Shown here piece by piece: positions 1 through 58,770 of a stretch of DNA of 58,770 nucleotides (its first letter is position 1; every line of letters starts with the position of its first letter). Source of the stretch: a virus. Lineage: Duplodnaviria; Caudoviricetes. The notes beneath the pieces were generated by a model. The model was not told the origin of the DNA. It saw only the letters and a program-made list of their open reading frames with translations, and did no database searches. Location of the stretch: positions 1 through 58,770 of IMG/VR virus record IMGVR_UViG_3300020283_000003; one strand, written 5' to 3'. Both the position numbers and the translations under genes were made by a program.

Positions 1-45
1 TTCTGGAACTTCTGGTCGTTCCCAATTTAAGTTAATGCGTAGCAT
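1..45 (-). CDS. 5' end of hypothetical protein (MLRINLNWERPEVPE...), runs off the window
   Basis: ATG at 45 preceded by AGGAGG (55-60) and an ATAAATA late-promoter motif (68-74); frame is open to the window edge. Confidence 0.6.
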   Translation of the reverse strand, partial: MLRINLNWERPEVPE

Positions 46-76
46 TTGTCTTTACCTCCTGTAACAATATTTATTG

Positions 77-1189
77 TCAGGAGATGTTGACAAAATCCTC
101 CATATAGTCAACAAAATCTACTTGTATTGGTTCTTCCTCACCCTCAAGTTGATGAAGAACATAAACCTCACCACCCAAACTATGAGGTCCTTTGTATGGA
201 AAATCAACTGTCCATCCAGTAGCTTTTAACTTACCATTGATAACATCCTCAGCATGTGTTTTGTAACTGTCGTATGCTAGGTTACAGTATTCAACTACTT
301 TGAAAAATAAATCGTCTCTATCAGTTTTTACACCCAGAGCAGTTCCTTTTCTAGATTGAACAAGTATTTTAACTGCATACCCATCTCTTTCTGCTTCCCA
401 AAGATGACGGAGTAAATCCCAAGCATATCTCTTGTTAAAATGGGTATCCGCAACCATTGTGAGTAGTTTTGTACCATTTTTATCAGTTGTATTATTACCG
501 AATGGATTATCTGTCTTTTCAATATAATCCTTAATTTCTTCATCCGTAGAGTTTTCTGTCATTCTTGTAGGTTCATCACCCCACTTAAGAATAGTATTCT
601 CTATAGTAGTAATAGCACCAATGTAATTATATCTTTTATTGATTCCACACAAATCAAGAATCTCTCTTACTATTTTGATGTTAGTGTAATCAAGGTTATT
701 ATCCTGACATACTCTTACCACAACAAAAACAAAATGATCTTGGACAGCGTTAGTTGTACCGTCAGTGGCATTTATATAAAGACCTGCCAAGATTATTTTT
801 GATTCAGGTTTTAAGAAACTATACTTATGTCCTTCTACTTCAACATACTCAACACCAGGTACTTTTGAAATTGCTAACTGATTAGCAGCAGCATGAGAAT
901 GTCTACGGTCAATTAATGTTTTTAATGTCTTTGAAACAAGAAAAGGAAATGGCCACTTTGTTAAGTCCCATCCTCCTGCATTGAAGGATGCATTCAAAGC
1001 ATGCACATTTCCTTTTTCTTTTGCTGTTCCTCTCGCTCCGTTGTCTCTGACAATTAAATGTTTGGTTTTCTCTAATGAAAACTTTACGAATTTTAGTAGT
1101 GGGAAGTCTATAAGCGGATCATCCAACTTATCTAATTTCGACTTGACATCCTCTACCGTTAGGTTTTCAAACCTTACTTTTCTAGCCAT
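77..1189 (-). CDS. hypothetical protein with degenerate ParB/Srx-like N-terminal domain
   Basis: Long ORF, likely ATG at 1189 (MARKVRF). ALNASFNAGGW...PF...LIDRRHSHAAANQLAISKVP resembles the ParB-N pattern (L.eSi...G...P...liDGhHR..Aa..lg...vP). Confidence 0.5.
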   Translation of the reverse strand: MARKVRFENLTVEDVKSKLDKLDDPLIDFPLLKFVKFSLEKTKHLIVRDNGARGTAKEKGNVHALNASFNAGGWDLTKWPFPFLVSKTLKTLIDRRHSHAAANQLAISKVPGVEYVEVEGHKYSFLKPESKIILAGLYINATDGTTNAVQDHFVFVVVRVCQDNNLDYTNIKIVREILDLCGINKRYNYIGAITTIENTILKWGDEPTRMTENSTDEEIKDYIEKTDNPFGNNTTDKNGTKLLTMVADTHFNKRYAWDLLRHLWEAERDGYAVKILVQSRKGTALGVKTDRDDLFFKVVEYCNLAYDSYKTHAEDVINGKLKATGWTVDFPYKGPHSLGGEVYVLHQLEGEEEPIQVDFVDYMEDFVNIS

Positions 1190-1258
1190 TTTTAAATTGA
1201 TTAAATACGATCCCTGTAAAAACAACGATCAATGCAATATTATATATACAAGTTTTTG

Positions 1259-1349
1259 TTAAAAATAGAAGATGGTTTCCTATCGCCTCCATATCTGAAA
1301 CCATCAAAGGGATATGCAGCAGTCATAGGTAGCGAAAAACTTACGACTC
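1259..1349 (-). ncRNA. candidate small structured RNA or leader
   Basis: Lies directly after a sigma70-like promoter. Two hairpins (AGTCGTA/TATGACT and a perfect 9-bp GATGGTTTC/GAAACCATC) are followed by a T-rich tract. Confidence 0.45.
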
Positions 1350-1353
1350 CTAT

Positions 1354-1381
1354 AGTATAACATAAAAAAAGAGGGTGTCAA
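1354..1381 (-). promoter_or_regulatory. sigma70-like promoter TTGACA-N16-TATACT with extended -10 (TGn)
   Basis: -35 at 1376-1381 and -10 at 1354-1359; overlaps the gp23 terminator. Confidence 0.7.
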
Positions 1382-1390
1382 GCACCCTCT
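1364..1390 (-). terminator. rho-independent terminator after gp23
   Basis: AGAGGGTG-CTTGA-CACCCTCT followed by a T run. Confidence 0.85.
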
Positions 1391-1417
1391 CGGAAAAAAG
1401 TAATATAAGCATCTCGC

Positions 1418-2848
1418 TTACATTAGGTTGTCAACACGTACACGTCTATAGTATCTGTTAACACCAGCGAAGATACGACCTGCACCAGCAGAGTCTCCTT
1501 CAGAGAATGGGTTAGAAACCATACCGTAACGAGTCTTAAACCCGATTTTTGGTTGGAATGTGTTTTCTCCAACTGCTCTTACCATCTGTAGTGGAACGTA
1601 AGGGCAATAGAAAAGTCCAGCATCATAAGGTGAAGTACCTTTGTAACCAACAACGTAGTACTGAGCGCCAGAAGCGTTCTGACCACCTGAGAATGGGTCG
1701 ATGTATACTTTGTACTTACCATTGATTGTACCAGCAAATGTATTACCAGTGTCATCAACGTTAAGGTTAGCATTAAGTGCAGGGGTGTAATCTAGAACAC
1801 CAGCCATTGTTAATGCAGAAGCAACGTCAGAAGAACATAGGATTATGTTACCCTTTCCTCTACGAGTTCTTTGTGCGATTGCGTTAGCATCTCTCTCGAT
1901 TTGGAAAAGTAAACCTTTGAACTTCTCAACTGACCATCTACCATTGGAGTCAACGTCTAAGTCAAACGCACCTGCGGTTGCAACGTTGTTCTGAGCACCT
2001 GCCTCAGCAGACTTATAGATGGTTCTGATGACTTCGCGGTTGATTTCAGCAAGTATCTCTGTTGAGAGAATATTTGCTAATTCAGCCTCAGCATCTAAAC
2101 CATGAATAGCGCGGAGATCCTGTGCTAGTTCCAAACTGTACTCTGCCTTTAACGCTCTTGAACGTGCCTGAACAGCAACCTTCTCGATGCTGAAGGACAT
2201 TTCGCGGAAAGCGTTACCTGCATCACCAAGTGCTTCTGCCTCAGCAGTGCTCATTGCTTGACCTACGTTGTAGCTCTTGCCATCAGCATTAAGAGTAAGA
2301 AGACCAGGATTAGCTCCTTGTTGCTCGGTAGTACCGAAACCAACAGCAGCGCCACCATCAGTAGCACCAGTGTAGTCTGCACCAAGTGATTGGTTCGCAG
2401 CAGTTGATAAACCAGAGAAAGTTGTATCTGGCTCGTTGAATAATGCTTCGTTACCAAGTGAACCGTCGTCATTGACGAACTTAGATCTCATTGCGAAGAT
2501 AAGTCCTGTAGGACCGTTCATTGGTTGAACACCAGCAAGGTCATAAGCAACCAAGTTTGGCATTGATCTTCTGATCAATGAAATTAAAACTGGGTCGAAA
2601 CCTGCGGTGGGTGAACCAGTAGAAGTGAGTGCACCACCTTTAAAGTCTGCACCACCTGAAAGAGCACCGCCAAAACCAGAAGTAGGTGCTTCCTGAAGTA
2701 AACCTGCTTCTTCTTTAAGTGCTTTCTCTTGGTTCTCTAGAATAGCAGCAGTAACTGCTCTTCTATGTGGGTCTGAGATTTTCTCAACGCCTTCTGCGTC
2801 GAGTAGAGGAGCCCACTTCTCCTCTAGATAATTTGCATTGCCTAACAT
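1418..2848 (-). CDS. gp23: major capsid protein
   Basis: T4-type motifs GVQPMNGPTGLIFAMR, SRALKAEYSLELAQDLRAIHGLDAE, DAGLFYCPYVPL. Confidence 0.98.
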   Translation of the reverse strand: MLGNANYLEEKWAPLLDAEGVEKISDPHRRAVTAAILENQEKALKEEAGLLQEAPTSGFGGALSGGADFKGGALTSTGSPTAGFDPVLISLIRRSMPNLVAYDLAGVQPMNGPTGLIFAMRSKFVNDDGSLGNEALFNEPDTTFSGLSTAANQSLGADYTGATDGGAAVGFGTTEQQGANPGLLTLNADGKSYNVGQAMSTAEAEALGDAGNAFREMSFSIEKVAVQARSRALKAEYSLELAQDLRAIHGLDAEAELANILSTEILAEINREVIRTIYKSAEAGAQNNVATAGAFDLDVDSNGRWSVEKFKGLLFQIERDANAIAQRTRRGKGNIILCSSDVASALTMAGVLDYTPALNANLNVDDTGNTFAGTINGKYKVYIDPFSGGQNASGAQYYVVGYKGTSPYDAGLFYCPYVPLQMVRAVGENTFQPKIGFKTRYGMVSNPFSEGDSAGAGRIFAGVNRYYRRVRVDNLM

Positions 2849-2896
2849 TTTAGTAGAGTTTTGCGTGAGATGTTTGAGTTTTTAATGATATTAAAA

Positions 2897-3994
2897 TCAC
2901 TTTCCAGAATACTTACCAAGTGCTCTGATATAAGCTGACATTGTATCTGAAGCACCTTTATCCATATTAGGTTCTTCTGCCTGCTCACTAATTTGAGTAG
3001 TTGTACCGTTAGAGAAATAAGATTCTTTAATAGTAGTTAACTTCTCTGTAAATTGTTCTTCACTCTCAAACTCAACACCTTCTGCAAGAGAGGCGAGTTT
3101 ATCTTTTTGAGACTCAGCTAAACCACGGGATAGTTCACTTACGATCTCAGCCTTAGTAGACTCAGATAGTTTTGAGTGAAGTGTGACGTTAGCTTCAATC
3201 TGCTCGTTGAGTTTTGTTTCCATTTCATCTAACTTGACGCTCATAGCCTCAAGTACATCATATTTATCTTCAGGTATGGATACATAATGATCTTCAAATA
3301 GACCTTTCATTCCAGATAGGAATGATTCAGTCATTTCTGTTTTGAGTCCGTTTTCAACTGCAAGTTGATTAGACTTGAACCACTCATCGGCAACGTACTC
3401 AAGGTAGTTGTCGATTCTTTCTGTTAGTTCTGTTTTGAACTCAGTGACTTCTTCAGCAGCTGCTTCTGCATACTGCTTTTCGATAGACTCTGCAAGTTCG
3501 TTAACTTTTGCTTTAACAGCAGCTTCAAAAATTGTTGCTGCCTTTCCTTTGAATTCCTCGGAGAGTTCTTCACCATTAAACATTGCATTAATGTCGTCAG
3601 TGACGTCGATATTAATATCTCCAGTAGAGTCGATTGTTTCTTCCTCAACTACATCACCTTCAACTTCGGTCTCTTCAACCTTAGTCTTTGCTTTACCGCT
3701 TCCAGTGCTGTAAGTTTCAGCGCCACCTTTACCAGGTGCATAGTCTGGAGCTTTGTTCATTGCATCTGCCTTAGCACCTGGTTTACCAGGAGGCTTTGCT
3801 GCAACAGCAGATGGTGTCTTCAGCTTTGCTGAATCGTCATCTGGTTTGTAATTTTCGGGGGATGGACCGCCAAGATCTTCGTAAGATGCTTGACCAGGTA
3901 CATAATCGGGGGTCTTCTGCATTGGTTCTGCAGATTTTGCCCCTTTGGTTACTACGCTTTCTGCCATTTCTTTTAATTGGTTACCAACGGACAT
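2897..3994 (-). CDS. gp22: prohead core scaffold protein
   Basis: LSEEFK.KAATIFEAAV and YLEYVADEW motifs; acidic coiled coil; between gp21 and gp23. Confidence 0.93.
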   Translation of the reverse strand: MSVGNQLKEMAESVVTKGAKSAEPMQKTPDYVPGQASYEDLGGPSPENYKPDDDSAKLKTPSAVAAKPPGKPGAKADAMNKAPDYAPGKGGAETYSTGSGKAKTKVEETEVEGDVVEEETIDSTGDINIDVTDDINAMFNGEELSEEFKGKAATIFEAAVKAKVNELAESIEKQYAEAAAEEVTEFKTELTERIDNYLEYVADEWFKSNQLAVENGLKTEMTESFLSGMKGLFEDHYVSIPEDKYDVLEAMSVKLDEMETKLNEQIEANVTLHSKLSESTKAEIVSELSRGLAESQKDKLASLAEGVEFESEEQFTEKLTTIKESYFSNGTTTQISEQAEEPNMDKGASDTMSAYIRALGKYSGK

Positions 3995-4046
3995 TGTTTA
4001 CTCTCCGACAAAAACAAAATAGTTACAAATTGTTTTAATCTATACT

Positions 4047-4054
4047 TATTTATA
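4047..4054 (-). promoter_or_regulatory. T4-type late promoter TATAAATA
   Basis: Exact consensus upstream of gp22. Confidence 0.75.
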
Positions 4055-4058
4055 GAGT

Positions 4059-4706
4059 TTATAGATTTAAGAGAAAATTATTGAACATTGAGAGTTTCTG
4101 TTCTTCTAATTCTCGACGGGTTACTGCATTCTCGATCTCGATTCTTGCTTGTTCAGCAGCCGCTTCGCGAATGGAACCGCCTTCCCAAACCCACTCTTTT
4201 CCTTCCATTACTCCATTAACAAAGGCATCAGGAGCAGAAGGATCTGCCACTATATCAGCAGCAGTTGCAAGGATGAAGTCGTCACCGACTACACTGCAAC
4301 TTTCTTGTTTAACTAAAGAACCAATACCACGAGATGAAACACCTAGTTTTACTCCTTCATCTAAAAGAGAAGAAGCGATTTTTCCCATAGGAGTATCAAG
4401 GATTCTTGCCTTTCCAACATAGTTTGTACCCTCTTTTACAAGAGAAGTAATCTTATGGGAAACACGATCAAGGTTTACAACAGGACCATCGGGATGTCCC
4501 AACTCTCCAAGTGCACGACCTTTTGATACGAAACCTTCGTTATAACGTGATACTTCTTTATCAAGAACATTCATTGGATACATGCGTCCATTGCGATTCT
4601 TGATTTCGCCCTGTAGGAAAACACCTTCGATATGCAGTTTTTTCTTGCCGTTAACCTCTTCAGTTACGACTTCTACATTTTCGATTTCTTCTCTAATTAG
4701 TTTCAT
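4059..4706 (-). CDS. gp21: prohead protease
   Basis: IEGVFLQ..IKNRNGRMY, ALGELGHP, LGVSSRG, ADPSAPDAFV. Confidence 0.96.
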   Translation of the reverse strand: MKLIREEIENVEVVTEEVNGKKKLHIEGVFLQGEIKNRNGRMYPMNVLDKEVSRYNEGFVSKGRALGELGHPDGPVVNLDRVSHKITSLVKEGTNYVGKARILDTPMGKIASSLLDEGVKLGVSSRGIGSLVKQESCSVVGDDFILATAADIVADPSAPDAFVNGVMEGKEWVWEGGSIREAAAEQARIEIENAVTRRELEEQKLSMFNNFLLNL

Positions 4707-4711
4707 GGTTC

Positions 4712-4981
4712 TTAGTTTGTAAATCCTACTTTTGCTGCTTTAATTCCACCACTTGTGAAAATAACATCAGTAGATAATTTTTCTAAAAATTCAGTTCTAC
4801 CTGCTGCCATAGTAAATTGATTTGTGCTTGCTGCACCAACAGTTGCACTAACATTAACTACAACATCAGCACCAGTTTGGTTATAAAGTCTTACACAAGT
4901 TGCTTTACTGATACTGCTTGCAGTACCTGCTGTTGTTGGCGTTGCTTGTTCAGTTGCAATTATGTTAACTCGTTGAGTCAT
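4712..4981 (-). CDS. small hypothetical protein of the head module
   Basis: Tightly packed ORF between gp21 and the acidic gene upstream; start overlaps the upstream stop (ATGA). Confidence 0.75.
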   Translation of the reverse strand: MTQRVNIIATEQATPTTAGTASSISKATCVRLYNQTGADVVVNVSATVGAASTNQFTMAAGRTEFLEKLSTDVIFTSGGIKAAKVGFTN

Positions 4982-5274
4982 TCCTCTTCTTCCTCATCAT
5001 TGGATACGGTTTCCTCAGTATCTGCTTCGGCACTTGCTTCGACATCTACTTGAGTTTCGGATTCTTCATCGCCAACTTCAGTTTCCACCTCAGCACTTGC
5101 TTCACCTTCTTCCTCTTGCTCAGGTTCACCAAATAAAGTATCGGCAACTTGAGGTCTGAAAGCATCAATTTTTTCAGCTGCTTTTGCGAACAAAAGCTCT
5201 TTGATCTTGTCGGCAACCTCTGTGTTAGAGGAACCGCCTGTCAACATATCTGTTAATTCAGCAGTAGGTTTCAT
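4978..5274 (-). CDS. acidic prohead core-like protein (position of T4 gp67/68)
   Basis: Very Glu-rich C-terminus; between gp20 and gp21; late promoter upstream. Confidence 0.7.
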   Translation of the reverse strand: MKPTAELTDMLTGGSSNTEVADKIKELLFAKAAEKIDAFRPQVADTLFGEPEQEEEGEASAEVETEVGDEESETQVDVEASAEADTEETVSNDEEEEE

Positions 5275-5302
5275 AGTATGTAAAAATTATAATCCTAATA
5301 TT

Positions 5303-5310
5303 TATTTATA
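5303..5310 (-). promoter_or_regulatory. T4-type late promoter TATAAATA
   Basis: Exact consensus overlapping the gp20 stop. Confidence 0.7.
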
Positions 5311-6910
5311 TTTCCCCACCTTCGGGGTTAATTTCTTCCCCTCCTCCTTCCTGTGGGATAGGATTACCCATCTCATCCACAGGTGCATTTGGATCAGGAA
5401 GAACTCCAGTTTCTATTTCTTGATCAATCTGTTTGTCGATCTCTCTAATCTCTTCATCAGTCTGACGAAGAACATGGCGTCTTACATATTCAACAGAATA
5501 GTACTTACCCAAATATGGTTCTACTTGAGATGCCAATGTTACTCTAGAAGTAATCATCTCATTCTCTTTTAGTTCAGAGAAATGATTATCCTTTAAGTAA
5601 TCAAATTGGATATGCTCAGCTAGAACTTCCCAATCTTCTGGAGTAACAACGTTCTTAAGAATTAGTTGTGTCTTTAAAAGATCAAGGAATACATTACTAA
5701 ATCTCTTTCTTAAACGACCAACAAATTTGTTGAATTTTAATTCATCTCTTTGAATTTCAGCAGTTCTACCAAGATTAAATCCATCACCACTTCCTGCAAT
5801 TCTAGACTCAGGAACGTTAAGTGCACGATATAGTTTCTTCTGGAAATATTCAATATCAGCAAGTTCTCCAAGATTCTGTCCACCAGGAAGTGTAGAGATT
5901 TCAGTTCCTCTACCACCTTCTCTTCTAGGTAACCAGAAATCTTCAAGCATACTCATGTGCTTGCGGTCATCACGAATCTCACCAGTGTTTGCATCGTAAA
6001 CTAATTTGTTACGATAACGATTCATGACATCTCTGAGGTATTGCTCAGATTTTACTTTTGGAAGATTACCAACATCAATGTAGAATATTCTTCTTTCTGG
6101 TGCTCTTGATAATCTGTAGATAACAAGTGCATCTTCAATCATACGAAGTTGATTGAGACCCTTGATTGCCTTATGGAGATATGATAATGTTAGATGTTTA
6201 TTTCTATCTACTAATCCTGATGTAATATAGGTTACAGCATCGGGTGCAATTTTGATTGTTTTTTGTGCGTTTGAATGTATTGATTTCTTATCAGGACTAA
6301 ACGCAAAAAATTCATCGATCTCAGGATCTTTTAAACTTATTGTATTATTTCTACCAGGTACATAATTTTGTGCAATTTGTAAATCAGTGCCCTTTTCTTT
6401 TTTAAGAACCCTCATATACTTCACTTTCATGGCATCCATGTGCCTGACTTCTTTAATTCCTTCTGAAGGTTTATCTAAATCAATTACCTTATGATAATAA
6501 ACTCTTCCGTCAACATACCAATTACGGAATATCTCATGACATTTCTTATCAAATTGTAAAAGATCTTTAATATATTTGAACTCTTCTCTAATAATTTTCT
6601 TTAATGGTTCACTAGCATTGAGGTTAGATAACTCAATCTCAACTGGTGAATCATTTAAATCTGATACTATTGCTTCGTTTACAACATCTTCAATCGCATT
6701 ATCCACTTCGGGATGTAATGCCATCTCACGATATCTACGCATTAAGTCGTGTTCGCTTTTAAAAACACCTTCGATATCTACGTACTGACCGTAAAAACCG
6801 CTGCTCAAATAATAGTCAACCCCGTCCTCATTGTTCTGAGGTACGGGGGAGACTACACCCTTTGGCTTTTTATCGCCATCATCAATTGAAAATCCAAACA
6901 GTTTCGCCAT
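5306..6910 (-). CDS. gp20: portal vertex protein
   Basis: YRLSRAPERRIFYIDVGNLPK, MLEDFWLPRREGGRGTEI. Confidence 0.98.
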   Translation of the reverse strand: MAKLFGFSIDDGDKKPKGVVSPVPQNNEDGVDYYLSSGFYGQYVDIEGVFKSEHDLMRRYREMALHPEVDNAIEDVVNEAIVSDLNDSPVEIELSNLNASEPLKKIIREEFKYIKDLLQFDKKCHEIFRNWYVDGRVYYHKVIDLDKPSEGIKEVRHMDAMKVKYMRVLKKEKGTDLQIAQNYVPGRNNTISLKDPEIDEFFAFSPDKKSIHSNAQKTIKIAPDAVTYITSGLVDRNKHLTLSYLHKAIKGLNQLRMIEDALVIYRLSRAPERRIFYIDVGNLPKVKSEQYLRDVMNRYRNKLVYDANTGEIRDDRKHMSMLEDFWLPRREGGRGTEISTLPGGQNLGELADIEYFQKKLYRALNVPESRIAGSGDGFNLGRTAEIQRDELKFNKFVGRLRKRFSNVFLDLLKTQLILKNVVTPEDWEVLAEHIQFDYLKDNHFSELKENEMITSRVTLASQVEPYLGKYYSVEYVRRHVLRQTDEEIREIDKQIDQEIETGVLPDPNAPVDEMGNPIPQEGGGEEINPEGGEI

Positions 6911-6940
6911 TGTATAGTTAAACTTTTTTTACTGTTTAAC

Positions 6941-6947
6941 TATTTAT
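6941..6947 (-). promoter_or_regulatory. late promoter ATAAATA
   Basis: Motif at the gp19 stop, upstream of gp20. Confidence 0.6.
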
Positions 6948-7573
6948 CACTCTACAGATCCGCCATTTCCACCTGCTTCCCACCACTGAACTTGTAGTTC
7001 AACAGTAAACTCTTCGATAGTGTCGGTTGTTTCGTAAGAAACTTCGATCGGTGCGACCTGAGTTGGGAAGATATTATAGAAGTGATACGTTCTTAGAATA
7101 GGTAACTTGTCACCACTTGGTTGCTCACCATTAGGTGAAACATCTGCTCTGCCAAGTTGATGAATCCAAGCATCTACTTGGTAATCTTCAGGACTTGTTC
7201 TACCTGAAGCATCAGATACCTTATTAATAAAGTTCATCCATCTTTCAAAAGAAGAACGAATTGCGAAATCAGTATCGTTGATAACTGTGACTGTCCATGC
7301 ATCAAATGTTCTGTCACCAGCAACTTTCAGAGTTCTTCCTCTGAAAGGTACTTCGATTGGTGTGACATTAGATGCAGGAAGTTGTGCTGCTTTGATAAGG
7401 AAACGAGACTTAAGTTCGATATCCGTAACATCAGCTCCTACAACTCCTTCAGGGAAGTTCATAACAACCTCGAATAGGTTGCTTCTTGCACCGCCCCCAA
7501 TTAGTCTTTGTTTGAAATCATCGATTGTCCTAGTTTTGGTAGCAATCGAATTTTGTTGCCCTCTGTGTGCCAT
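6947..7573 (-). CDS. gp19: tail tube protein
   Basis: GGGARSNLFEV, FRGRTLKVAGDRTFDAWTVTVINDTDF, IEEFTVELQVQWWE. Confidence 0.96.
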   Translation of the reverse strand: MAHRGQQNSIATKTRTIDDFKQRLIGGGARSNLFEVVMNFPEGVVGADVTDIELKSRFLIKAAQLPASNVTPIEVPFRGRTLKVAGDRTFDAWTVTVINDTDFAIRSSFERWMNFINKVSDASGRTSPEDYQVDAWIHQLGRADVSPNGEQPSGDKLPILRTYHFYNIFPTQVAPIEVSYETTDTIEEFTVELQVQWWEAGGNGGSVE

Positions 7574-7595
7574 TGTTGTTTACCTAGGATTAAAA

Positions 7596-9851
7596 TTAAA
7601 CTCTACCAACGACTTCTTCAAACGAGATGCCAGTTCTAGTAGCAACGAATGTAAGACCGATGAAGTTGATGGAACGTGCAGGCTTAATGAATATGTCTGC
7701 GATAAATTCGTTACGATCAATAACGTCAGGAGTGTTATTGGTTTCGTCACAGACAACTAAGAAGTCACTAATACCTCTCTTTGCCTGAACATCACGTAAG
7801 AATGGTTCAATGATATTTACAAAGTTTGTTCTTGTAATATCATCGTTGAACTCGAATAACTGATCTCTTGCTGCAGCAGATATCGCCTTCTCTAGGAAGA
7901 TGAACAAACGACGGACGTTGATTCTGTCGAATGCAGATGCTTTTGCAAGACCAGTCTTATCACCAAATAGAATGATACCGCCACCTGGATTAAAGGTGAT
8001 TGGGTTAATTCTATTGGAATAGAGTTCGTCTCTTGCTCTCTTACCAGGATTGAACGCAAGTTTAACAGCATTCAGGATAGCACCTCTGGAAGTACCAGCA
8101 GGTGAGTACCATGGGAAGTTATTGATATCAGTTCTAGCACAAAGACCAGCGATATCAGCGTTCATTGGAACCCATCTAAACTCTTTGTTGAAACGGTCAA
8201 AGGTGTACTTGTAACCAGAATCAAACACAGCGAATGATGAGGATGTAACAGGAGCAAAGTATCCTGTGATCTTATCTAAGATCTCGGATGTTGGGTTGAG
8301 GGCATCGTCTGTAAGGAATGCACCTCTATAAGGAGAAATGAATGCAACTGCATCTTTTCTCAATTCTGCAACTTCAATTAGTTTGTTTGCAATTGCAGCA
8401 GCACCTTCTTTGCTGTAGTTTGCAGAACCCATGATGAGGAAGTTAATTTCAATCTCCTCAGGATTCTCAAACAATTCGTAACCAGCATATATGTTGCCAA
8501 CTGAAGCAGCATATTCACCAGTTAAACCAGAAGCAGCGTAGTTAACGCCCTTAGACATTACAACTTTCCAAGCACCTCTACCACCAAAACTGATGTCTTG
8601 TGCATCTTGGTTCCATCCAATGTCACTGTCTTGTTCAAACTTATCTTTCTGGAAACTAGAAGTAGTAACACCAACAGGTTCGTTACCACCGAAGATGTAA
8701 TCTGAATCTTCTACAAGATACTTTCTATACCATGAAGGTGTTGCAACAGAAGAAGTTGCATCCTTTGCTTTAGAAAGATTAAAGTGCTTCTCTAATATTT
8801 GACCAGGAACTCCTGTGATTGTACCTTTGTCGTCAATGACAAGGATATGCATTTCGTCATGTCTGGAGTTTCTCTCAGAACAATACTGAGAAGTACCAGG
8901 ACGATCTGCTACAGCGTTCCACTTAAAGTTATTATTATCGATACCTACGTATTGGTTATCAAACCAATCGTTCTCGCCAGAGTAAGAAGTAGTACCATAA
9001 GCAACATCCGAATTAGTTAACGTAGTAACACCGATTGTTACACCGTCAACAGTATGGAAAGCAAGTGAACCAGAGTCTGCAAATCTGTAAATACCAGTTG
9101 GTGTGTAATCTACTTCGGTTTCAGTACCCGCTGTAGAAACATGAGAGTGGAACTTAACATCGATAGTACCGTTTTTAGCACTACTGATACCAGTAATAAT
9201 ACCTTTAAAGTATCCATCTAATAGTGTTGTAGCACCTGCACCAGCAAGAACAGTGTTAGCAGGAACTGCTTGTGTTACACCGTAACCTACTTGTAGTGAA
9301 TGTGTTACTCTTACACTTTGTGTAGTACCAACACCAACAACAGATGCAAACTGTGTTGTATTAATACCAGTCATTTGTTGGTCTGCTTGACCGTCAATAA
9401 CGCAGATTGTTACATTATTTGCCCATGTACCTGGTGTTTGTGCAACGAAAGAAACGCCACTGATACCGTTTTCTAGATATCCAGTGGATTCAAAATCCAG
9501 ATCATTTTTAATTTTTATAGCAGTCCCCGTGAAGGCAATACCTGGTGTATCGTCAGCACATGCATTTTTCAGTGCAGTGCCATCAGCTCTGACAACACGT
9601 AATGCACCTCCATATGCAAGGTATGAAGAAGCCGAAATCCAATGTTCATAATGTCTATCTGCACTGTATGCAGTTCCGAAAACGTTAAGCAAATCTTGCT
9701 CACTTTCGATCAATGTTGGTTGGCCTACAGGACCCTTTGCAAATGGCGAACATAGCGCTCCGATACTATCAGAAGTTGCATCCACTCTACCAGTGGTTAA
9801 GTCAACTTCTCTAACCAGAATACCTGGAGATGCTAAGTTTAAATAGCCCAT
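7596..9851 (-). CDS. gp18: tail sheath protein
   Basis: SPGILVREVDLT; PWYSPAG; FDRINVRRLF; FIKPARSINFI. Confidence 0.97.
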   Translation of the reverse strand: MGYLNLASPGILVREVDLTTGRVDATSDSIGALCSPFAKGPVGQPTLIESEQDLLNVFGTAYSADRHYEHWISASSYLAYGGALRVVRADGTALKNACADDTPGIAFTGTAIKIKNDLDFESTGYLENGISGVSFVAQTPGTWANNVTICVIDGQADQQMTGINTTQFASVVGVGTTQSVRVTHSLQVGYGVTQAVPANTVLAGAGATTLLDGYFKGIITGISSAKNGTIDVKFHSHVSTAGTETEVDYTPTGIYRFADSGSLAFHTVDGVTIGVTTLTNSDVAYGTTSYSGENDWFDNQYVGIDNNNFKWNAVADRPGTSQYCSERNSRHDEMHILVIDDKGTITGVPGQILEKHFNLSKAKDATSSVATPSWYRKYLVEDSDYIFGGNEPVGVTTSSFQKDKFEQDSDIGWNQDAQDISFGGRGAWKVVMSKGVNYAASGLTGEYAASVGNIYAGYELFENPEEIEINFLIMGSANYSKEGAAAIANKLIEVAELRKDAVAFISPYRGAFLTDDALNPTSEILDKITGYFAPVTSSSFAVFDSGYKYTFDRFNKEFRWVPMNADIAGLCARTDINNFPWYSPAGTSRGAILNAVKLAFNPGKRARDELYSNRINPITFNPGGGIILFGDKTGLAKASAFDRINVRRLFIFLEKAISAAARDQLFEFNDDITRTNFVNIIEPFLRDVQAKRGISDFLVVCDETNNTPDVIDRNEFIADIFIKPARSINFIGLTFVATRTGISFEEVVGRV

Positions 9852-9888
9852 TTGTTACTCCTTGGCGTACTCAGAAATAGTCTAAAAA

Positions 9889-9895
9889 TATTTAT
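9889..9895 (-). promoter_or_regulatory. late promoter ATAAATA
   Basis: Motif upstream of gp18. Confidence 0.6.
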
Positions 9896-9936
9896 TGTTT
9901 TGAACCTTTACACAGGGGAAACTTAGCGTGAACTTA

Positions 9937-10167
9937 CTACCAGTCAGGATATTGCCACCTTTCAATACTTTCAAATTTTTTACTTTTCACCCTTTTGATA
10001 GTGCACTTTTTACATTCATATGAGTATGATGATGCTACTGGTCCTCTATCTTTTCTGGTACGATAAAACCCATCAACTAAATTCTTTGTCTCTCTACAAG
10101 TCCTACACTCCCTATCAGAAAGTAACAAATGACCTAATGACAGGTTCTCATCTAAATCAATTTCCAT
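9937..10167 (-). CDS. small CxxC...CxxC zinc-ribbon protein
   Basis: CRTC and CKKC motifs; likely ATG at 10167 overlapping the gp17 stop (TAATG). Confidence 0.7.
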   Translation of the reverse strand: MEIDLDENLSLGHLLLSDRECRTCRETKNLVDGFYRTRKDRGPVASSYSYECKKCTIKRVKSKKFESIERWQYPDW

Positions 10168-11819
10168 TAAGATTGGTAGTCCCACATATAAGATCTGTCA
10201 CCATATTCGTCAACCTTATTCCATCGGTCTCCCTCTGTATCTACAAATGTATCCTGATCTAAACCGTCATCTATGAAACCAAATGGTGCCATGTCTTGTT
10301 CAATTTGATTTTTCTGTTCTTCATATAACCTCTTACGAACGTCTTGATCTGTAAGTTCTTTAAAATAATCTTGAGCAACTAACCATGCATATATTACAAG
10401 ACACATAGCAAGGTCATCATTACATCCTTCTTCTGCCTCAAATGAATTACTTTTAGATATGAATGTAGTAAGTTCTGAGATAATATCATAATCATTAATG
10501 ATAACTTTATCACCCTCAATCATTGTCTTAAGGTTCAATGATCCAACCTTCTTTACTGTCTTGGACATCTTGACACCTAATTGTGTCTTCTTACCAGAGA
10601 ATCCTTGACCAACTATTTGACCTGCACGTCCTCTCATAGAACACATAAGAAGGTTAGAGTATTCAAGATCATAGTTTAGAATAGATGCAACTTGATCTCC
10701 AATATCATTTACCTCACATAATATGAATGCATTATTATAATTTCTTGCTACTTCCCAAATAATATTCGGGAACAACATAGGTTTGATTTCATTATTTCTA
10801 TACTTTGCCACAAGACGATGTGGAAACTCAGTGATATCAACTACAACAAATGCAGAGTAGTCAAAACCAACCCCTCTTGCAACGTCAACCGTAATCATGT
10901 AATCATGTTTGTCTATAGGTTGTTCGTATACGTCCAAACCAGCATTTCGTGTGGTTGGATTTTGATAGACCATCGCTTTCAGTTTTGATGGTGCAATTAA
11001 AGTATCAACAGATCCTAAGAACTCACATTCAAACTCAACTCTGAACTGTGCTTCAGAAGTGTTCTTGATTGTTTGTGCTCTCCACTTATCATCTCTACCT
11101 GGTACTTCTGACCAATGAACTTCTGTAGGTACATATTCATTTTCTCCTCTCTCGGCATCATGCCAATATCTGTAAAAATGATTCATCCCGTGAGGGGTAG
11201 AAACCATTATGACTTTTGTGTTTTTACCAGAAGATATAGTAGGGTAAACAGAGGCAAAGAATTGATCAGCAATGTGATTCGGGATGAACGCGAATTCGTC
11301 AAGAAAGATGATATTATAGGAGCCGCCACGGACAGCAGATGCAGACGTGCTGGCGGCGATAATTTTAGATCCATTTTCTAATTCCATTGAACCCTTATTA
11401 TACACCAAGATTCCTTGCTGCATCCATTTGGGCAGTTTTTCGTATGCAAATTGTAATCTGTTTAAAAGATCTCTAGCAGTTGATGCTTTGTTTGCTAGAA
11501 TAGCAATATTGACATTAGCATTAAAAATAGCATAGTGTAAGAGATACGATACACAGGTTGTAGACTTACCTGTCTGTCGTGGCATCTTACAGATATTAAA
11601 TCTGTTCTCATGAAATCTTCTTACTAACTTCTCTTGGAAAGGATATAATTTAAAAGGAACTTCTCCTTCATCAAGAGAAACGATCTTTACATGATTTCTG
11701 GCAAAATATACAGGATCATCTTTACATTTGAGGAACTCAATAACTTGATCCTCTGTAAATTGAATTTGAGTATTTGCTCTTTTTAGATTCGGATTGCCAA
11801 GATATACATTATCACTCAT
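10167..11819 (-). CDS. gp17: terminase large subunit
   Basis: YLGNPNLK, Walker A PRQTGKST, Walker B IIFLDEFAF, nuclease motifs DVARG and DDLAM. Confidence 0.98.
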   Translation of the reverse strand: MSDNVYLGNPNLKRANTQIQFTEDQVIEFLKCKDDPVYFARNHVKIVSLDEGEVPFKLYPFQEKLVRRFHENRFNICKMPRQTGKSTTCVSYLLHYAIFNANVNIAILANKASTARDLLNRLQFAYEKLPKWMQQGILVYNKGSMELENGSKIIAASTSASAVRGGSYNIIFLDEFAFIPNHIADQFFASVYPTISSGKNTKVIMVSTPHGMNHFYRYWHDAERGENEYVPTEVHWSEVPGRDDKWRAQTIKNTSEAQFRVEFECEFLGSVDTLIAPSKLKAMVYQNPTTRNAGLDVYEQPIDKHDYMITVDVARGVGFDYSAFVVVDITEFPHRLVAKYRNNEIKPMLFPNIIWEVARNYNNAFILCEVNDIGDQVASILNYDLEYSNLLMCSMRGRAGQIVGQGFSGKKTQLGVKMSKTVKKVGSLNLKTMIEGDKVIINDYDIISELTTFISKSNSFEAEEGCNDDLAMCLVIYAWLVAQDYFKELTDQDVRKRLYEEQKNQIEQDMAPFGFIDDGLDQDTFVDTEGDRWNKVDEYGDRSYMWDYQS

Positions 11820-11822
11820 AAT

Positions 11823-11900
11823 TTAATGTGGATCGTAATACCTTATAAGTGCTCCTGTAGCGACGATGAGCACAACAACAATAATAACAACAGCTGGCAT
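11823..11900 (-). CDS. 25-aa single-pass membrane peptide (MPAVVIIVVVLIVATGALIRYYDPH)
   Basis: Translated by hand; ATG to TAA fills the gap upstream of gp17; strongly hydrophobic. Confidence 0.5.
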   Translation of the reverse strand: MPAVVIIVVVLIVATGALIRYYDPH

Positions 11901-11909
11901 TTTTATTTT

Positions 11910-12419
11910 TTAACTATAATGATATGTAGGTTTGTTAGTCTTACCTAGTTTTCCACTTCTTACTTTTGTACCAGAAGTTTCACCATAACCTTTAGGATGC
12001 TTACCAGGTGTTGTCTTACCTAGATTTCCAGAGGGTTTTGGTTTCTTAGATTCAGTGTCATGTAATCTTGCAGGTTTGTTTTTATCCTTTGTAATTACAG
12101 TCTCTTGACCATGTTTTCTACCAAGACGACGCATTACCTTACCAAAACGTCTCTTAGACATTCCTTTACCAGGACTTGTTTGGTATGAAACCTCACGTCC
12201 TGTTCCTTCACCTGATGAATACTTATATTCACCAACTCCTTTTTTGTACCCAATCCCTTTCTTTTTTAAATCTTTTTCAAGAGACTTTCTACTTTCTCTA
12301 TTTTTCTTTTCATCAGTTCCACGATCAGCAGCAATGTTACCAGTCTGCTGTGTCTTTGCCTTTGTCATCATACGGGTAGTGGGGTTACCCTCTAACATAA
12401 ACTGTTTAAAACTTTTCAT
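11910..12419 (-). CDS. basic hypothetical protein with capsid-targeting-like N-terminus
   Basis: Likely start MKSFKQFMLEG at 12419, resembling the T4 internal-protein targeting sequence MKTYQEFIAE. Confidence 0.7.
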   Translation of the reverse strand: MKSFKQFMLEGNPTTRMMTKAKTQQTGNIAADRGTDEKKNRESRKSLEKDLKKKGIGYKKGVGEYKYSSGEGTGREVSYQTSPGKGMSKRRFGKVMRRLGRKHGQETVITKDKNKPARLHDTESKKPKPSGNLGKTTPGKHPKGYGETSGTKVRSGKLGKTNKPTYHYS

Positions 12420-12420
12420 C

Positions 12421-13230
12421 TTAACAATTCCATGCTCTGAGTGACTTAGACAATCTATCATCACCTGTATTATTAGATGGTTTCTGTCTCTTTCTCATTC
12501 CTTTCATTCTAGCGCAGAATGATGCCCTGCGGGGGTTTCCAACTTTCTTGCTAGGTGCTTTAAGGTCAGATCCAGGATTTTCGCGTTCGTAACTTCTTCT
12601 GCCTTTTTCGTTAAGTCCGCCTGACTTACTCTGTCCTGACTTTTTTGTCCATGCTGCTCCTTCTTCGAGTCCATGTTCTTCGTTTGCCTTTACACAGCGG
12701 TTGTACGTTTTGCCGAATAGTTTTTGGGTTCCCGTTTTTTTATATCCCTTCCAACACTTCTTTCCTTCATTCATGAAATCTTGGAAAGACATTTTACCTT
12801 CAAATTCTTCTTTTTTACTTTTGTTTCCCCAATTATTAGCACCAACTTTACGGCATTTGACAAGTGCACCGCTTGCATAAGCACTTGGCCAAACTGAATA
12901 GCGAGATTTTACTTTTTTATAGCAGGCATCTTTTTTGCCTTCTTTCATTGTTGCAACATTCTTCGCCTTCCCCTTTTTATCTGGGTTTGGGTCTTGACGA
13001 TTCTTACGACGAAATGCTGACTCCTCTTCATCTTTAGAGAGAGCACGTTTCATTTTTGAAGATCCACATTTTGGTTTAGTTGTTTGACCTGGTTGTTTAG
13101 CACAGGGCTTTCCTGAGTATTTACCGCCCAGTTGAACCCAACCAGGGGTACCATCAGAAGAGCGACTCTTGCTAAACCAGTCGCGCAAAGAACTATCACC
13201 ACTTTTGTTTTCATCTAATCTCCAATTCAT
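12421..13230 (-). CDS. basic modular hypothetical protein, C-terminal DUF6321-like domain
   Basis: AWTKKSGQSKSGGLNEKGRRSY...RRASFCARM; several short Cys-containing basic modules. Confidence 0.7.
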   Translation of the reverse strand: MNWRLDENKSGDSSLRDWFSKSRSSDGTPGWVQLGGKYSGKPCAKQPGQTTKPKCGSSKMKRALSKDEEESAFRRKNRQDPNPDKKGKAKNVATMKEGKKDACYKKVKSRYSVWPSAYASGALVKCRKVGANNWGNKSKKEEFEGKMSFQDFMNEGKKCWKGYKKTGTQKLFGKTYNRCVKANEEHGLEEGAAWTKKSGQSKSGGLNEKGRRSYERENPGSDLKAPSKKVGNPRRASFCARMKGMRKRQKPSNNTGDDRLSKSLRAWNC

Positions 13231-13247
13231 CGTAAATGAAGGAACAA

Positions 13248-13676
13248 TTACTTATTATTTAGTATTCCTTGTTTTAGTAACTTTTGCAATTCTGAAGTTG
13301 ACCCAACAAAAACTGCATTATTAGTCACATTACCACCTACTGGTTTTCCACTATCTTCCTCAAGATCTTTTAGTTTCTTTTGTAAATCTAAAAGTTTATC
13401 TGTATTGTCACCAACACTTTTTAAAATTTGTCCAGCAACTTCATATGCTCTAGGACTGTCACTTTCTGCTGCTAGTTCCATGATTCCATTGAGTGCTTCT
13501 TGTCCCTTTTCAATTAAGGAATACAAGTTACCTCTAGTATATTCATAATCTTTAGTTACATCATCTGTCTCTTGTTTAGGAATTGGCACAGCATCCTTCT
13601 TAATCTCAGTAATACTAGACTCGATTGACGTGTCTAGTGCTTCATTAATTTGGTCGAATTTGTTGTCTTTCATCAT
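13248..13676 (-). CDS. gp16: terminase small subunit
   Basis: DYEYTRGNLY, SPRAYEVAGQ, NNAVFVGSTSELQK. Confidence 0.93.
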   Translation of the reverse strand: MMKDNKFDQINEALDTSIESSITEIKKDAVPIPKQETDDVTKDYEYTRGNLYSLIEKGQEALNGIMELAAESDSPRAYEVAGQILKSVGDNTDKLLDLQKKLKDLEEDSGKPVGGNVTNNAVFVGSTSELQKLLKQGILNNK

Positions 13677-14527
13677 CCGTCAACATCCTTTCCTTCACTT
13701 GGACTATATTTAGTTGGAGTCAAATATATTGATGTAGTTTCATTGAATCCAAAATCATCACCTTCTACAATTAACGGATCATCGGCAGCAGTAATCGCTC
13801 CGTCGTCGTTGTAATCTTTCTTTGCTTTTGGTGTAGTTGTATATCTGACACTCTTTCTTGCGGTTCTTGTATTTGTATCTTGGTAGATATCGACCATAAC
13901 CTTCTTGATGATTCCATCTGGAGAATCTGCGATTGCACCGAAGAGTTGAGTTTTTGCAGAAAAAGATAATGTGTAAATGAGTGCTCTACGAGTCGTAAAG
14001 TCTCCCTCATATTCGTCAGAAAAACTAATATTGTTTAGTGTAATAGGAACATCTCTTTTCTCTCCAATAGAACTTACTAGGTCTATTGTAACATTAAAAC
14101 TTGGTTGGAAATATGGTAATATCTGTTCAATAATTTGTAAAGCATCATCATTTAATTTTGTAAAAATATTTAATTCAAAATTAAGATTATAAGGAACAGG
14201 CATGAATACCTTTTTCAAAGAACCACTAGGTTTTATAGTGGTTTTGAATGTTTGAGTAATTCCTGTTTTTCTTGTTGCATCATACTCAATACCAGTCATT
14301 TCAAATGACATTCTTGGTAAAGTAATTGCAATGTCTCTCTCATTTGTTTTACCTTGCTCAATTCTTGCCAAGAATTTTTGCATAGGACCATATGCTAGGG
14401 GTACTTTAATCGCACTAATATCCTTACCAGCAGCATCTTGATGGCGTAGTTGAATATTATTAAATAAGGTTCCGAAACCAATAATTGTTTTTCTTAGGAT
14501 TTCGTGATAGTAATACTGTCCTAACAT
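13673..14527 (-). CDS. gp15: tail sheath stabilizer / completion protein
   Basis: FGTLFNNI, KVPLAYGP, LPRMSFE, QIIEQILPYFQP. Confidence 0.95.
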   Translation of the reverse strand: MLGQYYYHEILRKTIIGFGTLFNNIQLRHQDAAGKDISAIKVPLAYGPMQKFLARIEQGKTNERDIAITLPRMSFEMTGIEYDATRKTGITQTFKTTIKPSGSLKKVFMPVPYNLNFELNIFTKLNDDALQIIEQILPYFQPSFNVTIDLVSSIGEKRDVPITLNNISFSDEYEGDFTTRRALIYTLSFSAKTQLFGAIADSPDGIIKKVMVDIYQDTNTRTARKSVRYTTTPKAKKDYNDDGAITAADDPLIVEGDDFGFNETTSIYLTPTKYSPSEGKDVDG

Positions 14528-15912
14528 TAGAATTCACCAAATGGGTTTTTCTCAGAAAAATCTAAGATTAAATCTGCCTCTGTTTCAAAGACATCTCCTT
14601 CATTGAAGGCATCATAAGTATCTTCAAAATTATACGTCCTCACAGTATATGTAGCAGATGATGTAGAACCAACAACTGTTTCTCCGTCATAGAAGGTTCC
14701 AGTAACAATACCAACCTTAAGAACACCCTTAGTTGCATCCCATTCCCTAACTCTTGCTGTTGTACTGCTTGATTGCCCAGTAATTAGTTCATTGTACACA
14801 TAAGTGCCAGTTCCGTTCTGAGGGGCACCAGAGAAGGTTACAGAAGGTGCCTCTGTATATCCAGCACCTGCATTAGTAATGTATACATTAGTAACCTGAC
14901 CTCTAGAATTAAGAGTTGCAAATGCAGTTGCATCAATTCCACCAGCTGGTGCAGTTCCGATAGCAACAGTTGGTGCAGCAGCATATTGAGTTCCTGCTGT
15001 TCCAACAGTAATTTCTCCAACACCGAAGGAAGTTCCAGATCCAACTACAAAAGTACAGGTTGCAATAGCACCAGATCCTCCACCACCTGTAATGTAAATG
15101 GTTGGTTTTTCACTATATCCATAACCTGCATTTGTCAATCTAATTGCTTCTACTGCCTGTAATTGTCCCATAGCAGTTGTGATTGCAACAGCAGTAGCAG
15201 TCGTAAATCCAACTGGAGGAGAAGTAAATGTTACTAGAGGAGTGCTTGTATATCCATATCCATCATTCTGTAAGAATACTTGACCAACATAACCAGTAGT
15301 TGTACTTGCAGTTCCTAAAGCAGTGGTTCCATTTCCTACAATGTTTAATGTAGTAATAAATCCTTCATCAAGAACTGTCTTATCAATACTATCAATACCT
15401 GTATCAAGTACCTCATCCTCGTACTCAAATAATTCACATCTAAGTTCAAAAACGTAGTTTTTACGAAGCATGAAGAAAGGTTTTTCTACTTCTACATACT
15501 TGATCTCAAATAACTTTTTCCCAAGTGGGAAGTATACTAAATCACCCTCTCTAGGGGTATCAAAGAATTCAACTTCATCATCATCCATCTGATCCATAAA
15601 TGGACGGATAAAATCTGTAAATCTCTCTTTAGAAATGATCAAAGATACTTCATCTTTTAGAGTGATTCCAAATTTTGTCATTATATCTCCATTACCTTGG
15701 AACCCATCATAGTTTTGCAAATAGGCTTCAATAGTAAAATTATCATCAAACTTTGATGATTGCACTTCTTCTATAATTGATTTTTTATTTACAAACTTCC
15801 TTGGAATGTATGTTACATCGATACCATACATCCTCAACTGTTCGTTGATCAAATCTTGTACGAGGTTCTGTTCTCCAGTGGAACCTTGTATAAAAAAAGG
15901 ATTAAGTGCCAT
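14527..15912 (-). CDS. gp14: neck protein with inserted G.GY...P.V repeats
   Basis: MALNPFF, PREGDLVYFP, LRCELFEY, C-terminal DFSEKNPFG. Confidence 0.92.
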   Translation of the reverse strand: MALNPFFIQGSTGEQNLVQDLINEQLRMYGIDVTYIPRKFVNKKSIIEEVQSSKFDDNFTIEAYLQNYDGFQGNGDIMTKFGITLKDEVSLIISKERFTDFIRPFMDQMDDDEVEFFDTPREGDLVYFPLGKKLFEIKYVEVEKPFFMLRKNYVFELRCELFEYEDEVLDTGIDSIDKTVLDEGFITTLNIVGNGTTALGTASTTTGYVGQVFLQNDGYGYTSTPLVTFTSPPVGFTTATAVAITTAMGQLQAVEAIRLTNAGYGYSEKPTIYITGGGGSGAIATCTFVVGSGTSFGVGEITVGTAGTQYAAAPTVAIGTAPAGGIDATAFATLNSRGQVTNVYITNAGAGYTEAPSVTFSGAPQNGTGTYVYNELITGQSSSTTARVREWDATKGVLKVGIVTGTFYDGETVVGSTSSATYTVRTYNFEDTYDAFNEGDVFETEADLILDFSEKNPFGEF

Positions 15913-16754
15913 TATCCAATAAGATCAAAAGGTGGAAGTTCGTATTCGCTAATCATTGCCTGTCTCAATTCGGCAAGTTCTCTTTCAGCATCGTCATATA
16001 TTGGTCTACCATTTAATTCAATACCACCAGGAAGTTTTACACCTTGGAACTTAATTAAGTTTTGACCCCATTGTCTTTTAATCAATGCGGTGGTATATCG
16101 TTTTAAGAAAGAATTATTCCAAACTAACTGATTAGTTGATGGATCAATCGCTCTGTAACAATCAATAATAATATAATCATCCACAGTTGCGTTATTCCAC
16201 TCAATGTCGATATAAAGTTTTCCTTGAGTTTTATTGAATCTTATTTGCTTATCAGTTGTAAGTAATCTATCAATAGTCTCTAAATGACTCTTTACCATAG
16301 AGTAACTTAATAACTCACTAGCACCTAACCAATAAATGTCATTTAAGAATAATTGATATTTAACACTAAACATTCCACTAGAAATGCTACTACTATCAAA
16401 TCTGAATACTTTATTTACTCCAATGATATCATCTGGAAGTTTTAAGAAATTGCTATTTTCCTCAAAGTTAAAAGCAACACTACTTCCAGTAATAGTAGCA
16501 CTATCTGTTGTTGTAGTAATACCTGCACCTTGATTTCCAACTCTTGCCTTTCCTCTATCAATATCATCTTGTGTAATCTTATATTTTAAGTATTGGCTCT
16601 CTGTCCCATCAAAATGTCTCTCTTGCCAAAACTGCAAAGCATCATCGACTAGATCATCAAGTTGGTCATCATCAACATTGATTTCTAGTACAGGAGCACC
16701 TAATTGCCTTAGGCAATAGTCTTTAAATCCTTCTCTGGTAGATGGTTTTGCCAT
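15912..16754 (-). CDS. gp13: neck protein
   Basis: CLRQLGAPVLEINVDDDQ, KRQWGQNLIKF.GV.LPGG. Confidence 0.95.
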   Translation of the reverse strand: MAKPSTREGFKDYCLRQLGAPVLEINVDDDQLDDLVDDALQFWQERHFDGTESQYLKYKITQDDIDRGKARVGNQGAGITTTTDSATITGSSVAFNFEENSNFLKLPDDIIGVNKVFRFDSSSISSGMFSVKYQLFLNDIYWLGASELLSYSMVKSHLETIDRLLTTDKQIRFNKTQGKLYIDIEWNNATVDDYIIIDCYRAIDPSTNQLVWNNSFLKRYTTALIKRQWGQNLIKFQGVKLPGGIELNGRPIYDDAERELAELRQAMISEYELPPFDLIG

Positions 16755-16756
16755 AT

Positions 16757-16894
16757 TTACCCGCTTACAGTAATGTCAACATTTTCATTGTCGTTATTAT
16801 TTAGAACGGTTACCTTCTGGGCAGTAGAGGTTTTAATTAACTTAGTATCTACCTCTGCAGATTTAGGAACAGTTATTTTTTGAGTATAAGTCAT
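16757..16894 (-). CDS. 45-aa hypothetical protein
   Basis: Translated by hand (MTYTQKITVPKS...); ATGA overlap with the upstream stop; fills the gap. Confidence 0.45.
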   Translation of the reverse strand: MTYTQKITVPKSAEVDTKLIKTSTAQKVTVLNNNDNENVDITVSG

Positions 16895-17229
16895 GTGGTT
16901 ACTCCTGCTCTTACCATTGCAGAACCTTCTATAATATGGACTTTATCTCCACCAGATTCTGTAACCAAAACATCATATCTGTAACGACCTTCTTTTAATT
17001 TGTTAGTATCTGTTGCGGTCATTGTCAATTTTAATTCACCACCTGCAAGATCAGTAGAAGTCATTGCAAACCCTACTCCAGAACTAGCACCAGGATGTTT
17101 TTTCAAAATAGCACTCATTCCAGCACCAACTAAACTGTAAGAAGTCTCATCTGGATTTCTTAAGTTATAGGTTTCATTGAAAGTTGAACCAGTATTAATA
17201 ACAATATTTTTATTGTAAACTGCTGCCAT
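16891..17229 (-). CDS. small beta-rich structural protein (BppU-like adaptor, tentative)
   Basis: NIVINTGSTF...LTMTATDT..LKEGRYRYDVLV...IIEGSAMVRAGVT. Confidence 0.65.
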   Translation of the reverse strand: MAAVYNKNIVINTGSTFNETYNLRNPDETSYSLVGAGMSAILKKHPGASSGVGFAMTSTDLAGGELKLTMTATDTNKLKEGRYRYDVLVTESGGDKVHIIEGSAMVRAGVTT

Positions 17230-17248
17230 CAGAAAAAATATATACCGT

Positions 17249-17704
17249 TTAGTTATTTAGTCCTTTTATTAAATCTCTAATTAAACCTTTCAATTCTTTA
17301 AGATCTCCCTTGATTTCTTCAACTTCAAGATCCATTTTGTCAACCTTAGCAGTTTGCTCGTCTTGTTTCTTCTGGATTGCCTCAGATCTTTTTTTCTGCT
17401 GCTGATAGATTTTGTAAGAAGTATTATCCATATTCAAAACTGCACCAGTGCTCATGTCTTTAAAGAGACCTGGATTATCTTTTACTGGTCTAATATCAAG
17501 ATCATCACCAAAATTCATTAAAGAGAATTCTTCATCCTTTTCTCTTGCATCTTCAATGTATTCAATATTTTTTTCTTCTTCTTTTAATTGCTCATCAAGT
17601 TTTTGCTGATCTTTATACATCTTCCAAATTTCTTTTTCAGAGTATTCATCCAATTTAGTTTGGAAGGCAAATTCATTGAAAACTGACAAATCAGGATCAG
17701 ACAT
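17249..17704 (-). CDS. hypothetical coiled-coil protein
   Basis: PVKDNPGLFKDMSTGAVLN followed by a heptad C-terminus; follows the VrlC-like gene. Confidence 0.7.
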   Translation of the reverse strand: MSDPDLSVFNEFAFQTKLDEYSEKEIWKMYKDQQKLDEQLKEEEKNIEYIEDAREKDEEFSLMNFGDDLDIRPVKDNPGLFKDMSTGAVLNMDNTSYKIYQQQKKRSEAIQKKQDEQTAKVDKMDLEVEEIKGDLKELKGLIRDLIKGLNN

Positions 17705-17713
17705 TTTATTATT

Positions 17714-17743
17714 AAAAAAGACACCTATATTTAGGTGTCTTTT
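17714..17743 (-). terminator. terminator hairpin with late-promoter-like CTAAATA across its loop
   Basis: AAAAGACACCT-AAATAT-AGGTGTCTTTTTT. Confidence 0.7.
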
Positions 17744-17748
17744 ATAGT

Positions 17749-20700
17749 TTATGTATATGCAATCGCTCTGATTGATCTGAACTTAGGAGGATCAGCAGCA
17801 TTTGTACCAGACATCATAATCTTGATTCTAAATCCTGTGAATTCAGTTAGGTCTTGAGCATTAAACTCATACTGGATGAATTCATCGGATAGAGGAGCAG
17901 ATGGTCTGATCTTTCTATCTGGGCGACCATTATTATTCAATTGAGTAATTACTTGATCACCTAATCCGTTACCATCAGTGTCTTTCAAGTTATCATAGCC
18001 AGGGAAGAGACGCCATGGAGCAGCACCACCTTCAGCACTTGTTTGAAGTTGATATGCAACACGGAAATCAGATGTTTCACTTCTGTATGCTTCAATAATA
18101 ACTTTTAAAGCAACTGATTCATTTTCAAGAGAAACATTCTTACTTACGTAAGCAGATGCGTGTGGATCTTCTCCACTAATGTTAACACGACCGTCTAGTG
18201 CGTAATTGCTGACTGGATCATTAATTCTAAAGAATTCAAATTCAGTTGCACCAACAGTAGAGTCAATAGTTGGAGATACATTTTCATCTGTTGTTTGTAA
18301 TGTGATTGCAGTTGTGAAAGACTTATTCCTGAATAATTCAGTGTTGTATGCGTCTTCGTTAACTTTAGATGCAATCATTCTTACATCACTAAATTCATTA
18401 ACATTACCAAGATCAATATTCACATAACCCTTATCTACGTAAGAGACTTCATTTCCACTTGGACTTGTACCTGTGATCGTTCTAGCTTGTGCAGTAACAG
18501 AAGTCTTACCAGTAGGTTTAATAACTCTGTAGTTAGGTTTGATGCTAGAGTACAACAAGTTAGTTGTAGTATCGATTTCATCACCACCAGCAGCACCGCT
18601 ATCAGCGAAACTTAGGAGTGGAGCGTTAACCAATGATCCATCATCAGTTCTGTCTGTACCATTTTGATCTCTTTGAATTCTGATATAGAAGTTATCAATA
18701 TCAAACTCATAAGGGTCAATGTCATGAGTTGTGTTAATTCTTCTGAGAGATACACCTTGTAGTTCATACAAGTCAACTTCTTCTCCAAGAGTATGTGGGG
18801 TAGAAACTGTACCATCAACACCTCTAGTGCCGATAGTTAATGTTCCTGCACCAACACCAGTGTAAGAAATAAGTTCTTGGTCAACCAAAACATAACCTGG
18901 GTTTGTTGCAGTTACTGGCATTCCTTCAAATGTATCATATCCAGCAGTAGAAGCAACCGAAATTACCGTGCTAGTAGAAGTAACATCTGCAGATAGTTGT
19001 GTTGCATCAGCAAGATCCTTACATCCACTAATAGTAATCTTGTTAGATCCACTATACATTCCGTGGTTTGGAAGATAAACAATTATCATGTCACCTTCGT
19101 TAGAGGTAGGACCAGTTCTTGCGGACAATGTAATTGTCGTAGTTCCAAGTGCTATTCTTGTTCCAGAGTCATTGTAGTAAACAAGTTTTTCGCTAGTAAC
19201 AAAGGTGTTACCACGTACATCTTCTAAGAATAATCTATCAACACCACTAGTTGCTTCAATTGACAACTGTGCTTGAGAACCAGCACCACCAGCGTCTGCT
19301 GTTGTAATACCGATAATGTCACCTACAGCATAACCATGTCCTGCAGTTACAATAGTTGCACCAGCAGCAGTTACGTTTCCATTTTCAACAAAGATGTTTG
19401 CTTTTGCACCAACTCCATTACCAGTAACAGCGAATAGATCAACATTATTATATTGACCATCGATGTAATCAGTACCACCAATAGCAACTGTAGAAATACC
19501 TGCGTAAGAACCAAATGTTAGGTCGATAGGACCACCTGTACTTTCAATAGTACCAAACTTATAGGAACTACCAGAACTACCACCTTCAGCAGCAGTTGCT
19601 TCACCAATCTTCCTACCAGTAGTAAGAATACCTGCCATCACAGTTCCATTTGTGACTGTATCAATACCAACGGTTACAGATCTAGAAATGACTTGGAATG
19701 AATCAGGATCTAATCTTCTGATGTAGTTGTTACTTACATCAAGATCTGGGTTGTGCATATAAACAGTACCAGAGGTAGCTGTAAATTTCGCTCTCTTAAG
19801 TCTGAATGTTAAATCTTCTTCCTGAGTTGGAGTCCAAATAGAACCGTTCTGAGACTTGAATAGAGAACCAGCACCCCACTGTTTACTATGCTGAGAGTTC
19901 TGACCTAATCCTAATGCCTTAAAGTTGAGTGTCTTAGAACCCATCCTTGCAAGGAAGACTTCATAAGAATCAGACTCAGACAAGAGAACGACACAGAATT
20001 CAGTGTTTGGAGCACAGAATACAGGAGACTTAAAGTTAAATGTAGTCTTATAAGTTTCATTACCTGCAGATGCACCAGTGTCAGGAACCAATGTAACTTG
20101 GTCTGGATCAAGTTTTACTTCAGAATATTCTAAAACATTTCTGGTTGGAATACCCAACTGCATTTGTCTGACTTCAAGGAATACTGGGAGTTTTTCATCC
20201 TTAGTATAGAACCAAACGTCAAGACTAGTAAGGAAGACACCACTAGCATCTGTTGTAAACGACTGTGCAAGAGGGTCTCTGTGGAAGTAAACCTTATACT
20301 TTGTCGTTCTCCAAGTTTCAATAACACCAGTAGACTTATAATCTGCTTGTCCTGAGGAGATCTTGGTAGATCCAGGAGTTGCTTTAGTATTGTTAATATC
20401 AGTGTTAAGAACAAATTGCTTAGTACCTGTCTTAAATCTGTTTGGAGGTGCAGGATTTGCAAGAGGATCTCTAATAAAGAAGCATGCTTGGATATCACCA
20501 AACTTATCAGAAACCAAACGAATCTGACTTACCTTTGCAGTAGCACCAGACTTTTGACCAGTCAGTAACATGTCATTAACAACATATCCACTGAATGAAC
20601 CCTGTGCTTCTTCTGCCATAGAAGCAACGTCAACGTTTATAATTGTCGAAGACTTAGAATATGTCGTAGGAATATTCTGTGCGGTATTGTATGGGTTTAT

Positions 20701-23700
20701 GCTATAAGTTCTATCTGGTTTGTTATACTTACCTCTCTTATGGTTAGGTGTACAAACTCTGAACTTAATTTTTGCCTTTCCTTTCTTACCAATTACAGTT
20801 TCACCAATTTTGAATGCACCTGTAACATCCTTGATTTCAAGGAGTTTTGGTACGATATCCAAATTATTACTTCCATCAAAGAAGTGGTAATACCTAGTTT
20901 TTGGTTTACAAGACAGCGCATCAACAAGTACGTTTCTAGAACGCATATACTCTTCCGCTTGCGACTTGATCTTCTCGACCTTATCTGCGGGTGTTGGCGT
21001 TGGTACGTCAACTTTCTTGTAAGTAGTGGTGTAAGTAGCGACGCGACGCATACAACGCCAGCCCCAGCCCCACCAGCCCCAATAGCCGTAGCGCCAACGA
21101 TATCCATACCAACCCCATCTCCACCAATATCCATATCTCCAACCACGACGATACCAGTAGTACCCCCAATGCCAATGGCACCATCTCCATCTATAACGAC
21201 CCCAATACCAACGCCAGCGACCCCACCAGCCCCACCAGTAACCAGTACGAACCCACTTATAACGTTTGGTAACAACCTTTACTGTTTTTTGCTTACCTTT
21301 AATCTTTACAGTTTGCTGAGTCTGAATCTTTCTAGACCAACTATCAATATCAGGTTTTAGTGTAATTGCAACTGCCCATGTAATAACGTTAAATGGGTTA
21401 ATATTACTTACACCAGTTGCTGCAAGTTGTTTTACCCACTCTTTCTCTTCATACTTAAGCATCAAGAGATCACCACGTTTAACGACGTTCTCATCTAAAA
21501 GGTCATAATCAATTGTACTATCGTAAGTAGAAGATGTTGTTTCGTCTTTAGTTACAATTAATGTTTTTAAAGATGCATTTGATGGTAATGGTGTAATTGT
21601 ACCGCTACCTTCATCACTCTGTTCACACTTATTATCTGGGTGTCCATCATCAATTTGTTCACTATTTTGGAAATTATCAGCAAAGAAACCATTTTTGAAT
21701 CGTGCTTTACCACTTGCATCTCTGATGTCAACATTTTTTGTTTGCTCTTCTAACATAGAAAGAGTAACTGCACTTTCAAGAGCACTGATCTTTCTATCTA
21801 ATTTACCAATATCAGCAAAGGTATATCTTCTTGGGTTTTCTAAATCAATATCAATAGAATCAGTTTCATCTGTATATGCAGGTAAAGTGATAGTACCCAA
21901 TAACATATGGTCAGCATCTAAATCATCAGGTTCACCCTCACCAGGCACACCTTGAACAATAGATAGATCACCATTTTTATTCAAGAAAAGTTTATCAGTT
22001 CTACTTAAGTAATATTCAAAACTTACAACAGATCCTTCCCCAACTGCTAAAGGTAGAGCTGGTTTATTATCAGCACCAAAGTCTCTAGATGCAAAACTAA
22101 ATGGAGGTGCAGTCGCAGTTGCTGGATCATATACAGAAACAGCAGGTCTAAAGTCTAAGACGTTTGTACCACCAGTAGTAGAACCATTTACTTCAGACTC
22201 CATATCTGGTATTAAACCTCTAAACACAGACTGTGGGTAACTATCTACAGTTACAACATCGCCATCATCTCCAGAAGGAACAGAGTAATAATCAAATACA
22301 ATTTTTAATTGTTTAGTTGGAGGTTGACCACTAGTAGCAGTTCTCTTAATAGAAGCATAGTTAGAGAACGCATGTTCCTGACCATTATTCAATTCATATC
22401 TGTAAGTAATATCCTTATAATTTCCATTAACAATACTATCAATACTTGCAACAATATCACTCTCATCAAAAGAAATATCTTCTCCAACAATAAACCTAGC
22501 ATCAGTTAGATATACAAAATCTACTTGAGCAGCACCAGGTTTTGCTACAAGTCTTGCAATTGCTTTACTACTAGCACCGATAATACTTTCACCAATAATC
22601 GCACTAGTCTGTACATTTTCTACAGAAGTTAGATTTAGTTTATCAAATGTAGGTGCATTACTATCAAAAGACTCATGAACAGCAATAATTTCAATAACCT
22701 CTGGATAGTTCAAACAAATTTTCTTGTCCTGAACTCTAGTTCCAAAAAATGTACTATAGGACAAACCATCATTTAAACTGTTATTTGCTGTAGATCCAGA
22801 CTGTTTGTTTGCAGATCGGGTAATATTTACGACATGTGAACGATTAACAACCTTATTTTTTGCCTTGAATTGAGGTTTCTTCATTACAACGTTGGCAACA
22901 ACGTTAGTCTGAGATGGTCTTAAACCTTTAAGTGTGATTGTATTTGAACCACTATTATATTCAAATTTGTTTGCTGTGATTGTTGCAATAACACCATCAG
23001 AATAAACAACACTATATCTGTCCTCATCAAATGCTTCAAATATAGCACCTTGAACACCACTGGTATTGGTGATTGTCATTTCACCAGAACCATTAGTTGC
23101 TAATGCAGTAAGTTGGGTATGGTACTCAAGACTTGAATTTTTTAGATCTACTGTTGCAACATCACTTTGTGGAAGAGCAACATACATCTCATCCTGTTGA
23201 ATGTTTTGTACAATAGGTGTAAAAGCAATAATTGTTGATGTAATATCCGCTGCAGGAAGAGCACCAGTAGTAATTCCAATAACATCTGTAGTCGCTTCTA
23301 TAGTAACTTCCTTACCAGTTTTTGCAATATCTTTTACTCTATACAATGTGGTAGTTGTAAAACCAACTTGTTGAACAGCAAGTAAAGAATCTGTCCTAAT
23401 ACCAGTAAGAGATTTACTATTAAGTGATACTTTACCAGTAGTGGTAATATTAAACTGGTCTGTTTCTTTAAATCCAGGAACAGGTTGACCAACTAAAAGT
23501 ACATCACCATAAAAATCTGCCTGTAGACCTAGTGTAGAAGCTTGCTGATAAACAGATTTTACATCAGTACTATCAAAGACTCTTACATCTAATGTTTTTC
23601 TAGCATTCTCTTTAACACCATTAATATAAATTTGTTCACCTTGGATGAAGGTTCCAGATGTATCCCTTACAAAAATCTTAGCACTTCCAGTACCAGCTGC

Positions 23701-25185
23701 GGTTACATATCCAGATGCACCACTAGATTGACCTGTGATATATGCACCTGCAGGAAGTTGAGCAGCACTGAGAGGGTTGGCAAGATGTAACTTCTGATAT
23801 AATGTTACGTCATAAACAAATAAAGTAAATGGAGTACTAGGAGATAAGTATTCTCCAGAACTTAAATTAAAAGAATAACACCTAGCATCACCAATTCTTT
23901 CACCTGCAAGAGTTGTTCCATTAGCACCTAATCTTTGACTGTATAATTGAATTTCTCTCTTAATTGCAGGATGTCCATAAACATTATTTACTTGAATTTG
24001 ACTACCTAGATTATATGGAACAAAAGCTTGTTCAACTTTACGAGTTGTTCTTGGTTTTGGAATATCTAAAATTGTTGCAACAGGTTTATCGATATCATAA
24101 CCTTTTACATATGCTTTACCAGATCCAATAGAAACACAAGCTAAATCATCAGAAGGAACATTACCTTCATCAGTTACTTGGTTATCATAGTAAAGACCAT
24201 TATTACCTCTTCTATTATTCAAACACTCATGGAAAGTGATGTCAAAAGGTTCAACAAAGAAGTTACCAGTTTTCTCAAAATCTCTTTCAGCAATATAATC
24301 TTTAATAACAGAATATTGTGGTTTATTAGGAACTGTTAAAAGTACACCTTCTTCTACTCTTAAGAGTTCAATAAAACTTGAGTCATTAAGATCAGTAAGA
24401 CTCTTTTTAACTAAGGTAGTTTGTATTTTAAATCTATCAGCACCAGGAGCAGCAAAGTTAGTGAAACCCTTTGCATTATCATATAAAGTATTATCTTGCT
24501 TTGCGTTTACAATTTCTTCACTAATTTGAAGACCGACTCTGTATGAAGGAGCATCGTTTGCTTCGTCTAAAACTACTGTTTGCTTTTTAACGTCAACGAA
24601 GTAACCTCTGAAGAAGAAAGTACCTGCATCTACGTGAGCAGCAGAACCTATTTGTGCTGCACTTGTTGCAATAGTAACTGCAAAAGTGTTTCCACTAGAA
24701 ATAGTTGTATTTCCATATACGACGTTTTCTTCAGTAATTAAAGTCTCTCCATCTTGGAAAGCACCTACATCATTACTAGCTGTACCAGAAGTATATTTTA
24801 TGAAAAGAGTAATATTACCACTTTCTGTTTGCGAAGATAGAAGAACATTTACGATCTTTGCTTCAAGACCTGTTTGTTGTCCTCTAATCTCTTTTCCTAC
24901 AAAGGATGAAATATAATCACTAACATTTAAACCAAGGAAAGTTGATTCAATCTGAATTGATTGATAATCAAAATCATAGCTAACTCCACCAGGTATTACA
25001 ACAGATCCATCTTTGAAAGTATGTCTAGCAAATTTTTCAATCTGATTCTGAAGAATAGATTGAGACGTAGTTAATTCTCTAGCCTGTACTGGAAAACCAG
25101 GCTTAAACAATACCCTATAGTAATTGTTTTCTGCGTCAAAATCGTCATAATATGGATTGATATTTAAATTGGTTCTTTGTGGCAT
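17749..25185 (-). CDS. large virion structural protein, VrlC/DUF4815-like
   Basis: PYYDDFD...YYRVLFKPGFPVQARELT, APGADR, RFKNGFFADNF, DPLAQSF, GSLFKSQN; downstream of gp8 as in cyanomyoviruses. Confidence 0.85.
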   Translation of the reverse strand: MPQRTNLNINPYYDDFDAENNYYRVLFKPGFPVQARELTTSQSILQNQIEKFARHTFKDGSVVIPGGVSYDFDYQSIQIESTFLGLNVSDYISSFVGKEIRGQQTGLEAKIVNVLLSSQTESGNITLFIKYTSGTASNDVGAFQDGETLITEENVVYGNTTISSGNTFAVTIATSAAQIGSAAHVDAGTFFFRGYFVDVKKQTVVLDEANDAPSYRVGLQISEEIVNAKQDNTLYDNAKGFTNFAAPGADRFKIQTTLVKKSLTDLNDSSFIELLRVEEGVLLTVPNKPQYSVIKDYIAERDFEKTGNFFVEPFDITFHECLNNRRGNNGLYYDNQVTDEGNVPSDDLACVSIGSGKAYVKGYDIDKPVATILDIPKPRTTRKVEQAFVPYNLGSQIQVNNVYGHPAIKREIQLYSQRLGANGTTLAGERIGDARCYSFNLSSGEYLSPSTPFTLFVYDVTLYQKLHLANPLSAAQLPAGAYITGQSSGASGYVTAAGTGSAKIFVRDTSGTFIQGEQIYINGVKENARKTLDVRVFDSTDVKSVYQQASTLGLQADFYGDVLLVGQPVPGFKETDQFNITTTGKVSLNSKSLTGIRTDSLLAVQQVGFTTTTLYRVKDIAKTGKEVTIEATTDVIGITTGALPAADITSTIIAFTPIVQNIQQDEMYVALPQSDVATVDLKNSSLEYHTQLTALATNGSGEMTITNTSGVQGAIFEAFDEDRYSVVYSDGVIATITANKFEYNSGSNTITLKGLRPSQTNVVANVVMKKPQFKAKNKVVNRSHVVNITRSANKQSGSTANNSLNDGLSYSTFFGTRVQDKKICLNYPEVIEIIAVHESFDSNAPTFDKLNLTSVENVQTSAIIGESIIGASSKAIARLVAKPGAAQVDFVYLTDARFIVGEDISFDESDIVASIDSIVNGNYKDITYRYELNNGQEHAFSNYASIKRTATSGQPPTKQLKIVFDYYSVPSGDDGDVVTVDSYPQSVFRGLIPDMESEVNGSTTGGTNVLDFRPAVSVYDPATATAPPFSFASRDFGADNKPALPLAVGEGSVVSFEYYLSRTDKLFLNKNGDLSIVQGVPGEGEPDDLDADHMLLGTITLPAYTDETDSIDIDLENPRRYTFADIGKLDRKISALESAVTLSMLEEQTKNVDIRDASGKARFKNGFFADNFQNSEQIDDGHPDNKCEQSDEGSGTITPLPSNASLKTLIVTKDETTSSTYDSTIDYDLLDENVVKRGDLLMLKYEEKEWVKQLAATGVSNINPFNVITWAVAITLKPDIDSWSRKIQTQQTVKIKGKQKTVKVVTKRYKWVRTGYWWGWWGRWRWYWGRYRWRWCHWHWGYYWYRRGWRYGYWWRWGWYGYRWRYGYWGWWGWGWRCMRRVATYTTTYKKVDVPTPTPADKVEKIKSQAEEYMRSRNVLVDALSCKPKTRYYHFFDGSNNLDIVPKLLEIKDVTGAFKIGETVIGKKGKAKIKFRVCTPNHKRGKYNKPDRTYSINPYNTAQNIPTTYSKSSTIINVDVASMAEEAQGSFSGYVVNDMLLTGQKSGATAKVSQIRLVSDKFGDIQACFFIRDPLANPAPPNRFKTGTKQFVLNTDINNTKATPGSTKISSGQADYKSTGVIETWRTTKYKVYFHRDPLAQSFTTDASGVFLTSLDVWFYTKDEKLPVFLEVRQMQLGIPTRNVLEYSEVKLDPDQVTLVPDTGASAGNETYKTTFNFKSPVFCAPNTEFCVVLLSESDSYEVFLARMGSKTLNFKALGLGQNSQHSKQWGAGSLFKSQNGSIWTPTQEEDLTFRLKRAKFTATSGTVYMHNPDLDVSNNYIRRLDPDSFQVISRSVTVGIDTVTNGTVMAGILTTGRKIGEATAAEGGSSGSSYKFGTIESTGGPIDLTFGSYAGISTVAIGGTDYIDGQYNNVDLFAVTGNGVGAKANIFVENGNVTAAGATIVTAGHGYAVGDIIGITTADAGGAGSQAQLSIEATSGVDRLFLEDVRGNTFVTSEKLVYYNDSGTRIALGTTTITLSARTGPTSNEGDMIIVYLPNHGMYSGSNKITISGCKDLADATQLSADVTSTSTVISVASTAGYDTFEGMPVTATNPGYVLVDQELISYTGVGAGTLTIGTRGVDGTVSTPHTLGEEVDLYELQGVSLRRINTTHDIDPYEFDIDNFYIRIQRDQNGTDRTDDGSLVNAPLLSFADSGAAGGDEIDTTTNLLYSSIKPNYRVIKPTGKTSVTAQARTITGTSPSGNEVSYVDKGYVNIDLGNVNEFSDVRMIASKVNEDAYNTELFRNKSFTTAITLQTTDENVSPTIDSTVGATEFEFFRINDPVSNYALDGRVNISGEDPHASAYVSKNVSLENESVALKVIIEAYRSETSDFRVAYQLQTSAEGGAAPWRLFPGYDNLKDTDGNGLGDQVITQLNNNGRPDRKIRPSAPLSDEFIQYEFNAQDLTEFTGFRIKIMMSGTNAADPPKFRSIRAIAYT

Positions 25186-25194
25186 TGTCTCAGT

Positions 25195-26751
25195 TTAGAA
25201 TTCCAGTACGATTTTTACGTCTTCTCTTTGTCTCAGGTTCCTCGAAACGGTTTGCCTGTTATCAATATATATAAGCTCACCCGATGAGACTTCAATTTCT
25301 GGACCAGAAAGACCGCTTGTGAAGTTAATTCCAAGATCTATTAGAGCACCTGCGCTACTTACTGTATTAATACCAGTAAATCCTGTATTGATTGTGCAAC
25401 TTGCAGAACCAATTGTGACGTTCGCTACGGCACTTGTAAAGGCATGTTTGATGAAAGATTGACGAGAAGCAAATGGGTCGTCTTCTTGATTTGTTGTAGA
25501 CTGGTTAAAGTATAAAGATCTATCTTGAGCATATCTAACAACATTTGTTGAACTATCAAAAGATGTTACCCATCCAAAGGCAGTAACACCAGCACCGATA
25601 GTTTGAGAAATTTTAGATCCTACGTTAATTTGCGTAATGTCAGAAATTGTATCTAAAACAATCGCATTTGTGGAACTAAATGAATTAGAAGACTGTACAG
25701 ATGTCGAACCAACAGAAAGTGGGTTCTTAAGTAGAGCAACTTGTGAGAATTTTGTAGAAGTTGGGAAATCACCGATATCGTCAAAACGAGCATAGATCAA
25801 AACTTTGTCAGCACCTAATTCATTATATGCATTAAAACCATGTCCTTTTGTTGGTGGAATGATTGGAATTAAGAATGCTCTATCAGTAATAGATCCAGTA
25901 TTAATTGAAGATAAATCAACAATACCAAAAGAATAACCACTACCACCAGATGATACAGTGGCACTAGTAATCTTACCTGAAGTATCTACAGATAAAACTG
26001 CCTTTGCTCCTGTTCCATCACCAAGGATATCAACGGGTTGGTTTTGCCCAATACCATATCCCGCACCTTGTTTTTCAATATAAACTGTTTTAATTTGATT
26101 CAGGTTTACATCCGAGTTTCCATTATCTCTAACCGCTGCAACTGGACCTGTAGCCGTTTCCCATTCATTTGGTACAGGTATGTACTCCAAAGTATCAAAC
26201 TTAATAATATCTCCAGGTGAGACAGTATACATATATTTCCAAACATAACCATCTCCACTATTACCCGCTTTAGATGGTTCAAGGTCAGTAAAAGTTGGTT
26301 CATCAAGAGATTGATTACCAACAGTATTGATACCTGAAGAACCGTTCTGTAAACAAATATAGACTTGGAAGTCTGAGTTCATTACATAGTAGTTCGCATC
26401 ATATAATCTAGTAGAGTTGGTTACAGGAGATGGAGATTGAATACTGTAATCGTGTCGGTACATTTCATAAATTGTACCTTGCGTCCAGTCAACTCTTCTA
26501 ATTAATCTTCTGATATTGTCTTTGGTAATTTTCTTACCAAAAAGTGCAGTATCACGAACATGATTAGCATAGTTGAAATCATCTACTGGATACGGGGTTG
26601 AATTATCCCAATCGGAACTCCTACCAAAACCAACCTGAGTTGGGTTCGCGAGTCCAAGAACGACATAATACGAATTATTTGAATCTGAAACATCAGACAC
26701 GAAATTGGCTGCGTTTAGGATCCTAAATTGGTCTGATACTATAGCGGGCAT
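25195..26751 (-). CDS. gp8: baseplate wedge protein
   Basis: MPAIVSDQFRILNA, YYVMNSDFQVYICLQNG, DGYVWKYMY, QREDVKIVLEF. Confidence 0.92.
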   Translation of the reverse strand: MPAIVSDQFRILNAANFVSDVSDSNNSYYVVLGLANPTQVGFGRSSDWDNSTPYPVDDFNYANHVRDTALFGKKITKDNIRRLIRRVDWTQGTIYEMYRHDYSIQSPSPVTNSTRLYDANYYVMNSDFQVYICLQNGSSGINTVGNQSLDEPTFTDLEPSKAGNSGDGYVWKYMYTVSPGDIIKFDTLEYIPVPNEWETATGPVAAVRDNGNSDVNLNQIKTVYIEKQGAGYGIGQNQPVDILGDGTGAKAVLSVDTSGKITSATVSSGGSGYSFGIVDLSSINTGSITDRAFLIPIIPPTKGHGFNAYNELGADKVLIYARFDDIGDFPTSTKFSQVALLKNPLSVGSTSVQSSNSFSSTNAIVLDTISDITQINVGSKISQTIGAGVTAFGWVTSFDSSTNVVRYAQDRSLYFNQSTTNQEDDPFASRQSFIKHAFTSAVANVTIGSASCTINTGFTGINTVSSAGALIDLGINFTSGLSGPEIEVSSGELIYIDNRQTVSRNLRQREDVKIVLEF

Positions 26752-26788
26752 TGCTTTCTAAAAATTAAAACACATTGGATCTAGGTAT

Positions 26789-26796
26789 TATTTATA
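26789..26796 (-). promoter_or_regulatory. T4-type late promoter TATAAATA
   Basis: Exact consensus upstream of gp8. Confidence 0.7.
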
Positions 26797-26800
26797 CTCA

Positions 26801-29800
26801 TTATTTTGTGATTCCTCCAGTACCCCTTAAACCGAACCCTCTTCTCTGGAAAAGTGGGTAAGATCCTAGACCAACAGAGAACGTATTTCCATCGACATTA
26901 AGTGCGATTGGATTACTTCCTCTACTAAATCCAGTAACAATTCCCCAACTGTAGGTACCAACATTAGTGTATGCAAATCCAACAGTACTGAGTCCAGAAG
27001 TATTTGAATTTGAATCAATATTGCAGAAAGTGGTTATGATTCCGTTACCTGCATCATACTGAACTTGGTGAACTTTATAGATGTTGTTACAAGCAGTTGT
27101 ACCAATACCAATTACTTGGGAATTGTGAGTATCGATAGAAGTTACACCTGTACCAACATTAGTATCGTTAATAAAGATTCTCATTCCATCTCTAAGGGTA
27201 TCTGATGGGGAAGATGGAAGAGTTAAAGTAAACTTCAAACAGAGATCAGTACCGATTCCAGTAGAAGTTGTAATTCCAATAATATCACCATCATAACCAT
27301 TTACAGTTGGTGTTATTGTGATACTTTCAATCTCCACAACTGGATTTGGTACTAACGCAAATGCACTAGTTCCATATCCACTACCAGCATTGGTAATATT
27401 TGCACCAATGATTGAACCGCCAGAAATAATTGCAGTTGCTAGTGCAGTTGTTCCGAAACCAACAGTAATATCAGGTGGATTTGATATAGAAATTGTTACG
27501 ATTCCAGTATATCCAGAACCACCATTAAGAACAGTGATTGTGGAAATCGTACCAGCACTTGCACCTGTAGTTCCAACTCCAACGCTTAGAATACCTACAA
27601 CTGGATCTGTTCCTGGAGTAATGATGCCATCAAAATTAGTAGATGGACTAACATTTTCATAGTTAAACAAACTAGTATTATCAAGGAAGAGGTAATCTTG
27701 AGTTGAAGATGCAGAACCAATAATTCTTGCTGTTGGATAGATTTGTGGTTCTAGTGCTTCACGAGTCTTAGGAATAATACGTCCATCAACAGTTCTATCA
27801 ACTTTTTGTTTTCTCCAAACAACAGGTCTCTTGAAGTTACCATCAATACCCTGTCTAGAGTATAAGTTAGTTGCAAGAATATCGGATGCAACAATGTCAT
27901 TAACAACTCTTGGTTCTTGATCTGGAACAGTAGAAACACCAACTGGTTTAATTAAGATTAATTCATCACCAATTTTGATTGATTCAACTACGTTAACAGT
28001 ATTAACATCATCATTACTACCTCTATAGAAGTAAATTGTAACTTGGTCAGCCTCTGCTGGAGCACTTGTAAATTCAAATGCAGTACCACCTTCAAAGCTG
28101 TAATCTTTCTCTGGTATTTGAAGAACACCATTGATAAAGATGATAAGAAGTGATGGGAAACTAATAGGTGTTCCATCTTGTTTCTCAAAACTGACTAACT
28201 GCTCATTTTGGAATAGTGGGAATCTCTTTGTTACACCATCTTGTAGTGAGGTAATATCATCAATATAATCAAGTTGACCGAATTGCCATCCATAGAAAGT
28301 ATCGGAGAATGTATCAACAACTTGAAGTTCAAATGGTTCAGTTTCAGTTGTATAACCAACTGTCTTAGATCCAGCAAGGACTTTTGCAGCAGTTACCAAA
28401 CCAACAGGACTAACCTTATCATTAACTTGGAAACCATATCCTCTGTTTCCGATTGTAAAGTTCTTAACTCCACTTGACTCTGATGCAACACCACTAGTAC
28501 TAATACCACCAACATTTAGAGTTACAGATAATCCAATACCAGTCTGGGTTGTCTCACCAATACCTAATCTAAAGAGACCTCTAACTGGTAGATCATCATA
28601 AGATGGTCCAGGAGTTTCTAACCTTGGAGCAATAGTAAATCCAGTTCCAACATAATCTAGAGAAGGAACGAGACTTCCACCAAAACCAACTGTAGTAGTA
28701 ATTGTTAAACCAGTTCCAACATTATTTTCAGGAACTACTGTTACTGGAACACTATTTCCATAGAATCCACTACCAGGGAAGAACTGATTAACCTTACCAA
28801 CTTTACCACCAGAATGATAGAAGTGTTTAAATGTACAGATACCAACATCAGCAGTAAATTCAGTAGCAGAATATACTTCCTTAACTCTAAATGGACCTGG
28901 ATTTAATTTCTTCTCAGCAATACCAGAACGTAATTGGGTAACCATACCACCACTACCGTAGAAGTGCTGATAAGTTGAAATACCAACTCTTACTCTTATT
29001 GTATTTGCGTCATCTGCACTGATTACTTTATAAGGACCAGTATATTGTTGTGGTTTGGATGTACCACCACCAGTGTAAGTATGAGCAATTGGGGATCTTC
29101 CAACATTAATGGTATATTCCTTACTATTAGCAATAGCAAGTACTTCATAAGGTCCAGTATATCTTACAGGAGATACTCTACCAGAGTGATCGTAAGTATG
29201 GACGTAAGTAGAAACACCAACATTAACAGTGAATGTATTTCTGTCAATTCTTTCCTTAACTGTGTAAGGACCAGCGAATTTAACTTCTGCAGCAGTACCA
29301 CCAGAAACATATGTATGAGCAAGAGTTGATACTCCTACATTAGTTACAAATGTTGTTGAGTTAACAATAGTCGTCAATTCAAAGTCAGTTTGCTTATCTG
29401 GATAAGTCTTAGAACCATATGCACATGATACGGTCATACCCTGCAATCTAACCTTCTTAAATCGGACAAAATTATGGTTGGTTGCGGTAGTAACAGTCGC
29501 AATACCTGATTGATTATCATATTGGAAGTTACTGATATTAACAGCGGTTCCAGTATCTTGTGGGAATACATGTGTAGTACCACTACCAATTGGGCAAAGC
29601 ATATGGATATTTTCAAAGTTAATTAACTGCCCAGTTCCAAGTTGATTGAATCCATTGGTTGTTACTGTTGCCAAACCAGTCATATTATTATATTCAAAAT
29701 TAGCAATCTTAATAAATGCACCTTGAGGATTAGGGAACCTGTCACTTGTAACACCAGTTCTTACATTACCACCACTGACATATGTGTGTACTATAGTTGA

Positions 29801-32800
29801 GATACCTGTGTTTGTTACGAAGGTATTAGCATCAATAACATCAGTTACTCCGAAGAAGAATCCTGTTCCACCATCTGGATATGTCTTCATACCAGAAGTA
29901 CATGTCAAAGCAATACCAGATAGTTTTACATTTTCACCTGTTGTTAGTCCATGACCAACTGCGGTTATAGTTGTAACACCAGTAGTGTTAGTGTAGTTAA
30001 ATCCAGTGATAGGAACATCAGTGAAATATGTTGGTCCTGTTAATCCAGTGCTCTGCTGAAGATCTGGAGTTGCTCCAATATTAACTGTAATTGTATTTGG
30101 AGTTCTTGCCTCAATATTAATATTATTATCGTAGAATGGATCTCTCTTATGTGATAAACCTTCATCAGTTGCACTTACAAATGTATGTACAGAAACGTTT
30201 GTAGAAGGTACAGTTGCTAATGTTTGTACTTCAAAAGTATTTGTAGTGACGTTTTCTACCTTTATCCACTTACCACTTACAGGATCAGTTGCTCTTGGAT
30301 AAGTTTTAACTGAAGTGTTACCATCTAAAGTACATGTAAATGATAATGAATTATCTGCTAACTTAATTTGTCTACCATTCTCAAATCCGTGGTTAGGAAC
30401 AGTAAGTACCATCATACCAGTAGTAGGATCGTAAGTAGCATCAGTTACAGTTTTGGTCTCTATAAGAGTTCTAGGATAACTATGCTGAGTCGCATTATTA
30501 TCTTTATCACATGTAAATGTGAGTGAGTTATCTGCTATCTTGATACTTGTTCCTACATCTAAGTCATGAGAACCAATGGTAAGTACCATTTTACCTGAAT
30601 TTGGATCGTAACTAGCATCAGAAACATTATAATTTACGGTAGTTGATACACCAACATTTAAACTGATTGTATCACTAGTTGTAGCAGCAATAGCAACAGA
30701 AGTATTATAGTATGGGTCTTTTGCACGTTTGAATGTGATGCCATTAGTCTTACCAGAGACAAATGTATGAGCATCAGTATTTGTAGAAGGGATTACATCT
30801 AATACTTGGACATCAAATGTTTTTGTGGTTACATTAGAAATCTCAACCCATCTATTACTGATGAAATCAGTAGAACGAGGATATGCAGTTGCCACAGTTC
30901 CACTAGTAGCACCAACATTAACTGTGATTGTTCCACCTGCTCCGTCTACAGCAGTAATATTAAGAGGCGTATTATATGCAGGATCGGTTGAACGAGGATA
31001 GTACTTAGTCTTGACGTTACCGTCAGCAGTACAAGTAAATGCAAACTTATCAGCACCAATTTCTACTAAGTCATCAGTTGTGAAACTATGAGTACCAATG
31101 GTAATTACCATATCACCAGTTGCAGGATCATATGTGGCATTAGTTACATCATGTTGTGTCTGCACAGGACCAACAGTAATTGTAATTGCATTAGTTACTG
31201 TTCCACCAGCCCAAGTATGTACTGAACCTACACCATATTGACATGAGAATGAAACCGCACCATCTTCAAGTTTAACTAGATCACCATTTTTCATTCCATG
31301 AGCAGCAGGAGTAGTAACAGTCATGATACCTACAACAGGATCATAAACTGTACCAGTTGTTGCGGTAAGAGAACCAGTAGTTGAACGAGGATATGCATGA
31401 ACTGTTGCATTATCATCCTGTGAACATGTGAATAGTAATGAATTTTCATTAATTTTAACAGCAGTTCCAGTTTTTAAGGTATGAGCACCAATGTTTGCTA
31501 CCATTAATCCTGTAGCAGGATCGTAAGTTGCAGAACTAACATCAAATGGGAGAATAGGAGATTTACCTACATTAAGTGTGATTGTATCACTAGTTGTTGA
31601 AGCAATACCAACAGCAGTATCATAGAATGGATCAGTGGATCTTGGATAATTCTTCGTTGATGTATTACCATCCATTGTGCAAGTAAATGGTAGTGAACCA
31701 TTAGCAATCTTAACACTTGTTCCTGTTCTTAAGGTATGAGCACCGATGTTTAGTACCATTACACCTGTAGCAGCATCATAAGTCGCAGCACTAACATCAT
31801 GATTTACGATAGTTGATATACCAACATTTAAACTGATTGTATTACTGGTTGTAGCAGCGATTGCAACAGCAGTATCATAGAATGGATCGGTTGATCTAGG
31901 ATATGTCTTAGTCGATGTATTACCATCCATTGTACAGGTAAAGGATAATCCATTATTAGCAATCTTAACACTTGTTCCTGTTGTCAAGGTATGAGCACCG
32001 ATGGTTAGTTCCATCACACCTGTCGCTGCATTATAAGTTGCATTGGTGACATCATGATTTACGATAGGTGATGCACCAACGTTGATTGTAAAGGTATCTG
32101 TGGTTGTTCCTGTAATAGCAGTTGCAATTCCAGAAATAGGATCGGTTGATCTAGGATAAGTCTTCGTTGCTGAATTGCCATCCATTGCACAATTAAAGGA
32201 TAACCCATCATTAGTAATAGAAATTGTATTTGATGTAGTTAATAAATGAGCAGCAGAAGTGATAACCATATCACCTGTTGATGGAGTGTATACTGCATTT
32301 GTTACTGGATTAGGTAAATTACCAACATCTGAGGTAACACTGTTTATTCCAGCAGATACGAATGTATGAAGATAATTACCACCTGACTGGATTGCACTAG
32401 AAGCAGTACCACCTGCCCATGTATGGGTGTAATCACCACCTGATTGGATTGCACTAGTTGCTGTACCAACAAATGTATGTGGGTGGTCACCACCACTCTC
32501 GATTACTGCTTTCTTAATACCACCAGGTTGTGCAGTTACAAATGTATGAGGTGAAACATCTGTAGAAGGTGTAACTGTTAATACTCCTACACTAAATCTG
32601 TTTTCATCAACAACAGTAACCTGTGTAAACGTACCACTAAGAGGATCAGTAGGTCTTGGATATGGGTGAGTTGTTGCATTACCATCTTTATTACATGTAA
32701 ATGTAATTGCATAATCATCAAACTTAATGTAATCACCATTTCTTAATCCATGATTAACTTTAACACCCTTTGAAGTAGCACTTACGAATGTATGAGGAAC

Positions 32801-35800
32801 AGCATGACTGATAGCACCTTTTCCGCCATTAACATTAACTGTAATTGTGTCAGATGTATAACGTATGATTGGAAGATCCTTGCCATTGACATAATCACCT
32901 GATGCTCTTGGATATGCCTTAGTCTCTAACTTACCTTCAAATACACAACTAAAGGATATTGATTCTGTATCAAGACGTACACTATCATAATTTGTCAATC
33001 TATGAACTCCAACAGTTAATGTCATTTCACCACTAACAGGATCATAAATCGCATCTGATACAGTCAACTGCTGATTAGTAACAGTCATTATACCTGTAAC
33101 TGGATCATATAAAGCAGTATCAGGTGTCAAACCATATTGAGGAACAAATGTGTGTGCATAGTTACCACCAGTCTGGACTGCGCTAGTTGCTGCACTTACA
33201 AAAGTATGACTTCCACCAGCTCCGCCAGTACAAGCGAAACCAAGATTTTCAAGTTTTACAAATTGACCAACAAATGTAACACCATGACCAACGTTAGTGG
33301 TCACTGTCATTATACCTGTGAAATTATTATAAGTAGCGGTGCTAATATCTCTACTCAAACCATTTGGATCTGGGAAAATATGAGTCGTAATACCTGTTCC
33401 ACCAGGACAAGTTAAAGCAAGACCAGAAATACTGATTAGTTCACCACCCTTAATTCCATGACTAGGAACAGTAAATGTTGCAATACCAGTAGTAGTGTTG
33501 TATGTCATTCCAGTAATACTACTAATACCACCAGGTTCTTTACTTGGTTTTGGATCATATACGTGACGATATGAAGAAACCCCTACATTAGTTCTAAATG
33601 TTCTATCATCATAAACAGTATCAACAATAAAGGCATCAGTCCTTAATTTCTTCTTAGTAATTCCACCACCATTGTAGAAGTGTTGATAAGTTGAAATACC
33701 ACAATCAATATTAAATGCCTTCTTATTGACAATACCAGTTATGATATAAGTATCATCTACGCCACCAAAATTGAGTTTGGATACTTCACCAACACCAATT
33801 GATGGTGTATATGTGTGTTTGTAAGAGGTAATACCAACGTTACAGTTGAATCTAGGACCACCTTTTGTGATAGCACCAGTAGCAACACCAACAAATGTAT
33901 GTGCGTAATTACCACCTGCAATAACAGCACCAGCAGTTGCACTAATAAATGTGTGAGCAGATAAGTCACTGATAGAAGAGAGACCTACAGCACCGTTGAC
34001 ATTGATAGTAATAGTTGTTGAACTTACTGCACTAATTTCTAAAGATTTCTCATATGCATAATCTGGAGTACCAGCATTAATACCAGTACCACTAGCACGA
34101 GGATATGTCTTAGTTACAGAGTAACCATCTAAAGCACATCTGAATGATAATGAATCAGTTGCTAATTTTATATGTTGACCGATTACAAAATTATGAGCAC
34201 CAATAGTAAGTTCTAATACACCAGTACTAGGTTCATACGCAGCGCCAGTTACATTGAATAGTTGTTGTGGTGATCTACCAACTTGAAGATCGATAGTAGT
34301 ATTTCCAACGCCAACAACTTCAACTGGTTGCTCGAATGATCTATCTACCTTATGTGTAATACCATCAGTTACAGCAGATATAAACGTATGTGAATCTACA
34401 TTTGTAGATGGAACAGAATTGTCAGATAACGCCTGAATTTCAAAAGTGTTTGCTGTAGTATTAGAAACTTGTACCCATTGTCCACTAATAGGATCACTAG
34501 AACGTGGATATGATTTTGTACTCTTACTTCCAAGAGCATCTCCGACATAAATTATAAACTCAGTTCCTGATGTAACAGTTACAGCAGTGGTTATTCCTGC
34601 AATAGGATCAGTAACACGAGGATATGTGTGTGTTGTTGCATGATAATCTGCAGCACAAGTAAATGTCAATGAATTATAATCAAGAGTAACTGTATCACTA
34701 GTTGACATTCCATGAGAAGATAGGAATACTAATGTAAGAGCACCTGTTGTTGCATTATAAGTTGCGTTAGCAGGTGTTAATTCAGTTCCAGATACTGCAC
34801 CACTCTGAACATTAACTGCACCAGTTGTTGCAGATACAAATGTATGATCAGTTACACCATAACCACATCTGAATGATAATGCATTATCTGCTAATTTAAC
34901 CCATGATCCATCATCCATACCATGATCAGCAACAGTTATAGTTGTTACACCTACAACAGGATCATAGATGGCATTAGTTGGTGTAAAGGATTTAATTAAG
35001 TTTCTTGGATATGTCTTCTGAGAACCTGTGGAATCCATATCACAGGTAAATGTTAATGCATTAGTTCCAATATCAACAGTTTCACCAACAGAAATACCGT
35101 GTCCATTACCAATAGTAACAGTCATGATACCTACAACTGGATCATAAATGGCATTAGTTACGTCATATGGTCTAGGTGGAAGAAGTCTGGTTACTTCATA
35201 AGGACCAGTTTTCTTAATTGCAGAAACTGTACCACGAGTATTAATTCCAACATTTAATGTAATAGTATCTGCACCAACTGAATCAATGTTAATTGCAGTA
35301 TCATAATAAGGATCACTAGCTCTTGGATAAGTCTTAGTTGATACATTACCATCATCCTCACATGTAAAACTCAATGCTCCGTTTGCTATCTTAACACTGG
35401 TTCCTGCAGTCAAACTATGTGCTCCGATAGTTAAGACTAAAACTCCAGTATCACTATCGTAAGTCGCATCAGTAACATCATGATTTACAATAGGTGATGC
35501 ACCAACGTTAACTGTAATAGTATTAGTAGTTGTTCCTGTGATACTAATAATTTGTCCTGATACAGGGTCAGTAGATCTTGGATAAGTCTTCGTTGCTGTA
35601 TTTCCGTCCATTGTACATGTGAAGGACAATGCGTTATCAGCGATGGTAAGTGTATTAGAAGTTGTTAGTAAATGATTAGCAGAGGTAATTACCATATTAC
35701 CTGTGTTAGGAGTATATGCTACGTTTGTGATTGGGTTTGGTAAGTTACCAACATCACTCTGAACTCCATTTGTTACAGCAGATAAGAATGTATGTACGTA

Positions 35801-38800
35801 ATTACCACCAGATTGAACCGCAGCACTTGCTGTACCACCTACCCATGTATGTCTGCCAAGGTTGTATGTGTGAACAATTGTAGAAACACCAACATCAACC
35901 CAGATTGTATTTGGATCAACGATTCTTAGAACTCTGAAAGATCTATTAGGTTCTGTAGCAGGATCTGGGAATCTGTGAGTAGTTACGCCAGCATATGCTG
36001 AAGAACAATTAAAGAGGAGATTTTGTAAATCTAAACTATCTGTTACTTTGAAATCATGAGCAGCAGTTGTGGTTACAGTAGCAAGACCAGTAGAATTATC
36101 ATAATAAACTGTACCAATATTATATTTTCTTCCTAATGATTGTGGGAAAATAGTTGATGTTAGACCAGCAAAACCACTAGGACATGTAAATCCTAAACCA
36201 GCAAAGTTAATTCTATCACCTAATCCAAATGGTAGAGAATTTCTTGCAACAGTAACAGTAGAAAGACCTGTAGTATTATCGTAGATAAAGTCTGTTATAC
36301 TATGACCAATACCTGATGCTGCTGATGGATATATGGTTGTACTTAATCCAAGAAGTGCATTACCACCACTTACATAAGTGTGAGCAATTGTAGAAGGTCC
36401 AACATTAACTCTGAACTTATTTTTGGTTGGTGTGCTAGAAACAATGAATTCAAATCCATATTTACCAGTAGGATAGATGTGAGATGTAACACCAACCTGT
36501 ATTTCACCACCAGCATCGTAAACATGAGGAATAGAAGTTATACCAACATTTGTTAGAATCTTGGTTGGAGAAAGAACTTTAGTAACTCTGAATTGACTTC
36601 CTTGTGTACCATCTGGGAATATTGAAGTTGTTACGCCAAGATAGTTAAGAGTTTTAATCGCATTTGTAGTTGCACTAACAAAAGTATGTGGGAATGTACC
36701 TGTACCACCAGTTCCAACATTAACTTGGAATGAATTTGTAGTTACACCTGAAATTGGTAGGTACTTATTATATGCAAAGTCTGTAGCACGAGGATATGGA
36801 TGAGTTGTAGCACCACCATCTAAAGTACATGTAAATACGATACTGCTTGCACCAATGGAGATTTTATCACCATTTGTTAATCCATGATTAGAAGCAAATG
36901 TGACTGTAGAAAGACCAGTTGAAGGTTCGTAAGTAAATCCAATAGGTGTTCCAACATTAACTTTTGGACATGTAAATCCAAGACCTGTTAATTTTATCTG
37001 TTCTCCAGGTTTTGCTCCATGAGGACTAGGAGTTGTAATCGTAGTAATACCTGTAGAATTATTATATTCAAAGGCAGAAATAGCAAATGTTATTCCATAT
37101 CCAGCACAACTGAATTCAAGACCCTGCAATCTAACCTTATCTCCTTTGGAGAAATTATGAGCAGATGCTGTAGTTATTGTTGTAAGACCTGTTGGTGCAT
37201 CATATAGAGCATCAGTAATATTAACGCCATATCCACATTTTAAGTTGAGATCTTCAATATAAATTCTGTCTCCTTCCTCATATCTGTGAGGAGTTGCCAA
37301 AGTAATAGTACCAAGACCAGATGTATTATCATAATTAAAGGCAGAAATAGTCTTAGCAATACCTGCTCTGCAAGGGAAGAGAGTGGTTGTAATTCCAGCT
37401 TTCTGACTGATTTGAGCATATTTTTGACCAATACATGTGAAACCAATACCATTGAAGAATACTTCCTCACCTTCTTCTAAGATACCAAATCTTTCTAGAG
37501 TGGTTACTGTTGCCATTCCAGTTTTATTATCATAGAGGAAGTCAACCACAGTCTTCTTAAGACCTCTAGTGTATGGGAAGACACCAGTAGTAATTCCAGA
37601 TTTAGTTGGTACACAAGTAAATCCAATACCTACAAAATCAATACTATCACCTGCTTCTAATCCATGAGCAGTAGAAGTGGTAACTGTAGAAAGTCCTATG
37701 GTATGATCGTAGACATAATTGGTAATGCTACTCATTCCTTGAGTTGTAGGTGCAGTCAGAACCTTATAAACTTCACCTGCATGGTTAATAGAAGCACCAA
37801 TAGAAGGATTACCTAGATTTGCAAATCCTCTTCCTTCACTAGAACCTAAAGTAACAACAACACCACCTCTAGGTAAACCATTTTGGTTAATATCTGTTGC
37901 AGAAACAATAGGATCTCCACTTTCATTAAGAATACCAGTGAAAGTTAGATCAGTAGCACCACCTTGTTCTCTAATGAATAGGTTTGCATTAAAGTTATTT
38001 GGAGTTTGTGGTTTTTGGAACATATTGTTCACAAAGAAGATACCAAAACCACCTTCACTACCAATACCAGTTATATTTTTACCTTCAGACTGAAGAGCAA
38101 ATGTTTTCGCAACACCAGTAAACTGACCAGAAATATCATCAAAGATCTTATTAGAATCATAATTTTTCCTCAAATAAACTCTTCCATTGAAACTAGATCC
38201 TGCTTCTGGAATACCAGTTGTGGATGCTTCATCGGAAGATTTACCACCATTAGGAGCACCAGTGAAGAAGATATTATTTCTAGCGAAGCTATAAGAACCA
38301 GTGTATTTTTGAATTATTGAACCATTAGGATGGAATGATGCTGCTGTTCCTACTGAACCACGTTGAATCTTACATAAGTTAAATGTACCAATACCAGCAG
38401 TATCAATTTCAGTATTTGTAGTACCTACACCAACAGCTTCAACAAGTACAAATTCATCATTAATTTCAAATATATCACCAAGAATAACAGATGAAATACC
38501 TGAAATTGCCATAAATGTGGAAGTTTTACCAAGACCAAGAACTCCACCCCCAGAAAGAGTTGTATTATTCTCTAGAGTTCTAGTAATTGGTGCCCAAGTA
38601 AGTGGTTTCTGAACAAGACCGTCAATCGCAATAAGAGATCTGGATAATTTACCAGTTGTATCAAATTCATGAAGATTACCTGCACCAACAGATCCTAAAG
38701 TAGTTCCAATACCTGCTATGGCAGCTGCTGTAGTAAGACCAATTCTAAACTCATCTTCATTATCTTTAATTGCATAAACTGGAGATGGTAGAGGATCTCC

Positions 38801-41800
38801 GTTTGCAAGAGTCATTGGTGCTGTGACAACACCAACAAATGTTCCACCAGGAATATATTTTAATTCTTGACCAGTTGCAAAGAAGTGATTTTTAATCCTA
38901 AATTTACCAGTAGCAAGATTAAGTGCAGAAGTATTAGCAGGGTTAAATGTTTTAGAGAAAATTGGATATCCATTCCACAACATTGGGAATTCAAAGATAT
39001 TTCTAAAATTCAAACCAGTGTAAGTAGTATTGAAAGTTTCTTCAACAACTGCTCCATATTCTAGTGGATTTACAGTATTTCTTTCAAGTTCTAAGTAAAG
39101 GACTTCATTAAATGTCCTCATAGACATTTTATCAGTTATACCTGCCTCAGGTGTAAAGACAAGAACTGCCTTTTCACCATCATATTTGGCAAATACCGTT
39201 CCCAGACCCGTCGTATTACCGACCGATAGTACGGGATATTCAGAGAAGTATAGAGAATCACCAAGTTGGTCATTCAAGAACATGTACTGGAAGGCAGAGA
39301 ATGTCCTTCCATATCCAACAACCATTGTACACTGGTTTACGGACTGAATATCACTCTTAATACCAGCAAAGTTTGCAGTAGATCCAACACCAACACTCTG
39401 ATACTCAGTATAATACTGAGCAGATCTTTCATTATCAGGAATCATTCCTGTTGCTAAGAATCTATAGTCTCTATTAGTAGTTCCAACAGTATTACCGAAA
39501 CCTAATGTTCTTGCTTTTAAGTTTACAAACTCACCAGGTCTAGCATTGTAGAATTCAATACTAAAGTTATTACCACTAGGATCATAAGTACTTCCAAATG
39601 TACCAAATGCACCTGCGTTAGTACCACCAAAAGAACCATCAGAAAGAATAATATTATATTCAGACATATAACTATCATTTCCATCATGAATTGCTTTTAG
39701 TTCAACAAACATGGTCTCTTTTTGACCAGCAGACACAGTTTCTACTTCAACTTGAGAATGTAGATAATCAAAGTTTGTTGCAGCAACAGAAACAAAAGAT
39801 TTGGATGTGTTAGGTCCAATTTCAGCATCAGAACCCATTAGAACAGCAAAACCAAATGCAGTTGTTCCGATACCAGTAAGTGTTGGTTCAGTATTATAGA
39901 ACTGGTTTAAAACCTTAATATCATAGTTCTTATCAAATGGATCAGCAGGATAAAATCTTAAACGAACCTGTGAGTTATCTACATCTACAGAACCTTCAAG
40001 AGTTCCGATCTCTTGTGGTGTACTATGTAATTTCTTAAAGGTTGGTTCTGAATAGTAAGTATTAGTTCCATCTTGAAGAATAGTAATTTCAGAAACTTGG
40101 AAATCTCTACGGTCTTCACTAGTGATTTGAACAAGGAATCTATTTGAGATAAAGTTAAATGGATATCTGTAAATATTTTCAAATAGATCCAAAGTGTTTG
40201 GATTACTAATATTACTAAACTGACTAGAAATATCGTCAATGTTTAGAACTCTGTTTGTAATAGATTCAAAATAGTCAGATAATTTTGCATTTTCTAATTC
40301 AATTTCATTACTGAGTTCTACCTCACTTCTAGTTGCAATATTAACATCTCTACCTATATCAAAGTAATATTGATCATCAACTCTTACTTCTTCAACAAGA
40401 TCTACTGTAGCATCAGTAGCAGTGGTAGAAGTTTGAATACCTGCATTTTTACCAACAGTTACTAACTGATTATCAACAAAGTTTTTAAGACCTGTTGGGT
40501 GAACACTGTTGTTTACCGCATCAATACACTCTTCATAAGAAACTTCAGTTTTAAGTGTATATGAAAGATTCTGATAATAATTGTTATCTTGAATAACTTG
40601 ACCACTGGAATTTAATTTTCCAGAATCAGATGTTCCTTCAATAGTCTTATCTGTCTCAGCTTCTACGCTGTAAACACCATCAAATCTTAAGATTTCTACA
40701 ACTTTTGCTTGAGAACCACTCTTTGCTCCAATGATAATATCATCAGGAACAATAGGAGAAGTACCAACAAACTTAATATTTTCAGCAGTTGCATCAAAAG
40801 AAATTACTTGTAAATCACTCTCTTCACTGTTTACAATTAATTTTTCATTTTTATCAAATGAAGCTTGTTTTAAATCAACCCTGAATGTAGGTAATTCATC
40901 TTTTGGAATAACACGAGAGAAGTTTTGAGTATCACTAACACCTAAACCAACATTAAATGTATAATCAGAATAATCAACTGTAAAGGAGAATGGGTTAGTT
41001 GTTACAACATTAGTAACTTTTAAGAAATTGTATTGATGATTGGCTGAGTTGTAACCATCTGCACCAGCATCTTTTTCAAAACCTTCGATCCAAACTTCAT
41101 CATTAACTTTAAATGGTGGAGCACTAAACCCAAGAACAGGAGTAGAAATTGTAAATGTTACAATACCACTTCTAGTTGGGTTAGCTTCTGATTTTGTGAT
41201 AACAATACCATTTGTATTATTAACTGAATATAACCTATATTCTCTATTTTGTAGACCTACAGGATTCGCTGCAATTTCTGTATCTACAATAGAACCTGAG
41301 TTTTCATTAATTCTTGCAACAATATTAGCACCATCAACTTTTGTACCTACAAATCTATCGACAAGTTCTAACTTAGGAGCAGAAATATAGTTTTTACCAT
41401 TAGACAAAATACTAATGTTACCAACAGTATTAAAGTCTCTAATAGTAGTAACAGTAGGAACATCAACAATTGGTCTTAAAGTACTATCAGAAGAATAGTT
41501 AAATCCTTCATTTACTAACTGAATTGAATTAATTTGACCAATTTTAGTTGATTTTGGTTTAATAGTAGAGTTATCACCTTTTACAGATTCAACACCCAAG
41601 AATCTTGGTAGTTTTGTATAGAATTCTCCATTGGATAGTAGATTAATTTTATCAATTGGACCTTCTGGACCAATGGCAGCTGTAGAATAGAACCTTCTAC
41701 CTTCAGTTGCAGCATAAGAAACTTGCTCTGGAGTTTTTGCAATTGCAAAACTGAATGTGGTAGTACCAACTCCAACTGCAGAACTACCGATACCAGTGAT

Positions 41801-44800
41801 TGCAAAATTACCAGTATATGCACTATTAACATACTTAATAGTGTTATTTTCTTTTACATCACTATCTGGTATTAATGGTTTTCCATCCTTAGTAATATTA
41901 TAATAAAGAATCTTAGGACAGAAGATATTATTATTAACATCTAATCTAGCATAAGTATTACCAATACTAATTACACGGTCTTCTGCATCAAGAACATCAC
42001 CAACTTCAGCAAATGTACTTTGACCAGTTCCTACAAATTCACTATTAAATCCTTGGTCATAATAAATTTTGAAATCATATCCATTTAACTCATAGTTTTG
42101 TAAGTCAAATACGGCAGTAGATCTGCTAGGAATTTCTATTTTTGGATTAATTAAACCAAAGTTATGATCAGTTCCACCAATACTTGTTAAAGGAACTATA
42201 ACAGGCACATCTGCTACAGCATCTTCATACGTTTCACATAATCGGAAATTATTAGGAGAATCCCTGTAAATGTAATATCTACCCCTACTCAGTCCACCAA
42301 TAGGTTCTGGACATTTTGGTTCATAGTAAATTCTATCACCTGTTTTAAAATTATTACCTTGAATAGAAATTCTATTAGTTGATGTATTGACACCAGCAGA
42401 AGAAATGCCTTGAGAATCGACAATAACCAAACCTTCAGAATTTAGTTCTAATCTTACTCTAGAACTTGTACCAATACCAACTTCTTGATTTGCAATTACG
42501 TTAAAGTTAATAGTATCTCCTACTTGTAACCCATGAGCTTGAGTTGTAGTAACTGTTGTAGTTGGTTGTAATACAGATCCTCTTACTGCTGTACCAATAC
42601 CTTGAACAAAATATCCATCATCATTACTACCATCGCTAGTAAAGAACAATTCAGCACCATTTTTCTCAGTTTTTATACCAATTGTATTGATTGATTTGTA
42701 TACAATATAAACTTCTTGCTCAACACCTGATCTAGGTAAAGAATCAGTAACTAGAGTAGCTGTTGTTCCAACACCAATTGCAGTGGCAACACCAAGAGAG
42801 AGTTGACCTGATTTCTTAACAAATAAAGCTTTTTGTCCATCTAAGAAAGGATGTTTATTTAAGAAAATAGATTTATGCTCAACTACTCTAGTTTGGGCAA
42901 TATTATTTTCTGTATAATTAAGAGTTTCATAATTTCCTACAGTTGTACCTACACCAACTGTTTGTTTTGGATTAAAGAATTTTTTAGGGAAGAATTCAGA
43001 TACGAATTGTGGAGCATCACTGTCAATAGTAAATCTATCTTGCAGATAACTGATAGTACCAGAAGCACTAAATGATGCAATACCTGTTCTCTCAATACGT
43101 AGTAAATTTTTACTTTCAATTACATTTAAGACTTTAGCAACTTCACCATCACTAAATTTAATACTAGATCCACCACTTACATTTTGTGGAATTCTACTTA
43201 CAATAAGATCAGTTATAACACCAACCGCTCCCGCTTTAACTGGATCTAAAAGTATAGCTCTTTCTGATGCAACACCAACTACATGGAATCCTTGAAGACC
43301 TTTAACATCAGTATTTGTGTTAAAGATTTCAATAACCTCTCCATTATTAAAATCATGATTTGGTTGAATAATTCCTGTAATTTCTGAATCAGCTGTTTTT
43401 TGGAAAGTTACTTCATCAAATTGAACATTAGTACTTTGTAAATCAGTAACGCTCTTACCTTTAACGAAAGAAACTTGTGCAGATACTCCATTACCACCAG
43501 TTCCTTCTTCATCAAATTCTAAAACATCTCCAACTTTATAAAGATCACCACCTTCAACAATTTCTAACTGTTCAACACCGCCAGTCAAAACAGAATCAAT
43601 GACACCTTCTTGTCCAACTAATTCATCAGCTTCAATAACAAAATCGTAACTAGCACTATTACTCTTTAATCTGTAAGGATAAGTATTCCTACTAAGATCT
43701 AACGCATTGATATCATCGTCCTGAGAGATCGACTGAGACGCTTTAGGAGCGATGTAAGTGTCTCCGATATAATATGGGAAGGATGCTCTTGGTAAACCTG
43801 TTCCAGGGTCAATTTCGAGGGTAGCAACGTATCCATAAATTCCATCAGGGAAATCGTCAGAAACAAACCATCTACCATTATGAACGTCAAGATCACCAGT
43901 TCCCATGAACTTATAATCTTCAACAAAGAAACCAGCAGGATATTCTCCTGGATCTGGTCTATTTGGAACTAAATGACTTGCTAATTGGTATCCAGAACGA
44001 ACATATGTTGTGATACCTGTATTTTGTTTTGGATCTCTTGTTGCAAAAGGACCAAAAATTGGGTTTCCATCATATGCCCAACCAATAATAGGAGATCTTT
44101 GTGCAAGAGTATCTCCAAAATCAGTTTGAAGATCTTGTGAATATGCTAAAGATGCATATTGAATTGGATATTGAGTCTCAGCATTTAAGAAATCATCTGT
44201 TGAATACTTTTCATGTAAGTTTACAGTCAAAGGTCTTACTGTCGATTCAATAATACCAGACTGTCCTACAGACCTTACAACAATAGCTGTATCTTCTGCG
44301 TCATATCCTATACCACCAGAAATTACCTCAACTGTAGCAACTTTACCTGATGCATTGAGTTTTGCCTTTAATTGGGCACCAGAACCTGTAGGACCTACAA
44401 CTGTTAAATCTGGAGCAGAAGTATAATTTGAACCTGCACCGATAATTTGAACCTGTGTAATAATTCCATTACTAATCAATGGTTGGAATTGTGCTCCACT
44501 ACCACTTGAAACTGTAATTAGAGGTGGTTTTTCAAAGTTTAATACCTTAGAACCATAATCTGATCCAGGTTCAGATAGATATGCACCAATGATTTCACCC
44601 CTTACATCTGGTTCGCAAGGAATAGATACTGTTGTTCCACCAATAGATGCTACAATATTAGCAGTAATATCTGGATATTTAACAGTATGAATACCACTAC
44701 CAACATCGCTAAGGAAAATATATCTGCCTCTAGTAACATCAGTTTCAGAAAGAGCTAGTCTAAACTCATCTGCACTTATACGAATAATTCTATAATTTGT

Positions 44801-47800
44801 ATCTGTGGTTAATTCAGGAATAGAATTAGTTGCTTGATAAATTACATCTTCATTGTTTTGGAAACCATGATTTTTTACAATGAAACAATTAGTTCCTGTA
44901 CTGATACCAGTTGTTTTAATTTCATAAGTTCTTTTTGTATAATCGGAACCTTCAGTAACAACAGAAATATTTTGAATTTTATTTTTAAAATCAAAAGATC
45001 TAAACTTATGAATACCTAAAGTGTTGAAAGTTGTGATACCAACAGTAGCAACACCTGCATTAGCATCATCTTCTGTTTCATGAAGTTTAATAGTAGTCGT
45101 GTTAATTACATTGGCAAAATATGTAACACCATTTTGTAAAGTACTTTCAGGATCATATTGGGTAATATCATCAGAACCTAATGTAAGTGCAACACCTAAT
45201 GGTTGGTTTCCATTTGAATTATAAACAATTTTCTGTCCTGTTTTAAAATTATGAGCACCAACGAAAGTAAGTGTATTACCAGGAATATCAACACCACCAT
45301 TTGCTAAAATATTTTTAGCATTAAAATTTGCTTCTGTATAATCTTGAGATAATGTAATTTCACCACTAGCACCTTCTCCATTACCACCTTCAATATTGAT
45401 ACCAAAAACTTGGTCAATATCATAAGACTCTCTATTTTCGAGATATAAAGACTTTAGAGATCCACTAAGAACAGGATTAATTACAGCAACTGTTCCACCA
45501 GCTCCAGGATTAGATACTTCAATTTTAGGTGGATTAATAACATCATAATCAGTACCACCACTAACTAATTCAACAGACTGAAGAGGACCATAATACAAAT
45601 AATCATTTGATTTATAGTTTAGTATTTCAATACCATTGATCAACATTCCTGTTGGACCATAGGTAGTAGTTTGAGCAAGACCTGAAGAAACACTTGGTTT
45701 TAGTGGGAATTGCCTTAGAATTTTTTGAGGTTGTATTTGCTTTCCATACTGAGAAGCAAGAGTTAGTCTATGTGTACCTGTTCCTTGCTTTAAATCAATA
45801 AATTTACTAACTTCAATAAAAGATCTAGCATTTGCTAGTTTTAATTGATTATTAGCAGCTGGATTTACCCAAATAAAGTATCTTTTACCACTTTCTAATC
45901 CCTCTAGAACAGTAGATCCAGATAATGCCTCATATACAATTTCATCACCTGTAACAAAGGGTAAATTTGTCTGGAATGATACTAATTGATCGATTTGACC
46001 AATACCAACATCTTGTCCATTAAAATCTACAAAAACTCTATCAACACTAAATGAGAAAGAAGGTAAACCTTGAGTCGCAACGTACATGGACTCATTAACT
46101 TTGTCTTTAGTAACATATGCATTTTGAATATTGGAAATAATTGTTTGATTTCCAAATTCAATCAAATTATTACTAGAAGTTGCCCTACTAATTACTCTTC
46201 TAATATCCCAATTTCTATCAGTAGTAATTCCTGTTGTATTAGATAATTGTACAGTATTATTATCGATAACAGTTACAACAGCAGTTGTTGTAATTGTATT
46301 TGTTCCTCTAGCAAGAATATCTACAGAATCTCCTGTTCTTAGATTACTCTTATCAAACTTATCTGAAATAGAAACTGTAGAACCAGTAATTTCAGATACT
46401 TCATATCTTGTTGCAATATTATAGATCCAAGAGTTAAAAATTCTTTGTTTGTAAGTCGGTAAAGTTAATGGATCTGCTGGTGGAGCAATATTTTCACCAA
46501 TACTCTTGATGTAAATTTCATTACCAACATCAAGATAGTAATTACTTCCTTGAGCCTCAAACTCTCCAAGAACTCCAGTGATTCTCATTTCTACCTTTCT
46601 GGTAGAATCTCCTTCCTCATAACCATATGCAATAACTGTAGATCTGACTTCGCTTCCAACTGGTAGATCAGATGTTAAACCAGAACAACCTAAAAATTGA
46701 GTTAGGTTTTTATCAGTATAAGTTACAGTAATTCCAAGGGAATCAATATAGAATGAACCACTCCTAGAGAAACCAACTGTACTATCTACGTTAATAACTC
46801 TGGTATTAGCAGAAGCAAGTAAAGTATTTTTAGTAAAACCTGGAACAAAGAATGAACCAGAGACCAAAGATTGTTCGTTATATCCAACAAAAAGCGGAAT
46901 TTTATAAAACTCTTCACCCTGACGAGTAAAAATTTCTACTTCAGAAATAGGACCAGATGCAGGTTGAACGTCTGGGTTAGTTGGGTCTGCATCTTGATAA
47001 AGAGTTTGACCAGTAAGTAGTAAAGGATTTCCACTAATTGCACTTACAACAACAATTGCTCTTCTTAAGTAATCAGAAGTAGATGATTTTACAACAAAAT
47101 CTTCAAGGTCAACTACTTGAACCTTTTTACCATAAAGAACATTGAATAAAATTCTGAATGATTCTCTTGTTCCTTTTGTTTTGTAGAAAGAATTTACGTT
47201 TTTAAGGAAATTTCCTACATTAATACCTGAATTTAAGGTTCTATCTTCAAAACCAGGAGCATATAGTTCTTTTAATTTAATATAATACTCTTTTAAAAAT
47301 TCTACACTAAGATTTTGAACTGCTGTAGTTGTACTTGCTCCACCATTAGTAACTCCAGTTGTTAAAACTGCAGTTGTATCATATCCATTACCTATATTTT
47401 GAATCCAAACAGGAAATCCCTGTGCATTTACAATAAATTCAATTGTATCACCTTCATCAATGACAATAGTTTGATTTAAACCTAAAGAATCAATACCAAG
47501 ATTGGTTAAATCATTTGTATTTACATCTCTATTAGCATTACTTAATTGGTAAAAATCATTATCAATATTCGTGATACCTAATCTGAATGTAGTAGGAGTG
47601 CTTCTACCACTAGTTCCTCTTGCCCTAACACGAATAATACCAAACATCTTAGTGATGGTGGCACTCTGATAATAGTAATCGGCAGCAGCATATCCAGTTG
47701 TATCAAATACAAGAACTCCTGAAGTATGAGCAGATGCATCTGTAGACTCAAAAACTAACTCTTCAGGGTTATTTTCATCTCTATATTTTGAAATACCACT

Positions 47801-48163
47801 AAAACCTCTAATACAACCCTTAATAGTGTTACCATCTAGTTCAGTATATGTGAGGATCTCATCATTAATCTTTATTAAACCATATTCATCAGGCAATCCC
47901 TCAGAACTAGACAATACAATCTCACTAGATGTTGCTGTACATTCTCTCTCTAAAATAATGTCTGGATTGATTACATTATCAATCAGATTGTCTAATTTAA
48001 TATATTGATCTAAATTTTCCGCAAGGTCAATCGAACCACCTTGAAATTCTTGAGAAATGTAGTACTGTCTTAGAAAATCGGCGAATTTTGGGTTATCTTC
48101 TAATACAAATCTAGGAAGTTGGCTCTCAATAACGTCCTTGATTTTAACTCTCTTGTTTATCAT
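26801..48163 (-). CDS. gp7: giant (7120 aa) baseplate wedge initiator-like protein with large repeat insertions
   Basis: N-terminal IESQLPRFV...F..FL.QYY; FYKTKGTRESFRILF; IQDNNYYQNLSY...VHPTG; YHYH-like SPIIGWAYDGNPIFGP region; between gp6 and gp8. Confidence 0.85.
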   Translation of the reverse strand: MINKRVKIKDVIESQLPRFVLEDNPKFADFLRQYYISQEFQGGSIDLAENLDQYIKLDNLIDNVINPDIILERECTATSSEIVLSSSEGLPDEYGLIKINDEILTYTELDGNTIKGCIRGFSGISKYRDENNPEELVFESTDASAHTSGVLVFDTTGYAAADYYYQSATITKMFGIIRVRARGTSGRSTPTTFRLGITNIDNDFYQLSNANRDVNTNDLTNLGIDSLGLNQTIVIDEGDTIEFIVNAQGFPVWIQNIGNGYDTTAVLTTGVTNGGASTTTAVQNLSVEFLKEYYIKLKELYAPGFEDRTLNSGINVGNFLKNVNSFYKTKGTRESFRILFNVLYGKKVQVVDLEDFVVKSSTSDYLRRAIVVVSAISGNPLLLTGQTLYQDADPTNPDVQPASGPISEVEIFTRQGEEFYKIPLFVGYNEQSLVSGSFFVPGFTKNTLLASANTRVINVDSTVGFSRSGSFYIDSLGITVTYTDKNLTQFLGCSGLTSDLPVGSEVRSTVIAYGYEEGDSTRKVEMRITGVLGEFEAQGSNYYLDVGNEIYIKSIGENIAPPADPLTLPTYKQRIFNSWIYNIATRYEVSEITGSTVSISDKFDKSNLRTGDSVDILARGTNTITTTAVVTVIDNNTVQLSNTTGITTDRNWDIRRVISRATSSNNLIEFGNQTIISNIQNAYVTKDKVNESMYVATQGLPSFSFSVDRVFVDFNGQDVGIGQIDQLVSFQTNLPFVTGDEIVYEALSGSTVLEGLESGKRYFIWVNPAANNQLKLANARSFIEVSKFIDLKQGTGTHRLTLASQYGKQIQPQKILRQFPLKPSVSSGLAQTTTYGPTGMLINGIEILNYKSNDYLYYGPLQSVELVSGGTDYDVINPPKIEVSNPGAGGTVAVINPVLSGSLKSLYLENRESYDIDQVFGINIEGGNGEGASGEITLSQDYTEANFNAKNILANGGVDIPGNTLTFVGAHNFKTGQKIVYNSNGNQPLGVALTLGSDDITQYDPESTLQNGVTYFANVINTTTIKLHETEDDANAGVATVGITTFNTLGIHKFRSFDFKNKIQNISVVTEGSDYTKRTYEIKTTGISTGTNCFIVKNHGFQNNEDVIYQATNSIPELTTDTNYRIIRISADEFRLALSETDVTRGRYIFLSDVGSGIHTVKYPDITANIVASIGGTTVSIPCEPDVRGEIIGAYLSEPGSDYGSKVLNFEKPPLITVSSGSGAQFQPLISNGIITQVQIIGAGSNYTSAPDLTVVGPTGSGAQLKAKLNASGKVATVEVISGGIGYDAEDTAIVVRSVGQSGIIESTVRPLTVNLHEKYSTDDFLNAETQYPIQYASLAYSQDLQTDFGDTLAQRSPIIGWAYDGNPIFGPFATRDPKQNTGITTYVRSGYQLASHLVPNRPDPGEYPAGFFVEDYKFMGTGDLDVHNGRWFVSDDFPDGIYGYVATLEIDPGTGLPRASFPYYIGDTYIAPKASQSISQDDDINALDLSRNTYPYRLKSNSASYDFVIEADELVGQEGVIDSVLTGGVEQLEIVEGGDLYKVGDVLEFDEEGTGGNGVSAQVSFVKGKSVTDLQSTNVQFDEVTFQKTADSEITGIIQPNHDFNNGEVIEIFNTNTDVKGLQGFHVVGVASERAILLDPVKAGAVGVITDLIVSRIPQNVSGGSSIKFSDGEVAKVLNVIESKNLLRIERTGIASFSASGTISYLQDRFTIDSDAPQFVSEFFPKKFFNPKQTVGVGTTVGNYETLNYTENNIAQTRVVEHKSIFLNKHPFLDGQKALFVKKSGQLSLGVATAIGVGTTATLVTDSLPRSGVEQEVYIVYKSINTIGIKTEKNGAELFFTSDGSNDDGYFVQGIGTAVRGSVLQPTTTVTTTQAHGLQVGDTINFNVIANQEVGIGTSSRVRLELNSEGLVIVDSQGISSAGVNTSTNRISIQGNNFKTGDRIYYEPKCPEPIGGLSRGRYYIYRDSPNNFRLCETYEDAVADVPVIVPLTSIGGTDHNFGLINPKIEIPSRSTAVFDLQNYELNGYDFKIYYDQGFNSEFVGTGQSTFAEVGDVLDAEDRVISIGNTYARLDVNNNIFCPKILYYNITKDGKPLIPDSDVKENNTIKYVNSAYTGNFAITGIGSSAVGVGTTTFSFAIAKTPEQVSYAATEGRRFYSTAAIGPEGPIDKINLLSNGEFYTKLPRFLGVESVKGDNSTIKPKSTKIGQINSIQLVNEGFNYSSDSTLRPIVDVPTVTTIRDFNTVGNISILSNGKNYISAPKLELVDRFVGTKVDGANIVARINENSGSIVDTEIAANPVGLQNREYRLYSVNNTNGIVITKSEANPTRSGIVTFTISTPVLGFSAPPFKVNDEVWIEGFEKDAGADGYNSANHQYNFLKVTNVVTTNPFSFTVDYSDYTFNVGLGVSDTQNFSRVIPKDELPTFRVDLKQASFDKNEKLIVNSEESDLQVISFDATAENIKFVGTSPIVPDDIIIGAKSGSQAKVVEILRFDGVYSVEAETDKTIEGTSDSGKLNSSGQVIQDNNYYQNLSYTLKTEVSYEECIDAVNNSVHPTGLKNFVDNQLVTVGKNAGIQTSTTATDATVDLVEEVRVDDQYYFDIGRDVNIATRSEVELSNEIELENAKLSDYFESITNRVLNIDDISSQFSNISNPNTLDLFENIYRYPFNFISNRFLVQITSEDRRDFQVSEITILQDGTNTYYSEPTFKKLHSTPQEIGTLEGSVDVDNSQVRLRFYPADPFDKNYDIKVLNQFYNTEPTLTGIGTTAFGFAVLMGSDAEIGPNTSKSFVSVAATNFDYLHSQVEVETVSAGQKETMFVELKAIHDGNDSYMSEYNIILSDGSFGGTNAGAFGTFGSTYDPSGNNFSIEFYNARPGEFVNLKARTLGFGNTVGTTNRDYRFLATGMIPDNERSAQYYTEYQSVGVGSTANFAGIKSDIQSVNQCTMVVGYGRTFSAFQYMFLNDQLGDSLYFSEYPVLSVGNTTGLGTVFAKYDGEKAVLVFTPEAGITDKMSMRTFNEVLYLELERNTVNPLEYGAVVEETFNTTYTGLNFRNIFEFPMLWNGYPIFSKTFNPANTSALNLATGKFRIKNHFFATGQELKYIPGGTFVGVVTAPMTLANGDPLPSPVYAIKDNEDEFRIGLTTAAAIAGIGTTLGSVGAGNLHEFDTTGKLSRSLIAIDGLVQKPLTWAPITRTLENNTTLSGGGVLGLGKTSTFMAISGISSVILGDIFEINDEFVLVEAVGVGTTNTEIDTAGIGTFNLCKIQRGSVGTAASFHPNGSIIQKYTGSYSFARNNIFFTGAPNGGKSSDEASTTGIPEAGSSFNGRVYLRKNYDSNKIFDDISGQFTGVAKTFALQSEGKNITGIGSEGGFGIFFVNNMFQKPQTPNNFNANLFIREQGGATDLTFTGILNESGDPIVSATDINQNGLPRGGVVVTLGSSEGRGFANLGNPSIGASINHAGEVYKVLTAPTTQGMSSITNYVYDHTIGLSTVTTSTAHGLEAGDSIDFVGIGFTCVPTKSGITTGVFPYTRGLKKTVVDFLYDNKTGMATVTTLERFGILEEGEEVFFNGIGFTCIGQKYAQISQKAGITTTLFPCRAGIAKTISAFNYDNTSGLGTITLATPHRYEEGDRIYIEDLNLKCGYGVNITDALYDAPTGLTTITTASAHNFSKGDKVRLQGLEFSCAGYGITFAISAFEYNNSTGITTITTPSPHGAKPGEQIKLTGLGFTCPKVNVGTPIGFTYEPSTGLSTVTFASNHGLTNGDKISIGASSIVFTCTLDGGATTHPYPRATDFAYNKYLPISGVTTNSFQVNVGTGGTGTFPHTFVSATTNAIKTLNYLGVTTSIFPDGTQGSQFRVTKVLSPTKILTNVGITSIPHVYDAGGEIQVGVTSHIYPTGKYGFEFIVSSTPTKNKFRVNVGPSTIAHTYVSGGNALLGLSTTIYPSAASGIGHSITDFIYDNTTGLSTVTVARNSLPFGLGDRINFAGLGFTCPSGFAGLTSTIFPQSLGRKYNIGTVYYDNSTGLATVTTTAAHDFKVTDSLDLQNLLFNCSSAYAGVTTHRFPDPATEPNRSFRVLRIVDPNTIWVDVGVSTIVHTYNLGRHTWVGGTASAAVQSGGNYVHTFLSAVTNGVQSDVGNLPNPITNVAYTPNTGNMVITSANHLLTTSNTLTIADNALSFTCTMDGNTATKTYPRSTDPVSGQIISITGTTTNTITVNVGASPIVNHDVTDATYDSDTGVLVLTIGAHSLTAGTSVKIANGALSFTCEDDGNVSTKTYPRASDPYYDTAINIDSVGADTITLNVGINTRGTVSAIKKTGPYEVTRLLPPRPYDVTNAIYDPVVGIMTVTIGNGHGISVGETVDIGTNALTFTCDMDSTGSQKTYPRNLIKSFTPTNAIYDPVVGVTTITVADHGMDDGSWVKLADNALSFRCGYGVTDHTFVSATTGAVNVQSGAVSGTELTPANATYNATTGALTLVFLSSHGMSTSDTVTLDYNSLTFTCAADYHATTHTYPRVTDPIAGITTAVTVTSGTEFIIYVGDALGSKSTKSYPRSSDPISGQWVQVSNTTANTFEIQALSDNSVPSTNVDSHTFISAVTDGITHKVDRSFEQPVEVVGVGNTTIDLQVGRSPQQLFNVTGAAYEPSTGVLELTIGAHNFVIGQHIKLATDSLSFRCALDGYSVTKTYPRASGTGINAGTPDYAYEKSLEISAVSSTTITINVNGAVGLSSISDLSAHTFISATAGAVIAGGNYAHTFVGVATGAITKGGPRFNCNVGITSYKHTYTPSIGVGEVSKLNFGGVDDTYIITGIVNKKAFNIDCGISTYQHFYNGGGITKKKLRTDAFIVDTVYDDRTFRTNVGVSSYRHVYDPKPSKEPGGISSITGMTYNTTTGIATFTVPSHGIKGGELISISGLALTCPGGTGITTHIFPDPNGLSRDISTATYNNFTGIMTVTTNVGHGVTFVGQFVKLENLGFACTGGAGGSHTFVSAATSAVQTGGNYAHTFVPQYGLTPDTALYDPVTGIMTVTNQQLTVSDAIYDPVSGEMTLTVGVHRLTNYDSVRLDTESISFSCVFEGKLETKAYPRASGDYVNGKDLPIIRYTSDTITVNVNGGKGAISHAVPHTFVSATSKGVKVNHGLRNGDYIKFDDYAITFTCNKDGNATTHPYPRPTDPLSGTFTQVTVVDENRFSVGVLTVTPSTDVSPHTFVTAQPGGIKKAVIESGGDHPHTFVGTATSAIQSGGDYTHTWAGGTASSAIQSGGNYLHTFVSAGINSVTSDVGNLPNPVTNAVYTPSTGDMVITSAAHLLTTSNTISITNDGLSFNCAMDGNSATKTYPRSTDPISGIATAITGTTTDTFTINVGASPIVNHDVTNATYNAATGVMELTIGAHTLTTGTSVKIANNGLSFTCTMDGNTSTKTYPRSTDPFYDTAVAIAATTSNTISLNVGISTIVNHDVSAATYDAATGVMVLNIGAHTLRTGTSVKIANGSLPFTCTMDGNTSTKNYPRSTDPFYDTAVGIASTTSDTITLNVGKSPILPFDVSSATYDPATGLMVANIGAHTLKTGTAVKINENSLLFTCSQDDNATVHAYPRSTTGSLTATTGTVYDPVVGIMTVTTPAAHGMKNGDLVKLEDGAVSFSCQYGVGSVHTWAGGTVTNAITITVGPVQTQHDVTNATYDPATGDMVITIGTHSFTTDDLVEIGADKFAFTCTADGNVKTKYYPRSTDPAYNTPLNITAVDGAGGTITVNVGATSGTVATAYPRSTDFISNRWVEISNVTTKTFDVQVLDVIPSTNTDAHTFVSGKTNGITFKRAKDPYYNTSVAIAATTSDTISLNVGVSTTVNYNVSDASYDPNSGKMVLTIGSHDLDVGTSIKIADNSLTFTCDKDNNATQHSYPRTLIETKTVTDATYDPTTGMMVLTVPNHGFENGRQIKLADNSLSFTCTLDGNTSVKTYPRATDPVSGKWIKVENVTTNTFEVQTLATVPSTNVSVHTFVSATDEGLSHKRDPFYDNNINIEARTPNTITVNIGATPDLQQSTGLTGPTYFTDVPITGFNYTNTTGVTTITAVGHGLTTGENVKLSGIALTCTSGMKTYPDGGTGFFFGVTDVIDANTFVTNTGISTIVHTYVSGGNVRTGVTSDRFPNPQGAFIKIANFEYNNMTGLATVTTNGFNQLGTGQLINFENIHMLCPIGSGTTHVFPQDTGTAVNISNFQYDNQSGIATVTTATNHNFVRFKKVRLQGMTVSCAYGSKTYPDKQTDFELTTIVNSTTFVTNVGVSTLAHTYVSGGTAAEVKFAGPYTVKERIDRNTFTVNVGVSTYVHTYDHSGRVSPVRYTGPYEVLAIANSKEYTINVGRSPIAHTYTGGGTSKPQQYTGPYKVISADDANTIRVRVGISTYQHFYGSGGMVTQLRSGIAEKKLNPGPFRVKEVYSATEFTADVGICTFKHFYHSGGKVGKVNQFFPGSGFYGNSVPVTVVPENNVGTGLTITTTVGFGGSLVPSLDYVGTGFTIAPRLETPGPSYDDLPVRGLFRLGIGETTQTGIGLSVTLNVGGISTSGVASESSGVKNFTIGNRGYGFQVNDKVSPVGLVTAAKVLAGSKTVGYTTETEPFELQVVDTFSDTFYGWQFGQLDYIDDITSLQDGVTKRFPLFQNEQLVSFEKQDGTPISFPSLLIIFINGVLQIPEKDYSFEGGTAFEFTSAPAEADQVTIYFYRGSNDDVNTVNVVESIKIGDELILIKPVGVSTVPDQEPRVVNDIVASDILATNLYSRQGIDGNFKRPVVWRKQKVDRTVDGRIIPKTREALEPQIYPTARIIGSASSTQDYLFLDNTSLFNYENVSPSTNFDGIITPGTDPVVGILSVGVGTTGASAGTISTITVLNGGSGYTGIVTISISNPPDITVGFGTTALATAIISGGSIIGANITNAGSGYGTSAFALVPNPVVEIESITITPTVNGYDGDIIGITTSTGIGTDLCLKFTLTLPSSPSDTLRDGMRIFINDTNVGTGVTSIDTHNSQVIGIGTTACNNIYKVHQVQYDAGNGIITTFCNIDSNSNTSGLSTVGFAYTNVGTYSWGIVTGFSRGSNPIALNVDGNTFSVGLGSYPLFQRRGFGLRGTGGITK
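28785..37726 (-). repeat. intragenic nested repeat region of gp7 (~85-100-aa beta modules)
   Basis: Recurrent YD..TG..T.T...H...G...L...FTC, TYPR.TDP, VNVG.S...HT[FY] motifs. Confidence 0.85.
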
Positions 48164-48165
48164 TT

Positions 48166-50058
48166 CTATCTGGTGAGTGATCCGTTAGTGTAGCTAGAAG
48201 AAGTTGGATATGATACTCCAGAAATCTGATCTCCTGAACTAATCGTATCTTTAATCATATTTATCGTACTTTTTGACAAGTCAACATTGAGGTACAAATC
48301 TTTTAATCCTATGACATCATTGGACTCTGGAGTTGCCTGTATTTCAATAATATTTTGACTTAAAGCAGTTCCAGTGATGAAAATTGAGTTAATAAGGATT
48401 TCTCCGTGCATATAATCAACTGTACCTGCATTACCGTCTATAGTAACAACTTCACCATTACTATCTACGCTAACAATAGTTAATCTTCCTGAAGTTGTAC
48501 TACCATCTGGTTCATCACTAAAGTAAACAGGTGCACTTTCTCCTCTGATAGTAAAAGCAGTAGATTTAATGTTCCTACCTTCTAAATTAACGTGGAATTG
48601 GTTACCATAACATAATTCATATTGACTCGTAACGTTAATTTCTGCACGAAGGTCTCTTCTCATTTGGATTCTTGTGATATTTGAAGTAATCGATCTATCA
48701 GAATCATCGACAATATTAACGAACTTACTATACTTGAATCTTCCACCGAATTTATTGAGATCTAAGGAATTAGCATACTTTTGAATAGAGTTACTGACTC
48801 TTGTTTGAAGAGTAGATACATCATTGAATATATTACTGTTGTAATATACAAAACAATCATATTCAACTGTTAATATTTGTAGATCAACTAACTGTTGGTT
48901 AATTCCTGCAAGAGCAAATTTCTTTAACTCAGTTGAAATTTGCTGTTTAGTAAAGTCAGAAATAAAGTTAGCATTTCTTGGTTTAATACTAATTATAACA
49001 TTTCCAAATTGTGGTGGGTCTAATTCTTCACCACCAACTACTGAAACACTCTCAGTATCAGGGTAAATTTGTTGAATTATTGCTTCATAATCAGTCGCAG
49101 AAACCGCCCTGTACTGCGATGAATATAACCTAGGAGCATAATACTTAACTGAGTTAATAGATTCGATCTCATCACCATTCTGAGCGGGTTGAATGGTAGT
49201 TAGAGTGATAGTTAGGTTGCTCTGATTCACACTTACATTCAAACCATCATAAAAATCTCCACCAAATGAGAAATTACGAGCACCATTTCCTTCTCTACCC
49301 TCAGTTACAATATAATCGACCCTAACATCAGTATTTGGATCTAATTTCTTACCAAAGAATCCATCACCAAAGAGAATTTCATATTTTTCATCTTCAATCT
49401 CCTGAAGTAGGAACACTTCAGAGTCTTTAGTAATTTTAACGATATTATCAACTAATCTATACCTTCTACCATCTCCAATCTCACCAGGTCTAAAAACAAT
49501 GCTTCTAATAGTCGATGTATCAATGAATGGATTATCTAAAATGAACTTTTGCTCACTATGACCACTAACTGTAAATGCTTTTGATAATAATGTTCCTTCA
49601 TATACCTCAAATTGCCCAAAATCAGCAACTCCATTCACAACTGCCACTGTTCTATCCTCTGGGATGGCAAAAGCATAGGTTGTTCCAGAAGAATCACCAG
49701 TACAAACTAAACCTTTCCTTAAAGTCAGTGTATTTCCGTTAATAACACCAGTTGAATCAGTAACACTAAGACTTACAGTACCTTTTGCAGCAGTTCTTGA
49801 CCTAGGAACATAACCAATATTTCTAGCAAGCGAAACAACGTTCTCTCTAAGAGTTGCAGAGTCAATAAATGACTCATTAACGACCATATTGGTGTTAAAT
49901 GCAGTCTGATACGTATTATATGCTAATGTATCGATAAGAACCGACATATTTGACCCTTCATAGTCAAAACCAGTAAAGTCGGTATTCGCTCTTAGGTAGT
50001 CTTTAATCGAGGATTTGATATCCTCATAGTCTAAATTTGTAAACTTGTTAGATGGCAT
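48166..50058 (-). CDS. gp6: baseplate wedge subunit
   Basis: LDYEDIK, FDYEGSNMSVLID.LAYNT, SATLRENVVSLARNIGY.P, QYRAVSATDYE. Confidence 0.96.
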   Translation of the reverse strand: MPSNKFTNLDYEDIKSSIKDYLRANTDFTGFDYEGSNMSVLIDTLAYNTYQTAFNTNMVVNESFIDSATLRENVVSLARNIGYVPRSRTAAKGTVSLSVTDSTGVINGNTLTLRKGLVCTGDSSGTTYAFAIPEDRTVAVVNGVADFGQFEVYEGTLLSKAFTVSGHSEQKFILDNPFIDTSTIRSIVFRPGEIGDGRRYRLVDNIVKITKDSEVFLLQEIEDEKYEILFGDGFFGKKLDPNTDVRVDYIVTEGREGNGARNFSFGGDFYDGLNVSVNQSNLTITLTTIQPAQNGDEIESINSVKYYAPRLYSSQYRAVSATDYEAIIQQIYPDTESVSVVGGEELDPPQFGNVIISIKPRNANFISDFTKQQISTELKKFALAGINQQLVDLQILTVEYDCFVYYNSNIFNDVSTLQTRVSNSIQKYANSLDLNKFGGRFKYSKFVNIVDDSDRSITSNITRIQMRRDLRAEINVTSQYELCYGNQFHVNLEGRNIKSTAFTIRGESAPVYFSDEPDGSTTSGRLTIVSVDSNGEVVTIDGNAGTVDYMHGEILINSIFITGTALSQNIIEIQATPESNDVIGLKDLYLNVDLSKSTINMIKDTISSGDQISGVSYPTSSSYTNGSLTR

Positions 50059-50465
50059 TATCTTGTCGCCTCTAGGATGAAGGAAATTGCTTGTGTTGCG
50101 GATAAATCACCAATAATATCATAAAATATAGTTACTCCAAATGCATTTTGCTCAGGTCTTGACTCAACTTCTACACTTACATTACTAACTCTAGTTTCAT
50201 ATAACTGAATTGTGTTTTTAATTGTATCAGCGACTACAGAAGCAGTTGCATCATCAATTAAATTGAATAAAGTGTCTCTTATTGGCGATCCAAATTGTGC
50301 ATTAAAAAATTTTTCACCAGGAAGTGTAAAAACACAATTCTTAATTGATGTTTTTATTGCATCTTCATTCTTAACTACAGTCAAATCATTGGTTACTGGG
50401 TGTGGTGTAAACGAAAAACTGATATCTTTGAATGATTTTGAAGTAATCCTATTAGAAATAGGCAT
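50058..50465 (-). CDS. gp25: baseplate wedge subunit
   Basis: FKDISFSF..HPVTNDL...KNEDAIK.SIKN...T.PGEKFFN..FGS. Confidence 0.92.
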   Translation of the reverse strand: MPISNRITSKSFKDISFSFTPHPVTNDLTVVKNEDAIKTSIKNCVFTLPGEKFFNAQFGSPIRDTLFNLIDDATASVVADTIKNTIQLYETRVSNVSVEVESRPEQNAFGVTIFYDIIGDLSATQAISFILEATR

Positions 50466-50484
50466 GTTTTGGAGGCTTTAAATT

Positions 50485-50492
50485 TATTTATA
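50485..50492 (-). promoter_or_regulatory. T4-type late promoter TATAAATA
   Basis: Exact consensus upstream of gp25. Confidence 0.75.
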
Positions 50493-50522
50493 CGTATAAT
50501 TCACAACTTTTTATCAAAACAT

Positions 50523-50547
50523 AAAAAAAGAGGGTTTTTACCCTCTT
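50523..50547 (-). terminator. rho-independent terminator
   Basis: AAGAGGGT-AAAA-ACCCTCTT followed by a T run. Confidence 0.8.
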
Positions 50548-50659
50548 ATCCTTGACCTCTAGGACGTTTTTTCTTGTGATTTCGAGCAGTTGCAGCATAC
50601 TTTGTATGTCTACCTGCCCCTTGTCTTGTTTTTTTCGGTCTTCTTTCAATAGTTTTCAT
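50546..50659 (-). CDS. 37-aa highly basic peptide (MKTIERRPKKTRQGAGRHTKYAATARNHKKKRPRGQG)
   Basis: Translated by hand; ATGA overlap with the upstream ORF; followed by a terminator. Confidence 0.65.
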   Translation of the reverse strand: MKTIERRPKKTRQGAGRHTKYAATARNHKKKRPRGQG

Positions 50660-50826
50660 GAATTTACCTCTACTTTAATGTCTTTTGATGCTGGATGTCC
50701 CTTTTCGTAGTACTGATGGGCAAGATCTTCGAGAGTCTCGAACATTTCTTCCTCTGAAAGATCCTTCCATGCCACTACACCCTTGATTGAAATGTTATAT
50801 GTTTCAGATAACTCTTGTTTTTTCAT
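50656..50826 (-). CDS. 56-aa hypothetical protein
   Basis: Translated by hand: MKKQELSETYNISIKGVVAWKDLSEEEMFETLEDLAHQYYEKGHPASKDIKVEVNS. Confidence 0.6.
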   Translation of the reverse strand: MKKQELSETYNISIKGVVAWKDLSEEEMFETLEDLAHQYYEKGHPASKDIKVEVNS

Positions 50827-51568
50827 GTCCTACACGTATATTTGGGTCACACCAGATCTCAAAACCTGCTGCAATCGCATCTAAACAGAAAGAAACGTCT
50901 TCTCCGCACATATCTTGTACCTCTCCTGACTCAAATTCTTGCATTTTTGGAGCAAACCAAGGATATTTCATTTCTGGGTGTTCAAAAACTCCTTTTTTGA
51001 TGAGTACCCACCCAAATCCTGTGTAATCCACCGTGAAGGGCTTACGGCGCTTTTGCATACTTTCACCAGTTTCATGATTCATGACACCTCCATTGGTACG
51101 GAAGTCTTGCTCCTCCAACCAGTGAGCGACAGAAGTTGTGCGTCCATCTTCGGTCATGTACCAACCTGCAGCAATATCCTTCTCCATAAGGATTAACTGT
51201 AAGAATTGTGCAGAGTTAAAGATAATATCACTATCAATCCACAGTTGATAATCGTACTTGAGTTTACCGTCCCATGGGATTTGGTTAGGACCACGTAGGA
51301 CATTTGCACCTAATACCTTACAACGTGCAAAGTTGACCATTGATGAGTAATCCTGAGAGATTTGGATACTCACACCCATTTGTACCAGATCAAAACATAG
51401 TTGAACAAAGTTCTTCATGAATGCATATGAACAACCACGACCAGGTAGGCACAGTACAACTGCCTTACCTTTTGCTATTTCCTTTGCTTTTTCGTAGTCG
51501 TATTCTATTTCTTTTTTCTTTCCTCCCTTAGTCGGAGTCTTTGCCTTTACAGTAAATCCTTTAGCCAT
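50804..51568 (-). CDS. glycosyltransferase-like (GT-A fold) protein
   Basis: DxD motif in YQLWIDSDIIF; TGFGWVLIKKGVFE; GEDVSFC; RVGH. Confidence 0.7.
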   Translation of the reverse strand: MAKGFTVKAKTPTKGGKKKEIEYDYEKAKEIAKGKAVVLCLPGRGCSYAFMKNFVQLCFDLVQMGVSIQISQDYSSMVNFARCKVLGANVLRGPNQIPWDGKLKYDYQLWIDSDIIFNSAQFLQLILMEKDIAAGWYMTEDGRTTSVAHWLEEQDFRTNGGVMNHETGESMQKRRKPFTVDYTGFGWVLIKKGVFEHPEMKYPWFAPKMQEFESGEVQDMCGEDVSFCLDAIAAGFEIWCDPNIRVGHEKTRVI

Positions 51569-51590
51569 AATTTGTTTGGGTTACATCAGT

Positions 51591-51619
51591 ATCATACTAT
51601 AGTATGTAGTCATTGTCAA
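51591..51619 (-). promoter_or_regulatory. sigma70-like promoter TTGACA-N17-TATGAT
   Basis: -35 at 51614-51619 and -10 at 51591-51596, upstream of the GT-like gene. Confidence 0.7.
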
Positions 51620-51795
51620 TAAGAGGATTCTTCAATACACATATCCCCCACACATTCTGTGTACGTTAGTTCTTCTTTGAAATATGAGTGATAAATTCTT
51701 CCCCATATTATATCAAATTCTTCTTTATTTAAGTTCTTGAATAAACATTTGTCATTCAAGTAAATGTGAAACGTTACGCTAGTTGTCGAAGTCAT
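51616..51795 (-). CDS. 59-aa hypothetical protein
   Basis: Translated by hand: MTSTTSVTFHIYLNDKCLFKNLNKEEFDIIWGRIY...EESSY; GAGGAGG upstream. Confidence 0.6.
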   Translation of the reverse strand: MTSTTSVTFHIYLNDKCLFKNLNKEEFDIIWGRIYHSYFKEELTYTECVGDMCIEESSY

Positions 51796-51946
51796 AAACC
51801 TCCTCTACTTTAATGTCCTCAAAGGTGTACTTGGTATCAAGTAAATTATTATCGATAATTGTTTTAAGCATTGTAAGTGTATTATCCTTTTCCTCTTTTG
51901 AAAGACGTTCGTAAAATGTCTTTTCCTTAATAACAATATTATACAT
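51779..51946 (-). CDS. 55-aa hypothetical protein
   Basis: Translated by hand: MYNIVIKEKTFYERLSKEEKDNTL...DIKVEEVYDFDN; TAATG coupling to the upstream ORF. Confidence 0.55.
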   Translation of the reverse strand: MYNIVIKEKTFYERLSKEEKDNTLTMLKTIIDNNLLDTKYTFEDIKVEEVYDFDN

Positions 51947-52125
51947 TAGAAATCCTCTTCTTCATCGATAAATTTACAAGATAGTTCAACTTCTGATTTC
52001 AATTCCCATTCTACCACATCTCCTTCTTCCCATGTGAGATCCTTAAGGATTTCTTCTGGAATTGTAACAAAGAGATCTCCTGTGAGATCATCTTGTTGAA
52101 TCACTGCTTTACGAATGTGCTTCAT
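51946..52125 (-). CDS. AbrB/MazE/SpoVT-like DNA-binding protein (59 aa)
   Basis: Translated by hand: ...TGDLFVTIPEEILKDLTWEEGDVVEWE..., the swapped-hairpin pattern. Confidence 0.7.
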   Translation of the reverse strand: MKHIRKAVIQQDDLTGDLFVTIPEEILKDLTWEEGDVVEWELKSEVELSCKFIDEEEDF

Positions 52126-52472
52126 TGCTTCTGTAATTTCTCCACAACTGTTGATGCTTGCATAGGTGCAACATCATTTAATCCATTAGCATCAAACCAA
52201 GGTGCACTTTCCCAATCGAATCCTTCTCCGAATGTGTTATCAGGTGCCATCACATACCAATGACATTTTGCATCAGGTATATCAACGGCACATACTGCCC
52301 AGTCATCTGCCCATTGAGGTACTTGAACGTACATCACAGGTAAGTGATTTGCATGAGTGATTGTCGGAAATACAGTTAAGACTATCATGAATACAAACAC
52401 CCAGAAAATCTGAGGTATATATCTGACACTCATTGGTCTCTTGTATACTTCCATTACGTCGTGGTAGTTCAT
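52122..52472 (-). CDS. hypothetical protein with N-terminal hydrophobic or signal segment
   Basis: FWVFVFMIVLTVFPTITHA followed by a Trp/Asp-rich domain. Confidence 0.65.
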   Translation of the reverse strand: MNYHDVMEVYKRPMSVRYIPQIFWVFVFMIVLTVFPTITHANHLPVMYVQVPQWADDWAVCAVDIPDAKCHWYVMAPDNTFGEGFDWESAPWFDANGLNDVAPMQASTVVEKLQKQ

Positions 52473-52589
52473 TTGTATCGACCCTCTATGAGTTTATATA
52501 TGGCGGAAAATTTTTTCATTTGAAGTATATTTAAAGGTCGAATTGTCACCTCTGTAGGTTAGGGGTACCTAACGGTTTTCAAACCATAA

Positions 52590-52617
52590 TAAAAAGGGGG
52601 CATAAGCACTGCCCCCC
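52590..52617 (-). terminator. rho-independent terminator ending the early cluster
   Basis: GGGGGCA-GTGCTTA-TGCCCCC-TTTTT. Confidence 0.8.
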
Positions 52618-52740
52618 ACGAACAACTTAGGCACAACCCCTACATTGCGCCCATTGGGTCTTACATGGTCAGAGGTCTCCACACATAAAGGGCATATTCC
52701 ACTGGGGTCGCCCACCCTTGCCTGACCAATGCCCAGAGGA
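52590..52740 (-). ncRNA. candidate GC-rich structured RNA (possible pseudoknot)
   Basis: GGGCAT/ATGCCC and TGGTCAG/CTGACCA in crossed order, a GCGA-tetraloop hairpin, a further 9-bp hairpin, then the terminator. Confidence 0.4.
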
Positions 52741-52743
52741 GAG

Positions 52744-52995
52744 TTATAACTCCTCAAGCATTTCGTCCATCTCAACTGCGTTTACGTTTGGGTCGTCCCA
52801 TCTGACACCATCACCAGTTGTTTCTATTCCGTAGTTCGCAAAGATCTCCAATAAGTGTGACCAGTCCATTGCTCTACGTGCTATGTCGTAAAGTCCTTCG
52901 TCGTTGCCGATCCAGAGGGAGACATTCCACGTTTCGTAGTTTGTCCAACCGTTGTAGTTTTTGTGTGTTAAGTCTGTTTGAAAAATTGAAGTCAT
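52744..52995 (-). CDS. hypothetical early protein (YNGWTNYETWNVSLWI motif)
   Basis: Likely ATG at 52995 after AGGAG; own promoter upstream. Confidence 0.7.
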   Translation of the reverse strand: MTSIFQTDLTHKNYNGWTNYETWNVSLWIGNDEGLYDIARRAMDWSHLLEIFANYGIETTGDGVRWDDPNVNAVEMDEMLEEL

Positions 52996-53020
52996 GAATG
53001 CTCCTGTGTGGTATGAGTTC

Positions 53021-53080
53021 ATTATAACCTTAAATGTGTGAGAAAATAAGGTGTTAGTGGACAGAGTTTGAATTGGCATA
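53021..53080 (-). promoter_or_regulatory. dyad + -10 promoter unit 1
   Basis: TATGCCA-N10-TGTCCAC (53057-53080), 30 nt, then TATAAT. Confidence 0.65.
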
Positions 53081-53206
53081 CTCTAATAAGTCATGCTCTC
53101 TGAACAAATTGTAATAGGTGTCGTTCATTAACCCGAACTCAAACGAAGTGTTTGCATGTTGTTCGGTTACACCTTCGTAGCACTTTAAAATTTCTTCGTA
53201 GTTCAT
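53054..53206 (-). CDS. 50-aa hypothetical protein
   Basis: Translated by hand: MNYEEILKCYEGVTEQHANTSFEFGLMND...; TAATG coupling. Confidence 0.5.
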   Translation of the reverse strand: MNYEEILKCYEGVTEQHANTSFEFGLMNDTYYNLFREHDLLEYANSNSVH

Positions 53207-53304
53207 TAGTGCTTCCTTTGTCTGATGTATTCGCTGACTCTGTCATTTGCGTCAGCGATTAGGACGACTGAAAAGAGAATTAAAAATGTTTCAATCATTG
53301 GCAT
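53206..53304 (-). CDS. ~30-aa hydrophobic peptide
   Basis: Translated by hand: MPMIETFLILFSVVLIADANDRVSEYIRQRKH; fills the gap between coupled ORFs. Confidence 0.4.
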   Translation of the reverse strand: MPMIETFLILFSVVLIADANDRVSEYIRQRKH

Positions 53305-53423
53305 AAATCCTCAAAACGTTTTTGTGCAATTTCAATTTGTTGATCTTCTGAGAGGTAGGGGAAGCACTCTTGCACTTCCTCAAAAATTCCTTCTAAGATC
53401 ATTTCATTCTGTAAGCAACTCAT
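53295..53423 (-). CDS. 42-aa hypothetical protein
   Basis: Translated by hand: MSCLQNEMILEGIFEEVQECFPYLSEDQQIEIAQKRFEDLCQ; ATGA coupling. Confidence 0.6.
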   Translation of the reverse strand: MSCLQNEMILEGIFEEVQECFPYLSEDQQIEIAQKRFEDLCQ

Positions 53424-53674
53424 GAGAACACCTTAGGTAATGCGTACTTGCTGCAAGGGTGTGGATTATCTGGTGTACACCCGAAAGAAGCAAAGAAATC
53501 ATCAAGTGCTTCAAGGTTTAATTCAGGATCATCAAAATCAACCTTTGCGATTGACTGAACACCCCACTCGGCAACTTCATCAATGAATGTTTGGAAGTCT
53601 TCGCAGACATATGCTACGTTTTCAAAGTTGTCTACTTCTTTGATTCTTTTAATTAATCTTTGAGTTTTGGTCAT
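53420..53674 (-). CDS. hypothetical early protein
   Basis: First ORF after promoter unit 2. Confidence 0.7.
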   Translation of the reverse strand: MTKTQRLIKRIKEVDNFENVAYVCEDFQTFIDEVAEWGVQSIAKVDFDDPELNLEALDDFFASFGCTPDNPHPCSKYALPKVFS

Positions 53675-53703
53675 GTGTGGAAACCTCTGTTTGTTATACT
53701 ACT

Positions 53704-53763
53704 ATTATAAACGCAAAGGTGAGAAAAATAACCCACCCTTGTGACACTATTTTAATCGGCATA
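53704..53763 (-). promoter_or_regulatory. dyad + -10 promoter unit 2
   Basis: TATGCCG-N10-TGTCACA (53740-53763), 30 nt, then TATAAT. Confidence 0.7.
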
Positions 53764-53937
53764 GTATTCGCCTTCGGTAACTCTTGTGCCGTTTAGTGAA
53801 TACCAAACCACTTCGGCATGCCCGTACTGTTGTGCCATGTCATAGCACATGTCATAAGCGAATGAACCATAAGGTATTGGTTCTCTTATTACTGAACCGT
53901 TAAATTTTGCTTCAATGAATTTTTCAATCATAATCAT
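53752..53937 (-). CDS. hypothetical early protein
   Basis: ORF after promoter unit 3. Confidence 0.65.
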   Translation of the reverse strand: MIMIEKFIEAKFNGSVIREPIPYGSFAYDMCYDMAQQYGHAEVVWYSLNGTRVTEGEYYAD

Positions 53938-53968
53938 AATGTGGAAACCTTTAATTGTTTATACTATT

Positions 53969-54027
53969 AGTATGGCATATTTTTTTGCAAAACGCGAGCA
54001 AAAATGGACACTATTTTAATTGGCACA
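53969..54027 (-). promoter_or_regulatory. dyad + -10 promoter unit 3
   Basis: TGTGCCA-N10-TGTCCAT (54004-54027), 29 nt, then CATACT. Confidence 0.65.
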
Positions 54028-54210
54028 CTAGTAACCTTTTATGCCCCCGTCGCCGTAGACGTCCTCCATCAGTTCATTATATAATGACTTAAGTTCCTTA
54101 TTATCAAAATGATGATCTGGGACGATTAAGTTAAGGATTCTTTCCTTGGTTTTGTCATCAAAGTTTTTTGCCAAATCTTTGATTTCTTTGATAAGATAGT
54201 TTCTGTTCAT
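54028..54210 (-). CDS. hypothetical early protein
   Basis: ATGA-coupled ORF. Confidence 0.6.
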   Translation of the reverse strand: MNRNYLIKEIKDLAKNFDDKTKERILNLIVPDHHFDNKELKSLYNELMEDVYGDGGIKGY

Positions 54211-54419
54211 TTTAATTGAATGTCGTAATCAATGGATTTAATGCACCAACCTGATGCTGCGGTTATCTCTTCAATAAGGTCATCTTCATCGTCTGCTTCC
54301 CATACACCAAGTGCAAGGTCACGAATTTCAATCTCCTCATCAAATGTGAGTTTACTTTCCCAGTTCCGATCATACCAATCGTCAAAGTCAAACTCAACTT
54401 CGGTTACGTTAAATTTCAT
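54207..54419 (-). CDS. acidic hypothetical early protein
   Basis: Likely ATG at 54419 (MKFNVTEVEFDFDD...WEADDEDDLIEEIT..SGWCIKSIDY); TAATG coupling. Confidence 0.7.
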   Translation of the reverse strand: MKFNVTEVEFDFDDWYDRNWESKLTFDEEIEIRDLALGVWEADDEDDLIEEITAASGWCIKSIDYDIQLK

Positions 54420-54604
54420 TAGTGAGTACACCTCTTGTCTGTGTATGCGTCTTCATTCCAATGTTCCCCATCTTCAAGAACACCTAAGTTAATCGCGATT
54501 GCGTCATAACATTCCATCGCTGATCTACTCATTCTGTTACATGTGTAGTCCCAACCTAAGTTAGCGAAGTCATCATAAAGTTTTGAAACGTTAATTTTTT
54601 TCAT
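54419..54604 (-). CDS. hypothetical early protein
   Basis: First ORF after promoter unit 4. Confidence 0.65.
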   Translation of the reverse strand: MKKINVSKLYDDFANLGWDYTCNRMSRSAMECYDAIAINLGVLEDGEHWNEDAYTDKRCTH

Positions 54605-54631
54605 GTGTGGATTAATGAATTGTATGACTTA

Positions 54632-54690
54632 AGTATAATTCAAAATATTTAAAAATGAAATAAAAAATGTACACCTTGTAAAGTGTCACA
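54632..54690 (-). promoter_or_regulatory. dyad + -10 promoter unit 4
   Basis: TGTGACA-N10-TGTACAT (54667-54690), 29 nt, then TATACT. Confidence 0.7.
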
Positions 54691-54691
54691 A

Positions 54692-54856
54692 TCATTCTAT
54701 AAATTCCAGATCTTCGGGACGATATGTGATACGATCGTTTCGGGACTCGTCGCAGGTGATCAAAACGATCTTATTGAGCTCTGGAAACAGAGAGAGAACC
54801 CACCACTCCCGATCCTCTGGGTCTCTCACCTTATCACCAATTGAAAAATTAGTCAC
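54692..54856 (-). CDS. 54-aa KOW/SH3-like hypothetical protein
   Basis: Translated by hand from GTG after AAGGAGG: MTNFSIGDKVRDPEDREWWV...YRPEDLEFIE. Confidence 0.6.
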   Translation of the reverse strand: MTNFSIGDKVRDPEDREWWVLSLFPELNKIVLITCDESRNDRITYRPEDLEFIE

Positions 54857-55101
54857 GAAACCTCCTTAAGTTCTTCTAACGTGTACTTCCAATCGTCTAA
54901 CCAAAAATCCTCACAATCACTAAGAAATTCTGCTTCGGGTTGATTTTCAACGTCTTGCATCATACTATTATAAACGTACTCTTGCAAGTCTTGAGTCGTC
55001 ATAGTCTCAACCCATCTTTCAACGTACCACTCTTGTAGTGTGGAATATTGAGAGGCGGTTAGTCCCGTCCTCTCTTTTTTCAGTTTGTCATTTAATGTCA
55101 T
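54853..55101 (-). CDS. hypothetical early protein
   Basis: Coupled acidic ORF. Confidence 0.65.
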   Translation of the reverse strand: MTLNDKLKKERTGLTASQYSTLQEWYVERWVETMTTQDLQEYVYNSMMQDVENQPEAEFLSDCEDFWLDDWKYTLEELKEVS

Positions 55102-55436
55102 TACACCACGGGGATAGAGATGCCATCATGAAAAGGGACGATTGTATTAAATGCCCTAACGTACCAGTTCCAATTCTTCTGAAAAATTCCATTAGACATT
55201 GGTTCACAAAACTCATTAATAAGTGCATTGAGTCTGGATTTTGTGGTGTTGGTGAACCACCCGCCACCAGAAAATAGGGTCAAATTCTGATCCGTGACTG
55301 TTGCAATGTGGTTTCCGTGCAGGTAAACCTCAGCTGACATATTATTTGTTGGGTCATAAGTAACGCAAGTGTTATCTTTAGACCATGCGTGACCATTTCT
55401 GATCGCTTCATTCATTTCAAGTTCAATTTTTCTCAT
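55101..55436 (-). CDS. hypothetical early protein
   Basis: MRKIELEMNEAI...VYLHGNHIA...TNTTKSRLNAL...FQKNWNWYV; first ORF after promoter unit 5. Confidence 0.75.
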   Translation of the reverse strand: MRKIELEMNEAIRNGHAWSKDNTCVTYDPTNNMSAEVYLHGNHIATVTDQNLTLFSGGGWFTNTTKSRLNALINEFCEPMSNGIFQKNWNWYVRAFNTIVPFHDGISIPVV

Positions 55437-55463
55437 GTGTGGATTGAATTGCTTTACTCTTTA

Positions 55464-55522
55464 ATATTAACAGAAAAGGGGGTGATTGAAACCCCCTGTG
55501 TGACACTAATTAAATTGGTCTA
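55464..55522 (-). promoter_or_regulatory. dyad + terminator-like hairpin + -10 promoter unit 5
   Basis: TAGACCA-N10-TGTCACA (55499-55522); GGGGG-N9-CCCCC-TTTT hairpin; TAATAT 29 nt downstream. Confidence 0.6.
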
Positions 55523-55662
55523 CGCATGTCCCTAACATATAACTCTTTTGTTATCATGTCATGTGTCTCTGGTGATATGTCCTCTTTGAGACAACTGCGT
55601 AAGTAATTACTGGACAAACTGCGTATGTCGTCCAGTGTTAAATCTTGCATTTGATATTCCAT
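55510..55662 (-). CDS. 50-aa hypothetical protein
   Basis: Translated by hand: MEYQMQDLTLDDIRSLSSNYLRSCL...; TAATG coupling. Confidence 0.5.
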   Translation of the reverse strand: MEYQMQDLTLDDIRSLSSNYLRSCLKEDISPETHDMITKELYVRDMRRPI

Positions 55663-56150
55663 TATGCCCCCAAATAACCTGCAACTTGGGCGCCTGGTTC
55701 ATCATAGAACCACGTAATATCAACTGTTGGGTATTTTTCACGAAGAGCATAATATATTTGCTCAGGTGGTGACCATGCAGTTTCAAAGGTGACTTGAAAA
55801 CTGTAATCATCACCATCTAGTTCTGAATACTTGCCGTCAATGTCCCATTTAGTTCCCCAGTTGTTGATGTTCCAGTCATACCATCTGTCATCATTCATAT
55901 CAGTTGACGGAAAGTATAGACCCTTACCGAATCCTTTGTCCTTGACGACTGGTAGTTCACCAACTTCACCACGAGGTTTTGAGAACGAATATTCTTGCAC
56001 GTCCTCTGGTGCTAGTGGTGTTTTCTCCCAGTTTGGGGGTGGAACTATCTTTTTAAAGACATCATCAGATTCAAAGATTTCACGAAGTTCCTTAATTTTG
56101 GAAGTATCGTCAGAGTAGAAGTCAACTCTGTTGTTGCACCAGTTTGGCAT
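55662..56150 (-). CDS. DUF1281/YubB ferredoxin-like domain protein
   Basis: MPNWCNN, WYDWNINNWGTKWD, FETAWSPP, YDEPG. Confidence 0.8.
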   Translation of the reverse strand: MPNWCNNRVDFYSDDTSKIKELREIFESDDVFKKIVPPPNWEKTPLAPEDVQEYSFSKPRGEVGELPVVKDKGFGKGLYFPSTDMNDDRWYDWNINNWGTKWDIDGKYSELDGDDYSFQVTFETAWSPPEQIYYALREKYPTVDITWFYDEPGAQVAGYLGA

Positions 56151-56176
56151 AATTGTTTCTTGTGTGGTATATAACC

Positions 56177-56236
56177 ATTATAACCGCACATTACGCACCT
56201 TGATATGCCGAGTGTGCCACTTCTTCTTTTGTCACA
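56177..56236 (-). promoter_or_regulatory. dyad + -10 promoter unit 6
   Basis: TGTGACA-N10-TGGCACA (56213-56236), 30 nt, then TATAAT. Confidence 0.7.
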
Positions 56237-56415
56237 CGGACCCAACGGATCGGATCACCGCTGGTCATCTTCCAAATAATTTGATCACCGAATCTGGTTT
56301 GATCGCGCGCCACGCGGTATGCTGTGTTAATATCCGCGCAGTAGACACAACCATCAGAGTCGAAGTTAAACCACGAAGACGGTTGGACTGCCCATCCTAG
56401 GGAATTATTTTCCAT
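56191..56415 (-). CDS. hypothetical early protein
   Basis: Packed ORF in the cluster. Confidence 0.6.
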   Translation of the reverse strand: MENNSLGWAVQPSSWFNFDSDGCVYCADINTAYRVARDQTRFGDQIIWKMTSGDPIRWVRVTKEEVAHSAYQGA

Positions 56416-56626
56416 GTAGTGCCCCCTTTACATCGCTGGTTAAAATTGTAGAGTAACCGTTGGTGATGTTGTCAACCAGGTTATCATAAGTTTGTAGATC
56501 CCATCCTTTCTGATCAGGGATATCCAAATCATAACCCATCATGACTAGGTCATACATCATGTCAAATTGTGACGGGGTTAATTGAATGTTGATGCCGTTT
56601 GGTGATTGTCTCATAATAAAATTCAA
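56405..56626 (-). CDS. hypothetical early protein
   Basis: ORF after promoter unit 7; true start may be the ATG at 56614. Confidence 0.6.
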   Translation of the reverse strand: MNFIMRQSPNGINIQLTPSQFDMMYDLVMMGYDLDIPDQKGWDLQTYDNLVDNITNGYSTILTSDVKGALHGK

Positions 56627-56636
56627 CGTTACATTT

Positions 56637-56696
56637 AATTTAATCTACAGGAACTGCAGTTGCAAGTCCTCGTGTGCCAGTTAATTAATTGGCATG
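56637..56696 (-). promoter_or_regulatory. dyad + promoter unit 7
   Basis: CATGCCA-N10-TGGCACA (56673-56696); TTGCAA-N17-TAAATT; -10 is 30 nt from the dyad. Confidence 0.65.
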
Positions 56697-56954
56697 TACG
56701 TAATCATAATCTTGTAGGAGGATGTCACGGACTCTTTCACGATCCAAGGAATCACCATCTCCCCACGAATAGTGCACATATTCCAAATCACCTTTCATGC
56801 ATCGATCGATGTAATCTAATGCTGCTCTCAAGATATCCACTTTGTGCAGTGGTTCCTGTGTGCTTTGTTCGATCAGCGGATAGAGCGGATCATTGGTACC
56901 GTAGAATGAATCAACGTAATCTACGAACTCTGGAACATTGTTAGGATAATCCAT
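56685..56954 (-). CDS. hypothetical early protein
   Basis: FVDYVDSFYG...LYP...WGDGDSLDRERVRDIL; GAGG upstream. Confidence 0.7.
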   Translation of the reverse strand: MDYPNNVPEFVDYVDSFYGTNDPLYPLIEQSTQEPLHKVDILRAALDYIDRCMKGDLEYVHYSWGDGDSLDRERVRDILLQDYDYVHAN

Positions 56955-56974
56955 AAACCTCTGAGAAATGACGA

Positions 56975-57065
56975 GAGAAACAAAAACTGGACTTATGTTG
57001 CTTTACATGAGAATTACTAACTCTTCGAGTGTTGTTCCGATCTGGGCATGCCAGTTTTGTTTCCC
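56975..57065 (-). ncRNA. candidate structured leader or small RNA
   Basis: ~15-bp closing stem GGGAAACAAAACTGG/CCAGTTTTTGTTTCTC beginning at the predicted TSS of promoter unit 8. Confidence 0.5.
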
Positions 57066-57071
57066 ATCTTT

Positions 57072-57130
57072 AATATACATCAAAAAAGGCACCCTTGGTG
57101 GATGCCTGTGCCACTAATATTATTGTCACA
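57072..57130 (-). promoter_or_regulatory. dyad + terminator-like hairpin + -10 promoter unit 8
   Basis: TGTGACA-N10-TGGCACA (57107-57130); AGGCATCC/GGTGCCT-TTTTT hairpin; TATATT 29 nt downstream. Confidence 0.65.
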
Positions 57131-57161
57131 TCTGGTATACATCATTCTCAATAACGAGGTA

Positions 57162-57368
57162 CTATTGAGAATAAAGAATATCGGCTGCCTGGTCCACATC
57201 GTCTTCCTCATGCTCCGAGACGGTAACCTCGACTGTCTCGTCTGATTCCAACATGAGAATTCTATGCCAATCCAGTACCCGCAGCACCTGCGCGTCTAGA
57301 TCCCCGTATGCATCTAGATCTAGATGCACTGAGACTTTACGTTTTTGACTGAGGTAAGGAGTTGACAT
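57162..57368 (-). CDS. hypothetical protein
   Basis: 68-aa ORF with an upstream TTGCGC-N17-TATAAT promoter. Confidence 0.65.
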   Translation of the reverse strand: MSTPYLSQKRKVSVHLDLDAYGDLDAQVLRVLDWHRILMLESDETVEVTVSEHEEDDVDQAADILYSQ

Positions 57369-57389
57369 AAGGAGTAGAGGTGTGCTAAG

Positions 57390-57714
57390 CTCGACTAGAT
57401 TATTATATCACTCATAGGGTTTGCGCGCAAGCTCGTCGAGATTGTGTACGTCTCGCGCAGGTATCTCGTCGAGATTAGTACGCATGTGCTCGTCCGCGTC
57501 AGGAAGCTCGACGAGATATTCATAAGACCAATCGTACATAGCTCGACTAGATTGTGTGTGTCATACATGTAGTATAGCATATTTATGAGAACTCGTCGAG
57601 ATTTGTTACAGTTTGTGAACATTCTAGACGAGATTATTATAATGCGCGAAAGCTAGTCGAGAATTATGATGTGTGTATCTCGACTAGATCATAATGCGCG
57701 GATCTCGACTAGAT
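57390..57714. repeat. array of ten 11-bp quasi-palindromic repeats CTMGWCKAGAT
   Basis: Copies start at 57390, 57432, 57465, 57507, 57542, 57592, 57624, 57653, 57679, 57704. Confidence 0.85.
57402..57430 (-). promoter_or_regulatory. sigma70-like promoter TTGCGC-N17-TATAAT flanked by repeats 1 and 2
   Basis: -35 at 57425-57430 and -10 at 57402-57407. Confidence 0.6.
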
Positions 57715-57729
57715 TTTGGGGCGGTGGGG

Positions 57730-57758
57730 TTGACAAACTCCGATTCTTATGCTATGCT
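57730..57758 (+). promoter_or_regulatory. sigma70-like promoter TTGACA-N17-TATGCT (extended -10)
   Basis: -35 at 57730-57735 and -10 at 57753-57758; points toward the GIY-YIG gene. Confidence 0.7.
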
Positions 57759-57887
57759 CGCTAAGATAACATAAGATCTCTACCTTTCTCAATAATTAAT
57801 GATAATGAGAATCAATTACATCACACAACCATATTTTTGTCAATAATTCCCTATATACATGTACATACGTGAACATCTCATTATTCT

Positions 57888-58649
57888 ATGGCAATAAAAC
57901 AAGGTACAATCTACTGTATTACCAACAAAGTAAATAAGAAACAATACGTAGGACATACAACTCTACCAATTAACAAGATATGGAAGAATCACATAACAGA
58001 TACTACCCATAAGGACTTATACAAGGATATAAAACAACAAGGTACTGGTAGATTTAATATATCTGTATTGGAAGAAACAACAACTGATAGGTTAGAAGAA
58101 CGTAAGGACTATTATATTAGTAAACTGGGTAGTGAATATAATAACCGTGAGGTAGCAGAAAAGATAATAATAAAGAATAAGGAGAAGACCAAGGAATGGG
58201 TCAACAACATAAAGAATAGTATTAATAAGAAAGTAGCATCAGGAGAGAAATGGGGTTTTATGTGTGAAGAGCATAGAGGTGACGGTACACACATGAAACA
58301 GAAGATAGAGGGAACATGTGTCAAGACTGGAGATATAAAGATATGGAATAGTATAAGTGATGCAGCAGCAGATGTCGCAGGTGATAAGAAGAGAAATGGT
58401 AATATTGTACTGGCAGCCCGTAATGGATGGGAAGCATACGGGTACACATGGAAAAAGATAGGTAAGAACCTACACAAACGTAAAATATATGGTGTACACA
58501 AGTCTAATGGTAAGAAGACAATGGTATATGAATCTATATCTGCTGCCGAGCGTACTATTAATGGTAAACGTGGCGGTGGTATTCGTAAATCGTTATTATA
58601 TCCTGGTAAAAGGACATGGAAAGGTTATTATTGGTATTATGCCGATTGA
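57888..58649 (+). CDS. GIY-YIG/Seg-like protein with two NUMOD1-like domains, probably nuclease-inactive
   Basis: GTIYCITNKVNKKQYVG; WNSISDAA...AYGYTWK and YESISAAER...WKGYYWYY repeats; catalytic Arg and Glu appear substituted. Confidence 0.8.
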   Translation: MAIKQGTIYCITNKVNKKQYVGHTTLPINKIWKNHITDTTHKDLYKDIKQQGTGRFNISVLEETTTDRLEERKDYYISKLGSEYNNREVAEKIIIKNKEKTKEWVNNIKNSINKKVASGEKWGFMCEEHRGDGTHMKQKIEGTCVKTGDIKIWNSISDAAADVAGDKKRNGNIVLAARNGWEAYGYTWKKIGKNLHKRKIYGVHKSNGKKTMVYESISAAERTINGKRGGGIRKSLLYPGKRTWKGYYWYYAD

Positions 58650-58770
58650 TTATTCTTTATCTGGTGGATTATCAGGTGCAATGAGGTGACCACCAATATG
58701 ATGATCAGTCCACATGTTGTGTATCCATCCTGTTACAATATACTTGTTACCTGAGAGTACCATGTTACCC
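58650..58770 (-). CDS. C-terminus of a probable 2OG-Fe(II) oxygenase (partial)
   Basis: Translated by hand: ...GNMVLSGNKYIVTGWIHNMW...; matches the (H.)G..V.SG.KY..TGW end of prolyl-hydroxylase-like oxygenases. Confidence 0.6.
   Translation of the reverse strand, partial: GNMVLSGNKYIVTGWIHNMWTDHHIGGHLIAPDNPPDKE

Follow-up and report, generated by a model that had tools for sequence, protein, structure and literature searches.

Ten short palindromes as putative operator sites among predicted early promoters of a T4-like cyanophage

Ten 13-bp palindromes of the consensus ATCTCG-W-CGAGAT are clustered at positions 57388..57714 of the window, the whole 58,770-base stretch analysed here, an IMG/VR viral fragment estimated to be 29% complete. 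On balance, we lean towards reading them as operator-type docking sites for a putative dimeric, probably phage-encoded protein that controls immediate-early promoters. A multi-site protein-binding platform had been the original prediction for this place, and as a general description it agrees with the dyad symmetry, the independent arms and the conserved positions and sequence of the sites. The specific options offered under that heading fared differently; the best fit is a master operator of the early region, given that the sites share DNA with the -35 elements, the spacers and the start regions of predicted early promoters.

Judged by its proteins, the window comes from a T4-like cyanomyovirus (Kyanoviridae). 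Its minus strand encodes gp23, gp20, gp18, gp17, gp6, gp8, gp25, a member of the Kyanoviridae Gp96 family and two giant structural ORFs, and for one small gene near the array the nearest isolates were S-SSM4/S-SSM6b (62%) and P-SSM2 (55%). Leftward of the array lies a block of small ORFs, acidic for the most part. Positions 56900-58770 found no blastn match in the phage collection, and the array stretch is near-identical in 14 marine metagenome DNA runs from six studies, one of which is possibly the window's own source. The strand switch at which the array had been placed is present, but is due solely to a GIY-YIG endonuclease gene at 57888-58649, after which the tail of a minus-strand gene follows (58650-58769).

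The sites, their symmetry and their constraint

The palindromes differ from ATCTCGWCGAGAT by 0 to 3 mismatches and start at 57388, 57430, 57463, 57505, 57540, 57590, 57622, 57651, 57677 and 57702. They had been described as ten 11-mers, and all ten copies were recovered at 57390, 57432, 57465, 57507, 57542, 57592, 57624, 57653, 57679 and 57704, with the start-to-start periods given for them (42, 33, 42, 35, 50, 32, 29, 26 and 25). Across both strands of the record, CTMGWCKAGAT is matched 12 times where 0.14 would be expected, always within 57390-57714; elsewhere in the window the 13-mer has seven further matches, each with 2-3 mismatches and together at chance level. The high CpG content of the array also held (observed/expected 1.88, against 0.52 for the whole window), as did the largely non-repetitive nature of the spacers, which are without long repeats. 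A GCGCG-type motif precedes five of the copies and recurs in the spacers.

What did not survive is the orientation of the repeats. An AT tail was said to end all copies and to point them the same way; it ends nine of the ten (copy 8 ends AA), but belongs to the right half-site of a longer palindrome, at its outer end. In the 684 unique sites among the matches listed from relatives, the flanks are symmetric (left A 0.69, T 0.78; right A 0.80, T 0.67), and the copies at 57463, 57677 and 57702 match the 11-mer pattern on both strands; the sites therefore have no intrinsic orientation. The unit is palindromic and 13-15 bp long, (A)ATCTCG-W-CGAGAT(T), and not a directional 11-mer, with a left half that is more degenerate in the window copies, where AG, AA or TT replaces AT.

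Each arm has one alternating position, left CTCG/CTAG and right CGAG/CTAG, and the state of one arm does not depend on that of the other. Sites with both arms variant came to 27, where 23.5 would be expected (Fisher p 0.38; 684 unique sites), and a change in a single arm, at the pair next to the loop, is seen in 200 of the 684 (29%). Such independence is what half-sites read by a protein would give and a hairpin would not, and the arm changes that keep base pairing in a hairpin are not what these sites display. Constraint on the sites is also visible among close relatives. One that is 97.5% identical to the window (L108) has the same ten copies, and the two sequences differ at 24 positions in 924 bp, of which 2 fall in the 327-bp array and 16 in the 207-bp gene for a 68-aa protein; the sole change within a 13-mer concerns its outermost base. 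In an 84% identical relative, the five shared sites are all kept, one with only its central base flipped, and the spacers have diverged.

Predicted promoters and tiny genes around the array

ORFs within 2 kb of arrays were clustered over 81 sources (80 loci with flanks, plus the window), revealing a conserved module in which the array is followed by a tiny Tyr/Asp-rich acidic gene on the same strand, an acidic gene of ~50 aa and, further downstream, additional mini-genes, also acidic, together with a protein of weak ArdA likeness (E 0.015, which does not reach the Pfam cut-off). In the window, the tiny gene is a 43-aa ORF on the minus strand (57408..57539) whose family, cluster 0, occurs in 61 of 81 sources, a count possibly inflated by the shared palindromes; its conserved N- and C-terminal ends fall outside them. 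Copies 4, 3 and 2 lie in frame inside this ORF and are read as LVEL, LDEI and LDEL. The second gene encodes the acidic 68-aa protein (57162..57368, minus strand; phrog_12516 family, E 1.3e-07; cluster 1, 56 of 81 sources) and is followed on the same strand by an intrinsic-terminator-like hairpin and T run at 57087..57107 (8 pairs, 5 of them G-C, tail TTTTTTGATG).

The promoters of this module, all consensus predictions, are interlocked with the palindromes. That of the 43-aa ORF, TCGACG-17-TATACT with a TG (57571..57599, minus strand; 9 of 12 consensus matches), has its -35 inside copy 6, and copy 5 lies between its start region and the ATG. A leftward promoter bracketed by repeats 1 and 2 had been proposed and is indeed found upstream of the 68-aa gene at 57402..57430 (minus strand), as TTGCGC-17-TATAAT after a TG; copy 2 abuts its -35 and copy 1 covers the expected start. 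It was read by eye from the sequence; a first hexamer with no more than 3 of 6 matches had kept it out of the promoter scan's list. The scan also returned a weaker leftward promoter-like site, TCGACT-16-AATAAT (57633..57660, minus strand), with its -35 in copy 8 and copy 7 at the start, and a plus-strand alternative, TGAACA-16-TATAAT (57616-57643); they score 9 and 10 of 12, respectively, and the direction is ambiguous. Copies 6 and 8 supply -35-like TCGAC hexamers, and copies 5, 7 and 1 stand at or just past expected starts.

In relatives, the sites hold fixed positions relative to the predicted promoters and the start codon. Measured from the ATG of the tiny gene in 47 unique related loci, the centres fall at about -7, -49, -82, -114, -146, +58 and +91, in steps of ~32 or ~42 bp, with one site just 5' of the start codon. 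In 31 of these 47 loci the -49 site fills the spacer of a promoter of the form TTGC-[palindrome]-N(1-4, mostly 3)-TGnTAnnnT, and a second unit, [palindrome]-TGCATATATACT-[palindrome], is found upstream in relatives; P-SSM2 has TTGACA-[palindrome]-TATAAT. The layout in the window is shifted relative to that of relatives, with centres at -7, -57, -89, -118, -144, -169, +28, +70, +103 and +145. The motif is both enriched at this locus and conserved in its layout, and clustered short dyad-symmetric sites that overlap the -35, spacer, -10 or start of predicted promoters are what an operator array would present. Contigs from an RNA library that are identical to the window cover 56612-57065 and 57337-57495, which is compatible with transcription across copies 1-3, DNA carry-over being possible; such contigs of sequencing runs show neither starts, strands nor levels, and the parts they leave uncovered, among them the endonuclease gene, are uninformative.

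Scanning the collection for two neighbouring palindrome copies returned at least 151 viral-contig stretches; among the matches listed, 138 hold a cluster of at least three sites and 82 at least five, up to 11. Site spacing peaks at ~24, 32, 41, 51 and 62 bp, in a histogram biased by the 25-50 bp search pattern and by related sequences. Among isolates, P-SSM2 has one array of four palindromes, S-T4 one of five (in a record with a terminal duplication), S-SRM01 three arrays within 5.5 kb that hold 13 of its 15 sites, and S-SKS1 two palindrome sites; S-SSM4, Syn9, S-PM2, P-HM2, P-TIM40 and P-SSM4 have no arrays. In complete genomes the sites are restricted to one region of at most 5.5 kb adjoining an origin-like cassette, a placement that would suit a role linked to an origin as well. 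Secondary arrays of 3-4 palindromes lie at gene boundaries deeper in the early block, with neither a sigma-70 promoter nor the cassette. A literature search, mostly of papers outside subscription, found no earlier description of the palindrome in print; one string match in a phage paper (PMC5349666) is a coincidental terminator sequence.

The search for the binding protein has so far narrowed the field without naming a candidate. A host factor was set aside, since the palindrome core is not enriched in five picocyanobacterial genomes (three Prochlorococcus, two Synechococcus), which makes a host regulon with this site unlikely; per genome, the 11-mer core was counted 0-4 times and the reversed control 4-10 times, an apparent depletion that is not interpreted because the control differs in CTAG and TCGA content. 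On the phage side, the ORF clusters neighbouring arrays in the 81 sources included no DNA-binding candidate. Genes adjoining arrays are strongly acidic almost without exception, and the only recurrent basic neighbour is the GIY-YIG endonuclease (26 of 81 clustered sources). A presence/absence screen by tblastn, for S-T4 ORFs with matches in P-SSM2 and S-SRM01 and none in five array-free genomes (Syn9, S-PM2, P-HM2, P-SSM4 and S-SSM4; P-TIM40 was left out), gave 29 ORFs, many of them antisense artefacts, and no DNA-binding candidate; the screen is confounded by shared ancestry and insensitive for ORFs below 60 aa. The real ORFs in its yield were a gp2-like end protector, glycosyltransferases, a ferredoxin, an epimerase and structural proteins.

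The 68-aa protein was considered as a ribbon-helix-helix binder on account of a KRxVxVTL motif. Its model (pLDDT 77.5) is mostly coil and extended chain, Foldseek found no PDB match for it, and the protein is strongly acidic, which together make that role unlikely; the would-be contact residues are not conserved either, although the idea is not disproved. By tblastn the protein itself found no match, and a typical member of its family matched only S-SRM01, S-SKS1 and S-T4. Homologues of ParB, ParR, ParA, omega and KorB were sought among the window proteins (~29% of the genome) and the array-linked ORFs, and none was found.

The neighbouring cassette and rival explanations

Beyond the distal end of the array lies a second conserved element. 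The rightward TTGACA promoter said to follow repeat 10 is confirmed as a prediction by the consensus scan: P(R), TTGACA-17-TATGCT with a TG, at 57730..57758 on the plus strand. An outward TTGACA with a conserved leader stands at this place in 43 of 47 unique loci, and in endonuclease-free relatives it has no gene of its own. Relatives flank it with CTTATG and CA(T/C)AAG, which in the window form an inverted repeat (CTTATG at 57746-57751, CATAAG at 57770-57775). Beyond it, relatives carry direct tandem repeats containing YAYAAG (41 loci together have 166 on the same strand and 28 on the other, with 22 for the reversed control), of which the window keeps a single exact CATAAG and the inverted CTTATG. 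After these repeats, relatives have either an inverted repeat, ATTCTCAAT...ATTGAGAAT, or a cluster of 3-5 DnaA-box-like words (TTTTCCACA/TTATCCACA). Clusters of such 8-mers, counted with the DnaA box consensus, occur in 11 of 80 loci (overall 82 matches against 30.6 in shuffles); within 3 kb of the window array there are none.

The inverted-repeat element occurs twice in the window. Downstream of P(R) it reads TTTCTCAAT-N10-AATGAGAAT (57785..57812), a type that follows the promoter in many relatives, and a perfect copy, ATTCTCAAT-N11-ATTGAGAAT, overlaps the stop codon of the 68-aa gene (57144..57172; 1 match against 0.00 expected); the two are direct copies 640 bp apart and bracket the module. 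In relatives the cassette ends in an AT-rich block with GTTTTTTAAT-type repeats. The AT-rich tract that had been noted next to the array at 57780..57880 is real (GC 0.287) and is the shortened counterpart of this block, lying between P(R) and the GIY-YIG/NUMOD1 homing-endonuclease-like gene (253 aa; 57888..58649, plus strand). The window cassette is degenerate, and this gene sits where relatives carry the AT-rich repeats. In 26 of the 81 sources a member of the GIY-YIG family takes this place and reads divergently to the array; in S-SRM01 the occupant is an HNH endonuclease.

By analogy, the cassette is a candidate origin, and an iteron-type replication origin had been among the original suggestions for the repeats themselves. 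On that reading the palindromes would be part of the phage origin, with an initiator or organising protein helping to open AT-rich DNA as at plasmid and lambda iterons, which we regard as possible but unlikely. It draws on the conserved promoter that the array abuts, gene-less in endonuclease-free relatives, on the strand-biased YAYAAG repeats, on the DnaA-box-like clusters and the AT-rich block, and on the presence of a single array per genome in S-T4 and P-SSM2; a single theta origin has been predicted for cyanophage Syn9 (PMC2984593). The palindromes themselves fit it poorly. They are symmetric sites rather than the directly repeated, oriented initiator sites of an iteron origin, three arrays occur in S-SRM01 and two to four in several contigs, the extra ones lacking the promoter and AT-rich cassette, and in S-SSM4 and S-PM2 the outward promoter, the DnaA boxes and the AT-rich tract are all present although the genomes have no palindrome array. 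Syn9, P-HM2, P-TIM40 and P-SSM4 are also without arrays. In the window, neither a DnaA-box cluster nor an initiator gene lies by the repeats, no initiator family was found among its proteins, and the AT-rich part is occupied by the endonuclease gene. GC skew, proposed as a check, could be computed but has one sign along the window and all nine cyanophage genomes compared, with no inflection to locate an origin, and so cannot decide the matter. Because secondary arrays lack the cassette and the cassette of S-SSM4 and S-PM2 lacks palindromes, the palindromes appear to be a lineage-specific layer on early promoters and are therefore not a defining part of the origin-like cassette. The iteron proposal does not fit the palindromes, and the origin idea survives for the neighbouring DNA, since the cassette directly adjoins the array.

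Less probable again is that a ParB/KorB-like or ParR-like protein loads, or forms a roadblock, at the arrays and acts in distant silencing, insulation or DNA organisation near the origin. A 13-bp palindrome with a single central base would suit such a protein and would resemble KorB and parS sites; clusters of 3-11 sites, several of them within a few kb, secondary arrays at gene boundaries without promoters and the proximity of the origin-like cassette would suit it also. Against it stand the lack of any ParB, ParR or ParA match in the window or array-linked ORFs and the lytic T4-type nature of the phage. Such phages are not known to need partition, and no packaging or segregation genes were found in the window (~29% of the genome). 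We consider it very improbable that the palindromes act as nucleic-acid structures, be it as DNA cruciforms or as hairpins in early transcripts that steer their processing or translation. Should the predicted promoters fire, the site at -7 and those within the tiny gene would be transcribed, and the RNA-library contigs over 57337-57495 are in keeping with this, again with possible DNA carry-over; yet the arms do not covary, the one-sided changes fall at the pair next to the loop, the stem has at most five pairs, mostly A-T, many sites lie upstream of promoters, and no Rfam family passes gathering thresholds (two chance-level rows, E ~2). A processed repeat-spacer RNA had already been thought less likely, and these results uphold that judgement. 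We also looked for the marks of a CRISPR-like array, namely cas genes, spacers of equal size and direct repeats of at least 23 bp with a regular period. What the array has are palindromes of 13 bp that recur every 25-50 bp, and neither a cas family nor an Rfam match was found, which leads us to reject it. The least probable reading is that the repeats have no function of their own and are a by-product of acidic LDE-type coding repeats or of cassette shuffling. A site does read (D)LDE(I/L/D) in frame, copies 2-4 are in phase inside the 43-aa ORF, and the module is bracketed by direct copies of the inverted-repeat element. Copies 1 and 5-10 nevertheless lie outside that ORF, the latter six spaced out of frame, the positions relative to promoters are conserved over 47 loci, and the array is more conserved than the neighbouring 68-aa gene.

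A possible early silencer and its known counterparts

We propose that the operator-type sites work as follows. One sequence-specific protein, a symmetric dimer, would dock on ATCTCG-W-CGAGAT, at sites built into and around the predicted sigma-70-type promoters of the first small acidic genes. From the -35 or spacer, and from the transcript start, the bound protein could keep out the host RNA polymerase, and exclusion of the polymerase would in turn switch the immediate-early promoters, most probably off after the protein has built up. Spacing by whole helical turns may let neighbouring dimers cooperate. Promoter occlusion is not the whole story, because the secondary arrays show no sigma-70 promoter, and since the main array abuts the origin-like cassette it may couple early transcription to the role of the cassette. 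More speculatively, and with considerable doubt, this cyanophage clade may have its own early-region silencer, a putative dimeric protein that, on arrays placed at gene boundaries and immediate-early promoters near the candidate replication origin, shuts the first genes and passes the locus on to replication.

T4-like cyanophages rank among the ocean's most abundant viruses and are not known to have the MotA/AsiA middle-mode switch. The locus therefore bears on how early genes are timed in cyanophages without T4 MotA/AsiA, and on where their replication starts. If the silencer reading were true, T4-type phages would have an early-to-replication switch of a new type, operated by a binder from no recognised family. 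With its 13-bp site, its fixed arrangement of promoters and its carriers in culture (S-T4, P-SSM2 and S-SRM01), the locus makes a precise test object and would be well suited to fishing out the regulator and to asking whether early transcription and replication initiation are coupled.

Several known systems share parts of this design. Promoter-early stem-loop (PeSL) cassettes, said to have been described by Arbiol et al. in 2010 from the hyperplastic regions of T4-type phages, are likewise repeated regulatory cassettes between small early genes, comparable to the window module bracketed by inverted-repeat copies; the palindromes differ in having no stem covariation and in being clustered in arrays, not placed one per gene. 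In phage T4, oriF and oriG consist of a promoter and a downstream unwinding element, and oriE has iterons. The gene-less promoter of endonuclease-free relatives, firing into direct repeats and an AT-rich block, would be similar to oriF and oriG, a likeness that applies to the DNA beside the array and not to the palindromes; unlike T4 origins, the cassettes of relatives add host-type DnaA boxes, and that of the window is short and holds an endonuclease gene.

Multi-repeat operator or centromere platforms of small dimeric proteins, such as R1 parC-ParR, the pSM19035 omega heptads and RK2 KorB, offer a closer parallel for the palindromes. They too have many short repeats clustered around a promoter, and by analogy with them the cyanophage sites could be bound cooperatively on one face of the DNA; KorB sites are 13-bp palindromes with one central base. 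Here, unlike in those platforms, the sites are not contiguous but variably spaced (25-50 bp), and homologues of the proteins are missing from the window and array-linked ORFs. Operator arrays in phage early promoters are known from lambda OR/OL, bound by CI and Cro, and from P22 Arc/Mnt. The cyanophage array departs from them in having ten sites instead of three, which extend into coding sequence and turn up again at gene boundaries, and in belonging to a lytic T4-type phage in which no repressor gene was found. Like the lambda and P22 operators, it comprises several short dyad-symmetric sites over the -35, spacer and start of divergent early promoters, here predicted ones, at a spacing that permits cooperation.

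Inverted repeats around the array module

An inverted repeat, ATTCTCAAT-N-ATTGAGAAT, occurs at 57144-57172 and, 640 bp away, again at 57785-57812, so that its two copies enclose the entire module of palindrome array and acidic genes. Each copy in the window is embedded in approximately 55 bp of direct similarity. In relatives, the same element is found downstream of the predicted outward promoter P(R) and also after some secondary arrays, the extra palindrome clusters at gene boundaries. This element might serve as a second protein site, form a stem-loop in RNA, or mark the boundary of a recombination cassette.

Within the 68-aa acidic gene, ATCTAG half-sites are repeated at 57293-57330, as GCGTCTAGATC and the palindrome TGCATCTAGATCTAGATGCA, translated as HLDLD. 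A relative with 84% identity carries TCGAGCTCGAGC at this position, with the CTAG/CGAG alternation seen in the array.

Endonuclease genes downstream of P(R)

Directly downstream of P(R), the window encodes a GIY-YIG/NUMOD1 endonuclease (57888-58649, plus strand), which is probably transcribed from this predicted promoter. Among the 81 clustered sources, 26 have such a gene at the same spot immediately 3' of the outward promoter (e.g., L083:3546-4286, L089:3572-4405, and L040:177-917, all loci on related viral contigs), and an HNH endonuclease takes the corresponding place in S-SRM01. The P(R) cassette looks like a hot spot for homing.

DnaA-box-like clusters in related cyanophages

Host-type DnaA-box-like words (TTTTCCACA / TTATCCACA) occur in groups of three to five in related cyanophages, where they adjoin the AT-rich tract and outward promoter. 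Clusters were found at loci L015, L034, L049, L051, L056, L073, L077, L081, L084, and L030/L031, and in the isolates S-SKS1 (151415-151457), S-PM2 (19232-19256), and S-SSM4 (26593-26623). They are present also in cyanophages without palindromes, and none of these words lies near the array in the window.

Neighboring genes and comparison with isolates

Two giant minus-strand ORFs are situated among baseplate genes: one of 7120 aa (26801-48163) with a YHYH domain as well as a weak baseplate-wedge match, and one of 2478 aa (17749-25185) matching phrog_358 and DUF4815. A few kilobases from the array, a 254-aa phrog_1574 protein (50804-51568, minus strand) has a weak glycosyltransferase-like match. 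Its family is restricted to the four palindrome carriers among nine isolates (S-T4, P-SSM2, S-SRM01, and S-SKS1), with a member near the array region in each; shared ancestry may explain this co-occurrence.

In P-SSM2, an unannotated 41-aa ORF (MGVQVYELAQRSDLGVPPKK...; L010:7974-8100, after PSSM2_098) follows the tiny acidic gene, in the expected place of the 50-aa acidic gene; judged by eye, its sequence looks helix-turn-helix-like. The linear deposited record of S-T4 (NC_048049.1) contains two copies of the array region (2748-2933 and 174317-174502), 171,569 bp apart and with identical spacing. This repeat is a terminal duplication, and the unique genome therefore carries one array.
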